From: an uncultured Flavobacteriaceae bacterium | Lineage (GTDB): Bacteria; Bacteroidota; Bacteroidia; Flavobacteriales; Flavobacteriaceae | Length of the DNA: 64,000 nt | Assembly: GCA_965652205.1 (NCBI GenBank) | Contig: CBFGUI010000003.1 | Location: 12,589-76,588, forward strand | Direction: 5' to 3' | Part shown: positions 1 to 64,000 of the stretch, piece by piece | Numbering within the stretch: position 1 is the first letter of the stretch | Layout: each line of letters begins with the position of its first letter | Program-made: the position numbers and the translations under genes | The notes under the pieces: generated by a model | Database searches by the model: none | Told to the model about the DNA's origin: nothing | Seen by the model: the letters and a program-made list of their open reading frames with translations, nothing else

Positions 1-419
1 GCTCCCAAGAGGGTGGTCCCATCGGTTGTGATCAGGGTCTGCCCCTGGTACTGTAACAGATCCTCAAAGTAATCGGGGGATAGCAGAATATTTTTGGATT
101 TGTTGAGCACAATGTCCTTTCCATCGTAATTTTCCACGACCTTGGGTTTCACATTTTTCCCGGAAAAGTCGGGGGAGGTGTCCATATGGGCGATAAAGCC
201 GATGGTGGGGACCTTTTTGTCCATATTGGACGGCAGGGTGGCCATGATATAGGCGTGTTCGTCAATAGAGACTTCCTGCATTCCGATTTGGTGGAGTTCC
301 ATTACCAGTTTCTTGGCCAGTTTCCATTGGGTTTCGGTGCTTGGGCAGCTTTTGGAATAGGGATCGCTTTGGGTATCGATGGTCACGTAATCCAAAAATC
401 GTGACAATAGTTTTTCCAT
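1..419 (-). CDS. pepT: Peptidase T (tripeptide aminopeptidase), 5' part; runs off the window start
   Basis: Manual minus-strand translation from ATG at 419: [20 protein letters not shown]...[20 protein letters not shown]...[11 protein letters not shown], matching PepT/M20B motifs. Not in the ORF track because the stop lies outside the window. Confidence 0.93.
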
Positions 420-514
420 GTCGGGTCTTTGGTCAAAAATAATGCATATTCAATCGTCAATTTACAAAACGGACCGTAGAAAAAAGTATCTTTCGATAAT
501 AAAGCCCAATCCCC

Positions 515-934
515 TTGAGAAGGTCAGTGATTTGTCTTGTTTTGTTTTCGGTCCTATGCTGTCGGGCCCAGGTGGATTGTGTGCTTGGGGTGGGCGGACC
601 GGATGGGGAAACCATAGCAGAGGTGTTCCAATTGAACGAAACGCAGAGGGAAAAACTGAAAAATTGGACTGCCGAACTCAGGATCCGAAACGACTATCTC
701 AGGGACAAGGCCGAACGCCTGATCGGGAAGAACCAAGCGAGCCCCCCCGATGAGCTGTTGAAGGTTTCCGTGGCCTATAGGGCCATCTTGGACAGTATGG
801 AACAAAACATTCGGATGATGGACAGGCGCTTGCTGCAAATCTTCAATGACAGGCAATATCGATATTATGTGGAACTTTGCGGTCGGCTCTCCCTGCGTCC
901 CATCCATATAAACAGGTCGGTGGACGAAAGATGA
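515..934 (+). CDS. Secreted helical hypothetical protein (possibly Spy/CpxP-like)
   Basis: 139-aa ORF with an N-terminal hydrophobic signal-like segment and LNETQ / FNDRQ LTxxQ-like motifs; lies between pepT and pyrD. Confidence 0.7.
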   Translation: MRRSVICLVLFSVLCCRAQVDCVLGVGGPDGETIAEVFQLNETQREKLKNWTAELRIRNDYLRDKAERLIGKNQASPPDELLKVSVAYRAILDSMEQNIRMMDRRLLQIFNDRQYRYYVELCGRLSLRPIHINRSVDER

Positions 935-991
935 GCGAATAACAAAGTTCCCGTACAATAGTTTTTATTTTTGTTTTTTTAATCGAGTTTC

Positions 992-2032
992 ATGTACAAG
1001 ACCCTAATCCGCCCGATCCTATTCCTTCTCGATCCGGAAACGGCCCACCGATTTACTTTTTGGTCCCTTGGGATTTTCTCCAAAATTGGGTTGAACCACA
1101 TTTTTCGAAAGGCCTTTGTCCTGGCCGAACCAAGTTTGGAACGGGAGGTTTTTGGCCTGAAGTTCAAGAACCCGGTGGGCTTGGCGGCAGGTTTTGACAA
1201 GGATGCCAAGCGCTATAACGAATTTGCGGATTTTGGATTTGGATTTGTAGAGATTGGTACGGTGACCCCCAAGCCACAGCCCGGAAATCCCAAAAAGCGA
1301 TTGTTCCGGCTGTTGCGGGACAAGGCCATCATAAACCGTATGGGATTTAACAACAAGGGGGTGTTCGAGGCCGCCGAACAATTGAAGAAACGCCATAGGG
1401 TGATCGTTGGGGGAAACATTGGGAAGAACAAGCTCACCTCCAATGCGGATGCAATCAAGGATTATCTGATCTGTTTCGAGGCACTCTTCGAGCATGTGGA
1501 CTATTTTGTGGTGAACGTCAGTTCCCCCAATACCCCCGGGCTTCGTGAGCTTCAGGATAAGGAGCCCTTGTCAAACATCCTGAAGAAACTAAAACAGCAG
1601 AATGTAAAATTGGCCAAAAAATTAGGGAAGGAGGAAAAGCCCATCCTCCTCAAGATCGCACCGGATTTGACCGACGACCAACTCTTGGACATCATTGATA
1701 TTGTCCACCTCACCCAAATTGAAGGCATCATTGCCACCAATACCACCATAGGCAGAAAGGCCCTAAAATCCCAGCTGATCCAAACCGAGGAACAGGGCGG
1801 TCTCAGCGGGGTTCCCCTTGGAAAGCGAAGCACAGAGGTCATTCGGTTCCTGGCCGAGAAAAGCAACAAGGCCTTTCCGATCATCGGAGTGGGGGGAATC
1901 CATTCCCCGGAGGATGCCCTGGAGAAATTGGATGCAGGCGCCTCCCTGGTGCAATTGTACACCGGTTTCATTTATGAGGGTCCGAGCCTGATCAAAAAAA
2001 TAAACAGGGCCATCCTGGAACGAAACCCCTAG
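992..2032 (+). CDS. pyrD: Quinone-dependent dihydroorotate dehydrogenase (class 2)
   Basis: [25 protein letters not shown], catalytic NVSSPNT and GGLSG motifs. Confidence 0.97.
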
Positions 2033-2035
2033 GAT

Positions 2036-2683
2036 ATGGAACTTGCAGTTCAGGTAGGGGCCTCAGTGGAATACCCTATATTGATCGCTTTTGTACTGGC
2101 TTCCCTGGCCTTGGCAATTTCCCCGGGACCGGACAATATCTTTGTGCTCGCCCAAAGCATTTCCACGGGAGGCAGAGCGGGCCTTTCCGTATCCCTTGGC
2201 CTGGTGGTTGGCTGCTTGGTACATACGGCCCTGGTGGCCTTTGGGGTGTCCCAGGTCATCTCTCGCAGTGACACCCTTTTCTTTGGGATAAAACTGCTGG
2301 GGGCCTGCTACCTCCTCTATTTGGCCTATCAGGTGTACCGAAGTGGGGACCACATCCTTCTGGAAGGTAATGGGGGTACTCCCAGATCCTCCTTTCGATT
2401 GTTTCTCAGGGGCTTTATCATGAATCTGCTCAATCCCAAGGTCGCCATTTTCTTTTTGGCCTTCTTCCCCGGTTTTCTCTTCAGCAGGGAACTGGACCCT
2501 GTAATCCAGTTTTTTGTTTTGGGCCTGTTGTTCATGGGTTCGGCCCTGATCGTCTTCGGGGCCATCTCCTTTTTGGCGGGGCCCATTTCCAAATACCTGC
2601 GCAGGAATCCCAAAGCGGGCCTATACCTGAAGTGGGTACAGATAATTGTTTTTGTGGGCATTGCGGCCCATCTGTTGTTATAG
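2036..2683 (+). CDS. LysE/RhtB family translocator
   Basis: SPGPDN N-terminal motif, NLLNPKVAIFF motif, multiple TM segments. Confidence 0.92.
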   Translation: MELAVQVGASVEYPILIAFVLASLALAISPGPDNIFVLAQSISTGGRAGLSVSLGLVVGCLVHTALVAFGVSQVISRSDTLFFGIKLLGACYLLYLAYQVYRSGDHILLEGNGGTPRSSFRLFLRGFIMNLLNPKVAIFFLAFFPGFLFSRELDPVIQFFVLGLLFMGSALIVFGAISFLAGPISKYLRRNPKAGLYLKWVQIIVFVGIAAHLLL

Positions 2684-2712
2684 CACAAATAGTACTAATT
2701 TTACAGGACTTT

Positions 2713-3576
2713 ATGTCTGGGATCAAACTCATAGAATGTCCAAGGGACGCCATGCAGGGGATAAGGGACTTTATTCCCACTGAGCGGAAAATTGCCTATA
2801 TCCAATCCCTTTTGGGCTGTGGTTTCGACACCCTTGATTTCGGAAGCTTTGTCTCCCCCAGGGCCATTCCCCAAATGCGGGATACGGCCGAGGTCCTGGC
2901 CGGCCTGGACCTTTCCAGGACCAAGACCGGGCTCCTGGCCATTGTGGCAAACATCCGGGGGGCGGAGGATGCCTGTGGCCATGGGGCCATTGAATATTTG
3001 GGATATCCCTTTTCCATTTCGGAGAACTTTCAGATGCGGAACACCCACAAGACCATTGCCCAATCCGTGGAGACCCTCAAGGGCATCCTGGAATTGGCCC
3101 ATGAACACGGAAAACAAGTGGTCACCTATATTTCCATGGGATTCGGAAATCCCTATGGAGATCCATGGAATGTGGAGATCGTAGGGGAGTGGACCGAGAA
3201 ATTGGCCGAAATGGGGAGCGGCATATTGTCCCTTTCGGACACCATTGGTTCCTCCACCCCCCAAATCATCGATCATCTGTTTTCAAACCTGATTCCCAAA
3301 TATCCCCATATTGAATTCGGGGCCCACCTGCACACCACCCCCAATAGCTGGAAGGAGAAGGTAGAGGCCGCCCATAAGGCGGGCTGCAGACGTTTTGATG
3401 GGGCCATACAGGGTTTTGGGGGCTGCCCCATGGCAAAGGACGAACTGACCGGGAACATGCCCACAGAAAAGATGCTGTCCTATTTCACCCAACAAAAAAT
3501 AGAGACCGGAGTGAACTGGATGGCCTTTGAGGCCGCATACAACAAGGCCACGGAACTGTTTTCAGTATATCATTGA
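2713..3576 (+). CDS. Hydroxymethylglutaryl-CoA lyase (DRE-TIM metallolyase)
   Basis: ECPRDAMQG, HLH metal motif and GGCP active-site motif. Start moved to ATG 2713 (track ORF begins 2632, same frame). Confidence 0.92.
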   Translation: MSGIKLIECPRDAMQGIRDFIPTERKIAYIQSLLGCGFDTLDFGSFVSPRAIPQMRDTAEVLAGLDLSRTKTGLLAIVANIRGAEDACGHGAIEYLGYPFSISENFQMRNTHKTIAQSVETLKGILELAHEHGKQVVTYISMGFGNPYGDPWNVEIVGEWTEKLAEMGSGILSLSDTIGSSTPQIIDHLFSNLIPKYPHIEFGAHLHTTPNSWKEKVEAAHKAGCRRFDGAIQGFGGCPMAKDELTGNMPTEKMLSYFTQQKIETGVNWMAFEAAYNKATELFSVYH

Positions 3577-3632
3577 TCGCATAGGGGTCACTATGGATTT
3601 GGACATTCTTTTCGGTACAGTGTCGAATTCAA

Positions 3633-3640
3633 TATATTTG
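3633..3640 (+). promoter_or_regulatory. Bacteroidota housekeeping -7 box (TAnnTTTG)
   Basis: TATATTTG 19 bp upstream of the ATG at 3660. Confidence 0.6.
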
Positions 3641-3659
3641 AGTCATAATTTCAATAGAC

Positions 3660-4151
3660 ATGGCATACAATGGACTGTTGGGAACCTTCCCCAGGGAGAT
3701 CCGATTCTTTTTGGCCACCTTCGTTTTGGTACTTTCCGTAGGCTTCATCACGGGACTCCTGTTCATTAGGGAAACCGATTCGACAACCCCCTTGGGGATT
3801 GAGGAAAATTACTTGGGCAACGAACTGGATGAAGAGGCCCAAGTGATGAAGTTCAAAAAGGGCAATAGGGAAATGCTCACCATTGTACATACCCATATTC
3901 TATCGATGTCCATGATTTTCTTTTTGTTGGGGGGATTGGTCTGGATTTCCAATGCCCCAAAAAAATGGAAACTCTTTTTGACCGTGGAACCCTTTCTATC
4001 GGTGCTACTGACCTTTGGGGGAATCTATCTGATGTGGATTGGAATAAATTGGTTCAAATATGTCGTCATTTTTTCAGGGGTGCTGATGACCTTGTCCTTT
4101 GTAGGCGGTGCCGCCCTGGTACTCCGGCAGTGTATTTTTCCACCAAGATAA
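3660..4151 (+). CDS. Conserved multi-TM membrane protein with HTH(His-x-His) motif
   Basis: 163-aa ORF with about 4 hydrophobic helices and VHTHILSMS; has its own -7 box. Confidence 0.8.
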   Translation: MAYNGLLGTFPREIRFFLATFVLVLSVGFITGLLFIRETDSTTPLGIEENYLGNELDEEAQVMKFKKGNREMLTIVHTHILSMSMIFFLLGGLVWISNAPKKWKLFLTVEPFLSVLLTFGGIYLMWIGINWFKYVVIFSGVLMTLSFVGGAALVLRQCIFPPR

Positions 4152-4170
4152 TCGAGTAGGTCCCCCAGTC

Positions 4171-4521
4171 TCAGTTTTCCCAAAAGTCGTAATTGATGTC
4201 CCTGGAACCCAAAAGCGGAAGTTTGTGGGATTTGGGGGAGAGCAGGTTCGATACTTCCTGTACCTCTTCCCGATCTAGAAGAATGATGAAATGATCTTTA
4301 CCCACGGAAAGGGGGATTTTTCGATGGTTCCCCCAATTTTTTAAACAGGATTCCCAATAGGCAACATCCAGTTCATCGATATATTCCTTCAAGGCTTCCA
4401 ACTCCCATTCATAGAGTTCGAAACAGAGGTTGTTGTATACCAATCGAAACAGTTTGCTTCGGTTGCAGAAACTCAATGCCCCGTTTTTGGAACGGCTCAG
4501 GATTTTTTCCGGATTGCACAT
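4171..4521 (-). CDS. Hypothetical protein (DUF6686-like, Bacteroidota)
   Basis: 116-aa ORF starting MCNP..., with GxLSFC and YNNLCFE; resembles DUF6686 proteins from memory. Confidence 0.7.
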   Translation of the reverse strand: MCNPEKILSRSKNGALSFCNRSKLFRLVYNNLCFELYEWELEALKEYIDELDVAYWESCLKNWGNHRKIPLSVGKDHFIILLDREEVQEVSNLLSPKSHKLPLLGSRDINYDFWEN

Positions 4522-4646
4522 AAAAAGCTATTCAAGGATAAATATAGTAATTTAAAATCAATCTAAATAATGATAAATTGGTGTTAAATGGGATTCATGG
4601 GAATATGTAAATGGACGGTATCGGATAATTTCCATGAAATTAATGG

Positions 4647-4654
4647 TATATTTG
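4647..4654 (+). promoter_or_regulatory. Bacteroidota -7 box for guaB
   Basis: TATATTTG 23 bp upstream of the guaB ATG. Confidence 0.65.
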
Positions 4655-4677
4655 CACGCAATTAATCCATAATTGCA

Positions 4678-6150
4678 ATGGAATCTCACTTAAACAAGAT
4701 TGTTGGCGAAGGACTCACATATGATGATGTCCTCCTTGTGCCAGCCTATTCCGAAGTACTTCCCAGGGAAGTCAATATCCAATCAAAATTCTCCAGGAAC
4801 ATCACCATCAACGTCCCGATCGTATCGGCGGCCATGGATACGGTCACCGAATCCAGTATGGCCATTGCCATGGCCCGGGAAGGTGGTATCGGGGTCCTGC
4901 ATAAGAACATGACCATTACGGACCAGGCCCTCAAGGTACGAAGGGTGAAGCGTGCAGAAAGTGGCATGATCCTCGATCCGGTCACCCTGCCCCTGGAGTC
5001 CACCATCGGGGACGCCAAGGCCAGTATGAAGGAACACAGCATCGGGGGCATTCCGATCGTGGATGCCCAAGACAAATTGATCGGCATAGTCACCAATCGG
5101 GACCTGCGTTTTGAAAAGGACGAGAAACGTCCCATATCCGAAGTGATGACCTCCGAGAACCTGATCACCGCCGGAGAGGGAACCTCCCTGGAACAGGCCG
5201 AGGTAATCCTTCAGCAATACAAGATCGAAAAATTGCCCGTGGTCAACGACCGCAATGAGCTCGTTGGCCTGATCACCTTTAGGGACATCACCAAACTGAC
5301 CCAAAAGCCCATTGCGAACAAGGACCAATACGGACGCCTGCGTGTCGCCGCGGCCATCGGGGTCACCTTTGATGCCGTAAAAAGGGCGGAGGCCCTGGTC
5401 GCCGCCGGAGTGGATGCCATCATCATCGATACGGCCCACGGCCACACCCAAGGGGTGGTCAGTATTCTGAAAGAGGTCAAGAAATCCTTTCCAGATCTCG
5501 ATGTGGTGGTGGGGAACATCGCCACAGGGGAAGCGGCCAAGTTTTTGGTGGAAGCCGGTGCGGATGCGGTAAAGGTCGGAATCGGCCCCGGTTCCATCTG
5601 TACCACCCGAGTGGTCGCAGGAGTGGGATTTCCCCAGTTTTCTGCCGTCCTTGAAGTTGCCGCTGCCATTAAGGGAAGCGGGGTCCCCGTTATAGCCGAC
5701 GGAGGGATACGATATACCGGGGACATTCCCAAGGCCCTGGCGGCCGGTGCGGATTCGGTCATGTTGGGTTCCCTCTTGGCCGGCACAAAGGAATCTCCGG
5801 GGGAAACCATCATCTTCGAAGGGCGCAAGTTCAAATCCTATAGGGGAATGGGTTCTGTGGAGGCCATGAAAGAGGGCAGCAAGGACCGATACTTCCAGGA
5901 TGTCGAGGACGATATCAAGAAATTGGTTCCCGAAGGGATCGTCGGCCGGGTGCCCTATAAGGGCGACCTATATGAGAGCATGCACCAGTTCATCGGAGGG
6001 CTCAGGGCCGGGATGGGCTACTGTGGGGCCAAGGATATTGCGGATCTAAAGGAAAAGGGACGCTTTGTCAAGATCACCGCTAGCGGTATCATGGAAAGCC
6101 ATCCCCACGATGTGACCATCACCAAGGAAAGCCCGAACTACAGCAGGTAG
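4678..6150 (+). CDS. guaB: IMP dehydrogenase
   Basis: [19 protein letters not shown] pair, catalytic [23 protein letters not shown]. Confidence 0.98.
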
Positions 6151-6192
6151 GGATTCATTGATCGACTTGGATTCAAAGCAAATTTCAGCAAC

Positions 6193-6708
6193 TTAATTGG
6201 AAGCATAACTCTTCCAATCCTTCACCTTATAGATATTGTCCCCAAAATAACGGGCAATGTGTAGAAAGGGACCCACTTTTTGATAGCCGGGTACCGGGGA
6301 AAGCATATTGCGCTGTTCATCCAAAAAGACCACGGTGGGATAGGTCAGTTTGCCCTGCAAAAGGGCCACGGCCAATTCGTGATAGCCGTTGCGTCCCGAA
6401 GGGACAAACTTGAAGGATTTTCCATTGTATACAATGGGGTCCTTGCCTTCCGCATTGAGTTTTACCATATAGAAGTTCTCCTGCATATATTTGGCGACCT
6501 CGGGATTCTGGAAGGTATCCTTGTCCATTTTCTTGCACCAGCCACACCAGTCCGTATAAACGTCCACGAACAACTTCTTGGGATTTTTGTCGGATTCCGA
6601 CAGCTGCACTGCTTCTTCCCAGGACAACCATTGGATTTCCTGGGCTTGGGTCCAAGGTGCGATAAACAGCATCAGCAGCAATGGGATGATCATTGACTTA
6701 GGGCGCAT
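6193..6708 (-). CDS. Exported thioredoxin-family protein (DUF255/DsbD-like)
   Basis: Signal peptide ending AQA, WCGWCKKM CxxC motif, TYPT cis-Pro loop. Confidence 0.9.
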   Translation of the reverse strand: MRPKSMIIPLLLMLFIAPWTQAQEIQWLSWEEAVQLSESDKNPKKLFVDVYTDWCGWCKKMDKDTFQNPEVAKYMQENFYMVKLNAEGKDPIVYNGKSFKFVPSGRNGYHELAVALLQGKLTYPTVVFLDEQRNMLSPVPGYQKVGPFLHIARYFGDNIYKVKDWKSYASN

Positions 6709-6807
6709 AAAATCGGTTTTTGGGGGCTTTGTCCCCCCATGATTACAAAACTAACGAAAATTGTGCCGAAAAAGTATAGGTCCCCAAAGCGGGGTACTCC
6801 ACCAGGT

Positions 6808-8046
6808 CTATTTTACGGTTTCCTTCACCTTGGATTCGAACAGGGATTTGACGTCCACTTGACCCCGAATAATGTCCTCGAAGGTCTCCCGTTCCCGAAT
6901 CAGGTATGATTTCCCATTCATCCACAATACTTCGGCGGGACGGTATCTGGAATTGTAATTGCTGGCCATGGTAAAACAATAGGCCCCGGCATTCCTGAAA
7001 CATAGGATATCCCCTTCGGTGATCTCGTTGATCCTGCGATTGCTGCCAAAGGTATCGGTTTCACAGATATAGCCCACCACCGAGTAATAGCGTTCCCGGC
7101 CCTTGGGGTTGGAGATGTTGACGATTTCATGATTGGACCCGTAGAACATGGGGCGGATCAAATGGTTGAAACCTGAATCCACACTGGCGAAGACCGTGGA
7201 TGTAGTCTGCTTTACCACATTGACCTTGGCCAAGAAATACCCGGCCTCACTGACCAAGAATTTTCCGGGTTCGAAAGCCAGGGTAAGGTCCCGTCCATAT
7301 TCCTTGCAGAATTCATTGAACCTGCTGCTGAGTTTTTTGCCCAGTTCCTCGATATTGGTCTCAATGTCCCCTTCTTTGTAGGGCACTTTAAAACCACTGC
7401 CGAAGTCTATGAACTCCAGATCGCGGAAATTCTTGGCGGTTTCGAACAGGATCTCCGAGGCATAGAGGAACACTTCGATATCCAGGATATCGCTGCCGGT
7501 GTGCATATGGATTCCGTTGATGTTCATATTGGTCAGTTCCACGATCCGCAGCAAATGGGGGATCTGGTGGATGCTGATTCCAAACTTGGAGTCGATATGG
7601 CCCACCGAAATCTGGCTGTTGCCCCCGGCCATCACATGGGGATTGATCCGGATACATACCGGGATGTCGGGATGTTTTCCGCCAAACTGCTCCAAAATGG
7701 AAAGATTGTCTATGTTCACTTGTACCCCAAGGGCCGCGGCCTGCTCGATTTCTTCCAAGGACACCCCGTTGGGGGTAAATATGATGGACTCCGGGTCAAA
7801 ACCTGCCAGAAGCCCCAGTTTCACCTCCTGTATGGACACCGTGTCCAACCCACTGCCCAATTGGTTCATGAGCCTAAGGATATTGATGTTGGAAAGGGCC
7901 TTGGCGGCATAGTTCAGCCTTAGGCTGGGAACCCCTTCGAAGGCCTTGGTCAAGCGTTGGTACTGTGAGTTGATCTTGTCGGCATCATAGACATACAGGG
8001 GGGCACCGTATTGGGTACTTAATTTCAGAAGGTCCTTGGAATCCAT
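6808..8046 (-). CDS. lysA: Diaminopimelate decarboxylase
   Basis: YAAKALSN PLP-lysine motif, SKFG, HTGS, EPGKF, GYICETD. Start placed at ATG 8046 (track 8070, same frame). Confidence 0.96.
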   Translation of the reverse strand: MDSKDLLKLSTQYGAPLYVYDADKINSQYQRLTKAFEGVPSLRLNYAAKALSNINILRLMNQLGSGLDTVSIQEVKLGLLAGFDPESIIFTPNGVSLEEIEQAAALGVQVNIDNLSILEQFGGKHPDIPVCIRINPHVMAGGNSQISVGHIDSKFGISIHQIPHLLRIVELTNMNINGIHMHTGSDILDIEVFLYASEILFETAKNFRDLEFIDFGSGFKVPYKEGDIETNIEELGKKLSSRFNEFCKEYGRDLTLAFEPGKFLVSEAGYFLAKVNVVKQTTSTVFASVDSGFNHLIRPMFYGSNHEIVNISNPKGRERYYSVVGYICETDTFGSNRRINEITEGDILCFRNAGAYCFTMASNYNSRYRPAEVLWMNGKSYLIRERETFEDIIRGQVDVKSLFESKVKETVK

Positions 8047-8212
8047 AGGGTATAGGTATTTGACCGACAAAGCTAAAGTTTGTCCCTGGGTTTCACAAGA
8101 ATAAATTACTTTTTACAATAAATACAACAAAAAGTTATAAATACAACATTGATTGGAAGCCTCCTATTTGTGGTTTTCGGTCCCGGATTGTATTTTTAGG
8201 AAAATTCCATCC

Positions 8213-8851
8213 ATGAAACTGCCCTTGTTTCCGTTGAAATCCGTTTTTTTTCCCGGGGAAACCGTACCCTTGCATATTTTCGAACCCCGGTACAAAGAAT
8301 TGATCGAGGATTGTAGAAGGGAAGCCCTCACCTTTGGGATCCCCGTCTTTTTGGAGGATACCCTTTCCTATGGAACGGAAGTACAGTTGGCCGAGGTGGT
8401 CAACACCTATGAAAACGGGGAAATGGACGTGATCTGCCTGGCCAGGCAGGTATTCCGGATCGTCTCCTTTGTCAATCCCATGGAAGGGAAGGGGTATGCG
8501 GGGGGAGAGGTCGAGTTTTTGGATATGGAAAACCGAGGGGACCCCGCTTTGGTCCAAGTGGTCCTCCAAGGCTTGGAAAAACTCTACGATCTCATGGGCC
8601 TGCCCTTTCCTATGATACCCGCAAATCGATTCAACAGCTATACCCTTGCCCATAAAATGGGACTGTCCTTTGAGCAGGAATTCGAATTGCTCAAAATGCA
8701 CCGGGAAACCGACCGCCTGATATTCATAAAGGAACACTTGGACAGCACGATCAATGTCCTCGACCAGATCGATCGGACCAAGGCCGCAATTGAAATGAAC
8801 GGTCACTTCAAGAATTTTGACCCTTTGGATTTCAAGAATTTGAAGATTTAG
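8213..8851 (+). CDS. Stand-alone Lon protease N-terminal (substrate-binding) domain protein
   Basis: LPLFPL...FFPGETVPLHIFEPRY signature with no ATPase or protease domain. Start at ATG 8213. Confidence 0.9.
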   Translation: MKLPLFPLKSVFFPGETVPLHIFEPRYKELIEDCRREALTFGIPVFLEDTLSYGTEVQLAEVVNTYENGEMDVICLARQVFRIVSFVNPMEGKGYAGGEVEFLDMENRGDPALVQVVLQGLEKLYDLMGLPFPMIPANRFNSYTLAHKMGLSFEQEFELLKMHRETDRLIFIKEHLDSTINVLDQIDRTKAAIEMNGHFKNFDPLDFKNLKI

Positions 8852-8967
8852 CTCCCCGGGGACGAAATTCACATCTTTAGAACCCATAGGGGCAATTATT
8901 CCCCTTGGGCCATCATATTGTCACGGGGGTTTTCTATTTTTGTGGGGAAATTTAATCAATACCATAG

Positions 8968-10161
8968 ATGAACCTTCACGAATATCAAGGAAAAGAAATT
9001 TTGGCCAGTTTTGGCGTTAGGATACAACGGGGCATTGTTGCCCGAAATGCCAAGGAAGCGGTGGATGCCGCCAAACAGCTCACCCAGGAAACCGGAACCG
9101 GTTGGCACGTCATCAAGGCCCAGGTCCATGCCGGGGGACGCGGTAAGGGAGGCGGAGTAAAATTGGCCAAGAACCTGAAGGAAGTGGAAGAACTGGCCGG
9201 GAGCATTATCGGTATGAACCTGATCACTCCCCAAACTTCGGCCAAGGGCAAAAAGGTGCACCAAGTGCTGGTCGCGGAGGATGTGTACTATCCGGGCGAC
9301 AGTGAGACCAACGAATTTTATATGTCCGTACTCCTGAACAGGGGCAACGGCAAGAATATGATCATGTACTCCACGGAAGGGGGCATGGATATAGAGGAGG
9401 TGGCCGAGAAGACCCCCGAGCTGATCTATACCGAGGAAATCGATCCGGGCCTGGGGCTATTGCCCTTTCAGGCAAGGCGAATCGCCTTCAATCTCGGACT
9501 CTCCGGCACTGCCTTCAAAGAGATGGTAAAATTTGTTTCCGCCCTCTACAAGGCCTACGATCAAAGTGATGCCAGCCTATTCGAGATCAACCCGGTTTTG
9601 AAGACCTCCGATGACAAGATCATGGCGGTGGATGCCAAGGTATCCATCGATGACAACGCCCTGTACCGAAGGAAGGCCTATGCAGAAATGCGTGACCTTC
9701 GTGAGGAGAACCCCATAGAGGTGGAGGCCCGGGAAGTGGGCCTTAACTATGTGGATCTCGACGGCAATGTGGGCTGTATGGTGAACGGTGCAGGTCTGGC
9801 CATGGCCACCATGGACCTTATCAAAATGGCAGGGGGGGAACCCGCAAACTTTTTGGATGTGGGGGGAACCGCCGATGCCAAAAGGGTGGAAGAGGCTTTC
9901 AGCATCATCTTGAAGGACCCCAATGTAAAGGCCATCCTGATCAATATATTTGGGGGCATCGTACGCTGTGATCGGGTCGCCCAAGGGGTGGTCGATGCCT
10001 ATAAGAACATGGGGGACGCCATTCAGGTGCCCATTATCGTTCGATTGCAGGGTACCAATGCCGAACTTGCCAAGGAGATCATAGACAATTCCGGCTTGGC
10101 GGTACACTCCGCCGTTCAGTTCCAAGAGGCAGCCGACAAGGTGAAGGAACTCTTGGGTTGA
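8968..10161 (+). CDS. sucC: Succinyl-CoA ligase (ADP-forming) beta subunit
   Basis: MNLHEYQGK, KAQVHAGGRGKGGGV, NGAGLAMAT, NFLDVGG, IFGGIVRCD. Confidence 0.98.
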   Translation: MNLHEYQGKEILASFGVRIQRGIVARNAKEAVDAAKQLTQETGTGWHVIKAQVHAGGRGKGGGVKLAKNLKEVEELAGSIIGMNLITPQTSAKGKKVHQVLVAEDVYYPGDSETNEFYMSVLLNRGNGKNMIMYSTEGGMDIEEVAEKTPELIYTEEIDPGLGLLPFQARRIAFNLGLSGTAFKEMVKFVSALYKAYDQSDASLFEINPVLKTSDDKIMAVDAKVSIDDNALYRRKAYAEMRDLREENPIEVEAREVGLNYVDLDGNVGCMVNGAGLAMATMDLIKMAGGEPANFLDVGGTADAKRVEEAFSIILKDPNVKAILINIFGGIVRCDRVAQGVVDAYKNMGDAIQVPIIVRLQGTNAELAKEIIDNSGLAVHSAVQFQEAADKVKELLG

Positions 10162-10180
10162 TGCCATTTGGATTTATAAA

Positions 10181-10220
10181 GAAAGGGGCGGGGTCCATTG
10201 TGGATTTCTGCCCTTTTTCT
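10181..10220 (+). terminator. Intrinsic terminator after sucC
   Basis: AAAGGGGCGGGGTCCA-TTG-TGGATTTCTGCCCTTTTT imperfect stem (G-U pairs, one bulge) followed by a T-tract. Confidence 0.7.
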
Positions 10221-10289
10221 TTTGGCCCTCGGTGAAGGCGAATTTGAAATGCACTAAAATGCCGGGTTTTGAGTTATCTATGGTAGCAC

Positions 10290-10709
10290 ATGGCCAAAAC
10301 CGGTACTATGGATACCTATGAGGAAAAGTTGAGTATACTTTCACAGATGATCGCCTTTGCACGGGTGGACCATTCCCTAAAGCTATCCGAATACAAGTTT
10401 TTGCTCCAGGTGGCCTCAGGCTTGGGAGTGGATAAGGAAAGCTTCGAACGCCTGCTTCGACAGAGGTCGCCCAAGGTGGTCCTCAAGTCCCCGGCCGATC
10501 GGATCGTGCAGTTCCACCGGCTGATACTTCTTATGAACATCGATGGGGAACAACACGAAAAGGAATTGGATGCTCTTTTCAATGTGGGCCTTAAATTGGG
10601 CCTGCCCCCAGCGGGAATTTCCCAGGTCTTGGAAGTGATGCATCACTATCCGGATAAATTGGTGCCCCCCGAAGTGCTTATAGCCATCTTCAAAGCCCAG
10701 TATAATTAG
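10290..10709 (+). CDS. TerB-like (tellurite-resistance-family) helical protein
   Basis: MIAFARVD...EYKFL...A..LG and second-half MNIDGEQHEKE...G..LGL two-repeat TerB pattern. Confidence 0.75.
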   Translation: MAKTGTMDTYEEKLSILSQMIAFARVDHSLKLSEYKFLLQVASGLGVDKESFERLLRQRSPKVVLKSPADRIVQFHRLILLMNIDGEQHEKELDALFNVGLKLGLPPAGISQVLEVMHHYPDKLVPPEVLIAIFKAQYN

Positions 10710-10766
10710 CGACATAATGTCATTGTTTTTCTTGAACAAGCTGTCATAACGACATGGTTTTGGGCT

Positions 10767-10781
10767 TGGTATGCCTTTTGT
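10767..10781 (+). promoter_or_regulatory. Putative sigma54-type -24/-12 promoter of hsp20
   Basis: TGGTATG-CCTT-TTGT versus consensus TGGCACG-N4-TTGC, with exact GG-N10-G spacing, 42 bp upstream of the ATG. Confidence 0.5.
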
Positions 10782-10823
10782 CTTTCTAGGGTAAATCGAA
10801 AGTTTAACCAAAATTATTTCAAC

Positions 10824-11249
10824 ATGAGCATAGTGGATAGAAACAATTTATTTTTTCCGACCCTCCTAAACGATTTTATGGGCCCTGATTGGCTGGGCGG
10901 TTCCCAAAGACCGCAGTTTTCCGTTCCGAAGGTCAACATCAAGGACAACGTGGAAGGTTTTGAACTGGAACTGGCGGTTCCAGGGATGAAAAAGGAAGAT
11001 TTCACCGTTGAGGTCGATAAGGATGTATTGACCATATCGAGTGAGAGCAAGACCGAATCCAAGGAAAAAAAGGACAATTACACCCGTAGGGAATTTGTAC
11101 ATAGTTCCTTTAAAAGGGCCTTTACCCTTCCCGATTCGGTGGATGGATCCAAGATCGACGCCAAGTATGAGGATGGAATCCTAAAATTGGTGCTGCCCAA
11201 AAAGCAGGAAGCCTTGCCAAAGCCCAAGCGATTGATCTCCATAGGCTAA
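10824..11249 (+). CDS. Hsp20/alpha-crystallin small heat-shock protein
   Basis: PKVNIK, ELAVPG, FKRAFTLP and IDAKYEDGILKLVLPK motifs. Confidence 0.96.
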   Translation: MSIVDRNNLFFPTLLNDFMGPDWLGGSQRPQFSVPKVNIKDNVEGFELELAVPGMKKEDFTVEVDKDVLTISSESKTESKEKKDNYTRREFVHSSFKRAFTLPDSVDGSKIDAKYEDGILKLVLPKKQEALPKPKRLISIG

Positions 11250-11307
11250 GCAAGAGCATATAACGAGCTCCAACCAGGTGTTTGAAGATGTTTGTAATGG
11301 TTGGTCG

Positions 11308-11344
11308 GCGGGCCCCGAATCTATGTATTTTGGGCCCGCTTTTT
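11308..11344 (+). terminator. Intrinsic terminator between convergent hsp20 and uvrB
   Basis: GCGGGCCC-N16-GGGCCCGC perfect 8-bp stem followed by TTTTT. Confidence 0.75.
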
Positions 11345-13334
11345 ATTGGGCATTGGCCTGTAGATACTTTATTTCATCCCGCAATTTGGCGGCTTCAATA
11401 AAGTTGAGGTCCCTGGCCGCCTTTTCCATATCCCTTCGTTTGTCCCGGATCATACGCTCCCGTTGCTCCTGGGTCAGGTAATCCAGATCGGGTTCCTTGG
11501 CCCGATGTTCCTCCTTGATGAAGTGGTAGGTGGACACGGAGTTCTTGGCCAGGGCGTTGTCAAGATTCTTGTTCAGGGCCTTGGGGGTGATGTTGTTCGC
11601 TTTGTTGTAGGCGATCTGCTTCTCCCTGCGGTAGTCGGTCTGGTCTATGGTCCGCTGCATGCTTTCGGTGATTTTGTCCGCATACATAATGGCCCTGCCA
11701 TCGAGGTTCCTCGCCGCCCTCCCCACGGTTTGGGTCAGCGAACGGGTACTTCTGAGGAAGCCTTCCTTGTCCGCATCCAAAATGGCGACCAGGGAAACTT
11801 CGGGCAAATCGAGACCTTCCCGGAGCAGGTTCACCCCGATCAGAACATCGAAGAGCCCCTTTCGAAGGTCCTGCATGATCTCCACCCGTTCCAGGGTATC
11901 CACATCGGAATGGATGTAGCGGCACCTGACATCGATTCTTGAAAGGTATTTGGTCAATTCCTCGGCCATTCTCTTGGTCAGGGTGGTCACCAGGGTACGC
12001 TGGTCCAATTCCACCCTTTGTCGGATCTCTTCCACCAGATCGTCGATCTGGTTGGTGCTCGGCCTGACTTCAATAAGGGGATCCAAAAGCCCGGTGGGCC
12101 GGATCAGCTGTTCCACATAGACCCCTTGGCTGAGTTCCAGTTCATAATCGGCAGGGGTGGCACTTACATGGATGACCTGGTTCTGAAGGTTTTCAAATTC
12201 CTCGAACTTCAGGGGACGGTTGTCCATGGCCGCAGGAAGACGGAAGCCGTATTCCACCAAGTTTTCCTTTCTGGAACGGTCCCCCCCGTACATGGCGTGT
12301 ACCTGGGGAATGGTCACATGGCTCTCGTCGATCACCATCAGATAATCATCGGGAAAATAATCCAACAGGCAGAAAGGCCTGCTCCCCGGTTCCCGTCCGT
12401 CGAGGTAGCGTGAATAATTTTCAATGCCGGAACAATACCCCAGCTCCCGGATCATCTCCAGATCGAAATTGGTGCGCTCCTCCAGGCGTTTGGCCTCGAG
12501 ATGCCTTCCGATTTCCTTAAAATAGGATACCTGTTTCACCAAATCGTCCTGTATGTTGCGGATGGCATTCTGCAATACATCCGGGGAGGTGACAAACATA
12601 TTGGCCGGGTAGATGTTCAGGGATTCATAGCTCTCGATCACCTTGTTGTTGAAGGGGTCCAAGGCCTCGATTTCCTCGATATCGTCCCCGAAGAAATGGA
12701 TTCGGTACGCATGGTCGGCATAGCCCGGAAACACATCCACCACATCCCCCTTGACCCTGAAATTCCCATTTTTGAAGTCCGCAGTGGTCCGGGAATACAG
12801 GCTTTGGACCAGCTGCTTGAGCAATTTTGTGCGTGCTATGCGCTGATCCCTTTGGATGGATATCACATTTTTTTTGAACTCCACCGGATTCCCAATGCCA
12901 TAGAGGCAGGAAACCGAGGCCACCACGATCACGTCCCTTCTGCCCGAAAGCAGGGAGGAGGTGGTGCTCAACCGCAGTTTTTCAATATCCTCGTTGATTG
13001 AGAGGTCCTTTTCGATATAGAGTCCCGAAGCCGGAATGTAAGCCTCGGGCTGGTAGTAGTCGTAGTAGGAGACAAAGTACTCCACGGCATTGTTTGGGAA
13101 GAACTGTTTGAACTCGGAATACAATTGGGCCGCCAAGGTCTTGTTGTGGGCCAGGACCAAAGTGGGCCGTTGTACGGCCTCCACCACATTGGCCACGGTA
13201 AAGGTCTTCCCGGAACCCGTGACCCCCAAAAGGGTCTGGTACCCGACATTGTCCTTTATGCCCCCCACCAATTGTGCAATGGCCTGGGGTTGGTCCCCGG
13301 TGGGGCCGAATTCTGATACGATCTGAAATCCCAT
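11343..13334 (-). CDS. uvrB: Excinuclease ABC subunit B
   Basis: PTGDQPQAI, LGVTGSGKT, YYDYYQPEAY beta-hairpin, DESH, C-terminal UVR coiled coil. Start placed at ATG 13334. Confidence 0.98.
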   Translation of the reverse strand: MGFQIVSEFGPTGDQPQAIAQLVGGIKDNVGYQTLLGVTGSGKTFTVANVVEAVQRPTLVLAHNKTLAAQLYSEFKQFFPNNAVEYFVSYYDYYQPEAYIPASGLYIEKDLSINEDIEKLRLSTTSSLLSGRRDVIVVASVSCLYGIGNPVEFKKNVISIQRDQRIARTKLLKQLVQSLYSRTTADFKNGNFRVKGDVVDVFPGYADHAYRIHFFGDDIEEIEALDPFNNKVIESYESLNIYPANMFVTSPDVLQNAIRNIQDDLVKQVSYFKEIGRHLEAKRLEERTNFDLEMIRELGYCSGIENYSRYLDGREPGSRPFCLLDYFPDDYLMVIDESHVTIPQVHAMYGGDRSRKENLVEYGFRLPAAMDNRPLKFEEFENLQNQVIHVSATPADYELELSQGVYVEQLIRPTGLLDPLIEVRPSTNQIDDLVEEIRQRVELDQRTLVTTLTKRMAEELTKYLSRIDVRCRYIHSDVDTLERVEIMQDLRKGLFDVLIGVNLLREGLDLPEVSLVAILDADKEGFLRSTRSLTQTVGRAARNLDGRAIMYADKITESMQRTIDQTDYRREKQIAYNKANNITPKALNKNLDNALAKNSVSTYHFIKEEHRAKEPDLDYLTQEQRERMIRDKRRDMEKAARDLNFIEAAKLRDEIKYLQANAQ

Positions 13335-13420
13335 CCCGTAAAAATAACAAAGGCCTTTACCAAATGGAAACAAAACCCCAAAGTTTAACCCATTTTTTGG
13401 AGCTAAGCCCCACAAGGCCC

Positions 13421-14254
13421 CTAAAGGTCCCGTTTTTTCAAAAGGGCATGGGAAAGATAGATAAAGACAAAGGTCCAGGCCAGGACAATGAGAAACTCAT
13501 ACCAGTATACATGGTAATCGAACTTCATCTCCTCCCCGATCTGTTTTCCGATGTTCTGCACAGCGGAAAGCCTGGTAAAGGGCTCCTTGATTAGATTGGC
13601 CATGGATTCCAAGGGAAAGAAATCCTTGACCCTGGCTGCCATTTCCCAACTCATGAGTTTCCATCCCAAAAGCCCGAAGATGACCTGTTCCAGGATGGCC
13701 CACAGGATCAAAAAGCCCAGGGCAAAGGCGGAACGTTTTACCAACATGCCCAGAAAAAGACAGAAGGAGAAAAAGGCCATCAACTTAAAAAAGAAGGCCG
13801 GAAGGTATTCCATATCGGAAAATATGATGGACATCTCATTGAAATCGGAATAGGCAAGCCCCAAGATCAGGGAGACCAAAAAGACAAAAACTGTGGAAAT
13901 CAATGCAAGCCCCAGTACGGTCAGGACCTTGGAGAGGATGAACTCCTTCTTGGACAGGCCGTCGATCAAATTTTGTTTGATCGTCTTGTTGCTGTATTCA
14001 TTGGACATCATCGATACGATCACAATGGCCAAAAAGAGCTTGAACAATGCGGCCACATAGGTGTTGAAGTGCCAGATATAGGGGAAGTTGAAGATGCCCT
14101 GTTCGGCCAAGTGGAACTGGATGGGCCCTATATCGAATTTAATGGCCGCGATCAGTGCGATCGAGGTCAACAGCACAAAATAGGAAATGGTCAATATTTT
14201 ACTGGCCCTGTTGTTCCAGAGTTTGATGAATTCTATTTGAAGCAGACGTAGCAT
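13421..14254 (-). CDS. ABC-2 type transporter permease
   Basis: About 6 TM helices and a NEYSNKTIKQNLIDG motif; directly downstream of the ATPase gene. Confidence 0.9.
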   Translation of the reverse strand: MLRLLQIEFIKLWNNRASKILTISYFVLLTSIALIAAIKFDIGPIQFHLAEQGIFNFPYIWHFNTYVAALFKLFLAIVIVSMMSNEYSNKTIKQNLIDGLSKKEFILSKVLTVLGLALISTVFVFLVSLILGLAYSDFNEMSIIFSDMEYLPAFFFKLMAFFSFCLFLGMLVKRSAFALGFLILWAILEQVIFGLLGWKLMSWEMAARVKDFFPLESMANLIKEPFTRLSAVQNIGKQIGEEMKFDYHVYWYEFLIVLAWTFVFIYLSHALLKKRDL

Positions 14255-14266
14255 TGGCGGTATGGG

Positions 14267-15163
14267 TTAATTGTTGTTGGTAAGGGCCAAAAATTGTTCT
14301 TCCAGACTTTCCTTTCTTTTGATCAGATGGGACAGGACCAATCCCTTTTGGTACAGGAACCCATTGAGGCTCCCGGCATCCATTTCTTCCTTGAGGTAGG
14401 CCGTAATGGTGCCGCCTGAGTTTTCCACCTTCCCAAAACTGCCATGGCCCTCCAAGGTGGCCTGGAGCAGCGCCATATCCCCGCAACGCAATTCAAAAAA
14501 ACCATGGCTGGCCAACATGCCGTCCACCGGCCCGAAATACAGTTTTTCCCCTTTGCGGAGGATCACCACATGGGAGCACACCTTTTCCACTTCATCGAGC
14601 AGGTGGGAGGCCAAAAGTATGGTGGTACCCTGGGATGCAATTTTTTTGATGATCTGTCGGATCTGGTGTATCCCTTGGGGATCGAGTCCGTTGGTGGGCT
14701 CATCGAGAATCAAAATCTCCGGGTCGTTGAGTAGGGCCGAGGCGATGGCCAAACGCTGTTTCATTCCCAGGGAAAAGGTCCTGAACTTGCTGTCCTTTCG
14801 ATCCCAAAGCCCCACCAATTCCAGTTTCTCCTGGATTTTATCATAGGATACCTCCTTGATTTTGCAGACCAGTTTCAGGTTCTGCTCGGCTGACATATAG
14901 GGATAAAAATTGGGGCGTTCAATGATGGCCCCCACCTTTTTTAGCGCCTGGTGGGTGGTGGTGTTCCCGTCGAACCAGCTGAAACTGCCCCCGCTGGGAT
15001 TGACCACGTTGAGAATAATCCCCAAGGTGGTGGACTTGCCACTTCCATTGGGACCCAAAATGCCATAGACATTGCCTTTTTCAATGGAAAAGGAAAGGTC
15101 TTTGACAGCGGTGAGATATCCAAATTTTTTGGTGAGCCGATCAACGGTCAATATTGTTTCCAA
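14267..15163 (-). CDS. ABC transporter ATP-binding protein (BcrA/CcmA-like)
   Basis: GPNGSGKST Walker A, FSLGMKQR signature, LILDEPTNGLD Walker B. Start placed at TTG 15163. Confidence 0.95.
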   Translation of the reverse strand: METILTVDRLTKKFGYLTAVKDLSFSIEKGNVYGILGPNGSGKSTTLGIILNVVNPSGGSFSWFDGNTTTHQALKKVGAIIERPNFYPYMSAEQNLKLVCKIKEVSYDKIQEKLELVGLWDRKDSKFRTFSLGMKQRLAIASALLNDPEILILDEPTNGLDPQGIHQIRQIIKKIASQGTTILLASHLLDEVEKVCSHVVILRKGEKLYFGPVDGMLASHGFFELRCGDMALLQATLEGHGSFGKVENSGGTITAYLKEEMDAGSLNGFLYQKGLVLSHLIKRKESLEEQFLALTNNN

Positions 15164-15239
15164 GGATCTATCGTTTTCTGATGGGTTTGCAGTAACTTGA
15201 CGACAATTGAGTAAAATTGTTACAAAATTGTCCGTACCA

Positions 15240-16310
15240 ATGTCCGAAGAAAAGTTGATGTCCAAGAAAAAACCCGCTTTTCCGGTCCAAAAAAAGTTGG
15301 ATGCCTACCTGCACAGGTACAATCGGAAAATCGAGATTCCCATATTCTATGAGGATCTGCTCCGCTTTACGGGCTCGGTGATCGTATACGATTCCCATGA
15401 CAAGGACAGCCTATGGGTCCGTGTGTTCTATACGGACTTTGATCGAAGGGAGATTGACCTGAGCCTCAAGCAGGTCTATTCGGTCCTGCATTCCGATGGG
15501 ACGGACCGCATCCACGATTTCCTCAGCATCGATGCGGTGGATTATTGCACCTTTGGAAATTCCAAGCCCTTTCGGATCAAGGTGAGGAACATCCTGAACG
15601 ACAACTTCACCTATTTTTATGTCAAGAGGACCGATGCCTCCAGGATTTACGGTTTGGAACTGGAACACATCCTTTCCCCCTACAGTCTGAACTTTCTGGT
15701 CTATGGGGGTACCCTGATCGAGGAGCATATTGCAGGGATTCCCGGGGATGTGTTCATCGACGAACAATTGCCGCATTGCTCCGAATCCGAAAAATCCCAA
15801 CTGGCCAAGGAATTTGTCAAATTCAACGAACGTTGCATGATCCGGCTCTTGGGCGATATGCGCTCCTACAACTATGTCATCGTGCCGGTACACGATTTCG
15901 ATCATGTGGTCTATAAGATCAGGGCCATTGATTTTGACCAGCAGTCCTTTGAGGGAAAATTGAAGGTATACCGCCCTCAGTTTTTCAAGGAGAACTTCAA
16001 AATGGTGGAACTGGTCCGCAACAAATTGCAAAAGGGCTCCGTGGACCAATACAAGATCGAGGAACGATCCATGATGGCCAAGAGGATCATCAGTTCCGAG
16101 AGCCGTATCGAACGCCTGCTCGCCGCCGTGAAAACCGACCCCATTTCCTTGCAGGAAAACATTGATAGATTGAAAATGGAAATCTATGACCTGACCAACG
16201 ATATGGGGTTCAAGAAAAGTAGCAGCATGGGTGAAATCCTGGCCCTGGCCTTGGATTTTGTGCGTCGGAACTATGAAAATGTCAGCATGAACGAGCTGTT
16301 CAACAAATAG
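15240..16310 (+). CDS. Conserved hypothetical protein with atypical (PI3K/PI4K/HipA-like) kinase motifs
   Basis: GNSKP, FYVK, RIYGLELE, LIEEHIAG, LLGDMRSYN and AIDFD in canonical kinase order. The ORF itself is well supported; the function is inferred. Confidence 0.8.
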   Translation: MSEEKLMSKKKPAFPVQKKLDAYLHRYNRKIEIPIFYEDLLRFTGSVIVYDSHDKDSLWVRVFYTDFDRREIDLSLKQVYSVLHSDGTDRIHDFLSIDAVDYCTFGNSKPFRIKVRNILNDNFTYFYVKRTDASRIYGLELEHILSPYSLNFLVYGGTLIEEHIAGIPGDVFIDEQLPHCSESEKSQLAKEFVKFNERCMIRLLGDMRSYNYVIVPVHDFDHVVYKIRAIDFDQQSFEGKLKVYRPQFFKENFKMVELVRNKLQKGSVDQYKIEERSMMAKRIISSESRIERLLAAVKTDPISLQENIDRLKMEIYDLTNDMGFKKSSSMGEILALALDFVRRNYENVSMNELFNK

Positions 16311-16312
16311 GC

Positions 16313-17371
16313 TCAGGCCTTTTGTTCCTTGTTGAAATACACCAGATAATAGTACATCTGCCGTTCCTCGTCCCAGCCTTTTTCCACAAACTTTTCAGCG
16401 GATTCCGGATTGATGAAATCCAATTTGATCTGGATGTTGGTATCCAGGTTGATGACGTTTTTTATCTTTCTTCTGGCCTCTGAGACCGCCTTGTTGGCAA
16501 TATCGAAATTGGAGACATCCTCAATGCTGTACTTGGGGCCCTTTTCCACCTTATAGTGTTTGAACTCCGGGATCAATTCGGGGTTTTCGATGACCTCGTT
16601 CAAAAAAGCGGTCTCCTCAAAGGCATCGTTCTTGGCAAAATGGTTGACGGCCCGGTTCATGAACAGGACCTCCTGCTGCTTGTCCTCGGCCGGAAGGACC
16701 ACGTCCTTGGCAAAGTTTTGACAGAACTTAAGATAGTTCTTGGTGTAATAAGTACCATCGGTCAAGGGGGCCAGGCCCAAAAAGTCCTCCAACCAATACT
16801 TGGCATCATAGCGGTTGCTGTCCACCGATAGTGCCTTGAAGCCCGTTTCCCGATCCTCATTGAGGATCAGGCAGCCCTTGTCCAACTTATTGATGTTGAT
16901 CCCCTGTTGGACCAAGATCTCCAAATTGCTTCCCTGTTCTTGGAACTGTAGGAAATCGTGTTTCAGCTCACTTTTGAATATGCCCACGGCATCCACCTTT
17001 TTATTGTCCGATGTCACATCTGAAAAATGCACCACATAGACCTCCCCGTTTTTGATATGGGGATGGTTGGACTGTTCAAAGAGGTGGGCGGCGATCTTCT
17101 TTGAGATTTCATGGCCGTTCGAGGGACTGTCAAAAAGTTCGCATACCAGGCCATGGACCGTGTTGAATTCCAGATCGACCTCATTGGAAAAGCAGAAATA
17201 ATTTTCTTCCTTTTCCCTGAAGGGCTTAAAAAAATACTCCTTCAAGAGCCCAGCGGTCTCATCGTTGGGGGAGAAGGGGGCATCGGAGAAAAAGGAGGGC
17301 TCGTTTCTACTTTTGTTGCCAACCCTGTGAAGGGAAATACTCTCGATCTGTGCGGCATATAGGTTCAGCAT
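16313..17371 (-). CDS. Nucleoid-associated protein (YejK/NdpA-like)
   Basis: SLHRVGNK N-terminus, HLFEQSNHPHIKNGE, GIFKSE and LDKGCLI motifs typical of Bacteroidota nucleoid-associated proteins. Confidence 0.85.
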   Translation of the reverse strand: MLNLYAAQIESISLHRVGNKSRNEPSFFSDAPFSPNDETAGLLKEYFFKPFREKEENYFCFSNEVDLEFNTVHGLVCELFDSPSNGHEISKKIAAHLFEQSNHPHIKNGEVYVVHFSDVTSDNKKVDAVGIFKSELKHDFLQFQEQGSNLEILVQQGININKLDKGCLILNEDRETGFKALSVDSNRYDAKYWLEDFLGLAPLTDGTYYTKNYLKFCQNFAKDVVLPAEDKQQEVLFMNRAVNHFAKNDAFEETAFLNEVIENPELIPEFKHYKVEKGPKYSIEDVSNFDIANKAVSEARRKIKNVINLDTNIQIKLDFINPESAEKFVEKGWDEERQMYYYLVYFNKEQKA

Positions 17372-17438
17372 AGTACTATGGGAAATGGGAAGTTATGAAT
17401 TGGGTTATTGATTTTTTGAACCTCAGTGGAACCTTGGG

Positions 17439-17933
17439 TCAGTTCCAGTTTTCATCAAAGTCCATATCGTCGTAGTTGTCCAACAGCTCGTCGATATCGA
17501 CCTCCGGTTCGGCCTCGAATTTTTTCTCGGGAGGGGAATCGGGCAGTTCCCCAAAACTGAACAAAAGGTTCGGATAGACCCGTCCATCGTCCTTTTCAAC
17601 GATATCGGCCAATTCCACAAAAAAGGTCCACATGCTGAAAAAATCATAGACGTAGATCAATTTCGGGCTTTCCTCGGACAAAACGTCATCCAAGGAGGTC
17701 TCGTTCATCAGGCGGATCTCCGAGCCATTTTCACTCAGGTCGAACAGGGCGATCTCCTCATCTTGGTTCCACTGCTCGTCACAGGTATAAAAGGAAGCCA
17801 TTTCCGCGCCCCCAAAACCGAAGGCCTGGGTTATGGCATTGTGAAAATCCTCCAAGGTATTGTCATCCTCGATTTCAATATCCCTGAATATGTCCTCCTC
17901 GGCATCAAGTATGATCCTGATCTTATAAATCAT
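17439..17933 (-). CDS. pRiA4b ORF-3 / 'IS1096 passenger TnpR'-family protein (MM3350-like fold)
   Basis: YKIRIIL...RDIEI...TLEDFHNAI..AF and YVYDFFSMWTFFVEL pattern; acidic tail. Confidence 0.8.
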   Translation of the reverse strand: MIYKIRIILDAEEDIFRDIEIEDDNTLEDFHNAITQAFGFGGAEMASFYTCDEQWNQDEEIALFDLSENGSEIRLMNETSLDDVLSEESPKLIYVYDFFSMWTFFVELADIVEKDDGRVYPNLLFSFGELPDSPPEKKFEAEPEVDIDELLDNYDDMDFDENWN

Positions 17934-17976
17934 CCGAAATTTTTTAACTCGGGCACAAAGTTACGACAAAAGCACC

Positions 17977-18990
17977 TCATTTGGTAAACCGATGCAGGCT
18001 AAAGGTCATGGCCGCCAAGAGGAAAAAGGCCCCGATCTGGTGGGCTACCCCCAACCAAATGGGGACGGCGTACACCAGGGTGAACACCCCCAATAAAAAC
18101 TGGAGGAAGACCAGGATGACCAGGCTTTTCAATCCCTGATCCTGTAATGGGGTAAGCGGAAATCTCCGCGATTTGACCCATAGCCAAAGGATATAACCCA
18201 CCACGATATAGGCCAGGTAGCGATGTACGAACTGTACCCCGCTGCGGCCCTCATAAAAATTCTTGATCAGGGGCTGTTGTTCGAGGTACACCGTGGGGTG
18301 CATCAGTTTTCCCTCGCTCATCATGGGCCAGTGGTTGTGGATGTGCCCGGAATCCAGACCGGCCACAAAGGCGCCCCAGATGATCTGGACCAATAGGATG
18401 GCCATGCCCACGCGGACCAGGTTCCTCATTTTTTTATGGGCTTCCTTTTTTTGGGGATAGATAAGATCCAGGGCGACCCAGAGGCTATAGGCAAAGGTGA
18501 CAAAGGCCGTCACCAAATGGGCCGCGAGCCTGTAATGGGACACATCCGGACGGTCCACCAGACCGCTCTTTACCATATACCAGCCCAGAAATCCCTGGAA
18601 GGCTCCCAAAAACAACAGGATCAAACTCTTCCCCAAGGTGGCCCGGTCCAATTTTTTCTTGATCAAAAAATAGAGGAAGGGGATGATGAACACCAAGCCC
18701 AGAAGTCTGCCCAAAAGCCTGTGGAGCCATTCCCAAAAATAGATCTCCTTGAAGTCCTCCAGGCCAAAATGATTGTTGAGCAACTGGTATTCGGGATACT
18801 GTTTGTACAGTTCAAAGGCCTCCTCCCATTGTTCATGGTTCATGGGGGGAAGGGTGCCTGTGATCAATTTGTAATCGGAGATCGAAAGCCCGGAATTGGT
18901 GAGCCGGGTGATCCCGCCCACGAGGACCATGACAAAGATGAGAAAGCAACCACACAACAACCAATAGACCACAGCCTTGTTCTTTTTCAT
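17977..18990 (-). CDS. ctaA: Heme A synthase (COX15/CtaA)
   Basis: GGITRLTNSGLSI, EWLHR, GWYMVKSG, YRLAAH, QFVHR and AHQ His motifs. Confidence 0.95.
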   Translation of the reverse strand: MKKNKAVVYWLLCGCFLIFVMVLVGGITRLTNSGLSISDYKLITGTLPPMNHEQWEEAFELYKQYPEYQLLNNHFGLEDFKEIYFWEWLHRLLGRLLGLVFIIPFLYFLIKKKLDRATLGKSLILLFLGAFQGFLGWYMVKSGLVDRPDVSHYRLAAHLVTAFVTFAYSLWVALDLIYPQKKEAHKKMRNLVRVGMAILLVQIIWGAFVAGLDSGHIHNHWPMMSEGKLMHPTVYLEQQPLIKNFYEGRSGVQFVHRYLAYIVVGYILWLWVKSRRFPLTPLQDQGLKSLVILVFLQFLLGVFTLVYAVPIWLGVAHQIGAFFLLAAMTFSLHRFTK

Positions 18991-20417
18991 TTTAAAGATG
19001 TTTTAAGGTTCATTTCCTTGCCTTTTTCCAACATGAATTTATGGGCCGCCCCGTGTTCGTTGGGGATTTCCCCATCCAGGATCGCTTCTTTGATGGCCTC
19101 CTTGATAATTCCGATTTCCTTGGAGGGCTTTAGATTGAAGGCCTCCATGATTTCCTCCCCGGAGACCGGGGGTTGAAAATTCCGTATATGGTCCCGTTGT
19201 TCGACTTCCACTATTTTTTGGCGTACCAATTGGAAGTTGTTTTTGTACCTCCTTTGCTTTCTTGGATTCTTGGTGGTGATATCCGCCTCACAGAGGGTCA
19301 TCAGATCGTCCACATGATCCCCGGCATCAAAGACGAGCCTCCGCACTGCCGAGTCGGTCACATGCTCCTCAGAAAGACTGATGGGCCTGGAGCTCATCAT
19401 CACCATTTTTTGGACAAACGCCATTTTTTCATTCAAGGGCATTTTTAACCTTTTGAACAGTTTGGGGACCATTTTGGAACCCACATACTCATGGCCGTGG
19501 AAGGTCCATCCGATCTTTTTGTCGAACCTTTTGGTCGGGGCCTTGCCGATGTCGTGCAACAGGGCGGCCCATCGCAACCAAAGGTTGTCCGTGGTGGTGG
19601 CTATATTGTCCACTACCTCCAGGGTGTGCCAAAAGTTGTCCTTATGGCTTTGACCTTCCTTTTCTTCAATACCTTCAAGGGCGATGAGTTCGGGGAGAAT
19701 CATGTGCAGCAAGCCGGTTTGGTGCATCAATTTAAAACCGATGGAGGGTTTTGGGGCCATCAATATTTTATGGAGTTCGTCCACGATGCGTTCCCGGGAA
19801 ACGATCTTTAGACGATCGCCCATTTCGGTGATCGCCCGTAACGACCCCAATTCGATTTCGAAGCCCAATTGGGTGGCAAAACGAACGGCTCGCATCATGC
19901 GTAAGGGGTCGTCGGAATAGGTGATTCCCGGCTCCAGGGGGGTGCGAAGGATTTTATCTTCCAAATCGGTCAGGCCCCCAAAGGGGTCCAACAGCAAGCC
20001 AAAGTTTTCTTTGTTCAGGGACAGGGCCATGGCATTGATGGTGAAGTCCCTTCTGTTTTGGTCGTCCTCCAGGGTTCCGTCCTCCACTATGGGTTTTCTG
20101 CTGTCCCGTTGGTAACTTTCCTTTCGGGCGCCCACAAATTCCAATTCCAGGTCTCCGTGCTTGATCATGGCCGTACCGAAGTTCTTGAACACGGAAACCT
20201 CGGGTTTTCCCTTGAGGGTGGAAGCCACCTTTTTGGCCAATTGGATGCCACTGCCCAAGACCACCACATCGATGTCCTTGGACTTCTTTCCCTTGAGAAA
20301 GTAATCCCTCACGTAACCGCCGATCACATAGGAATCCACGCCAAGCCCATCCGATGCCGCTCCGATAGTTTCAAAAATGGGATGCCCAAGGGCCTCTTTG
20401 TGGAATACCTCCTTCAT
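18987..20417 (-). CDS. cca: CCA tRNA nucleotidyltransferase with HD domain
   Basis: GGYVRD, DID, RRDFTIN, DDPLRMMR, LLHDIGK. Confidence 0.93.
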   Translation of the reverse strand: MKEVFHKEALGHPIFETIGAASDGLGVDSYVIGGYVRDYFLKGKKSKDIDVVVLGSGIQLAKKVASTLKGKPEVSVFKNFGTAMIKHGDLELEFVGARKESYQRDSRKPIVEDGTLEDDQNRRDFTINAMALSLNKENFGLLLDPFGGLTDLEDKILRTPLEPGITYSDDPLRMMRAVRFATQLGFEIELGSLRAITEMGDRLKIVSRERIVDELHKILMAPKPSIGFKLMHQTGLLHMILPELIALEGIEEKEGQSHKDNFWHTLEVVDNIATTTDNLWLRWAALLHDIGKAPTKRFDKKIGWTFHGHEYVGSKMVPKLFKRLKMPLNEKMAFVQKMVMMSSRPISLSEEHVTDSAVRRLVFDAGDHVDDLMTLCEADITTKNPRKQRRYKNNFQLVRQKIVEVEQRDHIRNFQPPVSGEEIMEAFNLKPSKEIGIIKEAIKEAILDGEIPNEHGAAHKFMLEKGKEMNLKTSLK

Positions 20418-20418
20418 T

Positions 20419-20979
20419 TCATTCCCTGATTACCTTCACCTGTCCGTCATTGCCCAACCTGATGATGGAAGAGGGTACAGGATCTTTGTTTTCAAGGGGC
20501 AAATTTACCACATAGTCCACACCTTTTAAAATTTCAGGGCTTATATCCTGGAACTGCTTTGGAGCCGGTCTTCCCGAAATATTGGCCGAAGTGGACACAA
20601 TGGGCTTCCCGAACCTTCGGATGAGGTATTGGCAGAATTTGTCCGAGGCCACCCGAATGGCCAGGGTATTGTCAGGGGCCACAAGGTTCCCTGCAATGCC
20701 CACCGGCCCATCGTAAACTATGGTGGTGGGTTTGGTGGCCAAATCGATGATATCATAGGCCAGATCCGGGACTTCCCTTATATGGCGTTCCAACATGGCC
20801 TGGTCGGACACAAGGCAGATCAAAGCCTTGCTGTCCTCCCGCTCCTTTAGGGTATAGACCTTTTTTACGGCCTCCGCGTTGGTGGCATCACATCCAATGC
20901 CCCAAAGGGTGTCGGTGGGGTAGAGGATGAGATCGCCCTTTTGAAGTATGTCAATGCAAATGTTGATTTCCTCAATCAA
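20419..20979 (-). CDS. tsaC: L-threonylcarbamoyladenylate synthase (TsaC/Sua5)
   Basis: YPTDTLWGIGC, K.R...K, STSANISG motifs. Confidence 0.95.
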   Translation of the reverse strand: MIEEINICIDILQKGDLILYPTDTLWGIGCDATNAEAVKKVYTLKEREDSKALICLVSDQAMLERHIREVPDLAYDIIDLATKPTTIVYDGPVGIAGNLVAPDNTLAIRVASDKFCQYLIRRFGKPIVSTSANISGRPAPKQFQDISPEILKGVDYVVNLPLENKDPVPSSIIRLGNDGQVKVIRE

Positions 20980-21772
20980 TTTTTAAATCGAATTTAAAAT
21001 GTTTGGTCAATGCCAACCACTGTGTTCTGTTTTTGTCCTCTTGGATATTCCATTTCTTTAAATTGATTTCTTGACTTCCCCAAATGGGAATGGGGTGGCC
21101 TGGGAAAAGCGATGATTGAATCGACTTGGTATGCTGTAAGAGAGACATGGCTTTGAACCATAGGTCATCAGCTTTTGGTGCAAGTTTTAAAAAAAGCTCC
21201 CAATCCAAAGTCGTACTCGAGAGGCTATTGGGGGGATATAATGCACCTGCGGAACCTATGGGCAGGAGTAGCATTGAATTGACATGATGATTGTAGTTTG
21301 TGGGCCATTCCCGATAAGGTTTAAGTTGTCCATGCCGATCATAGGAGATAATCCTGCTCTGGTTGGCAATTATGCATTCCGGATGTCTCTGGTGTTCCAA
21401 ATAAAGACATTCAAGCCATTTTTTCCTATAGATAAGGTCATCATCGGCAGTCACTATAATCTTGTTGGGAAAATGCTTTAAGCTCTCTACCAATTTAAGG
21501 TGGGAGCAATCCAATTGGGAGTACCTGATTTCAAAAATACTTCCCTTAAGTTTTTCCAGAGATTTGGGGATTTTTCCCCTTTGGCTTTCGTTCAACCACA
21601 GAACTATTTTTTCGGGAAGGACGCTTTGGTCCAAAATACTTTTGATTCCAAGGTGCAATTTTTTAAAACGCGATGGAATAGATGTCAAGGAGACGATGAC
21701 CGGTACACTGTCGTTTTTTTTGGTATTCAAGCCTCCAAGGCCAAAAAACGAAAATTTGTATTGGTAGTACAA
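20972..21772 (-). CDS. Low-GC glycosyltransferase-like protein (GT-A fold)
   Basis: VIVSLTSIPSR, Q..LPEKIVLWL, TADDDLIY (DxD-like) and DDLWF motifs; 60-bp spot counts gave 38-40% GC. Confidence 0.8.
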   Translation of the reverse strand: MYYQYKFSFFGLGGLNTKKNDSVPVIVSLTSIPSRFKKLHLGIKSILDQSVLPEKIVLWLNESQRGKIPKSLEKLKGSIFEIRYSQLDCSHLKLVESLKHFPNKIIVTADDDLIYRKKWLECLYLEHQRHPECIIANQSRIISYDRHGQLKPYREWPTNYNHHVNSMLLLPIGSAGALYPPNSLSSTTLDWELFLKLAPKADDLWFKAMSLLQHTKSIQSSLFPGHPIPIWGSQEINLKKWNIQEDKNRTQWLALTKHFKFDLKID

Positions 21773-21863
21773 TGAAAACGGCAGTTACATTAATTTAATA
21801 TCAAATAAGTGGATGGGCAAAATTAACGATATGCAATAACATTAATATTTTTATTTTTACCTG

Positions 21864-22697
21864 ATGAAGCATGAGGAGGGCCAAAGGCCCAAAATTTCAG
21901 TGATCATAAGCACCTACAATGCCGAAGCGTGGCTTGAAAAGGTACTTATTGGTTTAAATTGCCAAATATTCAAGGACTTTGAGGTGGTGGTCGCGGATGA
22001 TGGGTCCGGGCCGAAGACCAAGGAACTGCTCGAGGAATATTCCAAAAGGGTTTTCTATCCCCTCATCCATGTCTGGCAGGAGGACGATGGATTTCAAAAA
22101 TCCAGGATATTGAACAAGGCCATTGAGGCCTGCAATGCAGATTACATCATCATGACCGATGGGGACTGCATTCCCCGGGAGGACTTTGTCCATGTACACT
22201 ATATCAACAAGGAGCCGGGATATTTCATATCCGGTGGCTATTATATGCTTCCCATGAACATCTCCAAGGCCATTGGTCCGGAGGACATAGAAAAGCAGCG
22301 CTGTTTCAATATCAACTGGCTCAAGGAAAAGGGAATTCCAAAGACTTTTAAGAACAATAAGCTGACCGCTAGTGGTTTTATCTCCAAACTGCTGAATACG
22401 ATCACCCCCACCAACGCAAGTTGGAACGGCCACAATTCCTCGGGCTGGAAAAAGGATATCCTAAACGTCAATGGTTTTGACGAGCGCATGCAGTACGGGG
22501 GACAGGACAGGGAACTGGGGGAGCGACTTTTCAACTATGGAATTAAATCAAAGCAATTGCGCTACAGTGCGGTCTGTGTTCATTTGGACCACAAGCGCGG
22601 GTACAAGACCCCGGAGTCCATTGCCAAGAACCTGGCCATACGCCGCGAGACCAAGGTGAATAAAGCGGTCTGGACCCACTATGGCATCAGCAAGTAA
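21864..22697 (+). CDS. Glycosyltransferase family 2
   Basis: SVIISTYN, VADDGS, MTDGDC, GFDE...YGGQD. Confidence 0.93.
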   Translation: MKHEEGQRPKISVIISTYNAEAWLEKVLIGLNCQIFKDFEVVVADDGSGPKTKELLEEYSKRVFYPLIHVWQEDDGFQKSRILNKAIEACNADYIIMTDGDCIPREDFVHVHYINKEPGYFISGGYYMLPMNISKAIGPEDIEKQRCFNINWLKEKGIPKTFKNNKLTASGFISKLLNTITPTNASWNGHNSSGWKKDILNVNGFDERMQYGGQDRELGERLFNYGIKSKQLRYSAVCVHLDHKRGYKTPESIAKNLAIRRETKVNKAVWTHYGISK

Positions 22698-23482
22698 TAG
22701 GCGATTTTGTTTTTCTTTTCCAACCTTTTAAGTTCCCGGAACCTTTCCAGTACGCCAAGGGCATTGAGGTAACAGATGGTAATGCCTTTCTTGCCGTCCA
22801 AAAAGCCCAAGCGGATCACATAGTGGTTGAAGAATTTCCAAACGGGTTTGATCCCCATCAAAAGGTAATTGAACGGTTTTTCCCTATAGAAGTCCTCCTT
22901 GGCCTTCAACTGCCCATATCTGAGCATTTTTCCCTTGTAATCCTCGTAGTCCTTGTAACAATAATGGACCAACTTTTCCTTTAGGATGCCGGAAGTTCCG
23001 TCCACCTCCAAGGTTTCGTGCACGATCCTCTTGTCCGTGAAATGCACTTTGCTCTTTCTGAAGAGCCTGTGGTTTTTATCGGTCTGCCATCCACTGAAGT
23101 TCAAAGGCCGGTCCTGAAACATGAATTTGCGATAGAACCAATAGGCCTGGTGGGCCTTGGGGTCGTTTATCGTTTCAACAATCTCTTTTTGGAGCTTTTC
23201 GCCCACCACCTCATCCGCATCCAAAAACAGTACCCAATCGTGGGTGGCATGGTTGAGGGTAAAGGATTTCTGGGCCGTAAAGTTTTCAAAGGGATTTTGG
23301 ATTACCCGGACCTTGGGATGCTCCATCAAATATTCAAAGGTGCCGTCCGTACTATAGGAATCCACCACCAAAATCTCATCGGCAAAGGAAACGGAATCGA
23401 TACATCTTTCGATGTAGCCCATTTCATTGTAGGTGATGATCAGTGCTGATAATTTTTGCTTTGGGGCGCTCAATCCAGCCAT
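22679..23482 (-). CDS. Glycosyltransferase family 2 (WaaE/KdtX-like LPS core)
   Basis: IITYNE, VDSYSTDGT, FLDADE, VHE motif. Confidence 0.92.
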   Translation of the reverse strand: MAGLSAPKQKLSALIITYNEMGYIERCIDSVSFADEILVVDSYSTDGTFEYLMEHPKVRVIQNPFENFTAQKSFTLNHATHDWVLFLDADEVVGEKLQKEIVETINDPKAHQAYWFYRKFMFQDRPLNFSGWQTDKNHRLFRKSKVHFTDKRIVHETLEVDGTSGILKEKLVHYCYKDYEDYKGKMLRYGQLKAKEDFYREKPFNYLLMGIKPVWKFFNHYVIRLGFLDGKKGITICYLNALGVLERFRELKRLEKKNKIAYYLLMP

Positions 23483-23738
23483 ATAGGGTGCGGTATTTTC
23501 AACAATACAAAATTATAACAGATAAAGCAGGGAAAAATTGCTTCATACATCTTTTTCTTACAACAATCAAATCGAAAAATTCCCTACCGCAAAGTTAGTG
23601 TTCCTTGATTTGATATCCTTACGGTTTTCCTTTAATAAGATATCCGGTTGTGGGGAAGGTTGCGTGGACTTTGGATTTTAAGTTCCGGCCAGCAGCTTTT
23701 TTGGTCGAAGGTTTCCGATCCTTTGTTCGGGGAACCTC

Positions 23739-24554
23739 CTAAACCGCTACATCATGCTCCCTAAGGGCGTTGTTCAGGGAAGTTTTCTTATCGGTACTTT
23801 CCTTGCGTCGGCCAATGATCAAGGCGCAGGGCACCTGATATTCCCCGGCAGGGAACTGTTTGGTGTAACTTCCCGGGATGACCACCGATCTGGCCGGTAC
23901 CCTTCCCTTGAGTTCCACGGGTTTGTCCCCGGTCACGTCGATGATCTTGGTCGATGCGGTCAGGACCACATTGGCCCCCAATACCGCTTCCCGTTCCACG
24001 CGTACCCCCTCGACAACGATACAACGGGAACCAATGAAGGCGTTGTCCTCGATGATCACCGGGGCTGCCTGCAAGGGTTCCAAGACCCCCCCTATGCCGA
24101 CCCCGCCACTCAGGTGGACGTTCTTGCCGATCTGGGCACAACTGCCGACCGTGGCCCAGGTATCGACCATGGTCCCCTGGTCCACATAGGCCCCGATGTT
24201 GACATAGCTGGGCATCAGGATGGTGCCCGCTGAAATATAGGCCCCATGTCGGGCCACTGCCGATGGGACCACGCGGATCCCTTTTTCCCCATAGCCCCTT
24301 TTCAAGGGGATTTTATCGTGAAATTCAAAAATACCGGCCTCCAGCACTTCCATTTTTTGTATCGGAAAGTAGAGTACCACGGCCTTTTTCACCCACTCGT
24401 TGATCTGCCATTCCTCCCCATTGGGTTGGGCACAACGCAGTTCCCCCCTGTCGAGAAGCCCAATGGCCTCCCTAATGGCATTTTGGGTCCTTTGTTCTTC
24501 CAACAATTCCCTGTTTTCCCATGCATTTTCGATCAACTCCCTAATGGCTGTCAT
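23739..24554 (-). CDS. dapD: 2,3,4,5-tetrahydropyridine-2,6-dicarboxylate N-succinyltransferase
   Basis: WVKKAVVLYF, DKIPLK, MPSYVNIGAYV, DTWATVGSCAQIG, GGVLEP. Start placed at ATG 24554. Confidence 0.97.
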   Translation of the reverse strand: MTAIRELIENAWENRELLEEQRTQNAIREAIGLLDRGELRCAQPNGEEWQINEWVKKAVVLYFPIQKMEVLEAGIFEFHDKIPLKRGYGEKGIRVVPSAVARHGAYISAGTILMPSYVNIGAYVDQGTMVDTWATVGSCAQIGKNVHLSGGVGIGGVLEPLQAAPVIIEDNAFIGSRCIVVEGVRVEREAVLGANVVLTASTKIIDVTGDKPVELKGRVPARSVVIPGSYTKQFPAGEYQVPCALIIGRRKESTDKKTSLNNALREHDVAV

Positions 24555-24570
24555 TATTTTTAAATTTTTG

Positions 24571-24578
24571 CAAAGATA
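24571..24578 (-). promoter_or_regulatory. Bacteroidota -7 box for dapD
   Basis: TATCTTTG on the minus strand, 16 bp upstream of ATG 24554. Confidence 0.6.
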
Positions 24579-24652
24579 GGCCCCTGCCCAGAATATCACC
24601 CCCATTTTTAAGGCCATAACATTTTTAGGGTTATTTTTGCAGAAAAATTGTT

Positions 24653-25063
24653 TTGGCAAGAATACTGGCCTTGGATTATGGGAAGATCAGGACCGGGATC
24701 GCGGTCACGGACGAACTCCAATTGATTGCATCGGGACTCACTACCGTTCCCACCAAGGAACTGATTCCCTTTCTGGAGGATTACCTCAAGGGGGAGCAGG
24801 TGGAGCTTTTTGTGGTGGGACTTCCCAAACAGATGGACAATACCCCCTCGGAATCCGAAGTGGGGATCCAGGAACTCCTAAAGAAATTGGCGGCCATGTT
24901 CCCCAATGTTCCGGTGGAACGCCAAGACGAGAGATTTACCTCCAAAATGGCGGTGCGTTCCATGGTGGAGGGCGGATTGAAAAAAAAGAAAAGACGTGAC
25001 AAGGCCCTGATCGATGAGATTAGTGCCACCCTGATCTTACAGGCCTATTTAAATAGAAAGTAG
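24653..25063 (+). CDS. ruvX: RuvX/YqgF pre-16S rRNA nuclease
   Basis: LALDYG..RTGIAV, DERFTS and D..SA..ILQ motifs. Confidence 0.95.
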   Translation: MARILALDYGKIRTGIAVTDELQLIASGLTTVPTKELIPFLEDYLKGEQVELFVVGLPKQMDNTPSESEVGIQELLKKLAAMFPNVPVERQDERFTSKMAVRSMVEGGLKKKKRRDKALIDEISATLILQAYLNRK

Positions 25064-25066
25064 TTT

Positions 25067-25657
25067 ATGATATTACCCATTGTAGCATACGGAGACCCCG
25101 TTTTACGCAAAAAGGCGACCGATATTGCCCCGGACCACCCGGATTTAAAACCCCTGATCGCCAATATGTGGGAGACCATGTACAACGCCCACGGCGTTGG
25201 CCTGGCCGCTCCCCAGGTCGGACTTCCAATTCGGTTGTTCGTGGTGGACACGGATCCCTTCTCCAATGATGAGGATCTGGGCCAGGAGGAACAAATGGCC
25301 CTGAAAGGGTTTAAGAAAGTGTTCATCAACGCCAAGATAGAGCAGGAGAGTGGCAAGGAATGGGATTTCAACGAAGGCTGCCTTAGCATTCCGGATATTC
25401 GGGAAGATGTCAAGCGTAAGCCGGAGATCACCATCAGTTACCTCGATGAGAATTTCAAGCCCCATAGGGAAACCTATAAGGGAACCCTGGCCCGGGTGAT
25501 TCAGCACGAATACGACCATATTGAGGGCATTCTGTTCACCGATAAGCTATCCTCCCTGAAAAAGCGATTGATCAAGGGAAAGTTGGACAAGATTTCCAAG
25601 GGAAAAATCGATGTGGAGTACAGGATGAAGTTTCCCAATATCAAAAAAGGACGTTAA
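25067..25657 (+). CDS. def: Peptide deformylase
   Basis: GVGLAAPQ, EGCLS and QHEYDH motifs. Confidence 0.98.
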   Translation: MILPIVAYGDPVLRKKATDIAPDHPDLKPLIANMWETMYNAHGVGLAAPQVGLPIRLFVVDTDPFSNDEDLGQEEQMALKGFKKVFINAKIEQESGKEWDFNEGCLSIPDIREDVKRKPEITISYLDENFKPHRETYKGTLARVIQHEYDHIEGILFTDKLSSLKKRLIKGKLDKISKGKIDVEYRMKFPNIKKGR

Positions 25658-25711
25658 AAAAATCACAGTTTCGCATAAAGCCATATTTTTGCCCGCATAA
25701 ATTGAAACCAA

Positions 25712-26152
25712 ATGGCACTGGACAAAATCTTATCCATAGGCGGTAAGCCCGGACTCTACAAATTGATCACCCAGACCAGGACCGGCTTTGTCGGGGAATC
25801 CCTATTGGACGGCAAACGTCTGAGTGTGGGCCTGAGGAACAATGTGAGTGTGCTATCCGAAATTGCCATTTACACCCTGGAGGAGGAAGTGCCCCTTCGG
25901 GAAGTCTTTCAAAAAATAAAGGAAAAGGAGGGGGGCAAAAAAACTTCCATTTCCCACAAGGCCGAAAAATTGGAACTCGAGGAATATTTCTTTGAAATCC
26001 TCCCCAATTACGATGAGGATCGGGTCTATCCGAGCGACATCAAGAAAATCATTCAGTGGTACAATATCCTTATCGATAAGGACATCACCGATTTTATCGA
26101 GGCCACCGAGGATGCGAAGGAGGCCGTTGAGGCCTCCTCCGAAGAAGAGTGA
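25712..26152 (+). CDS. DUF5606-domain protein (Bacteroidota conserved)
   Basis: ILSIGGKPGLYK N-terminus and YDEDRVYPSDIKKII.WYNIL; TATTTTTG box at 25684-25691. Confidence 0.85.
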   Translation: MALDKILSIGGKPGLYKLITQTRTGFVGESLLDGKRLSVGLRNNVSVLSEIAIYTLEEEVPLREVFQKIKEKEGGKKTSISHKAEKLELEEYFFEILPNYDEDRVYPSDIKKIIQWYNILIDKDITDFIEATEDAKEAVEASSEEE

Positions 26153-27733
26153 TCAGTCCTCCTTCCCTTTCCAGTCCACCAATCCAGTGGGGTAAAAATT
26201 GATTTCCATGGCCTTAAAATAGGGCAACTGCCGGGCCAAACGGTTCCGGTAATCCTCCCATTGGAGCGCTTCCCCGTTGGACCAACCCAGTTCGGCATAC
26301 CCCAAGGCCCTTGGGAAAGCCAGGTATTCCAGGCCCGTTCTGTCCGAGATGGTCTCGGACCATAGGGGAGCTTCGATGCCAAATATGCTTTCCTCGGGCA
26401 GGCCCTCCACAAAGGTCCCCGGATTCCAATTGTATCCATGGTCCACTGGAATCAGACCGGCCCAGCTGAGGCCGAACCGGGAAAGGCTGTCGTATTTCAT
26501 GTCCATATAGGCCCTACTGGCAGGGGAAAACAAGATCTTGGATCCGTTTTTGGCAGCTTTCAGGGCATTCTTGGGGTCGTTCCAGAACTGGACCACTGTC
26601 GTTTCATCGATATTGGCCTGCGCGATCTCATCCCAGCCCATGGCCTTTTTTCCGTGCTTATGGACCAATTTTTCCACCCGCTCCACAAATTGGATATACC
26701 CTTTTTTCTCGGTCACATGGCTTTCATCCCCGCCAATATGGAAATAGGGTCCGGGGCTTATGGCGGCAATTTCACGGATCACATCATCGATAAAGGCATA
26801 GACGGTGCCCTTTTGGGTGTCGAAGGTGCTGAACCCCACCTCGGTTCCCGTATAGGGCTTGAGCGCTTTCCCGTTCCCATTTAAAAAGGGATAGCTCAGG
26901 GAGGCGGCATTGGTATGGCCGGGCATATCGATTTCCGGGACGATGGTCATATGCCTTTGGGCGGCATGGGCCACGATTTCCTTAAAATCCTCCTGGGTGA
27001 AAAATCCCCCTTCACCTCCACCGACCTGGGTCTTGCCCCCGATTTCGGTGAGCTTGGGCCAGGATTTGATCTCGATCCGCCAACCTTGGTCGTCCGAAAG
27101 GTGGAGGTGGAGGGCGTTGTACTTGTAATAGGCGAGGATATCGATGAATCTTTTGACTTCTTCCACACTGAAGAAATGTCGGGCCACGTCCAGCATGGCC
27201 GAACGATGGGCAAACCTGGGGGCATCGATGATCTTTCCACTGGGAATCGGCCATAGGGGTTGATCGGCAAGGGTGTCGTTGCTTTGATCGGGGATGAGCT
27301 GTCTGAGGGTCTGCACTCCCCTAAAGGCCCCCGCCGCGGTCTTCGCGTTCAGGTAGATCGAATCCCTTTTGATCAGGAGTTGGTAGGATTCCGGACCCTC
27401 CAGGTCAACGGAATCCGATTGGTTGATATAGATCAAGCGCTCCAATTTTTCAGAACCGCTGTCGTTCACGGCCAATTCCAAGCCGGTGTGGAGCTTGATC
27501 TTGTCGGCAAGGAACCTGCCCACCTCCTCAAATTGGGGATCTCCACCGGAAGTGTAGATTACCGTTGAGGAGTCCAATCCAAAGGCGGAATGGGTGGCTA
27601 TGATCTTTTGGGGTTTGGGAATCAGGGCAGCTTGGTCCAGCTGGGTTCTTGGAAAATCGATTTCCTTTTTTTGGTCCTGGCAGGCGGCCAATAGGAGAAT
27701 GGCGGCAAAGAGGGTCAGGGTTCTTTTTAGCAT
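26153..27733 (-). CDS. Beta-N-acetylhexosaminidase (GH20), lipoprotein
   Basis: Lipobox LLAAC, MLDVARH, HLHLSDDQGWR, PEIDMPGH, catalytic HIGGDE, PRALGYAE. Confidence 0.95.
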   Translation of the reverse strand: MLKRTLTLFAAILLLAACQDQKKEIDFPRTQLDQAALIPKPQKIIATHSAFGLDSSTVIYTSGGDPQFEEVGRFLADKIKLHTGLELAVNDSGSEKLERLIYINQSDSVDLEGPESYQLLIKRDSIYLNAKTAAGAFRGVQTLRQLIPDQSNDTLADQPLWPIPSGKIIDAPRFAHRSAMLDVARHFFSVEEVKRFIDILAYYKYNALHLHLSDDQGWRIEIKSWPKLTEIGGKTQVGGGEGGFFTQEDFKEIVAHAAQRHMTIVPEIDMPGHTNAASLSYPFLNGNGKALKPYTGTEVGFSTFDTQKGTVYAFIDDVIREIAAISPGPYFHIGGDESHVTEKKGYIQFVERVEKLVHKHGKKAMGWDEIAQANIDETTVVQFWNDPKNALKAAKNGSKILFSPASRAYMDMKYDSLSRFGLSWAGLIPVDHGYNWNPGTFVEGLPEESIFGIEAPLWSETISDRTGLEYLAFPRALGYAELGWSNGEALQWEDYRNRLARQLPYFKAMEINFYPTGLVDWKGKED

Positions 27734-27742
27734 GGCAAGGGT

Positions 27743-28411
27743 TTAAGGTTCAACATGGTTCTTTAGTTGGTCATACCAAATATCATATCCTTTGGCATTG
27801 AGGTGGAGGCCGTCCTCCAGGAACAGCTCTTGGTTCAGTTTTCTCCCATTGAGCATGGGGTTCCAGATATCGACAAATTCGACACCCTGGTACTTGCCGG
27901 CCAGTCGGCTGAGTTTTCGGTTCAATCGTTTGTATTTCCCCCTGAGGTTCCATCTGGAAATGCTCGGCTTTGGGGAGATCAGTACAATTTGGATGTCCTC
28001 TTTGGCGTCTCGCAGCCGCTCGATGACATTTTCAGCGGTTTCAATGATTTCCCGTTGTCTTTTTCGAGCCGAAATATCATTGTCCCCCTCATAAATGAAC
28101 ACCTTCACCGGCCTATAATCCAGGACCAGTTCATCCAGATAGCGCTGAAGATCTGAAAACTGAGATCCCCCGAAGCCTGTGTTCAGTACCTGTTGATCCG
28201 GAAAGCGGAGGTCCAGGTCGTACCACATGCGTATACTCGAACTGCCGGTGAACACTATGGTGGGCCTTTCGGCATCCCAAATGCTGTCATATTTTTTTTG
28301 GATGGCCACCACTTCCCCAGCGAAGGCCTCCCCATTTTGGGTATGCCCAAGGACGGAGAACAGCAGAAATAAAATCGGGAGTCTTTTCAAAAAAACACTT
28401 CTATATTCCAT
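27743..28411 (-). CDS. SGNH/GDSL hydrolase
   Basis: FTGSSSIRMW block I, NTGFGGS, YEGDND block III, DGLH block V. Confidence 0.92.
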   Translation of the reverse strand: MEYRSVFLKRLPILFLLFSVLGHTQNGEAFAGEVVAIQKKYDSIWDAERPTIVFTGSSSIRMWYDLDLRFPDQQVLNTGFGGSQFSDLQRYLDELVLDYRPVKVFIYEGDNDISARKRQREIIETAENVIERLRDAKEDIQIVLISPKPSISRWNLRGKYKRLNRKLSRLAGKYQGVEFVDIWNPMLNGRKLNQELFLEDGLHLNAKGYDIWYDQLKNHVEP

Positions 28412-28566
28412 TTTTTAACTTGGATTATTTTGCCAAAAATAGGGATATTGGATCGATTATGGGGATTGTTTTATTGTGCCCCGGGGTTCTGACAAGCCTT
28501 TCAGCAGGGGTCCGGTCTTTTAAAAAAATTGGTCTAGATCCAACGATTCGCAAAGTAGGGGATTCG

Positions 28567-28574
28567 TACCTTTG
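28567..28574 (+). promoter_or_regulatory. Bacteroidota -7 box for mazG
   Basis: TACCTTTG 15 bp upstream of ATG 28590. Confidence 0.6.
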
Positions 28575-28589
28575 GGCAAAATATTTTGG

Positions 28590-29363
28590 ATGAACGCAAG
28601 ATCTCGGCAGCTAAAGGCCATTGAACGCCTGTTGAACATCATGGACGAACTTAGGGAACAATGTCCCTGGGACCGGAAACAGACCATGGAATCCCTTCGC
28701 CATTTGACCATTGAGGAAACCTATGAATTGGGAGATGCCATTTTGGACAACGATCTGGACGAGGTCAAAAAGGAATTGGGGGACCTGTTGCTCCACATTG
28801 TCTTCTATGCCAAGATCGGTTCGGAAACCGGGGACTTTGACATTGGGGACGTGGCCGATAATATCTGTGAAAAACTGATTGCCCGGCATCCCCATATATA
28901 CGGGGATGTCGAGGTAATGGATGAGGACGAGGTGAAACGGAACTGGGAAAACATCAAACTGGGCGAAGGCAAGAAATCCGTGCTCCAGGGAGTGCCCAAG
29001 GGCCTTCCGGCCTTGGTCAAGGCCAACCGCATCCAGGACAAGGTCGCCGGAGTGGGCTTCGATTGGGAAGAGAACGATCAGGTCTTTGATAAGCTCCAAG
29101 AAGAGTTGGGGGAGTTCCGGCAGGAAGTGGACCAAGGAAATCCCGAGGGGATGGAATCCGAGTTTGGGGATGTACTCTTTTCCATGGTGAACTACGCCAG
29201 ATTTCTGAAGATAGATCCGGAGAATGCCCTGGAGCGGACCAACAAAAAATTCATCAAGCGCTTTCAGTATCTGGAGGATAAGGCAAGGAGCAGTGGCAGG
29301 AAGCTCAAGGATATGACCCTGGCGGAAATGGATGTGTATTGGGAAGAGGCCAAGGGACTTTGA
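28590..29363 (+). CDS. mazG: Nucleoside triphosphate pyrophosphohydrolase
   Basis: CPWDRKQT, EETYE, ELGDLL and second-domain EFGDVLF. Start placed at ATG 28590. Confidence 0.96.
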   Translation: MNARSRQLKAIERLLNIMDELREQCPWDRKQTMESLRHLTIEETYELGDAILDNDLDEVKKELGDLLLHIVFYAKIGSETGDFDIGDVADNICEKLIARHPHIYGDVEVMDEDEVKRNWENIKLGEGKKSVLQGVPKGLPALVKANRIQDKVAGVGFDWEENDQVFDKLQEELGEFRQEVDQGNPEGMESEFGDVLFSMVNYARFLKIDPENALERTNKKFIKRFQYLEDKARSSGRKLKDMTLAEMDVYWEEAKGL

Positions 29364-29461
29364 TCGGACCGCCATTTTGCAATTCCCCCAAAATCCTTCC
29401 CCGGAAAGCCCTTGAAGTTTTTGTGATACTCTTATCTTTGTTCCCTTTTTAAGCCACTGAA

Positions 29462-30829
29462 GTGTTCCAGAAGTACACCAAGGAATTTGCTCGTAATCTC
29501 AGTTTGTCCTATCCCGTTATACTGGGAATGCTGGGGCACACCTTTGTCGCCTTTGCCGACAATATCATGGTTGGAAAATTGGGCCCCACGGAATTGGCGG
29601 CCGTATCCCTGGGGAACAGCTTTGTCTTTATCGCCATGTCCCTGGGAATTGGCTTTTCGACCGCGATCACCCCATTGGTGGCCGAGGCCGATGGGGCAGG
29701 GGACCGGGCTTCCGCCAAGAACGCCCTGAAGCACGGCCTGTTGCTCTGTACCGGCTTGGGTTTGATCCTGTTCGGGCTCATCCTCCTCTTCAAGCCCCTG
29801 ATGCACTCCATGCAACAGCCCCCCGAGGTGGTGGAATTGGCCATGCCCTATTTGGACCTGGTGGCCTTTTCCTTGGTTCCCTTGGTGATGTTCCAGGCCT
29901 TCAAACAGTTTTCCGACGGGCTATCACAGACCAAGTTCGCCATGTACGCCACCATTTTGGGCAATGTGGTGAACATCGGTCTCAACTACCTGCTCATTTA
30001 TGGAGCCCTTGGATTTCCAAAGCTGGGAATCGTTGGTGCGGCCATAGGGACCCTGGTCGCAAGGATGCTCATGGTGCTCTATATGTGGTATCTGTTGAAG
30101 CGCAAGGAAAAATTTGCATACTACGTCACCCGTTTTAATTTTCGGGCCATCGAGGGAAAGGTGATCAAGAAGATCGCGGCCCTTGGTTTTCCATCCTCCC
30201 TGCAGATGTTCTTTGAAGTGGCCATCTTCACCTCGGCCGTATGGTTGAGCGGGGTCTTGGGGACCAATAACCAGGCGGCCAACCAAATTGCCCTGAATCT
30301 GAGCAGCATGACCTTTATGGTCGGTACCGGCCTCAGTGTCGCTGCCATGATCCGGGTGGGCAATCAGAAGGGCCTTAAAGATTTTCGGGAACTCAAACGT
30401 ATCGCAGAGTCCATCTTTTTTCTCACCCTGCTACTCGAAATCGCCTTTGCATTGCTCTTTTTGATGGGCCGGCATTGGTTCCCGACCATTTATTTGGATA
30501 TGGACGACCTGGTCGACCAAGTGGACAATGCCCAAGTGATACTCATTGCCTCAAAACTCTTGTTGGTGGCCGCTTTTTTCCAAATATCCGATGGCCTGCA
30601 GGTGGTGGTATTGGGGGCCCTTCGGGGCCTGCAGGATGTCAGGGTCCCGACCTTGATCACCTTTGTGGCCTATTGGATGGTGGGTTTCCCTGTCAGTTAT
30701 TATTTGGGCCTATATACGGATTACGGAAGTATGGGAATATGGATCGGATTGTTGTTGGGCCTTACTGCATCGGCGACAATGTTGTATCTTAGGTTCAACT
30801 TTTTGACCAAAAAATTGATTTCCCACTAA
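29462..30829 (+). CDS. MATE family multidrug efflux transporter (NorM-like)
   Basis: About 12 TM helices, DNIMVG.LG...LAA, DGLQVV..GALRG; TATCTTTG box at 29433-29440. Confidence 0.93.
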   Translation: MFQKYTKEFARNLSLSYPVILGMLGHTFVAFADNIMVGKLGPTELAAVSLGNSFVFIAMSLGIGFSTAITPLVAEADGAGDRASAKNALKHGLLLCTGLGLILFGLILLFKPLMHSMQQPPEVVELAMPYLDLVAFSLVPLVMFQAFKQFSDGLSQTKFAMYATILGNVVNIGLNYLLIYGALGFPKLGIVGAAIGTLVARMLMVLYMWYLLKRKEKFAYYVTRFNFRAIEGKVIKKIAALGFPSSLQMFFEVAIFTSAVWLSGVLGTNNQAANQIALNLSSMTFMVGTGLSVAAMIRVGNQKGLKDFRELKRIAESIFFLTLLLEIAFALLFLMGRHWFPTIYLDMDDLVDQVDNAQVILIASKLLLVAAFFQISDGLQVVVLGALRGLQDVRVPTLITFVAYWMVGFPVSYYLGLYTDYGSMGIWIGLLLGLTASATMLYLRFNFLTKKLISH

Positions 30830-30862
30830 GCGCATCCCCAATGGGGCCAATTCTACAAAACT

Positions 30863-31090
30863 ATGGAACTACCTAAATTTCTCTTGGCCGACAACACCGA
30901 TCATCCGGAGGCCATTTTCATCGTCCATACCCAATTTCCCCGTTTTATCATCAATTTGGAAAATGACGAGGTGGAATGGATGGAGGAGTTCTCCCCCGAG
31001 GACGAGGCGGAACTTGAGGCGGAAGCCGAAAGCCTGATCGAGGCGGCGACCGCTTTTTACGATAGGGAAATTTCAAGATACGAGGGCTGA
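30863..31090 (+). CDS. Small highly acidic conserved hypothetical protein
   Basis: 75 aa, 21 Asp/Glu versus 4 Lys/Arg, HTQFPRF motif; stop overlaps the next start (TGATG). Confidence 0.8.
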   Translation: MELPKFLLADNTDHPEAIFIVHTQFPRFIINLENDEVEWMEEFSPEDEAELEAEAESLIEAATAFYDREISRYEG

Positions 31091-31659
31091 TGCGGGAAGG
31101 GATACTACAGTTTGACAAAGAGTTATTTCTCCTTCTCAATGGTCTGGGAACCGAAACTTGGGACGGGTTTTGGATGTTCATGACCGGGACGGGAAACTCC
31201 ATCCCCCTATACCTTCTATTGCTCTATCTGACCTATCGGACCTTTGGGCTTAAGAAAACCGCCCTGGTCCTGTTGGCCATTGCCCTTTTGATCACCTGCA
31301 CGGACCAACTCTCCAATTTTTTCAAGTACGGACTGCAGCGGCCCAGGCCCTGCCATGACCCGGAGGTGAGTGGGCTCATGCGCTTGGTGAAAAGCTATTG
31401 TGGGGGGAAATACGGATACTTTTCCGCCCATGCGGCCAACTCCTTTGGTCCCGCCCTGTTTTTTGTCGTCCTGTTCCGCAAGAAAGTCGGATACATTGGC
31501 CCCATTATGATCTTATGGGCCTGTATCGTGGCCTATAGTAGGATCTATATCGGGGTTCATTATCCCCTGGACGTGATCAGCGGGGCTTTGATCGGGGCCT
31601 TGTTCGGATGGATGTTTGCCAAAATGACCCAAAGGGGATTCCAAAAAATTGGACCATGA
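31090..31659 (+). CDS. PAP2 family phosphatase (lipid A / undecaprenyl-PP phosphatase-like)
   Basis: K..LQRPRP (C1), FSAHA (C2), SRIYIGVHYP.D (C3). Confidence 0.93.
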   Translation: MREGILQFDKELFLLLNGLGTETWDGFWMFMTGTGNSIPLYLLLLYLTYRTFGLKKTALVLLAIALLITCTDQLSNFFKYGLQRPRPCHDPEVSGLMRLVKSYCGGKYGYFSAHAANSFGPALFFVVLFRKKVGYIGPIMILWACIVAYSRIYIGVHYPLDVISGALIGALFGWMFAKMTQRGFQKIGP

Positions 31660-33347
31660 TATCAAACAACAGGTATTGGACCTTTATTGTGTTGGTTCTC
31701 CTTGTGTATCTCGCAGGGATGGGGGTGGCACTTATGGAGAACGACTCCGCCCAATTTGCCGTCATGGCCATGCGGATGGTCCAGGAAAACGATTTTTTGA
31801 ACCTGTTCAAGGGCCCCGAGGAATATCTGGACAAGCCCCATATGCACTATTGGCTGGCGGCCCTTTCCTTCAAACTGTTCGGGATCCACGATTGGGCCTA
31901 CCGTATCCCCGGGATCTTGGCCACCCTCTTGGCGGCCTATAGCTGTTTCGGCTTGGGCAAATTGCTGTACAACAGGGAGGTGGGAAGGCTTGCCGCCCTG
32001 ATCTTCATGACCGCACAGACCATAGTCCTGTCCGCCATCGATGTTCGTACCGATGCCGTGTTGACGGGTTTTGCAATTTTTTCCATATGGCAATTGGCCG
32101 TCTATATTGAAAAGGGCACCCTTAAAAATATCCTTTTGGGGGCCTTTGGGGCAGGCTTGGCCTTTTCCACAAAGGGACAGATCGCCCTGGTGGTCATCGG
32201 CATCACTTTGTTCTGCCATTTGGCCCATACCCGCAAATGGAAGGCCCTGTTCAATTGGAGGGTATTGGTGGCCCTTTTGGTCTTTGTACTGGCCATTTCC
32301 CCAATGTTGTATGCCTATTACCATCAATTTGACCTGCATCCCGAGAAGGTGATCCGGGGCAGGGACCATAGAAGTGGGATTTTCTTTATCTTTTGGGAAC
32401 AGAGTTTTGAACGGATGAGCGGGGAAGGAATGGGGAAGAACAGCAGTGATTTCTTTTTCTTTTTCCACACCTTTTTGTGGGTCTTTTTGCCCTGGACCGT
32501 ACCGGCACTCTTGGGGTATTGGGAACGGCTGAAAGATCTGTTCAAGAACCGTTTTGCCCGCCTTCCCCAAAGGGAATTCCTGACTTTTGGCGGGATAAGC
32601 ATCGTTTTTCTGCTGATCAGTTTTGCCCAATTCAAGCTTCCCCACTACATCAACATCCTGATCCCGCTCTATGCCGTCCTCACCGGCGCCTCCCTCTTTG
32701 GCCTATTTCAGGGAAAAAAAGGGAAATTGGCAAAAATTATCCTTTGGGTACAATACGGGATCTTGGGCCTTGTGGTACTCTTTTCGGCAGCGATCTGCCT
32801 CTATGTGTTCCCTTTGGGGCAGTGGTTTACCTACCTCCTTTGGCTGATGGCATTGGTCCTTTTAGGCTACCTCTGTATCAGCGAAAGGCCCCCAATATCC
32901 AGGATCATCGGGGTCTCGGTCTGCGCCTCCCTTTTGTTGAACGGCCTGTTGAACCTTCATTTTTATCCCGAGCTCCTCAAATACCAGGGAGGTTCCACCT
33001 TGGCGGAAAAGGTGGAGGCCCGGGGGATTCCCGTGGACCGGATCTACAAGATTTCCGAGCGTCACAGCTGGGCCCTGGATTTTTACAATCGGCATCCCGT
33101 ACAATTTGCCACCCCTGCACAACTCAGGGAGCTGGGGGATGTGTGGGTGCATGCCACCGATGGCGAATTGGAACAGTTGAAAGGGCAGGGATTTCGCTGG
33201 AAGGATCAAATCAGGGTGGACCATTTTCGGATCACCCGCCTTCAGCTCGCATTTTTAAGGCCCGATACCCGGGGCGGAAAACTCGAACAGCTGAATTTGG
33301 TCCAACTGGATCAATCCAAGGATTCCAATTTGGGCTTTTTGAAATGA
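31656..33347 (+). CDS. ArnT/PMT-like GT-C (GT83/GT39) lipid-carrier-dependent glycosyltransferase
   Basis: YLDKP.MHYWL, YRIPG, TKGQ, KLPHY motifs; many TM helices; ATGA overlap with the PAP2 stop. Confidence 0.88.
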   Translation: MISNNRYWTFIVLVLLVYLAGMGVALMENDSAQFAVMAMRMVQENDFLNLFKGPEEYLDKPHMHYWLAALSFKLFGIHDWAYRIPGILATLLAAYSCFGLGKLLYNREVGRLAALIFMTAQTIVLSAIDVRTDAVLTGFAIFSIWQLAVYIEKGTLKNILLGAFGAGLAFSTKGQIALVVIGITLFCHLAHTRKWKALFNWRVLVALLVFVLAISPMLYAYYHQFDLHPEKVIRGRDHRSGIFFIFWEQSFERMSGEGMGKNSSDFFFFFHTFLWVFLPWTVPALLGYWERLKDLFKNRFARLPQREFLTFGGISIVFLLISFAQFKLPHYINILIPLYAVLTGASLFGLFQGKKGKLAKIILWVQYGILGLVVLFSAAICLYVFPLGQWFTYLLWLMALVLLGYLCISERPPISRIIGVSVCASLLLNGLLNLHFYPELLKYQGGSTLAEKVEARGIPVDRIYKISERHSWALDFYNRHPVQFATPAQLRELGDVWVHATDGELEQLKGQGFRWKDQIRVDHFRITRLQLAFLRPDTRGGKLEQLNLVQLDQSKDSNLGFLK

Positions 33348-34183
33348 TAAACGATTCCCAGAAAGGAAATCAATGCCGTGATCAGGAAGAAGGCAAAACT
33401 GATTCCGATTGAGGTGTTCGCGTCCAGTCCCAGCCATTTGGCCCCATATAGAAAAGTGAGCTCCCTGCTCCCGATTCCCCCCAGGGTCAAGGGGACCACC
33501 GAGACGATGGAGGAGACCAAAAAGACAAAGAGGTATTCCAAGGGCTGTTGGTCCAGGTCCAGGGCCCTTAGGATCAGTAGGGCACAGATCAACTGTGCCG
33601 CCTGTACCAAGGCCGAATAGCCCAAAGAGCCCCAGAATACGGGCAGGGTAGTGGGGGAAAGGAGCCTATTGACAAGATAAAAACCCAGAATGCCCAAGGG
33701 AATGGCCAGGAAATAAAGGATCTCATGGCCTTGGAAAAAATGGTTCCCCGAAAACATGGCCAGGATGCAGGCATAGACAAAGAGCAGTAGCATCCCACTG
33801 AGGCGATCCACCAAAAGACTGGAAATGACCTTTTTGGAACCGGGTGCGAACTCCCTTTGGACCACATAGCCCTTATAGGCATCCCCGCCTATGCCCCCGG
33901 GAAGGAAGAGGTTGTAGAACATTCCCAATAGATATAATTTCAGATTGCTGCGATGGGACAGTCTGGCCCCCATCTGGTGGAAATAGAGGTTCAGTCTAAA
34001 GGCGGCCAGAACCTTTGAAAGCACAAAGAAGAGCAGGGCCAACACCAGAAAAAGTGGATCGCTTTCCCCCAGGGTTCGCAAGACTTCCTTAAATTCTATC
34101 TTGGTAAAGATAAAATAGATAAGGACCGTACTTACAATGATCTTTAGGACGGTTATCGCCCTTTTACGGAGCTGTGGATTCAC
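33311..34183 (-). CDS. Lysylphosphatidylglycerol synthase TM / flippase-like protein (UPF0104)
   Basis: FYNLFLPGGIGGD, DRLSG and PLTLGGIGSRE motifs. Confidence 0.9.
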   Translation of the reverse strand: MNPQLRKRAITVLKIIVSTVLIYFIFTKIEFKEVLRTLGESDPLFLVLALLFFVLSKVLAAFRLNLYFHQMGARLSHRSNLKLYLLGMFYNLFLPGGIGGDAYKGYVVQREFAPGSKKVISSLLVDRLSGMLLLFVYACILAMFSGNHFFQGHEILYFLAIPLGILGFYLVNRLLSPTTLPVFWGSLGYSALVQAAQLICALLILRALDLDQQPLEYLFVFLVSSIVSVVPLTLGGIGSRELTFLYGAKWLGLDANTSIGISFAFFLITALISFLGIVYHFKKPKLESLD

Positions 34184-35126
34184 CTATGGTAATTTTTTTG
34201 ATGCGATAGGGTCGCTTCTGCTGGGATTCATAGTAGGTGCGGATCAAGAGTTCCATCACGATCCCTATGGTGAAGAGTTGGATGCCCCCCAAGATCAACA
34301 TCATTCCAAAAATGAGCAGTGGCCTGTTGCCGATATCCTCCCCAAATCCCAGTTTTACTATCAGTAGATATACATTGATCAGGATTCCGATCAAGATCAG
34401 GAGCACCCCGAAAATCCCAAACAGGTGGATGGGCCGCTGGAAATACTTTCGGATAAAGAGCAGCAGCATCATGTCCGCCACAACTTTGAACACCCGTTCC
34501 AGGCCGTATTTTGAAACCCCCGCATTACGGGCATGGTGCTTGACGGGTACCTGCTTGATCTGGGCGCCCTCCAAGTGGGCCAAAAGGGTGATGAATCGAT
34601 GCATTTCCCCATAGAGGTTAAGCCCCTTTGCGATATCCTTGGTAAAGACCTTCAGGGCACAACCGTTGTCCTTGATGTCCAGCTTGGTCACCCGTCTGAC
34701 CAAGAAATTGGCGATTTTGGAAGGAATCTTCTTGACCAGGGAATCCTTTCTCTTTTGGCGTATTCCCGTTATCACATCGTATTCGCCCCCAACGGCATAT
34801 TCCAGCATTTTGGGAATGTCGGAAGGGTCGTTCTGAAGATCCCCGTCCATGGTGATGATATATTCCCCTTGGGCATAGTCCAGGCCGGCGGCCAAGGCCA
34901 GGCTCTGGCCATAGTTCTTCTTGAGTTGGATCAGATGGATCCGATCATCCTCCATTTCCAGAATCCTCTTGCAGGTCCGGTCCTTGGAGAAATCGTCCAC
35001 ATAGATGATCTGGTAGGTGTAGCCCTCCAGGTTTTCGTGGATTTTCCGGGTCAGGGGGACCACATTGTCCTCTTCGTTGTACAGGGGGACCACGATGGAT
35101 AAAAGGGAGTCGGTGATGATGCTCAT
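34164..35126 (-). CDS. GT2 polyprenol-phosphate glycosyltransferase (ArnC/GtrB-like)
   Basis: SIVVPLYNEE, VDDFS.D, NYGQS.A, MDGDLQNDP, C-terminal two TM helices. Start placed at ATG 35126. Confidence 0.92.
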   Translation of the reverse strand: MSIITDSLLSIVVPLYNEEDNVVPLTRKIHENLEGYTYQIIYVDDFSKDRTCKRILEMEDDRIHLIQLKKNYGQSLALAAGLDYAQGEYIITMDGDLQNDPSDIPKMLEYAVGGEYDVITGIRQKRKDSLVKKIPSKIANFLVRRVTKLDIKDNGCALKVFTKDIAKGLNLYGEMHRFITLLAHLEGAQIKQVPVKHHARNAGVSKYGLERVFKVVADMMLLLFIRKYFQRPIHLFGIFGVLLILIGILINVYLLIVKLGFGEDIGNRPLLIFGMMLILGGIQLFTIGIVMELLIRTYYESQQKRPYRIKKITIGESTAP

Positions 35127-35157
35127 TGGCTCTTGGATCTGTGCAAATTTAAATCTT

Positions 35158-36204
35158 TTAATTAAAGTTCCCCCCGATTCCCTCCACCAGCTTTTTGGCG
35201 GCATAAAAAGGGGAAATCCTTCCCTGCTCCACTTCCACGATCAATTCCTCCATGTTCTTGTTAAAGGAGGCCTGCTGTTTAAAAAACTGCCTGATATGCA
35301 GATCCACGCTCTGGAGGAACCAATTCCTGTTCTGTTTTCTTCTGTTTTCGTCAAAAAATCCATTTTCCCTGGTGTCACGGACAAAGCCTTCCACCAATTC
35401 CCAAAGCTCCGAGATTCCCCTATTTTCGGTCGAGGAACATTTGGTCACCTTGGGGACCCAGCCGTTTTCCTTTGGGGGATAGAGGTGCAGTGCCCTATTG
35501 AATTCGACCAGGGCACGTTGGGCCTTCTGTACATTGTCCCCATCGGCCTTGTTGATGGCGATGGCATCCGCCATCTCCATGATTCCCCTTTTGATGCCCT
35601 GAAGTTCATCACCGGCCCCGGAGAGTTTCAAAAGCAGGAAGAAATCGACCATGCTGTGGACCGCTGTTTCACTTTGGCCCACCCCTACGGTCTCCACCAG
35701 GATCACATCGTGGCCCGCGGCCTCGCAAAGGATGATGGTCTCCCGGGTCTTTTGGGTCACCCCGCCCAGGGAAGTGCCCGAAGGGGAGGGCCTGATAAAG
35801 GCATTGGGATCGTTGGAAAGGGCCTGCATCCGGGTCTTGTCCCCCAGAATACTGCCCTTGGTCAAGCTGCTGCTGGGGTCAACGGCCAATACGGCCACCT
35901 TTTTTTCCCGTTGGGTCAGCGTGGTTCCCAAGGCTTCGATAAAGGAGCTTTTTCCGACCCCCGGCACCCCCGTTATGCCCATTCGGATGCTTTTGTTCGG
36001 GATGGACAGGCATTTTTCGATCAGGGAATTGGCCTTTTCAAAATGGGAGGGGTTGCTGCTCTCGATCAGGGTGATGGCCTTGGCCAGAACGGCCTTGTCC
36101 CCTTTGAGGATCCCCTCGATCAACTGTTCCGGGGAAAGTTCCCCGCTGCGAAGTGCCTTGATCTTGGAAATGGTGTCTGCGGCCGTGTTCTTTTTTTTTG
36201 CCAA
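35158..36204 (-). CDS. meaB: Methylmalonyl-CoA mutase-associated GTPase
   Basis: GITGVPGVGKS, LAVDPSS, GDKTRM, ETVGVGQSE, GDELQGIKRG, NKAD. Start placed at TTG 36204. Confidence 0.95.
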   Translation of the reverse strand: MAKKKNTAADTISKIKALRSGELSPEQLIEGILKGDKAVLAKAITLIESSNPSHFEKANSLIEKCLSIPNKSIRMGITGVPGVGKSSFIEALGTTLTQREKKVAVLAVDPSSSLTKGSILGDKTRMQALSNDPNAFIRPSPSGTSLGGVTQKTRETIILCEAAGHDVILVETVGVGQSETAVHSMVDFFLLLKLSGAGDELQGIKRGIMEMADAIAINKADGDNVQKAQRALVEFNRALHLYPPKENGWVPKVTKCSSTENRGISELWELVEGFVRDTRENGFFDENRRKQNRNWFLQSVDLHIRQFFKQQASFNKNMEELIVEVEQGRISPFYAAKKLVEGIGGNFN

Positions 36205-36416
36205 GGTGCGATGGTCGTACAATTCAAGTCTAAAATAGGAAGTTTTTGTGGCATGGTCCCCAGGGAACCGGAAGCTTTTCCAAAATGGGGACCGGCATTT
36301 CACAAAAATTTAATGCCCGGCACCGACAACTTCCCGCAACTAATTGCTACCTTTTACCTTCAATGCCGCACCTCCTTGATCCCAAGGTCGTGCCAAAACC
36401 TTTAAATCTTACAACG

Positions 36417-36842
36417 ATGAAGACAATTTTTGAAAGCAGTGCCACCAATACCGGAGGTCGGTCCGGACATGTACGTTCAGAGGACGGGGTGTTGGATTTT
36501 GATATTTCCATGCCCAATTCCAAAGGAAAACCCGTTGCGGGCTCCACCAATCCGGAAGAGCTGTTCGCCGCGGCCTATTCCACCTGCTTTGCCGGAGCCA
36601 TACAGGCAGTGGCCAAGGAACATGGAGTGGAGGAACTTGGGGATTTCAGTGTGACGGCCACCATTTCCTTCAACAAGGAGGAAGAAGGGTTTTTCCTGGA
36701 GGCCACCCTGGATGCCTACCTGCCGACCGTGGACAAAAAAAAGGGAAAGGAACTGATCAATGCCGCCCACGAGGTTTGCCCCTACAGCAAGGCCACCAGG
36801 GACAACATCACCGTCCACTTGAACCTGATGTTGGACGAATGA
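36417..36842 (+). CDS. ohr: Organic hydroperoxide resistance protein (Ohr/OsmC family)
   Basis: TNPEELFAAAYSTCF and HEVCPYSKA two-Cys motifs. Start at ATG 36417. Confidence 0.92.
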   Translation: MKTIFESSATNTGGRSGHVRSEDGVLDFDISMPNSKGKPVAGSTNPEELFAAAYSTCFAGAIQAVAKEHGVEELGDFSVTATISFNKEEEGFFLEATLDAYLPTVDKKKGKELINAAHEVCPYSKATRDNITVHLNLMLDE

Positions 36843-36866
36843 CCCGCTTCAATCCCTTGCAAACCG

Positions 36867-36898
36867 ATCCCGTAGGCAACCGTCCACGGGATTTTTTT
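36867..36898 (+). terminator. Intrinsic terminator after ohr
   Basis: ATCCCGT-N12-ACGGGAT perfect 7-bp stem followed by TTTTTT. Confidence 0.8.
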
Positions 36899-36928
36899 GT
36901 TAAAATTCATCTAAATCCCCATTGTTTT

Positions 36929-36953
36929 GCAACAAGGTGATTTTCGAATCGTC
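36929..36953 (+). promoter_or_regulatory. Putative ECF-sigma promoter (autoregulatory)
   Basis: GCAAC-N16-CGTC directly upstream of the ECF sigma gene, matching the general ECF AAC...CGT pattern. Confidence 0.6.
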
Positions 36954-36994
36954 CCTTATAATGAACAACTAAAAGACCGAGCATAGAACCGACC

Positions 36995-37537
36995 TTGCTC
37001 CATATTGAATTGGTAGAAAAGTGCAGGGCCAACGACCGGCAGGCACAGATGAGATTGTACCGACAGTACTGTGACGGTATGTTCGCTGTGGCCATGCGTT
37101 TTTTGAAAAGTGTCGATGATGCCGAGGATGTGGTACAGGAGTCCTTTATTAAGGCTTTTGTGTCCTTGGACCAATTCAGGGGCGAGGTGAGTTTCGGGGC
37201 CTGGTTGAAAAGAATCGTGATCAACAAGAGCATCGATTTCATAAAATCGAATCGAAGAATGACCGAGGAATTGGAAGAACGGCATATGATCATCAGCGAT
37301 CGGGAGGATTGGACTGTCGACCGGGAGATTTCCCTAGATCGGGTCAGATCGGCCATAGAGGAACTGCCCGGGAAATACAGGTTCGTGGTACAATTGTTCT
37401 TGGTGGAGGGATACGACCACAGTGAGATATCCCAGATTCTGGGCATAACCGAGACCGCCTCGAGGACCCGATTGTTGCGGGGCAAGGCCCAAGTAAAGGA
37501 CAAACTAATGGATTTGGAACATGGAAGTAGATCTTAG
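36995..37537 (+). CDS. ECF RNA polymerase sigma-70 factor
   Basis: DAEDVVQESF (region 2.2), FGAWLKRIV.N (2.3/2.4), region 4 EGYDHSEISQILGITETASRTRLLRG. Confidence 0.95.
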   Translation: MLHIELVEKCRANDRQAQMRLYRQYCDGMFAVAMRFLKSVDDAEDVVQESFIKAFVSLDQFRGEVSFGAWLKRIVINKSIDFIKSNRRMTEELEERHMIISDREDWTVDREISLDRVRSAIEELPGKYRFVVQLFLVEGYDHSEISQILGITETASRTRLLRGKAQVKDKLMDLEHGSRS

Positions 37538-38111
37538 GGATAAATTTAAAGAGGAAAGGGAATGGCAGGGGGATTCCATGAGGGAAGGCCACCGAGGGCG
37601 TTTTCTTCAGAGATTGGAAAAGGAGCTCCCCACTGTGGTCGAAAAGAAAAAGGGGTTTTCCCTTGGCTGGAAAATTGCAGCCTCCCTTGCGGTACTCTTT
37701 GGCCTTACCCTCTATTTTACGTCCAATTCAGGAGAACCCGTCAAATTGGATCCCGTGGGGGACCCTGGAACCGACCCAATAACCAGGACCCTTTCCCTGG
37801 GAGACCTTTCCCCGGATTTCAAGAAAATCGAGACCTACTACACCACCAATATCAATCTGCAGCTTTCGGAGTTGTTGGCCGGAACGGACCATCGGGAGCT
37901 CGTCGAAAGCTACTTGGAACAACTGGGGGAACTCGATGCTGAATATCAACGACTCAACCTTGAGCTGAACCAATTGGGACCAAACGACCAGACCATTGGG
38001 GCCCTGGTGCGCAACCTGCAGATCAGGCTAGAACTTTTACAGCGGTTAAAATCAAGAATAGATCAATTAAAATCATCAAAAAATGAACAATCAACATCCG
38101 ATATTATTTAA
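37521..38111 (+). CDS. Putative single-pass anti-sigma factor
   Basis: Overlaps the sigma stop; N-terminal GHRGRF motif, one TM (WKIAASLAVLFGLTLYF), periplasmic coiled coil. Confidence 0.75.
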   Translation: MEVDLRDKFKEEREWQGDSMREGHRGRFLQRLEKELPTVVEKKKGFSLGWKIAASLAVLFGLTLYFTSNSGEPVKLDPVGDPGTDPITRTLSLGDLSPDFKKIETYYTTNINLQLSELLAGTDHRELVESYLEQLGELDAEYQRLNLELNQLGPNDQTIGALVRNLQIRLELLQRLKSRIDQLKSSKNEQSTSDII

Positions 38112-39504
38112 GGGGCTCTTCTTGTTGTTGCTGGGGTCCATGGCCCAGGCACAACAATCCCGGACCTATCTCGAGAGCTATGCCACCGACAAGGACACGG
38201 AATTGAACATCAATACCAGTCATGCCGACCTGGAGTTCGAGACCTGGGACAAGGACCTTGTGGAAATCACCGCAGTGGTGGAACTGGAAGGGGTCCCCGA
38301 AGAAGAGGCCGAGTCCTATTTCAAGCGGGACCTGATCCGGATCATGGGCAACAGCAAGGAAATCGAAATCAGTACCCAGGGGGGCGGCCCGTTCGCATTC
38401 TCCTTTAGCGGAACGCATTTCGATTTTCCCGAACTTCCCCCCTTGGCCCATATCATGGAGGAAATCGAGATCCCGGCAATGCCCCAGCTGCACCTGCTCC
38501 CGGAACTGTCCGTGATGCCCGCCATGCCCCCAGTACCTCCCATGCCCAATGTGGAGTTTGATTACCGGGCCTATAAGAAGGACAAGGAAAAATATATGAA
38601 ACAATGGAGGAAGGAATTCGACAAAAGCTTTGGGGAGGAGTATAAAAAGAAATTCGAGGCCTGGGGGGAACAAATGGAACAACGGGCCGAGCAGTGGCAG
38701 GAAAAAAGGGAAAAACTCGTGGAACAAAGGGAAGAGCTGCAAAGGGAGCGGGAACAAAGGCAGAAGGAACTGCGCGAGGAGCTCGACACCCAACGCAAGG
38801 AACAGATCCAGCGGCGGAAGGAACTGGCAAAGCAAAGGGCCGAGACCGGAAGCAAGCACAGTGCGCCCAATGTGTTCTATTTCTCCTCAGATGGGGAAAA
38901 CAAGGAGTACAAGGTAAAGAAGCGCATCAAGATCAAGATGCCCAAATACCTGAAACTGAATCTGAACGTTCGCCACGGCGCGGTAAAATTGGCCAACAAC
39001 ACCAGGAACATCACTGCCAAACTGGCCTACGCAAGCCTATTGGCCTCCACAATCGATGGAACCGGGACTGTGATCCATGCCTCCTATTCCCCGGTATCGG
39101 TCCAACATTGGAACTTGGGCAAATTGGATACAAATTATTCCGATAAGGTCGATTTGGGGGAGGTGGGGGAGTTGGACCTGGATTCCAATGCCTCCAATGT
39201 GAGCATTGGAACCTTGGTCGACCGGGCGCAGCTTTTCAATCGTTTCGGCAGCCTGAGTATCGGTGCGGTTTCCAAGGGGTTCAGGGCCATTGAAATTTCG
39301 GTGGACAACGGGGAACTCGACCTCCAGCTCCCAAACGTCCCCTATGTCATAAGTTTGGAAGGTGACAATTCCGATTTTCAGTACCCCAAAACCCTTAAAT
39401 TGGATTCCTCGACCAATCTTCTAAAAGGGCACCACATCAACAATAAGGGGGACAAGACCATATCCATCAGTTCCAAGTACTCCGAGGTGGTCCTGGTGGA
39501 TTAA
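38083..39504 (+). CDS. Exported DUF4097-like (adhesin-like beta) protein with Pro-rich and coiled-coil insert
   Basis: Signal peptide (AQA|QQ), INTSHADLEFETWDK, Pro-rich stretch, E/R/K/Q coiled coil, repetitive beta-rich C-terminus. Confidence 0.75.
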   Translation: MNNQHPILFKGLFLLLLGSMAQAQQSRTYLESYATDKDTELNINTSHADLEFETWDKDLVEITAVVELEGVPEEEAESYFKRDLIRIMGNSKEIEISTQGGGPFAFSFSGTHFDFPELPPLAHIMEEIEIPAMPQLHLLPELSVMPAMPPVPPMPNVEFDYRAYKKDKEKYMKQWRKEFDKSFGEEYKKKFEAWGEQMEQRAEQWQEKREKLVEQREELQREREQRQKELREELDTQRKEQIQRRKELAKQRAETGSKHSAPNVFYFSSDGENKEYKVKKRIKIKMPKYLKLNLNVRHGAVKLANNTRNITAKLAYASLLASTIDGTGTVIHASYSPVSVQHWNLGKLDTNYSDKVDLGEVGELDLDSNASNVSIGTLVDRAQLFNRFGSLSIGAVSKGFRAIEISVDNGELDLQLPNVPYVISLEGDNSDFQYPKTLKLDSSTNLLKGHHINNKGDKTISISSKYSEVVLVD

Positions 39505-39531
39505 GGCAGTCCAAAAAGTCTCTTATCTAAA

Positions 39532-40203
39532 TCATCGGGGGTCCTCCTTCAGGTAGGATTTGATATCGTCCTTTAGGGAATTCAGCCGGGGAATGGAAAC
39601 ATTTTGGATAAAGGGATTGTCGGGATTGTTCTTTTCAAAATCCTGGTGGTACTCTTCGGCCATGTAGAATTTTTCAAAGGCCTTTACTTCGGTGACTATG
39701 GGCCTGTCGTACACTTTTTCGGCCTCCAATCGGGCAATTTGGTCCAGAATGATCTGTTTTTGCCTTTCATTTTTATAAAAGGCAATGGAACGGTATTGGG
39801 TCCCCCGGTCCGGTCCCTGTCGGTTCAGGGTCGTGGGATCGTGGGAGCCGAAGAAGACTTCCACCAATTGGGCAAAACCGATCACATCCGGGTCGTACAG
39901 CACTTCCACCGTCTCCGCATGGTCCGTTCTTCCATAGGCGACTTCCTCATAGGTCGGGTCCTTGGTACTTCCCCCACTATAGCCCGAATGGACCTCCTTG
40001 ACGCCCTTTACCCGTTCGTAGATGGCCTCGACGCACCAAAAACAGCCACTGGCGAAATAAGCGGTTTCATAGCCCTGGGCGGAATGTTGCACTAGGGAGG
40101 CACTTTGCTCGGAATCGCCCTGTTCCCCGGGAAGTTCCGCTGGGGTCTTGGTTCGGCAATTGAGGGATAAAATGGCCAGAAATAACAATAATGGGATCTT
40201 CAC
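39532..40203 (-). CDS. msrA: Peptide-methionine (S)-S-oxide reductase, exported/lipoprotein
   Basis: GCFWC, GYSGG, HAE, QG.DRGTQYRS, AEEYHQ; signal peptide with LNC lipobox-like motif. Confidence 0.96.
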   Translation of the reverse strand: MKIPLLLFLAILSLNCRTKTPAELPGEQGDSEQSASLVQHSAQGYETAYFASGCFWCVEAIYERVKGVKEVHSGYSGGSTKDPTYEEVAYGRTDHAETVEVLYDPDVIGFAQLVEVFFGSHDPTTLNRQGPDRGTQYRSIAFYKNERQKQIILDQIARLEAEKVYDRPIVTEVKAFEKFYMAEEYHQDFEKNNPDNPFIQNVSIPRLNSLKDDIKSYLKEDPR

Positions 40204-40586
40204 CTTATTTTTTTGAGATTCAAGTTAAGAAGCTTTGAAGGGAATCCATCAAAAGGTAGGGAAAAAATAGGGGATTTTAACTTTTTTTTGGATTGGTCCC
40301 CATGGAAAAAACCCAAGATTCCCTAAAAATATTGTCGAGCTGTTGATTTTCCTTTCGTTTGCACAAGCTTTTTAACCAAGGTGTTAGCTGGACACCTCTG
40401 AGAAAGATCGATGAAATGCAGCTGTGGTCGGCCGCCTGTTTTTTGACTTCAAAACGTTCGTCGAGGATTGGGCACGCTTTGCCCAAGAAAAGTTTGTACA
40501 CCGAAAAAATAGGCTGCTTTGGCGAGGGAAATCCTCCCTTGGGGAAACCCAATTTAATTTTACTCCCATCAAACAAACAAAAAACC

Positions 40587-40820
40587 ATGAAAACACTTGT
40601 CACCCTTATCTCCCTAACCTTCTTCGGAATCATGGCCCAAGCCCAGGAAGTCGCCGTGGAACCGAAGGCCGATGGGATTGTCATGGGGATAAAAACCGAC
40701 CTTTTGAAGGAACAGGTCAGAAAGGACAGGCAAATCACCAGATTGTACAAATTCAAGAACTCCAGGGTAAAGAAGGCCCTGTCCTTCACCACCAAAAACA
40801 ATTCGTCCAAATTGGCTTAA
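40587..40820 (+). CDS. Small secreted protein with basic C-terminus
   Basis: MKTLVTLISLTFFGIMAQAQ signal and RLYKFKNSRVKKALSF tail; A-rich leader before ATG 40587 (track ORF 40359 extends upstream). Confidence 0.75.
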   Translation: MKTLVTLISLTFFGIMAQAQEVAVEPKADGIVMGIKTDLLKEQVRKDRQITRLYKFKNSRVKKALSFTTKNNSSKLA

Positions 40821-40949
40821 AGCCCTATGGGTGTGTTACTTCCCCTTTTTCCATTTTTGATCCTCGCCTATGTGGTGGCCCATATGGCCTTTGCTTTCAG
40901 GCGCAGACGACCCTGATCCAAGCTCGGGATGCCCGAAATTTGTTTTGGT

Positions 40950-42170
40950 TCAGTCCACAGAATTGAATTCCTCCACGATTTCCTCGAACTCGATGCGGTA
41001 ATAGGTGCCCTTTTTCTCCGATTCCCGTTTGATGGAGCCCCGAAGTTGGCGGCTGAGGTTGTAGATCAACTTTAGGCCCAGGGAATTGGAAGTTTTCGGA
41101 CTGACCTCCTGTGGATAGCCAATTCCGTTGTCCCCAAGATAGAGTTCATAACGATTTTCCCCGATTTTTTTGACGGACACCAGGATTTTCCCATTATAGT
41201 CCTCGGTAATGCCGTATTTAAGGGCATTGGTGATGGTTTCGTTGATTATGAGCCCTAAGGGGATCACCGTGTCTATGCTGAGGTTCAGGTCTTCGATATC
41301 CAATTGGACCTTTACCCTGTCGTTGCTCCCCCGTACCGAGCGCACCAAATAATCACACAATTCCTGCACATAGGGCCTGAGTTCGATCTTGGAAAGGTAG
41401 TCGTCCCTTTTGTAGAGCATTTCATGGACCATGGCCATGGAGACCACCCGGTTCTGGCTGCTTTTGATGATACCACTTATTTTGTCATCGGAAATGGCGC
41501 GTGCCTGTAAGCTCAAGAGGCTGGATACCGTCTGAAGGTTGTTCTTGACCCTGTGGTGGACCTCCTTGAGCAGGGTCTCCTTTTCCTCAATGCGTTTTTG
41601 CACCTCATTTCGTGATTCATAGAGCTTGTGGTGGGCCTTGAGGAGGTTTCTGCCGAATACCCCCCCGAGCAGGTATACCGCAAAGGAGATGGAGAGAAAG
41701 GCGAACCAGGGCCTCATTTCCAAGGGGACCGTATTTGACGAGATCTTAAAATCTCCCATTTCATATAAAAACAACAGGGCCACCACCACCAAATTGATGA
41801 TAAGGTATAATTGTCCGAACACCCTGGTGCTCACATAGCCCGCGAACACAATGATTGCCAGGACAAAAATAAAGGGACTTTGTATCCCCCCGCTGAAGAG
41901 GGTGACCACAACGGCCGAGATCATGGACAATATGGAGGCCGTATTATAGGTGAACAACAAATTTTTATGGCTTTGGAACATCAGGGTGTTCACAAAGTTG
42001 AGAAAGGCGTAAACGATAAAGGTATAGGGAATCACCCCTTCTATGTCCAGGAAGAAAAAGCAAATAACACCCAGGATGGCAGCAATGAGGGAGGAGCTGT
42101 AATTTACCTTGAGTATCAGTGCGGTCTTGTCCTGTAAACGGTATGTATCCTTAGCAGGATTTTTTTTCAT
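40950..42170 (-). CDS. Membrane sensor histidine kinase, HisKA_2/HWE-like family
   Basis: About 6 TM helices, LLKEVHHRVKNNLQ H-box, NETITNALKY N-box, DNGIG and SLGL G-boxes. Start at ATG 42170 or 42197. Confidence 0.93.
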   Translation of the reverse strand: MKKNPAKDTYRLQDKTALILKVNYSSSLIAAILGVICFFFLDIEGVIPYTFIVYAFLNFVNTLMFQSHKNLLFTYNTASILSMISAVVVTLFSGGIQSPFIFVLAIIVFAGYVSTRVFGQLYLIINLVVVALLFLYEMGDFKISSNTVPLEMRPWFAFLSISFAVYLLGGVFGRNLLKAHHKLYESRNEVQKRIEEKETLLKEVHHRVKNNLQTVSSLLSLQARAISDDKISGIIKSSQNRVVSMAMVHEMLYKRDDYLSKIELRPYVQELCDYLVRSVRGSNDRVKVQLDIEDLNLSIDTVIPLGLIINETITNALKYGITEDYNGKILVSVKKIGENRYELYLGDNGIGYPQEVSPKTSNSLGLKLIYNLSRQLRGSIKRESEKKGTYYRIEFEEIVEEFNSVD

Positions 42171-42283
42171 GTGTTTCACCAAAATTGTGTCATCCACTGC
42201 CTATAAGTACAAGATTTAACTGCCAAGGTTGGTATAGGTAAGGAATGGGGCCCGATGGATGTATATCTAAAAATGTTTTTAGG

Positions 42284-42430
42284 GTGAACTACCCACCCAC
42301 GGCGTAGCCGATGGGTTGGGCTTCTGATTTCACAGACCTACGCTTCTTTTCAGAAGTCTTATTTGGGTCTCCATCAGTGTACTCGACCGTCCCGGCCGAG
42401 ATATTTTTCAAACCTTCTTTTAGGATATTT
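42284..42430 (-). ncRNA. Predicted TnpB omegaRNA (reRNA) scaffold overlapping the tnpB 3' end; guide is the flank starting at 42283
   Basis: CTTCT-GAAA-AGAAG tetraloop stem, CTGAT/ATCAG and GACC/GGTC pairings, and the right-end hairpin ending in TCAC. The location is established for TnpB systems; the 5' boundary is approximate. Confidence 0.7.
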
Positions 42431-43494
42431 CTACTCGCATTTATATCTCTGTCGTGTACCACACCACAAGAATCACAAGTCCATTCCCTATCTGAAAGTT
42501 TTAATTCTTGATTTATCCAACCACAATCCCCACAAGTTTTACTTGATGGATAGGAACGATTGACTTTAACAAGTTCTTTTCCATACCAATCACATTTATA
42601 TTGAAGCAATATTACAAAATTACCCCAACATGCATCGGCAATATGTTTTGATAATTTGTGGTTTTTGAACATACCTTTAACATTTAAGTCCTCTACTGAT
42701 ATTAAATCATATTGATTGACCAATTGATGAGAAACTTTGTGTAAGGTATCCAATCTACAACTTGCAATTTTCTCGTGAATCTTGGCAACTTTGAGTTTTT
42801 GTTTTTCAAACCCATTACTGCCTTTTTGTTTACGGGATAAGTGCTGTTGTGCTTTCTTTAATTGTTTTGCATATTTCTTTGTGTGCTTATTGTTTTTATA
42901 CTTTTTCCCATCCGATGTTATTACAAAATCCTTTAGACCAAGGTCTATTCCAATTTGTTTGCCGGTTTTGGGCAATTGTTCTATTTCCTGTTCTGTAAAT
43001 ATAGAAACAAAGTATTTGCCCGTTGGTGTTTTGGTAATGGACATCTTACCAATTTTCCCCCTAACATCACGGTGCAACTTTACTTTAATCTCTTCTTTAA
43101 ATTTAGGTATATGTATCTTGTTGTCTGTCAGTGTTCCAAATTGAGGTATGGTAAATGTACTCTTATGTTTCCTTGATTTGAATTTAGGAAACTGGGCATT
43201 GCCTCTAAAAAAGTTTAAAAATGCAGAATCCAAGGAGCGTAAAGCAAATTGAAGCGACTGACTATTAACTTCCTTTAACCACTTTGTTTCTTCTTTCTTT
43301 TTGAGTTTTGTCAGAGCGGCGGCTTGTTCATGGTAATTGTCAGACTTTTTATCCGCTTGATACTGTTCTTTACGTTCATTTAAAAAATGATTATAGACAT
43401 AGCGAGTACAACCAAAGTGCTTTGCAAGAAGGGTTTCTTGCTCTGCTGTTGGATATATTCTAAATTTATAGGTCTTATTCATCATTTTCATCAC
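42289..43494 (-). CDS. tnpB: RNA-guided endonuclease TnpB (Cas12 ancestor)
   Basis: YKFRIYPT N-terminus, RuvC-I GIDLG, RuvC-II VEDLN, Zn finger CGDC...CDSC, RuvC-III DRDINA; all catalytic residues present. Several possible starts between 43482 and 43494. Confidence 0.95.
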   Translation of the reverse strand: MMKMMNKTYKFRIYPTAEQETLLAKHFGCTRYVYNHFLNERKEQYQADKKSDNYHEQAAALTKLKKKEETKWLKEVNSQSLQFALRSLDSAFLNFFRGNAQFPKFKSRKHKSTFTIPQFGTLTDNKIHIPKFKEEIKVKLHRDVRGKIGKMSITKTPTGKYFVSIFTEQEIEQLPKTGKQIGIDLGLKDFVITSDGKKYKNNKHTKKYAKQLKKAQQHLSRKQKGSNGFEKQKLKVAKIHEKIASCRLDTLHKVSHQLVNQYDLISVEDLNVKGMFKNHKLSKHIADACWGNFVILLQYKCDWYGKELVKVNRSYPSSKTCGDCGWINQELKLSDREWTCDSCGVVHDRDINASRNILKEGLKNISAGTVEYTDGDPNKTSEKKRRSVKSEAQPIGYAVGG

Positions 43495-43534
43495 TTACTA
43501 TACATCAAAACTTATGCCAAAATACCGTTTTATG

Positions 43535-43542
43535 TAAATTTG
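43535..43542 (+). promoter_or_regulatory. Bacteroidota-type -7 box for tnpA inside the IS
   Basis: TAAATTTG 7 bp upstream of the tnpA ATG. Confidence 0.5.
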
Positions 43543-43549
43543 TCATGAT

Positions 43550-43912
43550 ATGTCTCACCACATCAGTACAGATCGCTCAAAACACTACTTAAAATGGCAT
43601 TTAATTTTGGTTGCCAAGTATCGTGGAAATATCTTGGTTGGTCAGTTAAATGATGATTTAAAGTCTGTCTTTCAATCCATAGCCGATAATCCGGATTTTG
43701 AAATTGAGGTGTTTGAATCAGATGTCAACCATATTCATTTTCTTATTCGCCACATACCTCGTTTGTCCATCGCTCAAATTGTTCGTAGATTGAAGCAAGA
43801 ATCCACACATCAGTTATGGTTACAACATCGTTCAACACTTCGTCGGTATTATTGGTATCGTAAAATTTTGTGTCCGGATGGGTACTTCGCTTGTTCTATC
43901 GGTGAGGCTTCA
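43550..43912 (+). pseudogene. tnpA: IS200/IS605 Y1 transposase TnpA, C-terminally truncated
   Basis: HLILVAKYR, HUH motif NHIHFL, LKQES and DGYF.CSIGEAS are present. The following helix with the catalytic Tyr and the native stop are absent, and the frame runs on to 44239 antisense to secA. Confidence 0.85.
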
Positions 43913-43939
43913 GCATCAGTGGGTTTTACGCTCCGCCAT

Positions 43940-43980
43940 ATAAAAAAAATGACAGCCCCAAAAACCGCTGTCACTTTTTA
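43940..43980 (-). terminator. Bidirectional intrinsic terminator of secA; its T-tail supplies the TTAT insertion site
   Basis: AAAAAAAA-TGACAGC-N10-GCTGTCA-C-TTTTT. Confidence 0.8.
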
Positions 43981-43998
43981 TATCACATTCAATCCTGG

Positions 43999-46900
43999 TC
44001 AATCCTCGACCAACACCCATTCCCCTTTTTCGATCAGGGGTTCGGCCTGTTTGTATTTTACGCTCTTGCTCTCCCCGGACATGATATTTTTGATGGTGAC
44101 CCTGTCGTTCCTACCAATTTTCGGCTTTTCCCTGACCACGGTCTCGGTCAACTGCTGTCTTTGGCCCTGGGTCTGTCCGGCAGCCCTGCTGCGGGCGGAA
44201 AGTTCATCACTGTTGGGGATTTCCTCCTTGGAGGTCTGAAGCTTCTCCTTGGGCCTGCTCACGGTCCTGGCCTCCTGGATTTCGTTGCTGTTCTGGGACG
44301 GAAGTTCCCCTTTGAAGAGGAAGGAAATCACTTCCTTGTTCACCTTGTCGATCATTTCCTTGAAGAGTTCAAAAGCCTCGAACTTATAAATCAATAGCGG
44401 GTCCTTTTGTTCGTGAACGGCCAATTGGACGGATTGTTTCAGTTCGTCCATTTTGCGCAAATGGGTCTTCCAGGAGTCATCGATAATGGCCAGGGAGATG
44501 TTTTTCTCAAAATCCGTGATCAATTGCTTGCCCTCACTGCGGTAGGCCTTTTCCAGATTGGTGACCACGTTCAGGGTCTTGATCCCATCGGTAAAGGGAA
44601 CCACGATCCGTTCAAAGGAATTGGATTGGTCCTCGTGTACCCTTTTGATGACCTGGAAGGCCATCGCCGCGGAGCGCTCCATCTTGTCCAGGTAAAACTC
44701 ATAGGCCGCCTTATAGACCAAATTGGCCAATTCCTGCACCCCCATCCTCTTGAACTCGTCCTCTGTGACGGGTGCGGTAATGGAGAAGAATTTGATGAGT
44801 TCGAACTCAAAGTTCTTATAATCGTCGGCCAATTTGTTGGTCTCTACCAACAGTTCGCTGGTATCGTAGATCATATTGGCAATATCCACCTTGAGCCTTT
44901 CCCCTTGGAGGGCGTGTCTTCTTCTTTTGTAGACCACCTCCCGTTGGGCATTCATGACATCATCGTATTCCAAAAGGCGCTTACGGATCCCAAAGTTGTT
45001 CTCCTCCACCTTTTTCTGGGCGCGTTCAATGGAACGGGTCATCATGGAATGCTGGATCACCTCGCCATCCTCCAAGCCCATACGGTCCATCATTTTTGCA
45101 ACTCGGTCCGAGCCGAACAAACGCATGAGGTTATCCTCCAGGGAAACATAGAATTGTGAGCTTCCCGGATCGCCCTGTCGGCCGGAACGGCCCCTGAGCT
45201 GTCGGTCCACCCTTCTGGAATCATGGCGTTCCGTGCCTATGATGGCCAATCCCCCGGCTTCCTTGACCTCAGGGGACAATTTGATGTCCGTACCCCTACC
45301 GGCCATGTTGGTCGCTATGGTCACGATACCGGATTTCCCGGCCTCGGCCACGATATCCGCCTCCTTCTTGTGGAGTTTTGCGTTCAGCACATTGTGGGGA
45401 ACCTTTCGAACGCTGAGCAATTTGGACAGCAATTCGGAAATCTCCACTGAGGTCGTACCGATAAGTACCGGCCTGCCCGCTTGGGAGAGTTTGGTGACCT
45501 CCTCGATGATGGCATTGTATTTTTCCCTTTTGGTCTTGTAGATCAAATCGTTCCTGTCATCCCGTGCAATGGGCCTGTTGGTGGGAATCTCCATGACATC
45601 CAATTTGTAGATTTCCCAGAATTCCCCCGCTTCGGTAATGGCCGTACCGGTCATACCGGCCAGCTTTTTGTACATCCTGAAGTAATTTTGCAGGGTAATG
45701 GTGGCAAAGGTCTGGGTCATGGCCTCGATCTTGACGCGCTCCTTGGCCTCGATGGCCTGGTGGAGTCCGTCCGAATACCGTCTGCCGTCCATGATACGGC
45801 CCGTTTGCTCGTCCACGATCATGACCTTGTTGTCGATCACCACGTATTCCACGTCCTTTTCAAAAAGGGTATAGGCTTTCAGCAGCTGGGTCATGGTATG
45901 GATCCTTTCGCTTTTGACGGAAAAATCCTTGAAGAGCTCTTCCTTGAGTTGGGCCTCCTTCTCGATATCCAAGCCCTGTTGTTCGATCTTGGCGATCTCA
46001 CTGCCAATGTCCGGCATGACAAAGAAATCCCGGTCCTCGTCCCCTGAGATATAATCGACCCCTTTATCGGTCAACTCGATCTGGTTGTTCTTTTCATCGA
46101 TCACAAACAACAGGTCCGCATCCACTTTGGGCATTTCCCTGTTGTTGTCCTGCATATAGAAGTTCTCTGTTTTTTGGAGCAGTTGTTTCACCCCCTCTTC
46201 ACTCAAGAACTTGATCAGGGCCTTGTTCTTCGGAAGCCCGCGGTGTACCCGGAGCAGGAGAAACCCTCCTTCCTTGCTATCCCCGGCGGCGATCAATTTT
46301 TTGGCCTCGGCCAGGACCCCGGTCAAATGCTGTCGCTGTTTGTTCACGATATCGGCCACCTTTGGGCTGAGTTCGTTGAATTCATGTCGATCGCCCTCGG
46401 GCACCGGCCCCGAGATGATCAAGGGGGTACGCGCATCGTCCACAAGGACGGAATCCACCTCATCCACTATGGCGTAATGGTGGGGGCGCTGCACCAGGTC
46501 ATCGGGGGTGTGCGCCATATTGTCGCGCAAGTAGTCAAACCCGAATTCGTTGTTGGTGCCATAGGTGATATCGGCATTGTAGGCGGCCCTTCTGCCGTCG
46601 GAATTGGGCCTGTGATGGTCTATGCAATCCACGGAAAGGCCGTGGAACTCAAATATGGGGGCCATCCATGAGCTGTCCCTTTTGGCCAGGTAATCGTTCA
46701 CCGTCACCAAATGGGCCCCCTTGCCCGCAAGGGCATTGAGATAGAGTGGGAGGGTGGCCACCAAGGTCTTTCCTTCCCCGGTCTGCATTTCTGCGATCTT
46801 CCCCTGGTGGAGGGCAATGCCCCCGATGAGCTGCACGTCGTAATGTACCATGTCCCAGGTCACTTCCTTTCCGGCGGCATCCCAGGAATTGCTCCAAACG

Positions 46901-47361
46901 GCATGGTCCCCGTCGAGGGTGACATAGTTCTTGGTCCCGGAAAGTTTTCGGTCAAATTCCGTGGCATGCACCCTTAGGGTTTCGTTGGCCACAAAACGCT
47001 TGGCGGTTTCCTTGACCACGGCAAAGGCTTCGGGCAGGATGGCGTTCAGTGTCTTTTCGGTCACTTTATAGGCCTCTTCGCCGAGTTTGTCGATTTCCCC
47101 GTAGATTTCTTCGTTTCGATCGATGTCGGTGGATTGTTCGACCTCCTCCTTTAAGATGGCAATTTTTTCATTGATTTCCTTGCAATCCGCCGCGATTCGC
47201 TCCTTGAAGGCCACGGTCTTGGCACGTAATTGATCGTGGTCCAAACTTTCGAGTTGCGCCTCGAAGGACCTTATTTCATTTACCAAAGGCTGAAGGGATC
47301 TTACGTCTTTTTCAGATTTGTCCCCTACAAAAACCTTGAGTACGGAATTGATAAAGCTCAT
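43999..47361 (-). CDS. secA: Preprotein translocase subunit SecA
   Basis: EMQTGEGKT, VTVNDYLAKRD, DEVDS, GRRYSDGLHQAIEAKE, TNMAGRGTDI, GRSGRQGDPG. Confidence 0.98.
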   Translation of the reverse strand: MSFINSVLKVFVGDKSEKDVRSLQPLVNEIRSFEAQLESLDHDQLRAKTVAFKERIAADCKEINEKIAILKEEVEQSTDIDRNEEIYGEIDKLGEEAYKVTEKTLNAILPEAFAVVKETAKRFVANETLRVHATEFDRKLSGTKNYVTLDGDHAVWSNSWDAAGKEVTWDMVHYDVQLIGGIALHQGKIAEMQTGEGKTLVATLPLYLNALAGKGAHLVTVNDYLAKRDSSWMAPIFEFHGLSVDCIDHHRPNSDGRRAAYNADITYGTNNEFGFDYLRDNMAHTPDDLVQRPHHYAIVDEVDSVLVDDARTPLIISGPVPEGDRHEFNELSPKVADIVNKQRQHLTGVLAEAKKLIAAGDSKEGGFLLLRVHRGLPKNKALIKFLSEEGVKQLLQKTENFYMQDNNREMPKVDADLLFVIDEKNNQIELTDKGVDYISGDEDRDFFVMPDIGSEIAKIEQQGLDIEKEAQLKEELFKDFSVKSERIHTMTQLLKAYTLFEKDVEYVVIDNKVMIVDEQTGRIMDGRRYSDGLHQAIEAKERVKIEAMTQTFATITLQNYFRMYKKLAGMTGTAITEAGEFWEIYKLDVMEIPTNRPIARDDRNDLIYKTKREKYNAIIEEVTKLSQAGRPVLIGTTSVEISELLSKLLSVRKVPHNVLNAKLHKKEADIVAEAGKSGIVTIATNMAGRGTDIKLSPEVKEAGGLAIIGTERHDSRRVDRQLRGRSGRQGDPGSSQFYVSLEDNLMRLFGSDRVAKMMDRMGLEDGEVIQHSMMTRSIERAQKKVEENNFGIRKRLLEYDDVMNAQREVVYKRRRHALQGERLKVDIANMIYDTSELLVETNKLADDYKNFEFELIKFFSITAPVTEDEFKRMGVQELANLVYKAAYEFYLDKMERSAAMAFQVIKRVHEDQSNSFERIVVPFTDGIKTLNVVTNLEKAYRSEGKQLITDFEKNISLAIIDDSWKTHLRKMDELKQSVQLAVHEQKDPLLIYKFEAFELFKEMIDKVNKEVISFLFKGELPSQNSNEIQEARTVSRPKEKLQTSKEEIPNSDELSARSRAAGQTQGQRQQLTETVVREKPKIGRNDRVTIKNIMSGESKSVKYKQAEPLIEKGEWVLVED

Positions 47362-47446
47362 GAATTGTATTTATGTTAGACGGGCAAAAGTTGTTCCAGA
47401 GCCGGGATTGGTCCAAAATTCTCTTGCTGGGCTGTCAAAATTACAT

Positions 47447-47473
47447 AAAAAAAAGCCTCTTATGAGACTTTTT
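47447..47473 (-). terminator. Intrinsic terminator after the DUF2795 gene
   Basis: Minus strand AAAAGTCTC-ATAA-GAGGCTTTTTTTT. Confidence 0.7.
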
Positions 47474-47495
47474 AACGTGCTTTCTGATCAGAGAA

Positions 47496-47720
47496 TCAAT
47501 ATTCATCCTCATTCCAGAGGTAGTCCTCCTCGGTGGGATAGTCGGGCCAGATTTCTTCGATGGACTCGTATATCTCGCCACCCTCTTCTTCCATGGACTG
47601 CAAGTTTTCCACAACTTCCAAGGGAGCTCCGGTACGGATTGCATAATCGATAAGTTCATCCTTGGTGGCCGGCCAAGGTGCGTCGCTCAAATAAGAGGCT
47701 AGTTCCAGTGTCCAGTACAT
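47496..47720 (-). CDS. DUF2795-domain protein
   Basis: MYWTLELASYLSDAPWPATKDELIDYAIRTGAP signature; acidic tail. Confidence 0.9.
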   Translation of the reverse strand: MYWTLELASYLSDAPWPATKDELIDYAIRTGAPLEVVENLQSMEEEGGEIYESIEEIWPDYPTEEDYLWNEDEY

Positions 47721-47843
47721 AGTAACGATTTGATTTTAAATTTTTTGCAAAAGTAATTTTTAAACCCAATCAATCAAGTAAAAACTCCATTATTTAAAAA
47801 TTATTTTCTTTTCGGCAAAATCCATGCCCCAAAAGAAACAATT

Positions 47844-48404
47844 TCAAGGTTCCAACTTCTGTGGAATCCACTTGACTTCCTGGATTTTCAAATCCTTTGA
47901 CAACTTCCGTGCCAAGACGAACAAATAATCGGAAAGACGGTTGATATAGGAAAGAACCTCCTCGGGAACGGCATCATTCTCATTTAAAAGGGAGATGGCC
48001 CGCTCCGCCCTTCGACAAACGGTCCTGGCGATATGACAGTTTGACACAGTGGGATGCCCCCCCGGCATGATGAAATGTGTCATTTCAGGCAATTCCGCAT
48101 TGATTCGGTCCATTTCCCGCTCCAGGAGTTCGATGTCCCCTGCCAGTATTCTTGGAATTTTGAGTCTTTGGTCCTTTTCCGGTTCGGTGGCCAGAATGGA
48201 GCCCATCGTGAACAGTTTTAACTGGATCAGGGCCAACATTTCCTTGGAATGTGAATCAATGGGTTGATCGCGCAACAATCCCAAATGCGCATTGAGCTCA
48301 TCCACTGTGCCATAGCTATCGATACGGATGTGGTGTTTGGGCACCCTTTTGCCCGTAAAGAGGGAGGTCGTGCCCTTATCCCCGGTCTTGGTGTATATTT
48401 TCAT
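47844..48404 (-). CDS. Cob(I)yrinic acid a,c-diamide adenosyltransferase (PduO type)
   Basis: MKIYTKTGDKGTT, YGTVDELN, CRRAER and NRLSDYLF motifs. Confidence 0.95.
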   Translation of the reverse strand: MKIYTKTGDKGTTSLFTGKRVPKHHIRIDSYGTVDELNAHLGLLRDQPIDSHSKEMLALIQLKLFTMGSILATEPEKDQRLKIPRILAGDIELLEREMDRINAELPEMTHFIMPGGHPTVSNCHIARTVCRRAERAISLLNENDAVPEEVLSYINRLSDYLFVLARKLSKDLKIQEVKWIPQKLEP

Positions 48405-48449
48405 GTGGTATGCTTCTTTAATTGGTAGGTGGTCCCCAGTGCCCGGGAA

Positions 48450-48605
48450 TCATTCGCGGGAGCTGTGCTTGCGCTTGCCCTCCATAAAACTTCTGGATTT
48501 CCGGCGTTTGGACCTGCTTCTGTTCCTGTAGATAATGATCAGGTAGACCACGGCCAACACGCCGAGGACATACCAAATGATGTTGCCTGTCATACTATTT
48601 TCCAT
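48450..48605 (-). CDS. 51-aa single-pass membrane protein with basic tail (below ORF-track cutoff)
   Basis: Manual translation MENSMTGNIIWYVLGVLAVVYLIIIYRNRSRSKRRKSRSFMEGKRKHSSRE*; fills the gap in a same-strand gene run. Confidence 0.7.
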   Translation of the reverse strand: MENSMTGNIIWYVLGVLAVVYLIIIYRNRSRSKRRKSRSFMEGKRKHSSRE

Positions 48606-48621
48606 ACTTAAAAATAAGGCA

Positions 48622-49122
48622 TTAAATCCGAACTTTAAAATGTTCCTTTTGCTGTTCCCTTCTGATAAATAGGATTCCGCAGTGGTATAGGTCCATGCTG
48701 ACGCTGATTTGGGGCAGGGCGATCAGGGAGTTCCACAACTGTAGCTTTTGCGGGTTCGACCGGATGCCATCGATCAGGATCATGCTGTCATTGTGCAGCC
48801 TCCCCTTGGACAACAGGGTGTTGAATTCCGAAACATCCAACCGCTCGAACAAGAGCAGATCCAAGGGATCCTTGTCAAATCGGATCGTGGAATCGACTTT
48901 CAGCATCCGCTGCCTTAGGGAAACCCGATTCCCGATGCGGATATTTTTGGCCTCGAAATATTTTTGGCACTTCAAAAGAACGTCCAAGGTCCTGTTGCGG
49001 TCCATTCTCGGTTTTCTGTACAGGCACCGGGTCACAAGCCCATAGACAAAGGGGGAATGCAACCCGTATTGGTTGGTGGATTCCAACAGAAATCGAATAT
49101 ATGCCGCAATTCCAAAAAGCAT
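48622..49122 (-). CDS. Shortened class I SAM-methyltransferase-like protein
   Basis: N-terminal STNQYGLHSPFVY and C-terminal LIDGI...W..L...SMDLYHCGILFIRREQQKEHF match Bacteroidota methyltransferases, but no GxG motif I is visible. Confidence 0.65.
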   Translation of the reverse strand: MLFGIAAYIRFLLESTNQYGLHSPFVYGLVTRCLYRKPRMDRNRTLDVLLKCQKYFEAKNIRIGNRVSLRQRMLKVDSTIRFDKDPLDLLLFERLDVSEFNTLLSKGRLHNDSMILIDGIRSNPQKLQLWNSLIALPQISVSMDLYHCGILFIRREQQKEHFKVRI

Positions 49123-49138
49123 GTTTCAACCAAATTGA

Positions 49139-51013
49139 TTACTCCTCCATCCGGGAGGAGAGTTCGAACCAACGTTCGGTCTTTTGATCGATGGCATCGG
49201 TGACCTCCCTGAGCTCCACCGATAAACTGTCGATCTCTTCCCCTTTGAGCCCGGGCTGCGCAAAGCTGTTCTGCAGCCCCAACTTCCTTTCCTCCAAATT
49301 CTGTATGTCCTTTTCCAACTGTTTGTATTCCCTTTGTTCCATATAGGACAACCCGATCCTTTCCCGATCCCTTCCCTTGGATTTTTCGGTCTTTTCCTGG
49401 GCAAGGTCCCTCTGCTCCCTTCTTTCGAGCTCCTGACTGCCGGCATATACCCGGTAATCCGTATAGTTTCCGGGAAAATCCTCTATGGTTCCGTCCCCTT
49501 GGAAAATGAAGAGATGGTCCACGATCTTGTCCATGAAATAGCGGTCGTGGGAGACCACGATCAGGCAGCCCGGAAAATCCAACAAAAACCCTTCCAAGAC
49601 GTTCAGGGTCACGATATCCAGGTCGTTGGTCGGTTCGTCCAGGATCAAGAAATTGGGATTTTGGATCAGCACGGTACAGAGGTAGAGGCGTTTTCGTTCC
49701 CCCCCACTGAGTTTTTCCACAAAGTCGTATTGTTTTTTCCGATCGAACAGAAAGCGTTCCAACAATTGCTGGGCGGAAATCTGCTTCCCTTTTTTCAAGG
49801 GGATATAATCCCCGAATTCCCGGATGACATCGATGACCTTCTGTCCTTCCTTGACGGCAATGCCCTTTTGGGTGTAGTAGCCAAACTTTACGGTGTCCCC
49901 CACAACGACCTTTCCGCTGTCCACGGCCTCCCTTTGGGTGATCAGGTCCAGGAAGGTCGATTTGCCCGTGCCGTTCTTTCCAATGATGCCCACGCGTTCC
50001 CCTTTTCCAAAGGTGTAATCGAATTTGTTGAGAATGGTCTTCTCCCCATAGGCCTTGGATATTTTGTGCAATTCCAGGATTTTGCTGCCCAGGCGTTCCA
50101 TATTGAGCTCGAGCTCGACCTGATGGTCTTTTTTTCGGGCCAGGGCCCTTTGTTTTATTTCCTTGAAATCATCGATCCGGGATTTTGATTTTGTGGTCCT
50201 TGCCTTGGGCTGCCTGCGGATCCAATCCAGTTCCTTTTTGTACAGCAGTTTTGATTTGTGCTGTTCCACCGTCTCCCGTTCCATACGGGCCTCCTTCTCG
50301 TTCAGATAATAGGAGTAATTGCCCTTGTAGGTATAGAGCTGGTTGTTGTCCAGTTCGATGATCTCATTACAGATCCGATCCAGAAAGTAGCGGTCGTGGG
50401 TGACCATGAACAGGGAAATGCTCTCCTTGCTGAAATAGGCCTCCAGCCACTCGATCATTTCCAGGTCCAGATGGTTGGTGGGCTCATCCATGATCAATAG
50501 GTCGGGCTTGCCCAGCAGGGCATTGGCCAGGGCCAGGCGCTTTCGTTGCCCCCCGGAAAGGGTGGAGACCTTCGCGTCGAGGTCCGTGAGCTGCAATTTG
50601 AACAGGATCTGTTTGTACTGGGTCTCAAAATCCCAGGCATTGTGCCGTTCCATGGCCTCAAAAGCCCTTTGGTAGGCCGCTTCGTCCCCGGGGTTTTCCA
50701 CTGCTTTTTCATAGGCGGCTATGATCTTGAGAATCTCGTTGTCCGTGGACAATATGGTCTGTTCCACGCTCAAGCCTGGATCCAAGGGAGGGTCCTGTTC
50801 CAAAAAGGAAAGCTTGATGTCCTTTCTCATGGTGACCTGCCCCGTTTCACCGCTGTCCTTGCCGGCCATGATGTTCAGGATCGAGGTCTTTCCGCTGCCG
50901 TTCTTCGCGATCAGGGCAATTTTTTGATCTTTGTTGATCCCAAAGGAAATTCCGGAGAAAAGCAGCAGTTCCCCATAGGATTTCGATATGTTTTCGACGT
51001 TCAGTAAATTCAT
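49139..51013 (-). CDS. ABC-F family ATP-binding protein (Uup-like)
   Basis: Two ABC cassettes (LSGGQRKR, DEPTNHLD; GKNGTGKST, LSGGERKR, DEPTNDLD), no TM segments, C-terminal coiled coil. Confidence 0.95.
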   Translation of the reverse strand: MNLLNVENISKSYGELLLFSGISFGINKDQKIALIAKNGSGKTSILNIMAGKDSGETGQVTMRKDIKLSFLEQDPPLDPGLSVEQTILSTDNEILKIIAAYEKAVENPGDEAAYQRAFEAMERHNAWDFETQYKQILFKLQLTDLDAKVSTLSGGQRKRLALANALLGKPDLLIMDEPTNHLDLEMIEWLEAYFSKESISLFMVTHDRYFLDRICNEIIELDNNQLYTYKGNYSYYLNEKEARMERETVEQHKSKLLYKKELDWIRRQPKARTTKSKSRIDDFKEIKQRALARKKDHQVELELNMERLGSKILELHKISKAYGEKTILNKFDYTFGKGERVGIIGKNGTGKSTFLDLITQREAVDSGKVVVGDTVKFGYYTQKGIAVKEGQKVIDVIREFGDYIPLKKGKQISAQQLLERFLFDRKKQYDFVEKLSGGERKRLYLCTVLIQNPNFLILDEPTNDLDIVTLNVLEGFLLDFPGCLIVVSHDRYFMDKIVDHLFIFQGDGTIEDFPGNYTDYRVYAGSQELERREQRDLAQEKTEKSKGRDRERIGLSYMEQREYKQLEKDIQNLEERKLGLQNSFAQPGLKGEEIDSLSVELREVTDAIDQKTERWFELSSRMEE

Positions 51014-51232
51014 GGAAATGGATGAAATATTTTGAAATGTGCAATTTCCGGTCCCTGTCCCTTTTTCATGCCGTGATCCCTATTCTTCCTTCCCCTTTTC
51101 AAAGCAACAAAATACCGGGCTGCTAAAATAGCCTTTATGCGTCGATTATCCCGTATTTGGACCCTGGGGCATTTACTGCAATGGCCCGGGCCAATGGAAG
51201 GTCGCTTCCGGTATTCCAATACATCAATGGCA

Positions 51233-52417
51233 TCACAAACCGGAATACCTGATCATATAGGCGTAGCGGATCGCCAGGGCCGCGATCAGGGGAATGAATA
51301 CAGGGGAAAACTCCTGGATCCCGAACATCCAAAACACCAGGCCCAGGCCGATGAGGCCCAAGGCGGCCCACAGGTATTTCGCGGACCAAGGGGGCAGTCG
51401 GTCCCCAAAGGCAAAGACGAAGGCAAAGATCGCATTCAGGGGGAAGGCCCATAGTACGTTGAAGTTCATGGGTGTCGAAGTGTGTTGGGTCCCAAACCAG
51501 AGGACCAATAAAAAGCAGCCGACAAAACCCGTGATCGACATCAACCCAAAATCCAACCAGCGGCTTCGGGTCTTATGGGTGTGGTCGAAATAGGTGATGG
51601 CCAGGGTAAAGGCCAGGAGTATCAAGAACCAGAACAAGGGGGAAAGGGGAAAAAAACCCTGCTGCACGGGCTGGCCGTAATCCAGGATGGTGCGCTCCCT
51701 CTTGACCAGGGGACGGTCGTGAAACCTGGTGTTGCGAAGTTGTTCCATGGCGTAGGTGGGAAGGAACATATGCTCCTGTACCGTGGCCTTTCGGTCCACC
51801 ACCGATCCAAAAGCCAGGTCAATGCCCAGCATGGCCCAGGAATTGGTCTTGAGAAACTGCCTGACCAATTGCCTAAAGGTGTAGCGCCTTTCCAAGTGGG
51901 AACCGTCAAAGACTATGGCATCCCCGAACTGCTGTTTCAAGATCACCCCGCTGATGCTGGAACAATTGTTCAATAGGGGGTCGTAGAGGTAATCCCTGTT
52001 TTGGGGAAGGTGGTTGTATTCAAAAAAGGCGAGCAATTGGTTGCGCTCCTTTAGGTCCAGGTCCAAGATTTGTTCCTTTACCCAGCGTTTTTCCAATTCG
52101 TATTCGAACAGAAAATCGTCAAAGCTCCTCCTGGAGAGGGAGTAGATCATCTTGCCCTTGACGAAGTTCAGGTAGAAGTTGGGCCTGTTAAAATCAAAGG
52201 TTCCGTAATTATAGACCTGGTCCAGGCCAAGTCCGGGATCCTGTACCCTGAAGGCCGTATGGCCAAATGCGGAATAGAGTTCCTCCCCAGGGGCGCAGGT
52301 CAACATGCTGATCTTTGATTTTTCGGTCAGGGGTATGCCTTGGGAAAAGAGGGCATTTCCCAAAAGAAGGGAAAATAGGACTGTAAAAAGGGTTTTTGGT
52401 CTTTGGCTGAAATTCAT
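51233..52417 (-). CDS. DUF4105 / Lnb-like lipoprotein N-acyltransferase
   Basis: GEELYSAFGHTAFRV, YNYGTFDF, YDPLLNNCSS (His...Cys) and C-terminal TM helices. Start placed at ATG 52417. Confidence 0.8.
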   Translation of the reverse strand: MNFSQRPKTLFTVLFSLLLGNALFSQGIPLTEKSKISMLTCAPGEELYSAFGHTAFRVQDPGLGLDQVYNYGTFDFNRPNFYLNFVKGKMIYSLSRRSFDDFLFEYELEKRWVKEQILDLDLKERNQLLAFFEYNHLPQNRDYLYDPLLNNCSSISGVILKQQFGDAIVFDGSHLERRYTFRQLVRQFLKTNSWAMLGIDLAFGSVVDRKATVQEHMFLPTYAMEQLRNTRFHDRPLVKRERTILDYGQPVQQGFFPLSPLFWFLILLAFTLAITYFDHTHKTRSRWLDFGLMSITGFVGCFLLVLWFGTQHTSTPMNFNVLWAFPLNAIFAFVFAFGDRLPPWSAKYLWAALGLIGLGLVFWMFGIQEFSPVFIPLIAALAIRYAYMIRYSGL

Positions 52418-52497
52418 CAGCGCAAATATCACAATTATTACGGCACGGCCGAACTTCTGGGACAAACAGTTTGGATTTTAGGTTATTTTTACAAAAA

Positions 52498-53241
52498 ATG
52501 AGTCGGATGAGAACCTATATCCCCAACTTTTTTACCATGCTCAACCTAGGGAGCGGATGTGTGGCCACGGTATTTGCGGTACTGGGCAAATTGGAATGGG
52601 CGGCACTTTTTGTGTTCCTTGGGATATTCTTTGATTTTTTTGACGGCCTGGCCGCCCGGGCCCTCAAGGTCCAAAGCGAACTTGGGGTCCAATTGGATTC
52701 CCTGGCCGATATGGTCACCAGCGGGCTGGTCCCCGGCCTGGTGATGTTCCAATTGCTCAATATGGCGGGACGTGGCGGCTGGAACCTGGGCTTTTTGGGC
52801 CATGATATGGAAATGACCCTGCTGCCGTTTTTGGGTTTTGCCATTACCCTGGCCTCGGCCTATCGATTGGCCAAGTTCAATCTTGATGAAAACCAGACTT
52901 CCTCCTTTGTGGGGCTGCCCACCCCGGCCAATGCCCTGATGATACTTTCCCTGCCCCTGATCTTGTTGCACCACAACAACGATTGGCTCAATTCCTTGAT
53001 CCTGAATCCCTGGTTTTTGATCGGCCTGACCCTTTTGAGCAGTTATCTGTTGAACGCCCCGATCGCTCTTTTTGCACTGAAATTCAAGAATTTTGGGTTT
53101 GGGGACAATTGGCTGCGCTACCTTTTTCTTATTGGGAGCCTGATCATGTTGTTGACCTTGAAGTTTTTGGCCATTCCCCTGATCATTATTTTCTATATCC
53201 TGGCCTCCTTTTTGATGCCCAAGGAACCTTCTGTGGACTAA
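52498..53241 (+). CDS. CDP-alcohol phosphatidyltransferase (PssA-like)
   Basis: DFFDGLAAR...G..LDSLADMV motif, RLAKFN, GLPTP. Confidence 0.93.
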
Positions 53242-53978
53242 AAATCCAATTTTTTCTCCCGGAGCTGGAAGTTCTGCCCCAAATAGACCTTTCGCACCAT
53301 TTCGTCCATGGCCAGTTCCTCGGGGACGCCGGCCTTTAGGATGCCCCCCTCGAACATGAGGTAAGATCGTTCGGTGATCGCAAGGGTCTCCTGCACATTG
53401 TGGTCCGTGATCAGGATGCCGATGTTTTTGTCCTTGAGCTGGGCCACGATCCTCTGTATGTCCTCGACGGCCACTGGATCCACTCCCGCAAAGGGTTCGT
53501 CCAATAGGATGAACTTGGGGTCGGTGGCCAGGGCACGGGCAATTTCGGTACGCCGTCGCTCGCCCCCGGAAAGGAGGTCGCCCCGGTTTTTGCGGATATG
53601 ACCCAGGCCGAACTCGTCGATCAGAGACTCCATTTTCATATGCTGTTCCTTCTTGCTGAGCTTGGTGAGCTGTAGGACGCTCAGGATGTTCTTTTCAATG
53701 CTGAGTTTCCGGAACACAGAGGCCTCTTGTGCCAGATAGCCAATGCCGTGTTGTGCCCGTTTGTACATCGGAAATCCGGTGATGTCGGTCTTGTCCAAAT
53801 AGATGGAACCCCCGTTGGGCTTGATAAGACCCACAATCATGTAGAAGGAGGTCGTTTTTCCGGCCCCGTTGGGTCCCAAAAGCCCCACGATTTCCCCTTG
53901 GTTGACTTCCAGGGAGATTCCCTTGACCACCTTTCGGCCCCTATAGGCCTTCATGATATTTTCTGCGCGTAGCTTCAT
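53238..53978 (-). CDS. lptB: LPS export ABC transporter ATPase
   Basis: [54 protein letters not shown]. Confidence 0.96.
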
Positions 53979-54035
53979 AGGATTCGGCCAAAACTAAACA
54001 TAATCTTTCTCCAATGGGCCCAATTTTGGATTTTT

Positions 54036-54386
54036 TTAGGCTTCCCCTTCCTCCAGGGCTTCCCAGAATTCATAGGCCCGACGCAGGTGGGGCACCACTA
54101 TGGTTCCCCCCACCAAGGTGGCGATGCCCAGGGTCTCCATGACCTCCTCCTTGTTGGCGCCGGCCTTTTTCGAGGCCTCCAAATGGTACTTTACACAATC
54201 GTCGCAGCGCAGAACGGCGGAGGCGACCAGACCCAACAGTTCCTTGGTCTTTACATCCAGGGCCCCGGCCATATAGGCATTGGTATCCAGATTGAAGATT
54301 CGCTTAATGAGCTTGTTGTCCCCCTCCAGGAGCTTTTCGTTCATCTTGGAACGATAGGCATTGAACTCCTCCACTTTATTTGCCAT
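54036..54386 (-). CDS. Carboxymuconolactone decarboxylase/AhpD family protein
   Basis: KTKELLGL...RCDDCVKYH CxxC motif. Start placed at ATG 54386, overlapping the tatC stop. Confidence 0.9.
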   Translation of the reverse strand: MANKVEEFNAYRSKMNEKLLEGDNKLIKRIFNLDTNAYMAGALDVKTKELLGLVASAVLRCDDCVKYHLEASKKAGANKEEVMETLGIATLVGGTIVVPHLRRAYEFWEALEEGEA

Positions 54387-55254
54387 TGTTGACCGGTTTG
54401 TTGTTTTTGGCCTCTCTCTCCTTTTGGGCCTCTTCCTCTTTTTTGGCATCCTGTCTGAGGACCCATCCGGAGATATAGATGCTCAATTGGTAGAGCAAAA
54501 GGATGGGAATGGCCACCACGGTCTGGCTTGCCACATCCGGGGGGGTGATGATGGCCGATAGGATAAGGACCAGCACCAAGGCCATCTTTCTGTATTTCTT
54601 GAGGAATTCCGGGGTCACCAATCCGACCTTGGTCAGGAAATAAATAATGATGGGAAGTTCGAACATGATCCCACAGGCGATCACCGAAGCCCGTACCGTG
54701 GAGACGTAGGAGGCCAGGTCGATTTCATTGAGGACTTCGCTGCTCACCTGGTAGGTACCCAAGAAATTGATGGACAGGGGAGCGACCACATAATAGCCGA
54801 AGACCACCCCGATGAAGAACAGGAAGGAGGCCGTTAGGATGAACCCCCTGGAATGTTTGCGTTCATTCTCGTAGAGCCCCGGACTGATGAACCGCCAAAG
54901 TTCGTACAGGATGTATGGAAACCCCAAAATGATACCGGCCCAGATGGAAGTCCAGATATGGGCCGAAAATTGTCCGGCCATCAACCGGCTCTGAATGGTA
55001 AAGGGCAGGGACCCCCCGCAGAAATCGGAGTCGATCCCAAAGAAAGTGGCAAGCTTGCAAAAGAACCTATAGGTGGGGAATTCCATGTTCTTCGGTCCGA
55101 AGATGATGACATCGAAAATAAAGCCCTTGAAGGCAAAGGCCACACAGGCGATGATCACCACGGCCAAGGTGGAACGGATTAGATGCCACCGAAGTTCCTC
55201 CAAATGGTCCAGAAAGGACATTTCATCCGGGTTTTTCTTTGCTTTCTTTACCAT
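54376..55254 (-). CDS. tatC: Twin-arginine translocase subunit TatC
   Basis: EMSFLDHLEELR, FISPGLY.NE, FELP, IITPPD motifs. Confidence 0.96.
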   Translation of the reverse strand: MVKKAKKNPDEMSFLDHLEELRWHLIRSTLAVVIIACVAFAFKGFIFDVIIFGPKNMEFPTYRFFCKLATFFGIDSDFCGGSLPFTIQSRLMAGQFSAHIWTSIWAGIILGFPYILYELWRFISPGLYENERKHSRGFILTASFLFFIGVVFGYYVVAPLSINFLGTYQVSSEVLNEIDLASYVSTVRASVIACGIMFELPIIIYFLTKVGLVTPEFLKKYRKMALVLVLILSAIITPPDVASQTVVAIPILLLYQLSIYISGWVLRQDAKKEEEAQKEREAKNNKPVNNGK

Positions 55255-56219
55255 TATAGGATTCCCTCGTTTATCAGGTTATGGAGATGGACGACCCCGG
55301 CATAGGTGTCGCCGTCAAAGGCCAACAATTGTGAGATGTTCTTTTCCTGCAACAGTTTAAGGGCATTGACGGCCAAGGTGTCCACCGCAACGGATTTTGG
55401 ATTGGAGGTCATGATGTCCTTGGCGGTGAGGCCGCTGATGTTGTCGTATTTGTTGAGCATCCTCCGGATGTCCCCGTCGGTGACGATGCCGACCACCTTT
55501 CCCCGATCGCTCACGGCGGTCACCCCGAGCATTTTCTCGGAAATTTCGATGATCACTTCCTTGACGCTTGAATTTATGTCGACCTCGGGCTTGCTGTTGC
55601 CGCTGACGATGTCCGCGACCCTGAGGTAGAGTTTCTTGCCCAGGGAGCCCCCTGGGTGGTATTTTGCAAAGTCGGAACTGCTGAAGCCCCGGAGTTCCAA
55701 CAGGCAGATGGCCAGGGCATCCCCGATGGCCATTTGGGCCGTGGTACTGGTGGTGGGGGCCAGATCGTTTGGACAGGCCTCCTTGTCCACATGGGCGCCC
55801 AGCACAAAATCGGCCTGTTTGGCAAGGATGGATTCCATATTGCCGGTGATTCCGATCAATTTGTTGCCCCCGGATTTGATCAGCGGCAACAAAGCCTTTA
55901 TTTCAGGGGTGTTCCCGCTCTTGGACAGGCAGATCACCACATCGTCCTGTTGGATGGTGCCAAGGTCCCCGTGAATGGCGTCCGCGGCATGCATAAAGAT
56001 GGAGGGGGTGCCCGTGGAGTTCAGGGTGGCCACTATTTTTGAGGCGACAATGGCACTTTTTCCAACACCTGAAACCACAACTCTTCCCTTGGAATCCAGG
56101 ATGTATTGCACGGCCAAGGCGAATTGGCCGTCCAACTGATCGATCAGGCCCCCAATGGCCCTGCTCTCCAGTTCGAGGGTTCTCTTTGCTATGGACAAAA
56201 TGGACTGGATGTCGTTCAA
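55254..56219 (-). CDS. kpsF: KpsF/GutQ family arabinose-5-phosphate isomerase (SIS + CBS)
   Basis: GVGKS, ADAIHGDLG, APTTST, YHPGGSLGK, two CBS domains. Start placed at TTG 56219. Confidence 0.9.
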   Translation of the reverse strand: MNDIQSILSIAKRTLELESRAIGGLIDQLDGQFALAVQYILDSKGRVVVSGVGKSAIVASKIVATLNSTGTPSIFMHAADAIHGDLGTIQQDDVVICLSKSGNTPEIKALLPLIKSGGNKLIGITGNMESILAKQADFVLGAHVDKEACPNDLAPTTSTTAQMAIGDALAICLLELRGFSSSDFAKYHPGGSLGKKLYLRVADIVSGNSKPEVDINSSVKEVIIEISEKMLGVTAVSDRGKVVGIVTDGDIRRMLNKYDNISGLTAKDIMTSNPKSVAVDTLAVNALKLLQEKNISQLLAFDGDTYAGVVHLHNLINEGIL

Positions 56220-56410
56220 GCCAATTAATGAATTATGTGGTTGCAATCCTAAAAGAATGTCTTATCTTTAAGTTTACAAAACTAATCAAACTATCCTTTA
56301 TAGACCATAAGGGAATGTGGAATACTTCAAGCACTTGATAGTTGTAAATAAATAAAGTTTCGACGACCTCCCGGGTTGCCTGGCATTATATTAAATAGAA
56401 AAATGCGGAA

Positions 56411-58612
56411 ATGAGCTTAACGAATACGGATTTGCATTCCTCTCTTAAAAAATATTTTGGTTTTTCTAAATTCAAGGGACTTCAGGAAATTGTTATCAAG
56501 AATATCATGGAGGACAAGGACACCTTTGTGATCATGCCCACCGGAGGTGGGAAATCCCTATGCTACCAATTGCCCGCCCTTGTCAAGGAGGGGACCGCCA
56601 TAGTGATATCCCCCCTGATCGCCCTGATGAAGAACCAGGTGGACGCCATACGGGGAATATCGGAACAGAACGGGATTGCCCATGTCCTGAATTCCTCCCT
56701 GACCAAGTCGGAAGTGAGACAGGTCAAAGAAGATATTTCCAATGGGGTGACCAAACTCCTGTACGTCGCCCCCGAATCCCTGACCAAGGAAGACAATATC
56801 GAGTTCCTGAGAAAGGTCACCCTATCCTTTGTGGCGGTGGACGAGGCCCACTGCATATCGGAATGGGGCCATGATTTCAGGCCGGAGTACCGCAACATCA
56901 AAGGAATCATCAACCGTTTGGGGGAGGGAATCCCGATAATCGGCCTTACCGCCACGGCGACCCCAAAGGTACAGGAGGACATCATCAAAAACCTGGGGAT
57001 GGTCGATGCCAAGGTCTTCAAGGCCTCTTTCAACAGGCCCAACCTCTTTTATGAGGTCAGGCCCAAGACCCAGAATGTGGATGCGGACATCATCCGTTTT
57101 GTAAAACAGCATCGGGGAAAGTCCGGCATCATCTATTGTCTCAGCCGAAAAAAGGTGGAGGAACTGGCACAGGTCCTTCAGGTCAACGAAATCAGTGCGG
57201 TGCCCTACCACGCGGGCTTTGATGCCAAGACCCGTTCCAAATACCAGGACATGTTCCTGATGGAGGATGTGGACGTGGTGGTGGCCACCATAGCCTTTGG
57301 TATGGGAATCGACAAGCCCGATGTGCGTTTTGTGATCCACCACGACATTCCCAAGAGCATTGAGAGCTACTATCAGGAAACGGGCCGTGCGGGCCGGGAT
57401 GGGGGAGAAGGGCATTGTCTGGCCTTCTACGCCTATAAGGACGTTGAAAAACTTGAAAAGTTCATGTCCGGCAAGCCCGTGGCCGAACAGGAGATAGGAA
57501 GCGCCCTGCTGCAGGAGATCGTGGCCTATGCGGAAACTTCCATGTCCCGCAGAAAATTCATACTCCATTATTTTGGGGAGGAATTCGATGAGGTCAACGG
57601 GAAGGGGGCCGATATGGATGACAATGCCAGAAACCCAAAGCCCAAGGAAGAGGCCAGGGACGAGGTCGTGAAGCTCTTGGGCATTGTCAGGGACACTAAG
57701 GAGAAATTCAAGTCCAAGGAAATCGTGAGGGTATTGGTCGGGAAGACCAATGCCATGATCAGCTCCCACAGGACCGAAGAAAAGCCGTTCTTCGGCACGG
57801 GCAAGGACAAGGACAAGGCCTATTGGATGGCCTTGGTGAGACAGGTGCTGGTGGCCGGATTGTTGCGCAAGGAAATAGAACGGTACGGAATCCTGCACCT
57901 GACCGAAGCGGGGCGCAGCTTTCTTGAAAAACCGGAATCCTTTATGATGACCAAGGACCATACCTATACGGAAGAAGGTATGGATGCCGGGACCACAGCT
58001 TCCAAAATGGGGGCAGCGGTCCTGGACGGGACCCTCTTGAAATTGCTCAGGGACCTACGGAAAAAGGAAGCCGCCAAGCGGGAAGTGCCTCCCTTTGTGG
58101 TCTTTCAGGACCCTTCCCTGGAGGATATGGCCCTGAAATACCCCATCAATATGGAGGAGCTTCTCAACATTCAGGGAGTGGGTGAGGGCAAGGCCCGAAA
58201 GTATGGAAAACCCTTCCTGGAACTCATCGACAAATACGTGGAGGAGAACGAAATAATAAGGCCGGACGACCTGGTGGTCAAGAGTACCGGCGCCAATTCA
58301 GGCCTTAAACTCTATGTCATCCAAAGCATAGACCGAAAATTGCCCCTGGACGACATTGCATCGGCAAAGGGCCTGGAACTCCCCGAACTGATCAAGGAAA
58401 TGGAACAGATCGTGTTCAGTGGCACAAGATTGAACATCGGTTATTGGATCGACGAAATCTTGGACGAGGACCAACAGGAAGAAATCCACGAATACTTCCT
58501 GGATGCGGATACCGACTCCATCTCCCAGGCCATCGAGGAATTCGATGGGGACTATGAAGACGAGGAACTCAGATTGTACCGCCTGAAATTTATAAGTGAG
58601 GTAGCGAATTAA
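56411..58612 (+). CDS. recQ: ATP-dependent DNA helicase RecQ
   Basis: MPTGGGKSLCYQLP, VDEAHCISEWGHDFRP, QETGRAGRDG, RQC and HRDC domains. Confidence 0.98.
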   Translation: MSLTNTDLHSSLKKYFGFSKFKGLQEIVIKNIMEDKDTFVIMPTGGGKSLCYQLPALVKEGTAIVISPLIALMKNQVDAIRGISEQNGIAHVLNSSLTKSEVRQVKEDISNGVTKLLYVAPESLTKEDNIEFLRKVTLSFVAVDEAHCISEWGHDFRPEYRNIKGIINRLGEGIPIIGLTATATPKVQEDIIKNLGMVDAKVFKASFNRPNLFYEVRPKTQNVDADIIRFVKQHRGKSGIIYCLSRKKVEELAQVLQVNEISAVPYHAGFDAKTRSKYQDMFLMEDVDVVVATIAFGMGIDKPDVRFVIHHDIPKSIESYYQETGRAGRDGGEGHCLAFYAYKDVEKLEKFMSGKPVAEQEIGSALLQEIVAYAETSMSRRKFILHYFGEEFDEVNGKGADMDDNARNPKPKEEARDEVVKLLGIVRDTKEKFKSKEIVRVLVGKTNAMISSHRTEEKPFFGTGKDKDKAYWMALVRQVLVAGLLRKEIERYGILHLTEAGRSFLEKPESFMMTKDHTYTEEGMDAGTTASKMGAAVLDGTLLKLLRDLRKKEAAKREVPPFVVFQDPSLEDMALKYPINMEELLNIQGVGEGKARKYGKPFLELIDKYVEENEIIRPDDLVVKSTGANSGLKLYVIQSIDRKLPLDDIASAKGLELPELIKEMEQIVFSGTRLNIGYWIDEILDEDQQEEIHEYFLDADTDSISQAIEEFDGDYEDEELRLYRLKFISEVAN

Positions 58613-58929
58613 AATCCGCTGCCCCACTCATTTCCGGTACTGGCCGTTATCATGGCCACGATAAAACCAAAATAGATGATCACGAGCACCAGGATGATCA
58701 GCGAGAGGAACAAACCGATATAGGACAATATCCTTCCGGTGTTCACCAGGCTGTAATCGGTATATTCCTCGGGGTTCTCCCGATACACCCTGCTTGAGGT
58801 CTTGGCCTGTATCAGGCCAATGATGCTGAATATGGCACCGAAGGGGCCACAGCAGAACAGGGTGCCGACTATGGAAAGGATTCCCATGACCAGCACGGTG
58901 TTCGCTCCAGGTAATGGTTTTAGGCCCAT
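58609..58929 (-). CDS. CCC-motif (DUF4190-like) membrane protein, copy 1
   Basis: LPGANTVLVMGILSI...FCCGP and YSLVNTGRILSYIG; two TM helices. Confidence 0.85.
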   Translation of the reverse strand: MGLKPLPGANTVLVMGILSIVGTLFCCGPFGAIFSIIGLIQAKTSSRVYRENPEEYTDYSLVNTGRILSYIGLFLSLIILVLVIIYFGFIVAMITASTGNEWGSGF

Positions 58930-58935
58930 GACAGT

Positions 58936-59262
58936 TTATTGTTGGAATTGTTCTGTCATCTCATTGACCTTTTCCATATAAGCATCCCAGCCTCCCAATT
59001 GGCTGATGGACCACGAGGTATAAAGAAAGTAGAGTACCCCCAGGACCATGGCGACGATCGCCAGTATTCTCACGGTCTTCAGGGTATTGTAGTTTCTGTA
59101 TTGCTCCGGATTTTCCATATAGGTCTTTTTGTCCTTGTTGACCAAATAGAAGGCGATTCCCCCGAAGAGCAATCCCGGTACCCCGCCGAAACAACAGCAG
59201 AGAAAGCCCAGTATCGAAAGGACCAGGGCAATGGTCACATTGGGTAGATTCTTTTGTTCCAT
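58936..59262 (-). CDS. CCC-motif (DUF4190-like) membrane protein, copy 2
   Basis: LPNVTIALVLSILGFLCCC and Y.ENPEQY..Y; two TM helices. Confidence 0.85.
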   Translation of the reverse strand: MEQKNLPNVTIALVLSILGFLCCCFGGVPGLLFGGIAFYLVNKDKKTYMENPEQYRNYNTLKTVRILAIVAMVLGVLYFLYTSWSISQLGGWDAYMEKVNEMTEQFQQ

Positions 59263-59273
59263 ATTCCAAAAAT

Positions 59274-59582
59274 TTAGTGGGTTAATTTATAAATGAAGTT
59301 TATCAGTATCAGTGCCACACTGGCTATGGCCAGTACAATGATGAACCTATCGTCGATTTTCAGTTGGAACACCTTGCTGCAAAGAACCAGGACAAAAAGG
59401 GGGATCAGGGTAAATATGGCCGGGAACATTTGGAAGGCCGCCAAAAATTCCCCCTGCAACAATAGGCCCACAGATCGTTGAAGGCCACAGCCCGGACAGT
59501 CCACCCCAAGGAATTTTTTGTTGAGGCAAGGAAGCATATAATCCTCCAGACCGGACAGATATAGTGACTGTTTTATGATCAT
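59274..59582 (-). CDS. DUF2752-domain membrane protein
   Basis: MLPCLNKKFLGVDCPGCGLQRS motif. Only the 3' part of the 59274..59981 track ORF is real; the rest shadows the Smr gene. Confidence 0.85.
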   Translation of the reverse strand: MIIKQSLYLSGLEDYMLPCLNKKFLGVDCPGCGLQRSVGLLLQGEFLAAFQMFPAIFTLIPLFVLVLCSKVFQLKIDDRFIIVLAIASVALILINFIYKLTH

Positions 59583-59664
59583 CGTGCGCTGTGACTGCCG
59601 AAAAATACTATTATTTTTGCGTATTGGGATTATCTTTTCCATCATTTTTTTAACAGCAGCGGCC

Positions 59665-60207
59665 ATGGACAATTTTAGGATAGGGGAACGGGTGGAAGTA
59701 TTGGACGAGACCATTTCCGGGTTGGTCCAAAAGGTGGAAGGAGATCGGATCACCCTGATCACGGACCAGGGCTTCCCCATGCAATACCACGCCAGGGAAC
59801 TCATAAGGATGGGCGGGAGCATTTCCGTATCCAACCGGCAGGTGGGCCAGGTCAAGAAGGAAAAGGAAGGTCTCCGAAGGAAAACGCCCCCGAGGGTGAA
59901 ACCCAAGCAGCGACAGGCGCCTAAAATGGAAGTGGACCTACATATCGGCCAATTGCTGCCCTCGACCAAGGGCATGGGCAATCACGACATACTGAACGTC
60001 CAATTGGAAACGGCAAAAAGGCAGTTGGAGTTCGCCATGGCGAACAGGATCCAAAAAGTGGTGTTCATCCACGGGGTCGGGGAAGGGATCCTAAAGGAAG
60101 AACTGCACTACCTCTTTGGCAGATACGACAACCTGGAACACTACGATGCCGATTACCAAAAATATGGTTTGGGGGCCACTGAGGTTTACATCTTCCAAAA
60201 TCCCTGA
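59665..60207 (+). CDS. Smr/MutS2 C-terminal domain protein
   Basis: EVDLHI and VFIHGVGEGILK Smr motifs, N-terminal SH3/KOW-like segment. Start at ATG 59665. Confidence 0.9.
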   Translation: MDNFRIGERVEVLDETISGLVQKVEGDRITLITDQGFPMQYHARELIRMGGSISVSNRQVGQVKKEKEGLRRKTPPRVKPKQRQAPKMEVDLHIGQLLPSTKGMGNHDILNVQLETAKRQLEFAMANRIQKVVFIHGVGEGILKEELHYLFGRYDNLEHYDADYQKYGLGATEVYIFQNP

Positions 60208-60209
60208 CC

Positions 60210-60722
60210 TTAGGGTATGGCCGTGTTGACCGCCCCGAATTCGTCTATGTTCATATTGGTGATGCGTTCCCCTTTCCCGGTCACAAAGGAAATCCCACTC
60301 AGTCTGATGTTGTGGACAAAGTTGACGCTGTCCAGGGCCATGGTCTCAATGAGGACCATCCCGCCCTGGGCCTCCACCTCATCGAGGACCTTGGGATCCA
60401 CCGTCGGAATGTCGTCGCAGAAGTAATTCTTGGAGACATTGCCCGAGAAGATCCGATAGGTCAGTTGGGACTGTCCCGGTACACTGCTTTCGGTAATTAT
60501 GGTGTCCCCGATGACCCCTCGGTTCAGGACCCCGCTCTGGAGTTCCAGGATCAAGGACTCGGTCTGGTTTATCTTGAAAAGTATGTTCTTGGCATTGGTC
60601 CGTGGAGCGGTACAGAACTGTAGGGAGACACTGTCAAAATTGATGGTCTCGATCTCCAGGTCATTATCGCCACAGGACAAAATCAGCCCGGTACAAATCA
60701 TCAAAAAGAAAGTTCTTCGCAT
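60210..60722 (-). CDS. Conserved hypothetical lipoprotein
   Basis: Lipobox LILSC followed by an acidic DNDLEIE segment. Confidence 0.8.
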   Translation of the reverse strand: MRRTFFLMICTGLILSCGDNDLEIETINFDSVSLQFCTAPRTNAKNILFKINQTESLILELQSGVLNRGVIGDTIITESSVPGQSQLTYRIFSGNVSKNYFCDDIPTVDPKVLDEVEAQGGMVLIETMALDSVNFVHNIRLSGISFVTGKGERITNMNIDEFGAVNTAIP

Positions 60723-60830
60723 GCGCCAAATTTAAGGCAATTCCATTTTAATCCACACATGTGAAGGTCCACTTTAAAAGAAATTAACTTTATTTCCCGT
60801 AATTTTGACCTCCTTAAATCAGAAAGCAGC

Positions 60831-61979
60831 ATGCAAAAAGTGTATTTGGACAATGCGGCCACCACCCAGGTCCGGGAAGAAGTGATCAAAAGGATGCAAG
60901 AGGCCCTGGCCCAACATTACGGCAATCCTTCCTCGACCCACAGTTTTGGAAGAACGGCCAAGACCATGGTGGAGCAGGCCAGAAAGAACATTGCCAAAAT
61001 ATTGAATGCGCAGGCTTCGGAAATAATCTTTACCTCGGGGGGCACCGAGGGCAACAATATGATCCTGCGCTCGGCGGTCAGGGACCTGGGGGTCGAAACC
61101 CTGATCACCTCCAAAATCGAACATCACGCCGTTTTGCACACGGTGGAGGAATTGGAACGGGAGTACGGCACAGCGGTCCATTATGTGGAACTCGACGCCC
61201 ATGGGAATCCTAAAATGGACCATTTGGAGGAATTGCTCCAAAGGGACGGTTCCAAAAAATTGGTCTCCCTGATGCACGTGAACAACGAAATCGGCAATTT
61301 GACCGATACGGCCGCGGTGTCCCGGCTCTGCAAGGAACACGGCGCACTCTTCCATTCGGATACCGTGCAGTCCATAGGACATTTTCCCTGCGATGTACAA
61401 CAATTGCCCGTTGATTTCATGACGGCCGCTGCCCATAAGTTCCATGGCCCCAAGGGGATCGGCTTTGTCTATATCCGCAAAAACTCAGGGCTCAAGCCCT
61501 TGATTCTCGGGGGCTCCCAAGAAAGGGGCCTGAGGGCCGGCACCGAGTCCTTCCACAATATTGTGGGACTGGAGGAGGCCCTTGTCCAAGCCTATGAACA
61601 TTTGGAAGGGGAGACCCGGATCCTTGAGGGGCTCAAAACCTATTTTGTTGAAACCCTGGCCCGGGAAATTCCCGATGTGGCCTTCAACGGCCATTCGGGG
61701 GACCTGGACAAAAGCACCCCCACCCTGGTAAATGTACGCCTTCCCCTGGATCCCCAAAAGGCATTGATGCTGTTGTTCCATCTGGACATGAAGGGAATCG
61801 CCTGCTCCAAGGGAAGCGCATGCCAGTCCGGAAGCGATCGGGGCTCCCATGTCCTGGAGGAGATCCTCCCCAAAGGGGAACTGGAAAAACCTTCCCTGAG
61901 ATTCTCCTTCTCAAGTTACAATACCAAGGAGGAGCTGGATTATGTGGTAGAGGTCCTCAAGGAATACATTGGGGCCTGA
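60831..61979 (+). CDS. Cysteine desulfurase (IscS/NifS-like)
   Basis: YLDNAATT, GNPSS, FTSGGTE, AAHKFHGPKG, RAGTE, SKGSACQSG. Confidence 0.95.
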   Translation: MQKVYLDNAATTQVREEVIKRMQEALAQHYGNPSSTHSFGRTAKTMVEQARKNIAKILNAQASEIIFTSGGTEGNNMILRSAVRDLGVETLITSKIEHHAVLHTVEELEREYGTAVHYVELDAHGNPKMDHLEELLQRDGSKKLVSLMHVNNEIGNLTDTAAVSRLCKEHGALFHSDTVQSIGHFPCDVQQLPVDFMTAAAHKFHGPKGIGFVYIRKNSGLKPLILGGSQERGLRAGTESFHNIVGLEEALVQAYEHLEGETRILEGLKTYFVETLAREIPDVAFNGHSGDLDKSTPTLVNVRLPLDPQKALMLLFHLDMKGIACSKGSACQSGSDRGSHVLEEILPKGELEKPSLRFSFSSYNTKEELDYVVEVLKEYIGA

Positions 61980-62627
61980 TCAATCCCTGTTCCTTCTTTT
62001 TCGCTCCTTGTCGTAGGGAAACTTTCTGGAGGCGGTCCGCATCATCCGATCGATGAGCTCGGTGGTGTTCTTTCCGGTTCTTTTGCTGATTTCATTTTCG
62101 TATTTCCAAAGCAGTTTCCCGGTCTTTCCGTCACTGATCTTCAGGCCGATTCTTCCGTAATCCGCATTTCCACTGAAATAGTCCAGCAGGTTGAAATCGG
62201 TGGGCACCCCTTCGGAGAGGAGGATGTTCAGGTTCAGGGTGCCACTGATCAGTCCGTCCACTTCAAGGATCTCACAGAGCTCCTGGGTGGTAAAGGTGTC
62301 GATATTGCCGTAGTCGATCCCATTGCGGGCCAGGATGGCATTGGTATTCCTTATGTTCTGGAACTCCACATCGATTCCCTTGCGCTCCTTCCGTTTGGAA
62401 AAATAGGTTTCCAGGGCATTTTGAACCGCCTGTCCCTCCTTTTTGGCCAGGACTTTCAAGTCATCCCGGTCCACTTCCTTTTTGAGTTCCAAATGGGCGA
62501 TAAAGGGGACTATGGCCAGGATTTCGTGTTCCTTGGCAAATTCATCAAAGTTTTTGTTCTCAAAAATGTTCTTTTGGGAAAAGGCCACTGTGGTGAAAAG
62601 AACAAATATGAAGGCAATTTTTCTCAT
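61980..62627 (-). CDS. Secreted hypothetical protein
   Basis: Signal peptide (AFS|Q), LAIVPF...LEVDGLISG...LLWKY alpha/beta pattern. Confidence 0.75.
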   Translation of the reverse strand: MRKIAFIFVLFTTVAFSQKNIFENKNFDEFAKEHEILAIVPFIAHLELKKEVDRDDLKVLAKKEGQAVQNALETYFSKRKERKGIDVEFQNIRNTNAILARNGIDYGNIDTFTTQELCEILEVDGLISGTLNLNILLSEGVPTDFNLLDYFSGNADYGRIGLKISDGKTGKLLWKYENEISKRTGKNTTELIDRMMRTASRKFPYDKERKRRNRD

Positions 62628-62700
62628 GGATCTTCCTTTTGGGAGGGCGGTTTCCCACTGGGATGTTCCGCCCCTTGTTCCCGAAGCTGCAAAAATAGGG

Positions 62701-64000
62701 CTATTTCCTAAAAAAAGTCAGCTCGTACCGACTGGAATTGCCCACATTGTCCGTTACGGTGACCTCTAGGTCACATTGGGTCGCATTTTGGATCTTGTCG
62801 TCAAAATTGTAGGTGATCGTATTGGTCTTGGGCTCGTATTCCATCAAGATCCATTCCCCGTTCAAGGTGGCCCTGTAATCGGCTATCCCACTTAGGTCGT
62901 CCGCAATGGTCAGGCTCAGAAAACTGAAATTGTTCAACACTTGGCCTTCCTTGAAATTTTTAGGGACGATCGTGGGGGCGATGCTGTCCCGGAGCAGGGT
63001 GAAGTTGCCCAAGGTCCGCGTACGGGTGGTATGGGCACCGTTCCGCTTGTAGGTTTTCAAGTGGGTGGGCCTTGAGTTTGCATCCAAACGGGCAATGAAC
63101 AATTGCTTTCGCTGGGATTCCGGGTAGTTTGAGGGATCGAAGCCGATCGTAAAGTTCCGATGGGCCGCGACACTGTCGTCGTGAATGCCCACGGTATCCT
63201 TCCCTTTTTGCAGGCGGATGTGGAAATCCTCGTAAAAGGTATTGGCCGGAAAGTAGACCTTTGCCACACCGAGATCGAAACTGTTGGGTCTGTCGGCCAG
63301 GACCAAATCCGGGGTTTCCCCTCTGTCGCGGTGTTTGGTAGGGACTTCCCTTTTGCCCTCGACCGGGATCAGGAGCCTAGTTTCGTTCCCGGCAAAATCG
63401 GATAGCACGATCTCTACGTCATAGGAATGGCCCTCGACCACTTCGATCTTGCCGTTATTGTGGAGTTCCTTATAGATGTCCAGATGGTTGTAGGGCTCCT
63501 TGAAGCATTTTTGGATCCTTTGCCCTCGTTCATGCAAATATTCGTAGTCGATAAAGGTGTTGATATAGCGGGTCTGGGCAAAGGAGAAACTTTCAAAGTC
63601 AAATTCCGATTGGACCCTCCCGTTGACCGTTTGCCTGACCCGGTACAGCCCGTTGCGGTTGGCCGCCATATCCAGGCGATCAAATCCGTTGATCCCAAAA
63701 CCTATGGTGCCGATGGCATTGATCTTGTCGGCCAAAAAGGAACCATCGGCTTGTTTGGTAAAATTCAAGGGCATCATCACTTCACTGCGGTCGATCACCG
63801 CACCTTCGGAAAGGGGATATCCAAAGAGGCCCAACAGGGTGGGATTGGTGGCATCCCTTACCTTGTAGCCGTAGAGCAGGGGATTGGTCGGCCTTTCGGT
63901 CAGGCTGCTTCGGATCTCAAAGTGCAGGTGGGGGCCGCTGGATCCCCCGGTGTTCCCGGAGTAGGCGATCAATGAACCCTTGGGCACCTTAAGTTCCCCA
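62701..64000 (-). CDS. M23 family metallopeptidase, 3' part (start outside window)
   Basis: SGNTGGSSGPHLHFEIR HxH motif and long Bacteroidota C-terminal extension. Confidence 0.9.
   Translation of the reverse strand, partial: GELKVPKGSLIAYSGNTGGSSGPHLHFEIRSSLTERPTNPLLYGYKVRDATNPTLLGLFGYPLSEGAVIDRSEVMMPLNFTKQADGSFLADKINAIGTIGFGINGFDRLDMAANRNGLYRVRQTVNGRVQSEFDFESFSFAQTRYINTFIDYEYLHERGQRIQKCFKEPYNHLDIYKELHNNGKIEVVEGHSYDVEIVLSDFAGNETRLLIPVEGKREVPTKHRDRGETPDLVLADRPNSFDLGVAKVYFPANTFYEDFHIRLQKGKDTVGIHDDSVAAHRNFTIGFDPSNYPESQRKQLFIARLDANSRPTHLKTYKRNGAHTTRTRTLGNFTLLRDSIAPTIVPKNFKEGQVLNNFSFLSLTIADDLSGIADYRATLNGEWILMEYEPKTNTITYNFDDKIQNATQCDLEVTVTDNVGNSSRYELTFFRK

Follow-up and report, generated by a model that had tools for sequence, protein, structure and literature searches.

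The open reading frame at 15240 to 16310 of the window (i.e., the whole 64-kb stretch of DNA analyzed here) encodes a protein that, as judged from its sequence, is a Flavobacteriaceae ortholog of SEAE1, a protein-kinase-like (PKL) family described computationally by Krysinska et al. (24 Sep 2026; bioRxiv 10.64898/2026.09.18.752743). The protein is probably an ATP- and Mg2+-dependent phosphotransferase, with a nonprotein substrate, possibly a lipid, likelier than a protein one. An earlier reading made from the nucleotide sequence alone (the sequence-only reading) had called it uncharacterized, which holds for its function, as this is only predicted, but not for its family, which had already been described in silico as SEAE1.

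The type member of SEAE1 is WP_147203046.1 from Segetibacter aerophilus (bioRxiv 10.64898/2026.09.18.752743). In a BLASTP comparison, its alignment with the window protein covers 334 aa (46% identity; E = 4e-105), and the active-site residues K140/R146/D216/N221/D241/D243 of SEAE1 fall on K129/R135/D206/N211/D231/D233, with all six exact; the SEAE1 residue numbering is identical in 16 Chitinophagia homologs. The two proteins are similar in length (356 versus 370 aa), lack a Pfam domain, are cytoplasmic, and resemble PI3K-like structures. A Peripla_BP_2 (“helical-backbone”) ABC binding-protein neighbor occurs at some of the loci, as in the preprint. They differ in origin, the type protein coming from Chitinophagia and the window protein from Flavobacteriia, and in surroundings: the SEAE1 type gene has a PAP2/SmpB/AccD neighborhood, whereas the window gene is flanked by an ABC-2 exporter pair and by NA37. 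The PAP2/SmpB/AccD arrangement is Segetibacter specific according to Krysinska et al.; we observed it in Segetibacter loci (L085 to L088), and it was absent from the window and from all other loci examined, including a motif search of 80 GTDB loci.

The family comprises 629 representatives at 50% clustering, with about 8,000 proteins per search, and the Chitinophagia-type pattern alone was found in at least 579 GTDB species loci. SEAE1 also occurs in Verrucomicrobiota, according to the preprint. Identity among Flavobacteriaceae genera is ~77 to 89% over the full length, compared with ~46% between classes. The only domain fusion found was an N-terminal Zn_ribbon_TFIIB in one homolog (P0126). 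Scans of the window protein against Pfam, NCBIfam, PHROGs, and PADLOC gave no match, and sequence (phmmer) and profile (hmmsearch) searches of the PDB gave no meaningful match; these proteins therefore form a distinct family. Among 130 aligned members searched against Pfam at an E value of ≤10, no kinase-clan or ligase family recurred, and what appeared was Tudor/KOW-like noise at the N-terminal hairpin.

Two candidate starts precede the plus-strand stop at 16310, TTG at 15207 and ATG at 15240. The latter is likely to be the true start, because M1 and the M7-S8-x-K10-K11-P12 element are invariant in 19 Flavobacteriaceae orthologs. The protein lacks transmembrane segments (highest Kyte-Doolittle value in a window of 19 residues, 1.04), and its N terminus does not resemble a signal peptide, in agreement with the intracellular location proposed earlier. 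The sequence-only reading was also correct in describing a core-genome position, divergence from an ABC exporter, a 2-bp gap to the gene of a nucleoid-associated protein, and the lack of a HipB-like antitoxin neighbor. The window carries housekeeping genes (e.g., guaB, sucC, uvrB, ctaA, CCA/poly(A) polymerase, secA, and recQ), and the GC content of the gene is ordinary. An ABC ATPase and ABC-2 permease pair lies on the other side of the divergent region, the convergent NA37 open reading frame (PF04245; E = 5e-56) begins at 16313, and the list of open reading frames holds no adjacent small helix-turn-helix gene. The size given in Table 1 for the divergent intergenic region presumes that the ABC ATPase starts at TTG 15163, which would yield 298 aa, compared with 299 to 303 aa in orthologs; the corresponding gap at orthologous loci is 77 to 79 bp. 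A promoter and terminator scan performed at chance level; its sigma-70 consensus, which does not apply to Bacteroidota, gave no hit in this region, and an Rfam scan of the whole window returned no family. The sole “RNA” run containing the locus gave a flat 11-kb contig that looks like DNA, and no usable expression evidence for the locus was found in that run.

Table 1. Features of the SEAE1-family gene and its product (positions in the window)
Feature	Position	Strand	Basis
SEAE1-family protein-kinase-like CDS (356 aa plus stop)	15240..16310	+	ORF list, ortholog N termini, BLASTP
N-terminal extension, residues 1-94	15240..15521	+	AF2 secondary structure, conservation
beta1-beta2 loop, G106-N-S-K-P-F-R112	15555..15575	+	Equivalent of nucleotide-binding (P-/Gly-rich) loop
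beta3 F-Y-V-K129, then x-x-D132-A-S134-R135	15615..15644	+	Conservation, AF2, SEAE1 alignment
alphaC-equivalent helix, residues 133-145, with E140 and E142	15636..15674	+	AF2
beta5 and hinge, L-I-E-E-H-I-A-G (159-166)	15714..15737	+	Conservation, AF2
Catalytic loop, L203-L-G-D206-M-R208-S-Y-N211	15846..15872	+	130/130 invariance; SEAE1 alignment
DFG-equivalent Mg-binding motif (“DFD-QQ” variant), A-I-D231-F-D233-Q-Q235	15924..15944	+	Invariance; SEAE1 D241/D243
Short post-DFD segment, residues 236-252	15945..15995	+	Conservation, AF2 model
C-terminal helical bundle, residues 263-356, least conserved region	16026..16307	+	AF2, conservation
Divergent intergenic region shared by kinase-like and ABC ATPase genes, ~76 bp	15164..15239	.	

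The sequence-only reading had listed a full set of kinase motifs in this frame. Every one of them is present, with offsets of only 3 to 6 nt: GNSKP (residues 106 to 110) lies at 15555 to 15569 as stated, FYVK (residues 126 to 129) at 15615 to 15626 rather than 15618 to 15626, RIYGLE (residues 135 to 140) at 15642 to 15659, and AIDFD (residues 229 to 233) at 15924 to 15938 rather than from 15927; LIEEHIAG takes up residues 159 to 166, and LLGDMRSYN, residues 203 to 211, had been counted from G205 (15852). The composite pattern K-x(60-95)-GDxxxxN-x(15-30)-[ILV]DF[GD] has a single match in the six-frame translation of the 64 kb, namely, the kinase-like gene. This single match, together with invariance in 130/130 homologs, indicates that the motif set is more than chance. 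Among these homologs, which extend to ~32% identity, K129, D132, R135, E161, G166, G205-D206-M207-R208, N211, D231-F232-D233, and Q235 are invariant, so that the Lys, Asp, Asn, and DFD residues, whose conservation had been proposed as a check, are retained in every member (K129, D206, N211, D231, and D233; 130/130). Conservation peaks in the N-lobe, in alphaE and the catalytic loop, and at the DFD motif, and in 76 of 78 loci the first Asp of DFD comes 25 residues after the catalytic Asp.

Outside these motifs, the N-terminal extension is modeled as two short helices, a beta-hairpin (45-50/56-63), and a long helix (66-84), with K11, Y23, L24, W59, Y64, and L83 invariant; in Pfam, it yielded only sub-threshold Tudor-like noise. 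N107, P110, and R112 of the beta1-beta2 loop are invariant, while position 109 is M, I, K, or V. The K-x-x-D-x-S-R element, with R135 at the start of the alphaC-equivalent helix, corresponds to K140/R146 of SEAE1. In the hinge, E161 and G166 are invariant and H163 is kept in 127/130 homologs. The catalytic loop follows alphaE (182-202) in the AlphaFold2 (AF2) model and contains a putative catalytic base, D206, and a putative Mg ligand, N211, at the canonical D+5 spacing. The post-DFD segment (S-F-E238-G239...Y244-R-P246-Q-F248-F-K250-E251-N252) has no APE motif, spans ~15 residues from DFD to the conserved P246-x-F248, and is likely to be the substrate-binding counterpart of an activation loop. 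No obvious membrane-binding element was seen in the protein.

AF2 models were obtained for the window protein (pLDDT 89.5; pTM 0.88) and for a 39%-identical relative, P0130 (pLDDT 93.0; pTM 0.91). Both models show the bilobal topology of a PKL fold, in which a hinge joins a helical C-lobe to an N-lobe with a five-stranded sheet and an alphaC helix. The window model places K129 on beta3, D206/N211 in the catalytic loop after alphaE, and D231 in the loop after a beta-hairpin, i.e., on the expected elements. When the window model was compared with the PDB by Foldseek, as the sequence-only reading had suggested, all 50 of the 50 matches with an E value of ≤1e-3 were PKL structures, as were the best 50 of the 206 matches of P0130 at the same threshold. 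The top matches of P0130 were PI3Kbeta (1.3e-5), Vps34 (3.5e-5), SMG1 (4.5e-5), and Bud32 (5.3e-5). For the window protein, JH2 pseudokinases and Bud32 ranked above Vps34 by E value, and Vps34 gave the best TMq (0.41); in the comparison with P0130, the TMq of Vps34 was 0.39. In the BFVD viral library, named matches were almost only annotated protein kinases. The models thus show a predicted PKL fold, whose core and architecture appear to be most like those of the PI3K/PI4K/PIKK superfamily among solved structures and next most like those of the minimal Bud32-type kinases.

We infer the catalytic activity and the substrate class together with the roles of individual residues, the last from the AF3 model of the preprint and general knowledge of kinases. 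That model, built for SEAE1 with ATP and two Mg2+ ions, has ATP in the canonical pose and assigns active-site roles; it shows no K-E ion pair, and an R146-D243 bridge is present instead (bioRxiv 10.64898/2026.09.18.752743). By alignment, the bridge corresponds to R135-D233 of the window protein. ATP would accordingly sit between the N-lobe beta-sheet (beta1 to beta5; residues 95 to 162) and the helical C-lobe, with its phosphates held by K129 on beta3 and by R135 at the start of the alphaC-like helix. The R135-D233 pair would take the place of the classical Lys-Glu pair; the two Mg2+ ions would be bound by N211 and D231, and D206 would serve as the base activating the substrate hydroxyl. The sequence-only reading had proposed the Glu of RIYGLE (E140) as the alphaC Glu, an assignment that is uncertain in the light of the model; E140 is kept in 120/130 homologs and E142 in 128/130. 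The absence of an ePK-type activation loop and of an APE motif makes a lipid head group or a small molecule a likelier substrate than a protein. The earlier proposal of a PI3K/PI4K-like lipid or small-molecule kinase agrees with the independent conclusion of the 2026 preprint, in which SEAE1 is interpreted, on computational grounds, as a putative lipid kinase resembling PI3K. The PDB matches listed for the two models are all PKL folds.

The least unlikely of the alternatives, which we still consider doubtful, is that the protein acts on a macromolecular partner, either as a protein kinase or as an ATPase switch like Bud32/RIO, perhaps in connection with ClpXP proteostasis. Both models have Bud32 among their best structural matches (best target-normalized TM, 0.42 to 0.45), and Bud32/RIO-type kinases likewise are small bilobal PKL proteins that lack an activation loop (Foldseek E = 5e-5 to 3e-4; TMt, 0.37 to 0.45; a relatively low RMSD of 8 to 10 Å). 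The high conservation over the full length among Flavobacteriaceae genera also points in this direction. However, PI3K and PIKK structures outrank Bud32 for P0130, and the window protein adds the 94-residue N-terminal extension and the ~95-residue C-terminal bundle, and its gene does not lie in a KEOPS or ribosome-biogenesis context. Pfam searches of the 130 members at an E value of ≤10 gave no match to RIO1 or Kdo/Bud32. A protein kinase of the ePK type is further disfavored by the lack of an ePK activation segment: there was no PF00069 match, and the HRD and APE motifs are absent, the catalytic loop reading LGDMR. The proposed link to ClpXP comes from 24 to 27 of 80 Chitinophagia loci, where short gaps separate the gene from clpP on one side and clpX on the other, all in the same orientation; a functional coupling of the kinase to ClpXP in Chitinophagia may be a second option. 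The arrangement is nevertheless confined to one Chitinophagia sub-clade, and is missing from Flavobacteriaceae, Segetibacter, and other lineages; no universally linked partner gene was found.

Gene context elsewhere is likewise lineage specific. NA37, which the sequence-only reading had offered as a speculative substrate, is neighboring only through Flavobacteriaceae synteny, with two inserted genes in Robiginitalea (L003); as a partner it was rejected, as the genes are convergent and the adjacency is absent outside Flavobacteriaceae, including in Chitinophagia. The ABC exporter was also rejected as a partner, being divergent and conserved within Flavobacteriaceae only. No universal lipid-metabolism neighbor was found across the loci examined. 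Because the context varies between lineages, the gene appears to have no fixed partner.

It is unlikely, in our view, that these proteins are genuine bacterial relatives of PI3K/PI4K/PIKK, acting as housekeeping lipid kinases in Bacteroidota on, for example, a putative inositol, ceramide, or glycerol lipid substrate; if they were, a phospholipid pathway not recognized so far would come to light. PI3K/PI4K/PIKK structures (PF00454; Vps34 2x6j, PI3Kbeta 4bfr, and SMG1 7pw6) are the best structural matches of P0130. We take the motif logic of PI3K to be analogous (i.e., a Lys followed by an acidic/Arg element at the start of an alphaC-like helix, G-D-x-x-x-x-N, and I-D-F-G/D), and the short post-DFG substrate loop of PI3K presumably has its analog in the window protein. 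The GDRHxxN loop and DFG of PI3K/PI4K have the same spacing as GDMRSYN and DFD, but the His is absent and the Arg is shifted by one position; the window protein is also far smaller and lacks C2, helical, and FAT domains. PI3K is only weakly similar in structure (TM, 0.36 to 0.41; RMSD, 8 to 12 Å), and PF00454 matched none of the 130 members at an E value of ≤10, nor the type protein of SEAE1 at an E value of ≤0.1. The preprint reports an HHpred E value of 250 for SEAE1 versus PI3K (bioRxiv 10.64898/2026.09.18.752743). BT4322, a Bacteroides “conserved lipid kinase” (PMC12280919), resembles the window protein in being an uncharacterized putative lipid kinase conserved in Bacteroidota; it was rejected as a relative, since it has a DgkB/SphK (DAGK) fold unrelated to PKL.

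A different chemistry on the kinase fold, or a noncatalytic pseudokinase scaffold, is quite improbable. PKL folds are known to support other activities, such as AMPylation (SelO) and glutamylation (SidJ), a versatility noted in the KINtaro paper (PMC10870513), JH2 pseudokinase domains head the E-value list of the window protein, and the protein may lack the classical Lys-Glu ion pair. Against this, the residues that canonical phosphotransfer requires (the Lys, the catalytic Asp, the Asn, and the DFG-Asp) are invariant in 130/130 homologs, which is atypical of pseudokinases, and ATP adopts the canonical pose in the preprint model.

The HipA/CtkA-like label attached by the sequence-only reading did not hold: despite a PKL-derived fold and a loose D-x-x-x-x-N resemblance in the catalytic loop, there was no HipA_C or HipA_N (PF07804/PF07805) match in the 130 members at an E value of ≤10, neither structure was among the best 50 PDB matches listed for either model, and the gene occupies a syntenic housekeeping locus, not a mobile or toxin-antitoxin one, with no HipB-like or other small partner and no PADLOC match, so that a toxin kinase is effectively refuted by profile, fold, and locus evidence and has a negligible probability. 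The same near-zero probability applies to an RNA ligase/nucleotidyltransferase or an ATP-grasp enzyme: UniRef names three orthologs (P0016, P0028, and P0064) “T4 RNA ligase 1-like N-terminal domain-containing protein” or “RNA ligase,” and the LIEEHIxG hinge has what we take to be a superficial resemblance to ATP-grasp motifs, but Pfam searches of these orthologs at an E value of ≤10 gave neither RNA_lig_T4_1 (PF09511) nor any ligase family, the KxDG adenylation motif is absent from the window protein, and no ATP-grasp or ligase structure was among the best 50 PDB matches listed for either model.

The preferred reading thus remains that of an SEAE1-family phosphotransferase. As the family had already been flagged and modeled (bioRxiv 10.64898/2026.09.18.752743), the practical value of the present analysis is smaller; what it adds is an independent confirmation, the extension to Flavobacteriaceae, the clpP-X-clpX and acc-gene contexts, and the correction of a misleading UniRef “RNA ligase” label. 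Of the proteins of unknown function in non-Bacteroidales Bacteroidota, SEAE1 is one of the more strongly conserved; Pfam has no entry for it, and its kinase active site is fully intact. Should SEAE1 prove to be a lipid kinase structurally allied to PI3K/PI4K, a new membrane-lipid phosphorylation step in environmentally dominant bacteria would be indicated. Such a relationship, if true, would also bear on the origin of the eukaryotic PI3K/PIKK kinase domain, giving phosphoinositide-kinase-type enzymes a prokaryotic root.

The region holds a single long plus-strand open reading frame, from 15207 (TTG) or 15240 (ATG) to 16310. Translation probably begins at the ATG at 15240, which yields a 356-amino-acid product, since neither M1 nor the segment M7-S8-x-K10-K11-P12 varies among 19 Flavobacteriaceae orthologs. 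All six kinase-like motifs named in a sequence-only reading of this DNA were located in the order claimed (see table), with immaterial shifts of 3 to 6 nt in three cases. When all six frames of the window were translated, the pattern Lys...GDxxxxN...[ILV]DF[GD] matched at a single place, which lies in this gene; GC content here is ordinary. The protein lacks both a transmembrane segment and a signal peptide, consistent with the intracellular location proposed for it.

A preprint of 24 September 2026 (bioRxiv 10.64898/2026.09.18.752743) reported 20 new protein-kinase-like (PKL) families, including SEAE1 (WP_147203046.1 from Segetibacter aerophilus), described in silico as a putative lipid kinase structurally closest to PI3Ks, with an HHpred E value of 250 against PF00454, 7,867 BLAST homologs (39% Bacteroidota), and the active-site residues K140, R146, D216, N221, D241, and D243. 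This numbering is exact in 16 Chitinophagia homologs. When a Flavisolibacter member served as the seed of a third homolog search, Segetibacter proteins were recovered, and a cluster look-up identified homolog P0510 as WP_147203046.1 itself. The loci of P0431, the representative of its 90% cluster, show the neighborhood given in the preprint (Peripla_BP_2, family gene, AccD, SmpB, an unknown gene, and PAP2). In BLASTP, the window protein is 46% identical to P0510 over 334 aa (E = 4e-105), and the six active-site residues align to K129, R135, D206, N211, D231, and D233; SEAE1 membership is thereby established. The window protein belongs to both the PKL superfamily and SEAE1, and since SEAE1 had already been described in silico, it represents a member from a new class, not a new family.

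Motifs and predicted structural elements of the window protein, and the clpP-X-clpX arrangement (X, family gene)
Feature	Residues	Position	Strand	Basis or remark
N-terminal extension	1-94			AlphaFold2 model
beta1	95-103			AlphaFold2 model; then GNSKP loop
GNSKP	106-110	nt 15555-15569	+	located in window protein
beta2	111-117			AlphaFold2 model
beta3	122-130			AlphaFold2 model; ends in K129
FYVK	126-129	nt 15615-15626	+	located in window protein
alphaC-like helix	133-145			AlphaFold2 model
RIYGLE	135-140	nt 15642-15659	+	located in window protein
beta4 + beta5	152-162			AlphaFold2 model
LIEEHIAG	159-166	nt 15714-15737	+	located in window protein
Hinge	163-166			AlphaFold2 model
alphaD, then alphaE	182-202 (alphaE)			AlphaFold2 model; C-lobe
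Catalytic loop	203-211			AlphaFold2 model; C-lobe
LLGDMRSYN	203-211	nt 15846-15872	+	located in window protein
beta-hairpin	212-229			AlphaFold2 model; C-lobe
AIDFD	229-233	nt 15924-15938	+	located in window protein
DFD	231-233			AlphaFold2 model; C-lobe
C-terminal helical region	241-355			AlphaFold2 model
clpP-X-clpX		L007:4514-8532	all same strand	~24-27 of loci L002-L082

The AlphaFold2 model of the window protein, built on a 130-sequence alignment, is confident (mean pLDDT, 89.5; pTM, 0.88). All 50 of its Foldseek matches in the PDB at E <= 1e-3 are PKL folds (e.g., TYK2/JAK2 JH2, Bud32, LegK4, DRAK2, LIMK1, and Vps34), in keeping with the kinase-like assignment made from the motifs; TM-scores are low (~0.28), the top one being 0.41 for Vps34. 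In a viral structure library, the named matches are almost only annotated protein kinases. Because this PDB ranking was ambiguous, we modeled a second member, the 39%-identical P0130 (pLDDT, 93.0; pTM, 0.91), whose best matches were PI3Kbeta (E = 1.3e-5), Vps34 (3.5e-5; query-normalized TM-score, 0.39), the PIKK SMG1 (4.5e-5), and Bud32 (5.3e-5); the best 50 of its 206 matches at E <= 1e-3 are all PKL folds. From the matches of both models, therefore, the predicted fold is PKL, and the closest solved relatives, though all distant, are the PI3K/PI4K/PIKK superfamily, followed by Bud32-type minimal kinases.

The resemblance to PI3K/PI4K lies in fold and motif logic only. Pfam, NCBIfam, PHROGs, and PADLOC returned nothing above noise for the window protein, phmmer and the 130-sequence profile found no match among all PDB sequences, and the protein is not a member of the PF00454, PF00069, HipA, or RNA_lig_T4_1 profiles. 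When the 130 aligned members were scanned singly against Pfam at E <= 10, no kinase-clan or ligase family recurred. Three orthologs (P0016, P0028, and P0064) are labeled "T4 RNA ligase 1-like N-terminal domain-containing protein" or "RNA ligase" in UniRef; without a Pfam match at E <= 10, this label is refuted and looks like a propagated misannotation. The Bacteroides lipid kinase BT4322 has a DAGK fold and is unrelated.

A search of 5.8 billion proteins returned ~8000 matching proteins, and an exhaustive search of 50%-identity representatives gave 629 clusters at E <= 1e-3, with full-length relatives down to ~30% identity. The closest orthologs (Flagellimonas/Muricauda, Arenibacter, Croceitalea, Robiginitalea, and Kriegella) share 77-89% identity, an unusually high level across genera; a second large clade is found within Chitinophagia, among them members from Ferruginibacter, Flavisolibacter, Terrimonas, and Segetibacter. 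A single domain fusion turned up in the family, in the divergent 491-aa member P0126 (L092:531-2006), which has an N-terminal tandem Zn_ribbon_TFIIB (PF13453) extension. Across the 130 aligned sequences (32-88% identity), the proposed catalytic residues K129, D206, N211, and D231 are invariant, as are K11, Y23, L24, W59, Y64, N107, P110, and R112 in the N-terminal part; D132, R135, G138, E161, G166, and D170 in the middle; R202-L-L-G-D206-M-R208, Y210, and N211 around the catalytic loop; and D231-F-D233, Q235, E238, G239, Y244, E251, and N252 from the DFD onward. Conservation peaks in the N-lobe, in alphaE and the catalytic loop, and in the DFD region and is lowest in the C-terminal helices, a pattern that would be expected for an active enzyme.

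Sequence and model together point to an ATP/Mg2+-dependent phosphotransferase as the most likely function. In this mechanism, K129 would contact the ATP phosphates together with R135, whose partner would be D233, replacing the classical Lys-Glu pair (as in the AF3 model of the preprint); two Mg2+ ions would have N211 and D231 as ligands, D206 would serve as the catalytic base, and the short post-DFD segment (E238, G239, Y244, P246, F248, K250, E251, and N252) would make up the acceptor site. The predicted structure favors a lipid or small-molecule acceptor, because the ePK activation loop and APE motif are absent and the structural neighbors are PI3K-like. A serious rival is a role as a protein kinase or an ATPase switch like Bud32 or RIO, Bud32 being among the matches of both models; a PKL fold with non-kinase chemistry is a minor one.

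The genes of the window are housekeeping genes (guaB, sucC, uvrB, ctaA, CCA/polyA polymerase, secA, ABC-F, and recQ). As previously described, the SEAE1-family gene lies divergent from an ABC exporter (an ABC ATPase and ABC-2 permease pair), and a convergent PF04245 (NA37) gene begins 2 bp past its stop codon. The mechanical ABC ATPase frame (14267-15265, minus strand, 332 aa, TTG start) overlaps the kinase-like gene start by 26 bp; since its orthologs are 299-303 aa long, this gene probably starts instead at the in-frame TTG at 15163, leaving a divergent intergenic region of ~76 bp. Directly downstream of the NA37 gene is a 164-aa PRiA4_ORF3-like (PF07929) protein gene (17439-17933, minus strand), and synteny of NA37, PRiA4_ORF3, and ctaA is seen in Arenibacter and Robiginitalea. 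No Rfam family reached its gathering score in window 1-64000, and hence no tRNA, riboswitch, or sRNA family matched. A promoter and terminator scan, using a sigma-70 consensus that is not applicable to Bacteroidota, gave chance-level results only, and the sole "RNA" run containing the locus is DNA-like and thus provides no transcription evidence. Metagenomes from rhizosphere, compost, soil, landfill, sludge, and fungus-associated samples contain DNA near-identical to window 13000-18000 (share of words, 0.85-1.00), whereas the closest named relatives of the protein belong to Flagellimonas/Muricauda, genera found mainly in the sea; the source organism would therefore seem to be a terrestrial representative of that group.

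In Flavobacteriaceae, the gene order is syntenic: the ABC-2 exporter pair and the family gene are followed by NA37, PRiA4_ORF3, ctaA, and the CCA-polymerase gene. Two genes are inserted ahead of NA37 in Robiginitalea, and Chitinophagia homologs have wholly different neighbors; the earlier guess that NA37 is the substrate is therefore unsupported. Clustering of neighboring frames at 85 loci, including 80 from GTDB Chitinophagia, revealed housekeeping, sub-clade-specific neighbors: a same-strand clpP(-clpP)-X-clpX arrangement (24-27 loci), an amidohydrolase together with X-ligA (23 loci), Peripla_BP_2 immediately upstream (9 loci), purA, and a CBS-domain PLP enzyme. Among the loci examined, there was no universal partner gene, no defense context, and no antitoxin, the last in agreement with the reported lack of a HipB-like neighbor. 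The clpP-X-clpX arrangement, which the SEAE1 preprint does not mention, is found in one Chitinophagia sub-clade, Ferruginibacter and relatives, with gaps of ~100-200 bp and often two tandem clpP copies; in this sub-clade, the family gene could be co-transcribed with the ClpXP protease genes. In Segetibacter, accD (L085:8590-9501) lies immediately downstream of the family gene, and in the lineage of the divergent relative P0129, accC and accB (L090:1737-3604) lie ~1.4 kb upstream; these acetyl-CoA carboxylase genes in two distant lineages make a weak, repeated connection with fatty-acid synthesis that may be coincidental. Our analysis adds to SEAE1 an independent confirmation of the PKL fold and PI3K-like ranking, a Flavobacteriaceae branch, and the clpP-X-clpX and acc-gene contexts, and it refutes the name "RNA ligase" given in UniRef.

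Follow-up and report, generated by a model that had tools for sequence, protein, structure and literature searches.

Is a tnpB gene that has lost its mobile partner a nuclease on its way to serving the host, or is it what an ordinary insertion sequence leaves in place when it can no longer move? The question is raised by a tnpB/omega-RNA locus in the 64-kb stretch of DNA analysed here (hereafter, the window), in which an earlier note had seen a possible early stage of TnpB domestication. Our answer, to which we give a probability of about 0.85 taken as a whole (that is, including the later deletions, the intact and transcribed tnpB/omega-RNA and the targeting that we infer), is that the locus is a stranded, ordinary insertion sequence of the IS200/IS605 family, IS605 type, with divergent tnpA and tnpB, present as a single copy at 42284..43939 on the minus strand. 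Its ends and their surroundings are as follows.

43945..43983, minus strand: intrinsic terminator hairpin and T-tail of secA (inverted repeat I1; the secA ORF ends at 43999), directly behind which the element is inserted.
43940..43944, minus strand: 5′-TTTAT, the TAM or target pentanucleotide, formed by the final 5 nt of the secA terminator T-tail and lying outside the element.
43913..43939, minus strand: left-end remnant, consisting of ATGGCGGAGCGT, then AAAA (DNA guide G_L, 43927..43924), then the hairpin 5′ arm CCCACTGATGC (43923..43913); the 3′ arm is deleted.
42284..42288, minus strand: TTCAC, the TEM or right-end cleavage motif, which makes up the terminal 5 nt of the insertion sequence; similarity to all relatives ends here, over more than 20 different flanks.

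The element boundaries are documented by an empty site in a diverged relative: a contig from a soil metagenome (run X15) fuses position 42283 to 43940, omitting 1656 nt, with no positional ambiguity. The joint consists of TTTTTTTTAT followed directly by CCTAAAAACA, which is exactly the empty site that the earlier note had reconstructed, and had proposed to look for in related strains, from the ends of the element; no base is duplicated or lost there, so that a target-site duplication is absent. The flanks of the relatives likewise part ways exactly at the TTTAT border on the left and at the TTCAC border on the right. Further empty alleles were sought in four more DNA runs that contain the flank, and the insertion was present in all of them. 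The same copy occurs in independent assemblies and in Logan contigs of a near-identical strain, with one or both junctions spanned by contigs from 10 runs, and it is found at a single, identical location in all contigs of the strain and in every strain sample examined. The insertion lies 3′ of TTTAT, where the secA terminator tails off, and upstream of a gene for a histidine kinase.

The left flank TTTAT is invariant in 18 of 18 independent insertion contexts of relatives (13 + 5) and identical to the experimentally validated TAM of ISGst2 (see below), both of which support the predicted TAM, 5′-(T)TTAT. At the right end, more than 20 contexts of relatives show either TTCAC or TTCAT as the terminus, and which of the two is present covaries with whether the internal DNA guide reads GAAG or GAAA; loose contig ends occur at 42284 in five runs. 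In the window copy, the guide G_R is GAAG (42324..42321, minus strand), directly 5′ of the right-end hairpin, so that GAAG at the hairpin foot and the terminal TCAC had been read correctly, the full ending being TTCAC (42288..42284). In IS608, guide positions 1, 2 and 4 pair with cleavage-site positions -3, -4 and -1. This rule, invoked in the earlier note, is satisfied at both ends (AAAA with TTAT, GAAG with TCAC) and is borne out by the relatives, where the fourth guide position forms G:C in 10 sequences and A:T in five; the underlying compensatory switch from GAAG/TCAC to GAAA/TCAT was seen once (n = 1), and the covariation is probably a single evolutionary event. Applied by eye, the IS608 rule had located the two boundaries, the TAM and the start of the guide with single-base accuracy, and the empty-site contig verifies this independently. 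At the left end, the flank given as TTAT (43943..43940), in fact TTTAT (43944..43940), and AAAA (43927..43924) both stand, but AAAA sits at a hairpin foot in relatives only.

The left-end hairpin had been attributed to the present copy as well. It is intact and covarying in relatives, while in the window copy the alignment with five relatives (A1) leaves only the 5′ arm. The remnant does not fold as DNA (-2.3 kcal/mol, z = +1.0), as compared to -9.4 kcal/mol and z = -2.2 for an intact relative (L011). A loose contig end at 43913 (runs X1 and X25) bears the intact 3′ arm, TTACATCCCACCGAGCC. Immediately inward of the remnant, two further features differ from those of the relatives.

43550..43912, plus strand: tnpA remnant (Y1 HUH transposase), codons 1-121, with the HUH motif (HIH) retained; the ORF continues into flanking DNA.
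43486..43549, no strand: divergent intergenic region between tnpA and tnpB, 55 nt shorter than in six of the six relatives compared (alignment A5), with the junction between 43548 and 43547.

The tnpA remnant lies inside the interval described in the earlier note and was overlooked there. Its Pfam Y1_Tnp match covers only profile positions 3-112 of 121. The TnpA of relatives is an intact protein of 133 aa, whose C-terminal IRQYILNQG helix, carrying the catalytic Tyr, is deleted in the window copy according to the alignment; this Tyr of the relatives aligns with the motif IQKYIESQ of ISDra2 TnpA. A TnpA with the catalytic Tyr, a mark of the IS200/IS605 family, is missing from the window copy, which descends from that family and still has the Y1_Tnp domain with its HUH motif. 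A deletion of ~64 nt took out the left-end hairpin's 3′ arm together with the Tyr helix of TnpA. A second deletion, of 55 nt, eliminated DNA just upstream of tnpA: a palindrome-containing segment adjoining the tnpA start is lost, and the kept, tnpB-proximal half includes a promoter-like ATGACA-16-TATTTT (a consensus match in a promoter scan). Both internal deletions are later than the insertion and together immobilised the copy. TnpA is dead and the left-end hairpin lost; since the Tyr helix and the 3′ arm are deleted, the copy is immobile, and the proposal that tnpB is now without a mobile partner holds more strongly than when it was made.

That the copy might still be mobile, moved in trans by a TnpA from another locus of the genome, is hardly credible. 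In its favour, the same metagenomes contain full-length relatives whose left end and TnpA are intact (the loose ends at 43913), and the copy itself retains an unimpaired right end, TAM and TEM as well as the two DNA guides. Against it, Y1 transposases require the left-end hairpin, here reduced to an unfolded arm, neither a second copy nor another tnpA was found in the 64-kb window, and all strain contigs agree on one location.

The other half of the stranded element, which comprises the nuclease gene and its RNA, has been spared.

42289..43485, minus strand: tnpB CDS, 398 aa and stop (alternative GTG start at 43494).
42284..42400, minus strand: minimum extent of the omega-RNA scaffold, ~117 nt, with four covarying helices and the right-end hairpin (42320..42292); it overlaps the last ~37 tnpB codons.
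42264..42283, minus strand: predicted omega-RNA guide, CCTAAAAACATTTTTAGATA, in flanking host DNA; its start is set by the element boundary, and its length is assumed to be 16-20 nt.

The tnpB ORF is free of stops and frameshifts and specifies the Pfam domains HTH_OrfB_IS605, OrfB_IS605 and Cas12f1-like_TNB. The protein aligns with ISDra2 TnpB (8bf8/8exa) over residues 2-364 (E = 9.4e-83), and the alignment confirms the RuvC D/E/D residues and the zinc finger that had been noticed before: D181/E265/D347 match D191/E278/D361 of ISDra2 TnpB, and the zinc ligands are in CGDC at 318 and CDSC at 337. The RNA structure of the scaffold is conserved (alignment A4, RNAalifold, pair counts): 96.4% of the cells are paired, versus ~40% with the partner slid, 16 pairs are altered on both sides, and every helix pairs in the window copy, some by lineage-specific compensatory changes. 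The right-end hairpin, which is intact and shows covariation, folds as DNA at -14.3 kcal/mol (z = -3.6). A scan of 41500..44500 against Rfam returned no omega-RNA or other family. As a candidate omega-RNA promoter, we considered a TAnnTTTG box within tnpB (42622..42615, minus strand). Roughly half of the relatives share it, but it was rejected on account of its overlap with conserved G-N-F codons.

Metatranscriptome contigs from four RNA runs, nearly all of at least 99% identity and without strand information, cover 43476..42007 and extend over tnpB, the right-end junction and the guide. The tnpB/omega-RNA region is hence intact and transcribed, with the proviso that the RNA contigs are strandless and that carry-over of DNA is possible. 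This proviso leaves room for a reading, unlikely in our estimation, by which the locus is a dead relic: its motifs would seem intact, TnpB and/or the omega-RNA would no longer be made in active form, and the RNA coverage would stem from read-through or contaminating DNA. The intergenic deletion adjoins the promoter region and might affect tnpB expression. Furthermore, where conservation in the family reaches 95% or more of a column, TnpB deviates at 11 columns, including G132E and F311S, against a family median of three, and ranks second of 120. This number fits a long terminal branch, equally long branches showing 14 (P0104) and nine (P0102), although it could also reflect relaxed constraint. 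In the window's own copy, E64K is a derived change. Inactivity is further disfavoured by the uninterrupted frame, by the retention of all catalytic residues and zinc ligands, by the pairing of all scaffold helices (partly through compensation in this lineage) and by the RNA contigs of runs X37 and X41, where coverage is centred on tnpB and the neighbouring genes are not covered.

With the stranded insertion sequence as the preferred reading, the guide can be considered. It starts at 42283, as had been proposed, given that in the more than 20 contexts mentioned the flanks part company immediately behind TTCAC or TTCAT. By analogy with ISDra2 and ISGst2, TnpB would load the omega-RNA with the flank CCTAAAAACATTTTTAGATA as its 3′ guide; nuclease activity, guide length and use of the TAM by TnpB are what we infer from such relatives. 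Cleavage is predicted where TTTAT lies directly 5′ of CCTAAAAACATTTTTAGATA, a combination that would exist only in the empty allele of the related lineage. The guide is unique in the window, its sole match being the flank itself, and the resident copy is protected since this target is preceded by TTCAC rather than TTTAT. The earlier suggestion to look for targets consisting of TTAT and the guide came to nothing: IMG/VR viral contigs gave no match, and the match in the window is the flank behind TTCAC.

Could the immobilised TnpB/omega-RNA have been retained by selection for a role at the level of the host or the allele, as an early domestication? The copy is unable to move, and yet tnpB is uninterrupted and transcribed; it occurs in every strain sample examined, and a related lineage offers an exact target of TTTAT and guide. 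TnpB might cut incoming empty alleles, so that the locus could not be replaced by recombination, or it might act on the region upstream of the histidine-kinase gene. We nevertheless hold domestication to be improbable. The guide is nothing other than the DNA flanking the insertion, which is the case for every newly inserted IS605 copy, and its target in the present genome lies behind TTCAC, with no TAM. The strain copies differ by only about 2-5 SNPs, and too little time may have passed since the deletions for decay to be visible; in tnpB there are one non-synonymous and one synonymous change, with no signal of purifying selection among only five SNP sites. Orthologous immobile copies in other species were not found. 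In known exapted relatives, the TldR proteins, guides target host promoters adjoining a TAM. Wiegand et al. (bioRxiv 10.1101/2023.11.30.569447) present TldRs as TnpB-like nuclease-dead repressors. The present TnpB resembles them in belonging to the TnpB family and in no longer being part of a mobile unit, but its RuvC triad, inactivated in TldRs, is kept (D181/E265/D347), and instead of a host regulatory target beside a TAM, the only chromosomal match of its guide within the window is the TAM-less flank. There is no positive evidence for the early stage of domestication that had been suggested, and a recently immobilised insertion sequence accounts for all observations. A particular form of retention, in which the stranded nuclease would serve as a transposase-free, fixed allele guard or drive, kept because it destroys the circulating empty allele (TTTAT and guide), is similarly doubtful; if true, it would be a first step from a selfish nuclease to a host-retained RNA-guided nuclease.

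Of the characterised systems, ISGst2 of Geobacillus stearothermophilus (TnpB2) has a TAM TTTAT and a TEM TTCAC, shown experimentally (Meers et al. 2023, bioRxiv 10.1101/2023.03.14.532601). Both motifs are identical to those of the present element, the DNA guides pair with both, the omega-RNA overlaps the 3′ end of tnpB and the right end, and the donor joint (TAM and right flank) is the target of TnpB. The two differ in that ISGst2 copies are mobilised by TnpA in trans, whereas the present copy carries its own dead tnpA and is without left-end hairpin, and in the host phylum, probably Bacteroidota here; the comparison was made at the level of the DNA motifs and the element's layout. Among natural proteins of solved structure, the nearest is ISDra2 TnpB/omega-RNA of Deinococcus radiodurans (PDB 8bf8, 8exa and 8h1j), with which the D/E/D residues and the zinc finger align; ISDra2 likewise belongs to IS200/IS605 and possesses TnpA as well as TnpB. 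The TAM generally given for ISDra2 is TTGAT, as compared to TTTAT here; in addition, the two genes are arranged divergently here, in the manner of IS605, and ~35 C-terminal residues are unaligned. IS608/IS605 of Helicobacter pylori share with the element the end-pairing rule at both ends, hairpins with bulged T residues and the lack of target duplication, and IS605 also the divergent tnpA and tnpB; their target is TTAC instead of TTTAT, their end motifs are unlike those found here, and the present copy is defective.

The locus adds a relative of the ISDra2/ISGst2-type TnpBs with a TTTAT TAM, probably borne by a Bacteroidota host, and provides a clean natural example of how an element becomes stranded, by small deletions of the left end and tnpA that leave tnpB and the omega-RNA intact and expressed. 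As a candidate for genome editing, the locus is nothing new in kind, since TnpBs with TTTAT and TTAT are already characterised, and it would gain greater importance only if selection maintains the stranded nuclease.

With a GC content of 36% in the element versus 50% in the window, the element appears to have been acquired horizontally. A scan of genome contigs for relatives yielded seven loci, only one of them a close relative. The Bacteroidota host proposed earlier is plausible in view of relatives of the element in Flavobacteriales and Rikenella MAGs and of an excess of TAnnTTTG in the window (54 occurrences, where 32 +/- 5 are expected), frequently a short distance upstream of ORF starts. 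Ten proteins of the window were assigned with NCBIfam, all to housekeeping functions.

The AT-rich block (1656 bp, GC 36% versus 50% in the window) lies between secA and a histidine-kinase gene, and no second copy of the element occurs within the 64-kb window. The genes concerned are:

43999..47361, minus strand: secA ORF, with the AT-rich block beyond its 3′ end
40950..42182, minus strand: histidine-kinase gene, the other neighbour of the block
43485..42289, minus strand: tnpB, product of 398 aa (Pfam HTH_OrfB_IS605, OrfB_IS605, Cas12f1-like_TNB)
from 43550, plus strand, divergent from tnpB: tnpA remnant ORF without a proper stop, matching the Y1 transposase profile at positions 3-112 of 121 only

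As the test of the boundaries that we regard as decisive, the empty-site junction was sought in public reads. In a 187-nt contig from a soil metagenome (run X15), 42283 is joined straight to 43940, skipping 1656 nt with zero positional ambiguity; its 157 nt of flank, with 13 mismatches and one 3-nt gap, mark it as belonging to a diverged relative. The element therefore spans 42284..43939 without target duplication, and its guide starts at 42283. The earlier note had predicted both boundaries, the guide start and the empty site (minus strand, ...GCTGTCATTTTTTTTAT joined to CCTAAAAACATTTTTAGATA), the last matching the X15 contig exactly. The flank divergence of the relatives agrees: in L011-L020, close relatives (TnpB 87% identical) in several unrelated insertion contexts, similarity to the window ends precisely at ...GGGTAGTTCAC, i.e., at 42284. 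The right end reads TAGTTCAC or TAGTTCAT (21 distinct right ends, more than 20 distinct flanks), while the left side common to the relatives consists of flanking TTTAT, then 4-6 variable bases and the GGAGCGTAAAAC-hairpin. TTTAT stands unchanged in all contexts of both groups, 13 for TTCAC and five for TTCAT, which, together with its identity to the TAM of ISGst2, upholds the (T)TTAT proposed earlier.

Three independent insertions sit directly behind intrinsic terminators, a GC-rich hairpin and T-run ending in TTTAT (window 43940-43983; relative L041 at ~160-209; and a loose end at 43948, where contigs of runs X1, X4 and X25 cease to match the window); in nature, this family may preferentially insert at terminator tails. 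Within the predicted guide, 42265-42282 (minus strand) form a near-palindrome, CTAAAAA CA TTTTTAG, which could fold on itself in RNA, lowering guide availability, and may belong to the native upstream region of the histidine-kinase gene.

At the right end, GAAG immediately precedes the hairpin on its 5′ side and TCAC forms the terminus; at the left end, the corresponding four bases are AAAA, with the hairpin placed as in relatives, and the flank is TTAT. Both ends conform to the IS608 scheme, in which guide positions 1, 2 and 4 pair with cleavage-site positions -3, -4 and -1, so that the end pairing noted earlier stands, with the left hairpin foot seen only in relatives. One subgroup of relatives carries GAAA with TCAT in place of GAAG with TCAC, a compensatory change of the position-4/-1 pair (10 G:C and 5 A:T among the relatives); since this switch probably was a single event, it is supporting rather than strong evidence. 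In experiments on ISGst2, the TAM TTTAT and the TEM TTCAC both pair with DNA guides (Meers et al., bioRxiv 10.1101/2023.03.14.532601); the element shares this TAM/TEM pair and is a member of a well-characterised kind. The sister subgroup with a TTCAT end (right ends in L022-L027, L035-L042, L048, L049, L051 and L054; left ends at L022:909, L040:907, L051:396, L039:1327 and L041:205) differs in its hairpin (CACATTAG.../...CTAATGTG) and has GAAA as internal guide; TAM TTTAT and left guide AAAA are retained. Only one position distinguishes its TAM from its TEM.

The tnpB gene is free of stops and frameshifts. Its product aligns with ISDra2 TnpB (PDB 8bf8/8exa/8h1j) across residues 2-364 (E=9.4e-83), D181, E265 and D347 corresponding to the catalytic D191, E278 and D361, and the zinc ligands are CGDC (318) and CDSC (337), confirming that the RuvC triad and the zinc finger are kept. 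More than 100 metagenomic homologues, mostly of 398-400 aa, share 81-88% identity with it. The window's TnpB deviates at 11 of the 258 columns with conservation of 95% or more (median 3); this does not demonstrate decay, because even its nearest neighbour shares just 87% identity and TnpBs on branches of similar length mostly deviate strongly too (9 and 14, one with 3).

From fifteen distinct 3′ ends, RNAalifold and hand curation yielded an omega-RNA structure with four helices within 42400-42326 plus the right-end hairpin (42320..42292). Paired cells amount to 96.4%, whereas sliding the partners by 1-3 columns leaves 38-46%; both sides have changed in 16 pairs, versus 1-5 in the slid controls, and no shuffle reached the observed covariation score. 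One hairpin is capped by the tetraloops GAAA, GUAA, GUGA, UUCG or UUAG. All helices pair in the window copy, partly via lineage-specific compensatory changes (helix 1: CUCGGCCG/CGGUCGAG), and no Rfam family matched the omega-RNA. In four metatranscriptome runs, nearly all of whose contigs match the window at 99% identity or more, coverage extends from 43476 to 42227 and over the junction to ~42007-42099; the histidine-kinase body, tnpA and secA are not covered in X37 and X41. These contigs, strandless and leaving RNA ends unmapped, support transcription of the tnpB and omega-RNA region in situ.

The Bacteroidota -7 promoter motif TAnnTTTG occurs 54 times in the window (32 +/- 5 expected), often 20-35 nt upstream of ORF starts. 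Together with the relatives of the element in Flavobacteriales and Rikenella MAGs, this enrichment makes a Bacteroidota host plausible. A -7 box of this type, TAATTTTG, lies within tnpB (42615-42622, minus strand), ~215 nt upstream of the omega-RNA scaffold; found in about half of the relatives, it overlaps conserved G-N-F codons and may either promote omega-RNA transcription from within the gene or be a chance product of the coding sequence.

The tnpA remnant and two deletions had gone unnoticed in the earlier note. TnpA of the relatives (133 aa) ends in ...GEASPETIRQYILNQG, in which the tyrosine corresponds, by alignment, to the catalytic-Tyr motif in ISDra2 TnpA. Homology in the window stops after ...SIGEAS (43912), where the tnpA strand runs straight into the left-end hairpin's 5′ arm in reverse complement; a deletion of ~64 nt has thus taken the loop and the 3′ arm (GTAGGCTCGGTGGG...) of this hairpin along with the TnpA C-terminus. 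The left-end hairpin postulated earlier is accordingly absent from this copy (-2.3 kcal/mol, z = +1.0, no fold), whereas the left end of a relative adopts the bulged hairpin that is expected (-9.4 kcal/mol, z = -2.2). Just before the tnpA start codon, a further 55 nt have been deleted (junction 43548/43547; region 43486-43549); the missing segment, kept in all six relatives compared, holds an inverted repeat, TGTGAAAGTTTTTTAC...GAAACTTTTACA, and may be the operator or promoter of the divergent pair. Both deletions are real rather than assembly artefacts, as they reappear across four ENA assemblies, one JGI contig and Logan contigs from many runs. The intact hairpin arm is borne by loose ends at 43913 in X1 and X25, two samples in which full-length relatives are therefore present as well. 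With the catalytic tyrosine deleted, the copy has no active transposase in cis, in keeping with the suspected loss of a mobile partner; TnpA supplied in trans should fail to mobilise it too, since the left-end hairpin is missing.

In run X1, one contig (depth 17) joins 42826, mid-tnpB, to 43915, at the tnpA/left-end deletion, skipping 1088 nt, and loose ends at 42826 recur in X15 and X27; either the contig represents a miniature version of a related element or the joint is an artefact of the assembly graph.

In the near-identical strain, all contigs that cross a junction carry the insertion, whether they derive from soil, rhizosphere, landfill, compost, sludge, fungus-associated or bovine samples; the empty allele was encountered in the X15 lineage alone, which is ~8% diverged. 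The strain copies vary at five sites: TnpB E64K (derived in the window copy), one synonymous site in tnpB, one in the tnpA remnant, and 43542 and 43547, beside the 55-nt deletion junction.

By homology with ISDra2 and ISGst2, TnpB and its omega-RNA would cleave TTTAT followed by CCTAAAAACATTTTTAGATA, that is, the donor joint or the empty allele. This target is absent from the host genome, where TTCAC precedes CCTAAAAACATTTTTAGATA. Normally, TnpB re-cuts the donor joint, and recombination restores the element; as this copy cannot excise, that role lacks a substrate in the host cell, and incoming empty alleles would be the sole possible one. An immobilised, intact and expressed locus is the necessary starting state for exaptation, and the earlier note had suggested early domestication. 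The locus bears no mark of it: the RuvC triad is retained, no guide match was found at a TAM-flanked host site in the window (nor any in viral contigs), no immobile copy at this locus was found in anything but the near-identical strain, and no purifying selection since the deletions could be measured from the five variable sites. A recently stranded IS copy is the parsimonious reading.

Relatives of the element are located in Flavobacteriales MAGs, Rikenella MAGs and phage-like contigs. The closest full-length ones are mostly in phage-like contexts (L011, L012 and L017-L019, neighbouring ERF, Cas4-like PDDEXK and Prim-Pol/DnaB genes; L021-L028, IMG/VR contigs), which suggests phages as vehicles for this lineage. 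One relative, L039, lacks tnpA: its left end (1327-1410, 84 nt) abuts the tnpB region at ~1409 with almost nothing in between (cf. L040:907-2705). Presumably non-autonomous, this derivative has kept an intact left-end hairpin, unlike the window copy. Beside one relative (L013:4531-6197) lie a second, unrelated tnpB (393 aa) and a serine resolvase, an IS607-type element.

Follow-up and report, generated by a model that had tools for sequence, protein, structure and literature searches.

At one point in the window (the whole stretch of DNA that was analysed, 64,000 nucleotides) the codons of a transposase gene, tnpA, run directly into one arm of the hairpin at the left end (LE) of the insertion sequence (IS) to which the gene belongs. 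The locus raises the question of whether this junction is real, what the element has lost there and whether such a copy could still move. A sequence-only reading had proposed that a single microhomology deletion disabled both the enzyme and its cis site, so that the copy would be immobile even with TnpA supplied in trans, while leaving TnpB intact. We set the element against related elements, public assemblies and contigs assembled from public sequencing runs, and weighed this proposal against several alternatives.

Extent, target site and setting of the element

The element lies between the secA terminator and a histidine-kinase (HK) gene of a Flagellimonas/Allomuricauda-like flavobacterium, with tnpB on the minus strand and tnpA divergent from it on the plus strand. 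Its extent and target are as follows.

42284..43939, minus strand: whole IS605-type element, 1656 bp; its top strand is the minus strand of the window, running from the LE at 43939 to the right end (RE) at 42284.
43940..43944, minus strand: target or transposon-adjacent motif (TAM), TTTAT (ATAAA on the plus strand), in the T-run of the secA terminator.

The ends are fixed exactly because an empty-site allele exists in other strains: in contigs of runs X15 and X19 position 42283 is joined to 43940, with 1656 nt skipped and 0 shared or ambiguous letters. The strains with this IS-free secA-HK allele are ~93-95% identical in the flanks, and occupied and empty sites thus co-exist in public data. 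The ends also match the points at which the flanks of the related elements L043, L045, L046 and L051 diverge, and GC content is ~0.33 within the element vs ~0.5 in the flanks. The window contains one copy. From flank through element to flank, the top strand reads ...TTTTTTTTAT / ATGGCGGAGCGTAAAACCCACTGATGC...GTGGGTGGGTAGTTCAC / CCTAAAAACATTTTT. TTTAT lies 5' of every related LE (it abuts the LE directly in the window and in L001-L005, L009, L016 and L043-L051) and ...GGGTAGTTCAC closes every related RE. The secA-HK spacer is empty, at 150-170 nt, in ~70 of 79 related species, where it consists of the terminator hairpin, TTTTTTTAT and A(T/C)CAAAAACATA; the insertion thus belongs to one lineage, and it took the T-run of the secA terminator as its TTTAT target. 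The TnpB lineage to which the window belongs (P0121, 1 residue from the window TnpB) was found in the secA-IS-HK context only, in four assemblies.

IS605 of Helicobacter pylori is a member of the IS605 type, for which ISDra2 and IS608 are the mechanistic models. The window element shares with this type a Y1 HUH TnpA, a divergent TnpB (OrfB_IS605), subterminal imperfect hairpins on one strand, and insertion 3' of a fixed, conserved pentanucleotide with neither target-site duplication nor terminal inverted repeats; in its relatives the Tyr of the C-terminal helix aligns with Y132 of ISDra2. It differs in being a defective single copy, from which the Tyr helix, the loop and 3' arm of the LE hairpin, and the palindrome upstream of tnpA are gone. 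A further likeness, by motif only and to elements from a different host phylum, is to the ISGst2-like elements of Geobacillus stearothermophilus, which have the same TAM, TTTAT, and the RE motif TTCAC, two positions off the TAM. TTTAT is the experimentally defined TAM of G. stearothermophilus TnpB2, and in ISGst2-like elements the donor joint is the predicted TnpB target (Meers et al. 2023). The donor joint predicted for excision of the window copy is TTTAT joined to CCTAAAAAC.

Two further observations concern this setting. The A-run at 43942-43949, which leads from the LE to the secA terminator, is 8 nt long in the window, whereas the database version P0001, with a different read-through frame (IKKNDSPKN... 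vs IKKMTAPKT...), implies a run of 9 nt; this difference at the TAM and terminator is a homopolymer length polymorphism or an error. The host lineage belongs to a marine genus, yet it is found near-identical in rhizosphere, soil, fungus, landfill, sludge and compost metagenomes (runs X1-X14); saline habitats, shared reagents and mislabelling are candidate reasons for these habitat labels.

The left-end junction and the missing segment

Three features meet at the left end.

43550..43912, plus strand: remnant of tnpA, 121 codons long, which retains the HUH motif (HIH) but lacks both the catalytic Tyr and its stop codon.
43912..43913, no strand: deletion junction, at which 60-73 nt are absent (64 relative to L043).
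43913..43939, minus strand: LE remnant, top strand ATGGC GGAGCGTAAAA CCCACTGATGC, in which the tip and the conserved box are followed by the 5' hairpin arm alone.

The site is as the sequence-only reading described it. On the plus strand 43901-43912 (GGT GAG GCT TCA) encodes ...G-E-A-S of TnpA and abuts 43913-43923 (GCATCAGTGGG), which is the distal arm of the LE hairpin; next come TTTTACGCTCC at 43924-43934 and the tip of the element, GCCAT, at 43935-43939, so that the window's plus-strand order is GGT GAG GCT TCA / GCATCAGTGGG TTTTACGCTCC GCCAT / ATAAAAAA. The LE remnant is not a chance resemblance, since its retained 22 nt are identical to those of many independent copies.

In intact relatives GEAS is followed by PETIRQYILxQG and a stop, 0-15 nt, a GTCGCTTACAT box, a hairpin of 8-12 bp (in one example, on the tnpA-sense strand, CCCACCGAgcctaTCGGCATCAGTGGG), TTTTACGCTCC, 3-4 variable nt and TATAAA; almost all TnpA relatives from genome and metagenome collections are 133-136 aa long. 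Absent at 43912/43913 are 12 tnpA codons with the stop, the loop and the other arm of the hairpin, and a conserved box (GTCGCTTACAT; ATGTAAGCGAC) of which the sequence-only reading was unaware. The earlier reading had suggested aligning intact copies in order to size the deletion, and this could be done: anchoring on GEAS and GGGTTTTACGCT in eleven different intact or nearly intact relatives gave 60-73 missing nt, and 64 nt relative to the closest intact element, L043.

As had been claimed, the Tyr helix and the stop of TnpA are missing. A match to Pfam Y1_Tnp (PF01797, E = 2.3e-22) identifies a Y1 HUH transposase gene and covers positions 3-112 only of the 121 of the profile; homology stops at GEAS, before the C-terminal helix in which relatives carry the catalytic tyrosine. 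In the intact relative P0002 it is the Tyr of IRQYI that lines up with Y132 of ISDra2 TnpA (PDB 2XO6 has F at the Y132-equivalent position). The tnpA frame of the window stays open as far as 44239, across the LE, the terminator of secA and antisense secA, and the read-through peptide, ASVGFTLRHIKK, is translated LE DNA without a Tyr. We rejected the read-through LRHIKK as a remnant of the IRQYI helix: these residues are encoded by the conserved LE box and the TAM, and the DNA in question lies out of frame past the real stop in relatives, e.g. L001.

The cis site is broken at the same point. On the top strand the hairpin of relatives consists of CCCACTGA-T-GCC, a loop of GTA or GATA, and GGC-TCGGTGGG. 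Its arms vary among relatives by compensatory changes (CCCACCCA/TGGGTGGG, CCCACTCA/TGAGTGGG, CTCACAGG/CCTGTGGG and CCCACAAA/TTTGTGGG), and so the hairpin structure itself is a conserved feature. The window retains CCCACTGATGC, essentially the entire 5' arm, and the 3' arm is gone, as the sequence-only reading had seen; because CCCACTGATGC is kept whole, the breakpoint adjoins the hairpin loop. When folded as single-stranded DNA, all eight of the intact LEs form hairpins, at -7.7 to -12.7 kcal/mol (z -1.9 to -3.6), whereas the window LE reaches -2.3 kcal/mol (z = +1.58), a value that 194 of 200 shuffled sequences equal or surpass. The element therefore has an intact hairpin at the RE and an LE without a fold, in place of the subterminal hairpins at both ends that typify IS605-type elements. 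A 10-nt inverted match within the element (GGAGCGTAAA, 43234 vs 43925-43934) was set aside as chance, ~1.7 such matches being expected in 1.9 kb.

The mechanism that had been proposed for the deletion is not supported by comparison with relatives. The hexamer TGAAGC, taken to serve as both tnpA sequence and hairpin apex, is simply GCT TCA, the Ala-Ser codons, read on the other strand, and relatives encode the Ala-Ser of GEAS as GCA TCA or GCA AGT. The hairpin that had been drawn, CCCACTGATGC-TGAA-GCATCAGTGGG, does not correspond to that of the relatives, which has the GTA/GATA loop and different arms. There is 0 nt of exact microhomology at the junction with L043- or L016-like ancestors (TTCA/CCAG vs ATCG/GCAT), a comparison limited by the databases, whose best intact relatives are 87% identical in TnpB and 82-85% in TnpA, too distant for an exact reconstruction of the ancestral junction. 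Slippage at TGAAGC would leave one hexamer, and TGATGC and TGAAGC both survive side by side.

It is unlikely that the junction was made by several successive events, e.g. by a frameshift or truncation of tnpA and then a separate deletion of the hairpin, or by microhomology-mediated slippage and then a 6-nt duplication (GCTTCA-GCATCA). Other independent lesions can be demonstrated in this copy (a 55-nt deletion and 7 substitutions), and GCATCA occurs both in tnpA (Ala-Ser) and in the hairpin arm of many relatives, a repeat that could promote slippage. However, slippage at GCATCA would leave a single hexamer where the window has GCTTCA and then GCATCA, one junction only is visible, and no intermediate form was found in any run or assembly.

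Other lesions of tnpA and the state of tnpB

The remaining features of the element are as follows.

43486..43549, no strand: shortened tnpA-tnpB intergenic region, without the 55-nt conserved palindrome ATTGTAAAAGTTTCCGTCTTCGGGTAAAAAACTTTCACAAT (pairwise alignment gap 55 nt).
42289..43485, minus strand: tnpB, with its stop inside the RE; the product is 398 aa long if translation starts at the ATG (43485) and 401 aa long if it starts at the GTG (43494).
42284..42325, minus strand: RE, an intact imperfect hairpin (top strand CCCAACCCATCGGCTACGCCGTGGGTGGG) with terminal TAGTTCAC.
42264..42283, minus strand: putative omega-RNA guide segment, in the flank immediately beyond the RE on its 3' side (top strand CCTAAAAACATTTTTAGATA).

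The active multi-copy element to which L043 belongs (TnpB P0126, loci L043-L052) provides the closest intact comparison. It has the same LE box, hairpin 5' arm, RE and TTTAT, and its TnpB and TnpA are 87% and ~80% identical to those of the window, but it is 1774 bp long as against 1656 bp, carries the 64 nt and the 55 nt absent from the window, encodes a TnpA of 133 aa, and is found with identical TnpB in at least four different flanks, whereas the window copy occurs in one context.

In L001, L002, L003, L004, L006, L009, L043 and L051 the palindrome ATTGTAAAAGTTTCCGTCTTCGGGTAAAAAACTTTCACAAT (~55 nt), or a variant, immediately precedes the tnpA ATG, where it could serve tnpA as a regulatory 5'-UTR or operator hairpin. 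Within the coding sequence, the window TnpA deviates at 7 of 60 near-invariant columns (those at least 95% conserved among 105 full-length TnpA relatives), against a mean of 0.94 among the relatives, one of which is as high. The seven changes are Y>H, N>D, C>W, S>P, Y>H in FLIRY, and W>C and S>P in LWSDG. Loss of the palindrome and these substitutions together make the tnpA module a multiply damaged pseudogene. The claim that one deletion disabled enzyme and cis site thus stands in so far as a single gap removes both, but that gap is not the only lesion. The tnpA ORF, of 229 aa in the window and 184 aa in one database version, should be annotated as a pseudogene running into antisense secA.

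Decay at the C-terminus of tnpA is frequent also among the related loci compared here, as a 2-nt frameshift in L029 and L033 and a truncation in L020. In L019, L038 and L039, which occupy different sites in a Flammeovirgaceae MAG, the same 19-nt insertion frameshifts tnpA before the Tyr helix while the hairpins are intact; evidently this is a non-autonomous lineage that is still spreading. In the TnpA-like proteins P0078, P0079 and P0091 everything after YYWY(R/Q)KL is replaced by a shared C-terminus (RIDKLNSHIIFTIWVCCHHIFWI...) without the Tyr helix. The tnpA remnant of the window itself shows a strain polymorphism, C>T at 43804.

The other half of the element is in a different state. TnpB, like that of other IS605-type elements, combines helix-turn-helix, RuvC and zinc-finger parts and is divergent from tnpA: it matches the Pfam domains HTH_OrfB_IS605, OrfB_IS605 and Cas12f1-like_TNB, and it keeps the RuvC D-E-D residues (IGIDLG, VEDLN, HDRDINAS) and both zinc-finger CxxC pairs. 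The 3' third of tnpB and the RE align without indels to L043, the loop being the only difference in the RE hairpin. Because TnpB still has its RuvC D, E and D and the element its RE, the protein is not of the domesticated, nuclease-dead TldR-like kind. The earlier description of TnpB as intact holds for its ORF and catalytic motifs, but not for its conserved sites as a whole, because the lineage is off-consensus at 11 of 250 conserved columns where relatives average 2.6 and 1 of 116 is as high; judged by this excess of changes, TnpB may also be non-functional. Among its substitutions are Y58H, G138E, R207K/Y208H, S293C and F318S. Look-ups of the exact window TnpB from three start codons gave no match, whereas the cluster representative P0121 did match. 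The database TnpB differs by one residue, K to E, owing to the polymorphism 43296 T>C, which changes KLKKKEE to KLKKEEE, the form present in most runs and in P0121.

Retention of tnpB and the RE without a working tnpA is what is seen in non-autonomous tnpB-only elements and PATEs mobilised in trans, and it is reported to be the commonest state of tnpB genes (Meers et al. 2023). Those elements keep both ends folded, as in the tnpB-only examples L017 and L034 with intact LEs, whereas the LE hairpin of the window is broken. With that LE and a single genomic context, the window copy does not fit among the trans-mobilisable tnpB elements and PATEs, in which both ends are conserved and foldable.

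Placement of the guide segment at 42264..42283 follows the known architecture of TnpB and its omega-RNA (Karvelis 2021 PMC8612924; Meers 2023), by which these 20 positions would form the guide; no Rfam family matched within 42100-44100. In three studies, metatranscriptome contigs span tnpB and continue past the RE and 42284 into the flank, with little or no coverage of tnpA, although expression is only weakly reflected in contig depth and some of the signal may be carried-over DNA. Pairwise dN/dS is ~0.1 for both tnpA and tnpB with dS saturated against all available relatives, and this value stems from the long period during which the element was active, not from the time after the deletion.

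A separate observation concerns 42730-42879, a block of ~150 nt within tnpB where nucleotide conservation goes well beyond what the protein requires. Its identity is 93-96% to L043 and still 79-84% to L009; where the amino acid is the same, 24-26 of 30 codons agree. It is shared exactly with other IS copies, its depth reaching up to ~1100x in X2. The block may be an internal promoter, an RNA element or a gene-conversion tract.

History, mobility and meaning

The reading that we favour, with a probability of roughly 0.85, is that a single IS605-type copy inserted at the secA terminator and that a ~64-nt internal deletion then made it defective both in trans and in cis. The copy would have entered one flavobacterial lineage 3' of the TTTAT at the end of the terminator. 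Later, the deletion fused tnpA codon 121 (...GEAS) to the outer arm of the LE hairpin, with one breakpoint at the top of the 5' arm, beside the loop, and removed the Y1 Tyr helix, the tnpA stop, the ATGTAAGCGAC box, and the loop and 3' arm of the hairpin that TnpA must bind. The order of the lesions may have been either, in that the tnpA module would have decayed further afterwards or would already have begun to, with the 55-nt palindrome lost and seven near-invariant residues changed. The tnpB gene, the RE and the omega-RNA-coding region are still intact in structure and, judging by the metatranscriptome contigs, are transcribed.

[quoted passage not shown] 2023). With no active TnpA and no LE structure, the window copy would therefore undergo neither excision nor copying by peel-and-paste transposition. 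Immobility even with TnpA supplied in trans, as the sequence-only reading had it, is very probable on account of the lost LE structure.

This bears on whether the copy could be mobilised by a related TnpA from a second IS copy, acting on the LE remnant and the intact RE. The TAM, the LE tip and the GGAGCGTAAAA box all survive in the window copy, and a possible source of TnpA exists: the LE of a second, related IS, with an intact hairpin and again 3' of TTTAT, is found in L133:1-60 and in short contigs of X1, X2, X3, X5 and X17, where it abuts the terminator of a susD-like gene. The depth of the L133 flank is like that of the window in four metagenomes (L133 flank/window 11.2/11.3, ~11-12/13-17, 12.3/9.7 and 16-23/18), and this second copy is probably in the same genome as the first. 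Its junction unitig is shallower than the flank, and the insertion is possibly polymorphic. However, it is the folded subterminal hairpin to which TnpA binds, and elements with mutated ends fail to excise (PMC3201880; Meers 2023); folding gave no alternative structure for the window LE, and the window TnpB lineage is known at one locus only. A source of TnpA may thus share the genome, yet the window copy is without a cis site, and mobilisation in trans is therefore not expected; we consider it very improbable.

We give next to no credence to an assembly artefact, i.e. to the assembler having collapsed the hairpin and neighbouring sequence of an intact end. It is true that de Bruijn graphs break up at hairpins and at repeated IS copies, that contigs end at the shared segment 42731-42843, and that the evidence for the junction is from assembled contigs as opposed to raw reads. 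Those contigs come, however, from at least six public runs and three further ENA assemblies. Logan contigs of X1, X2, X3 and X5 (four DNA runs from four studies) span 43500-44300 gap-free with 0-2 SNPs; the fused junction is also present in contigs of the RNA/DNase libraries X24 and X26 and of runs X15 and X17; and it is identical in the ENA assemblies L040-L042, made with SPAdes and MEGAHIT. The far side of the element, 41800-42760, was matched exactly in contigs. In the species-representative genome collection the fused junction was not found. The missing 64 nt are mostly non-palindromic coding and spacer sequence, and hairpins were not systematically collapsed, because the intact LE of the other IS copy was assembled correctly in the same runs. 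The objection that the earlier reading had raised against itself is thus answered at the level of contigs.

Its second objection, that active members of the clade might naturally have a short TnpA running into half a hairpin, has a few short database proteins in its favour (P0003, 121 aa; P0074, 111 aa; P0109, 106 aa) but is scarcely credible, since TnpA is 133-138 aa long with an IRQYILxQG-type end in 105 of the 120 best hits, a full hairpin is present in all multi-copy elements examined (the P0126 element and a Chitinophagaceae MAG with at least 15 LE copies), and relatives maintain that hairpin by compensatory changes.

The window copy is a real, ordinary and very probably immobilised fossil of the IS605 type, a defective member by descent. 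That one gap cost it both a trans-acting and a cis-acting function is slightly unusual. In two other remnants the LE is broken within a few nucleotides of the hairpin loop. In L035 (~3637, reverse strand; Saccharibacteria MAG) tnpB and the RE are intact and ~700 nt of unrelated DNA replaces tnpA, and L025:3902-3990 (Woesearchaeota MAG) is a mini-remnant of ~70 nt in which half an LE is fused to an RE. Loop-adjacent breaks in the window, in L035 and possibly in L025 hint that the LE hairpin is a deletion hotspot that generates dead elements, and the hairpin may have promoted the deletion described here.

If TnpB is active, its sole target would be the IS-free allele, TTTAT + CCTAAAAACATTTTT..., which is present in related strains. 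It is conceivable, but improbable, that the immobilised TnpB and omega-RNA persist as a fixed, single-locus homing or allele-drive nuclease directed against the IS-free secA-HK spacer (TTTAT + CCTAAAAACATTTTT). Were this so, IS-free alleles such as those in X15 and X19 would be cut and converted after recombination or DNA uptake, and the locus would represent an early stage of TnpB domestication without a transposase.

For the most part the finding has little importance beyond annotation, which should flag the element as a defective copy of the IS605 family. It does provide a clean natural double knockout, in cis and in trans, with tnpB, the RE and the guide region left in place and, because IS-bearing and empty alleles are both present in public metagenomes, a usable test of whether TnpB is retained and active once transposition has become impossible.
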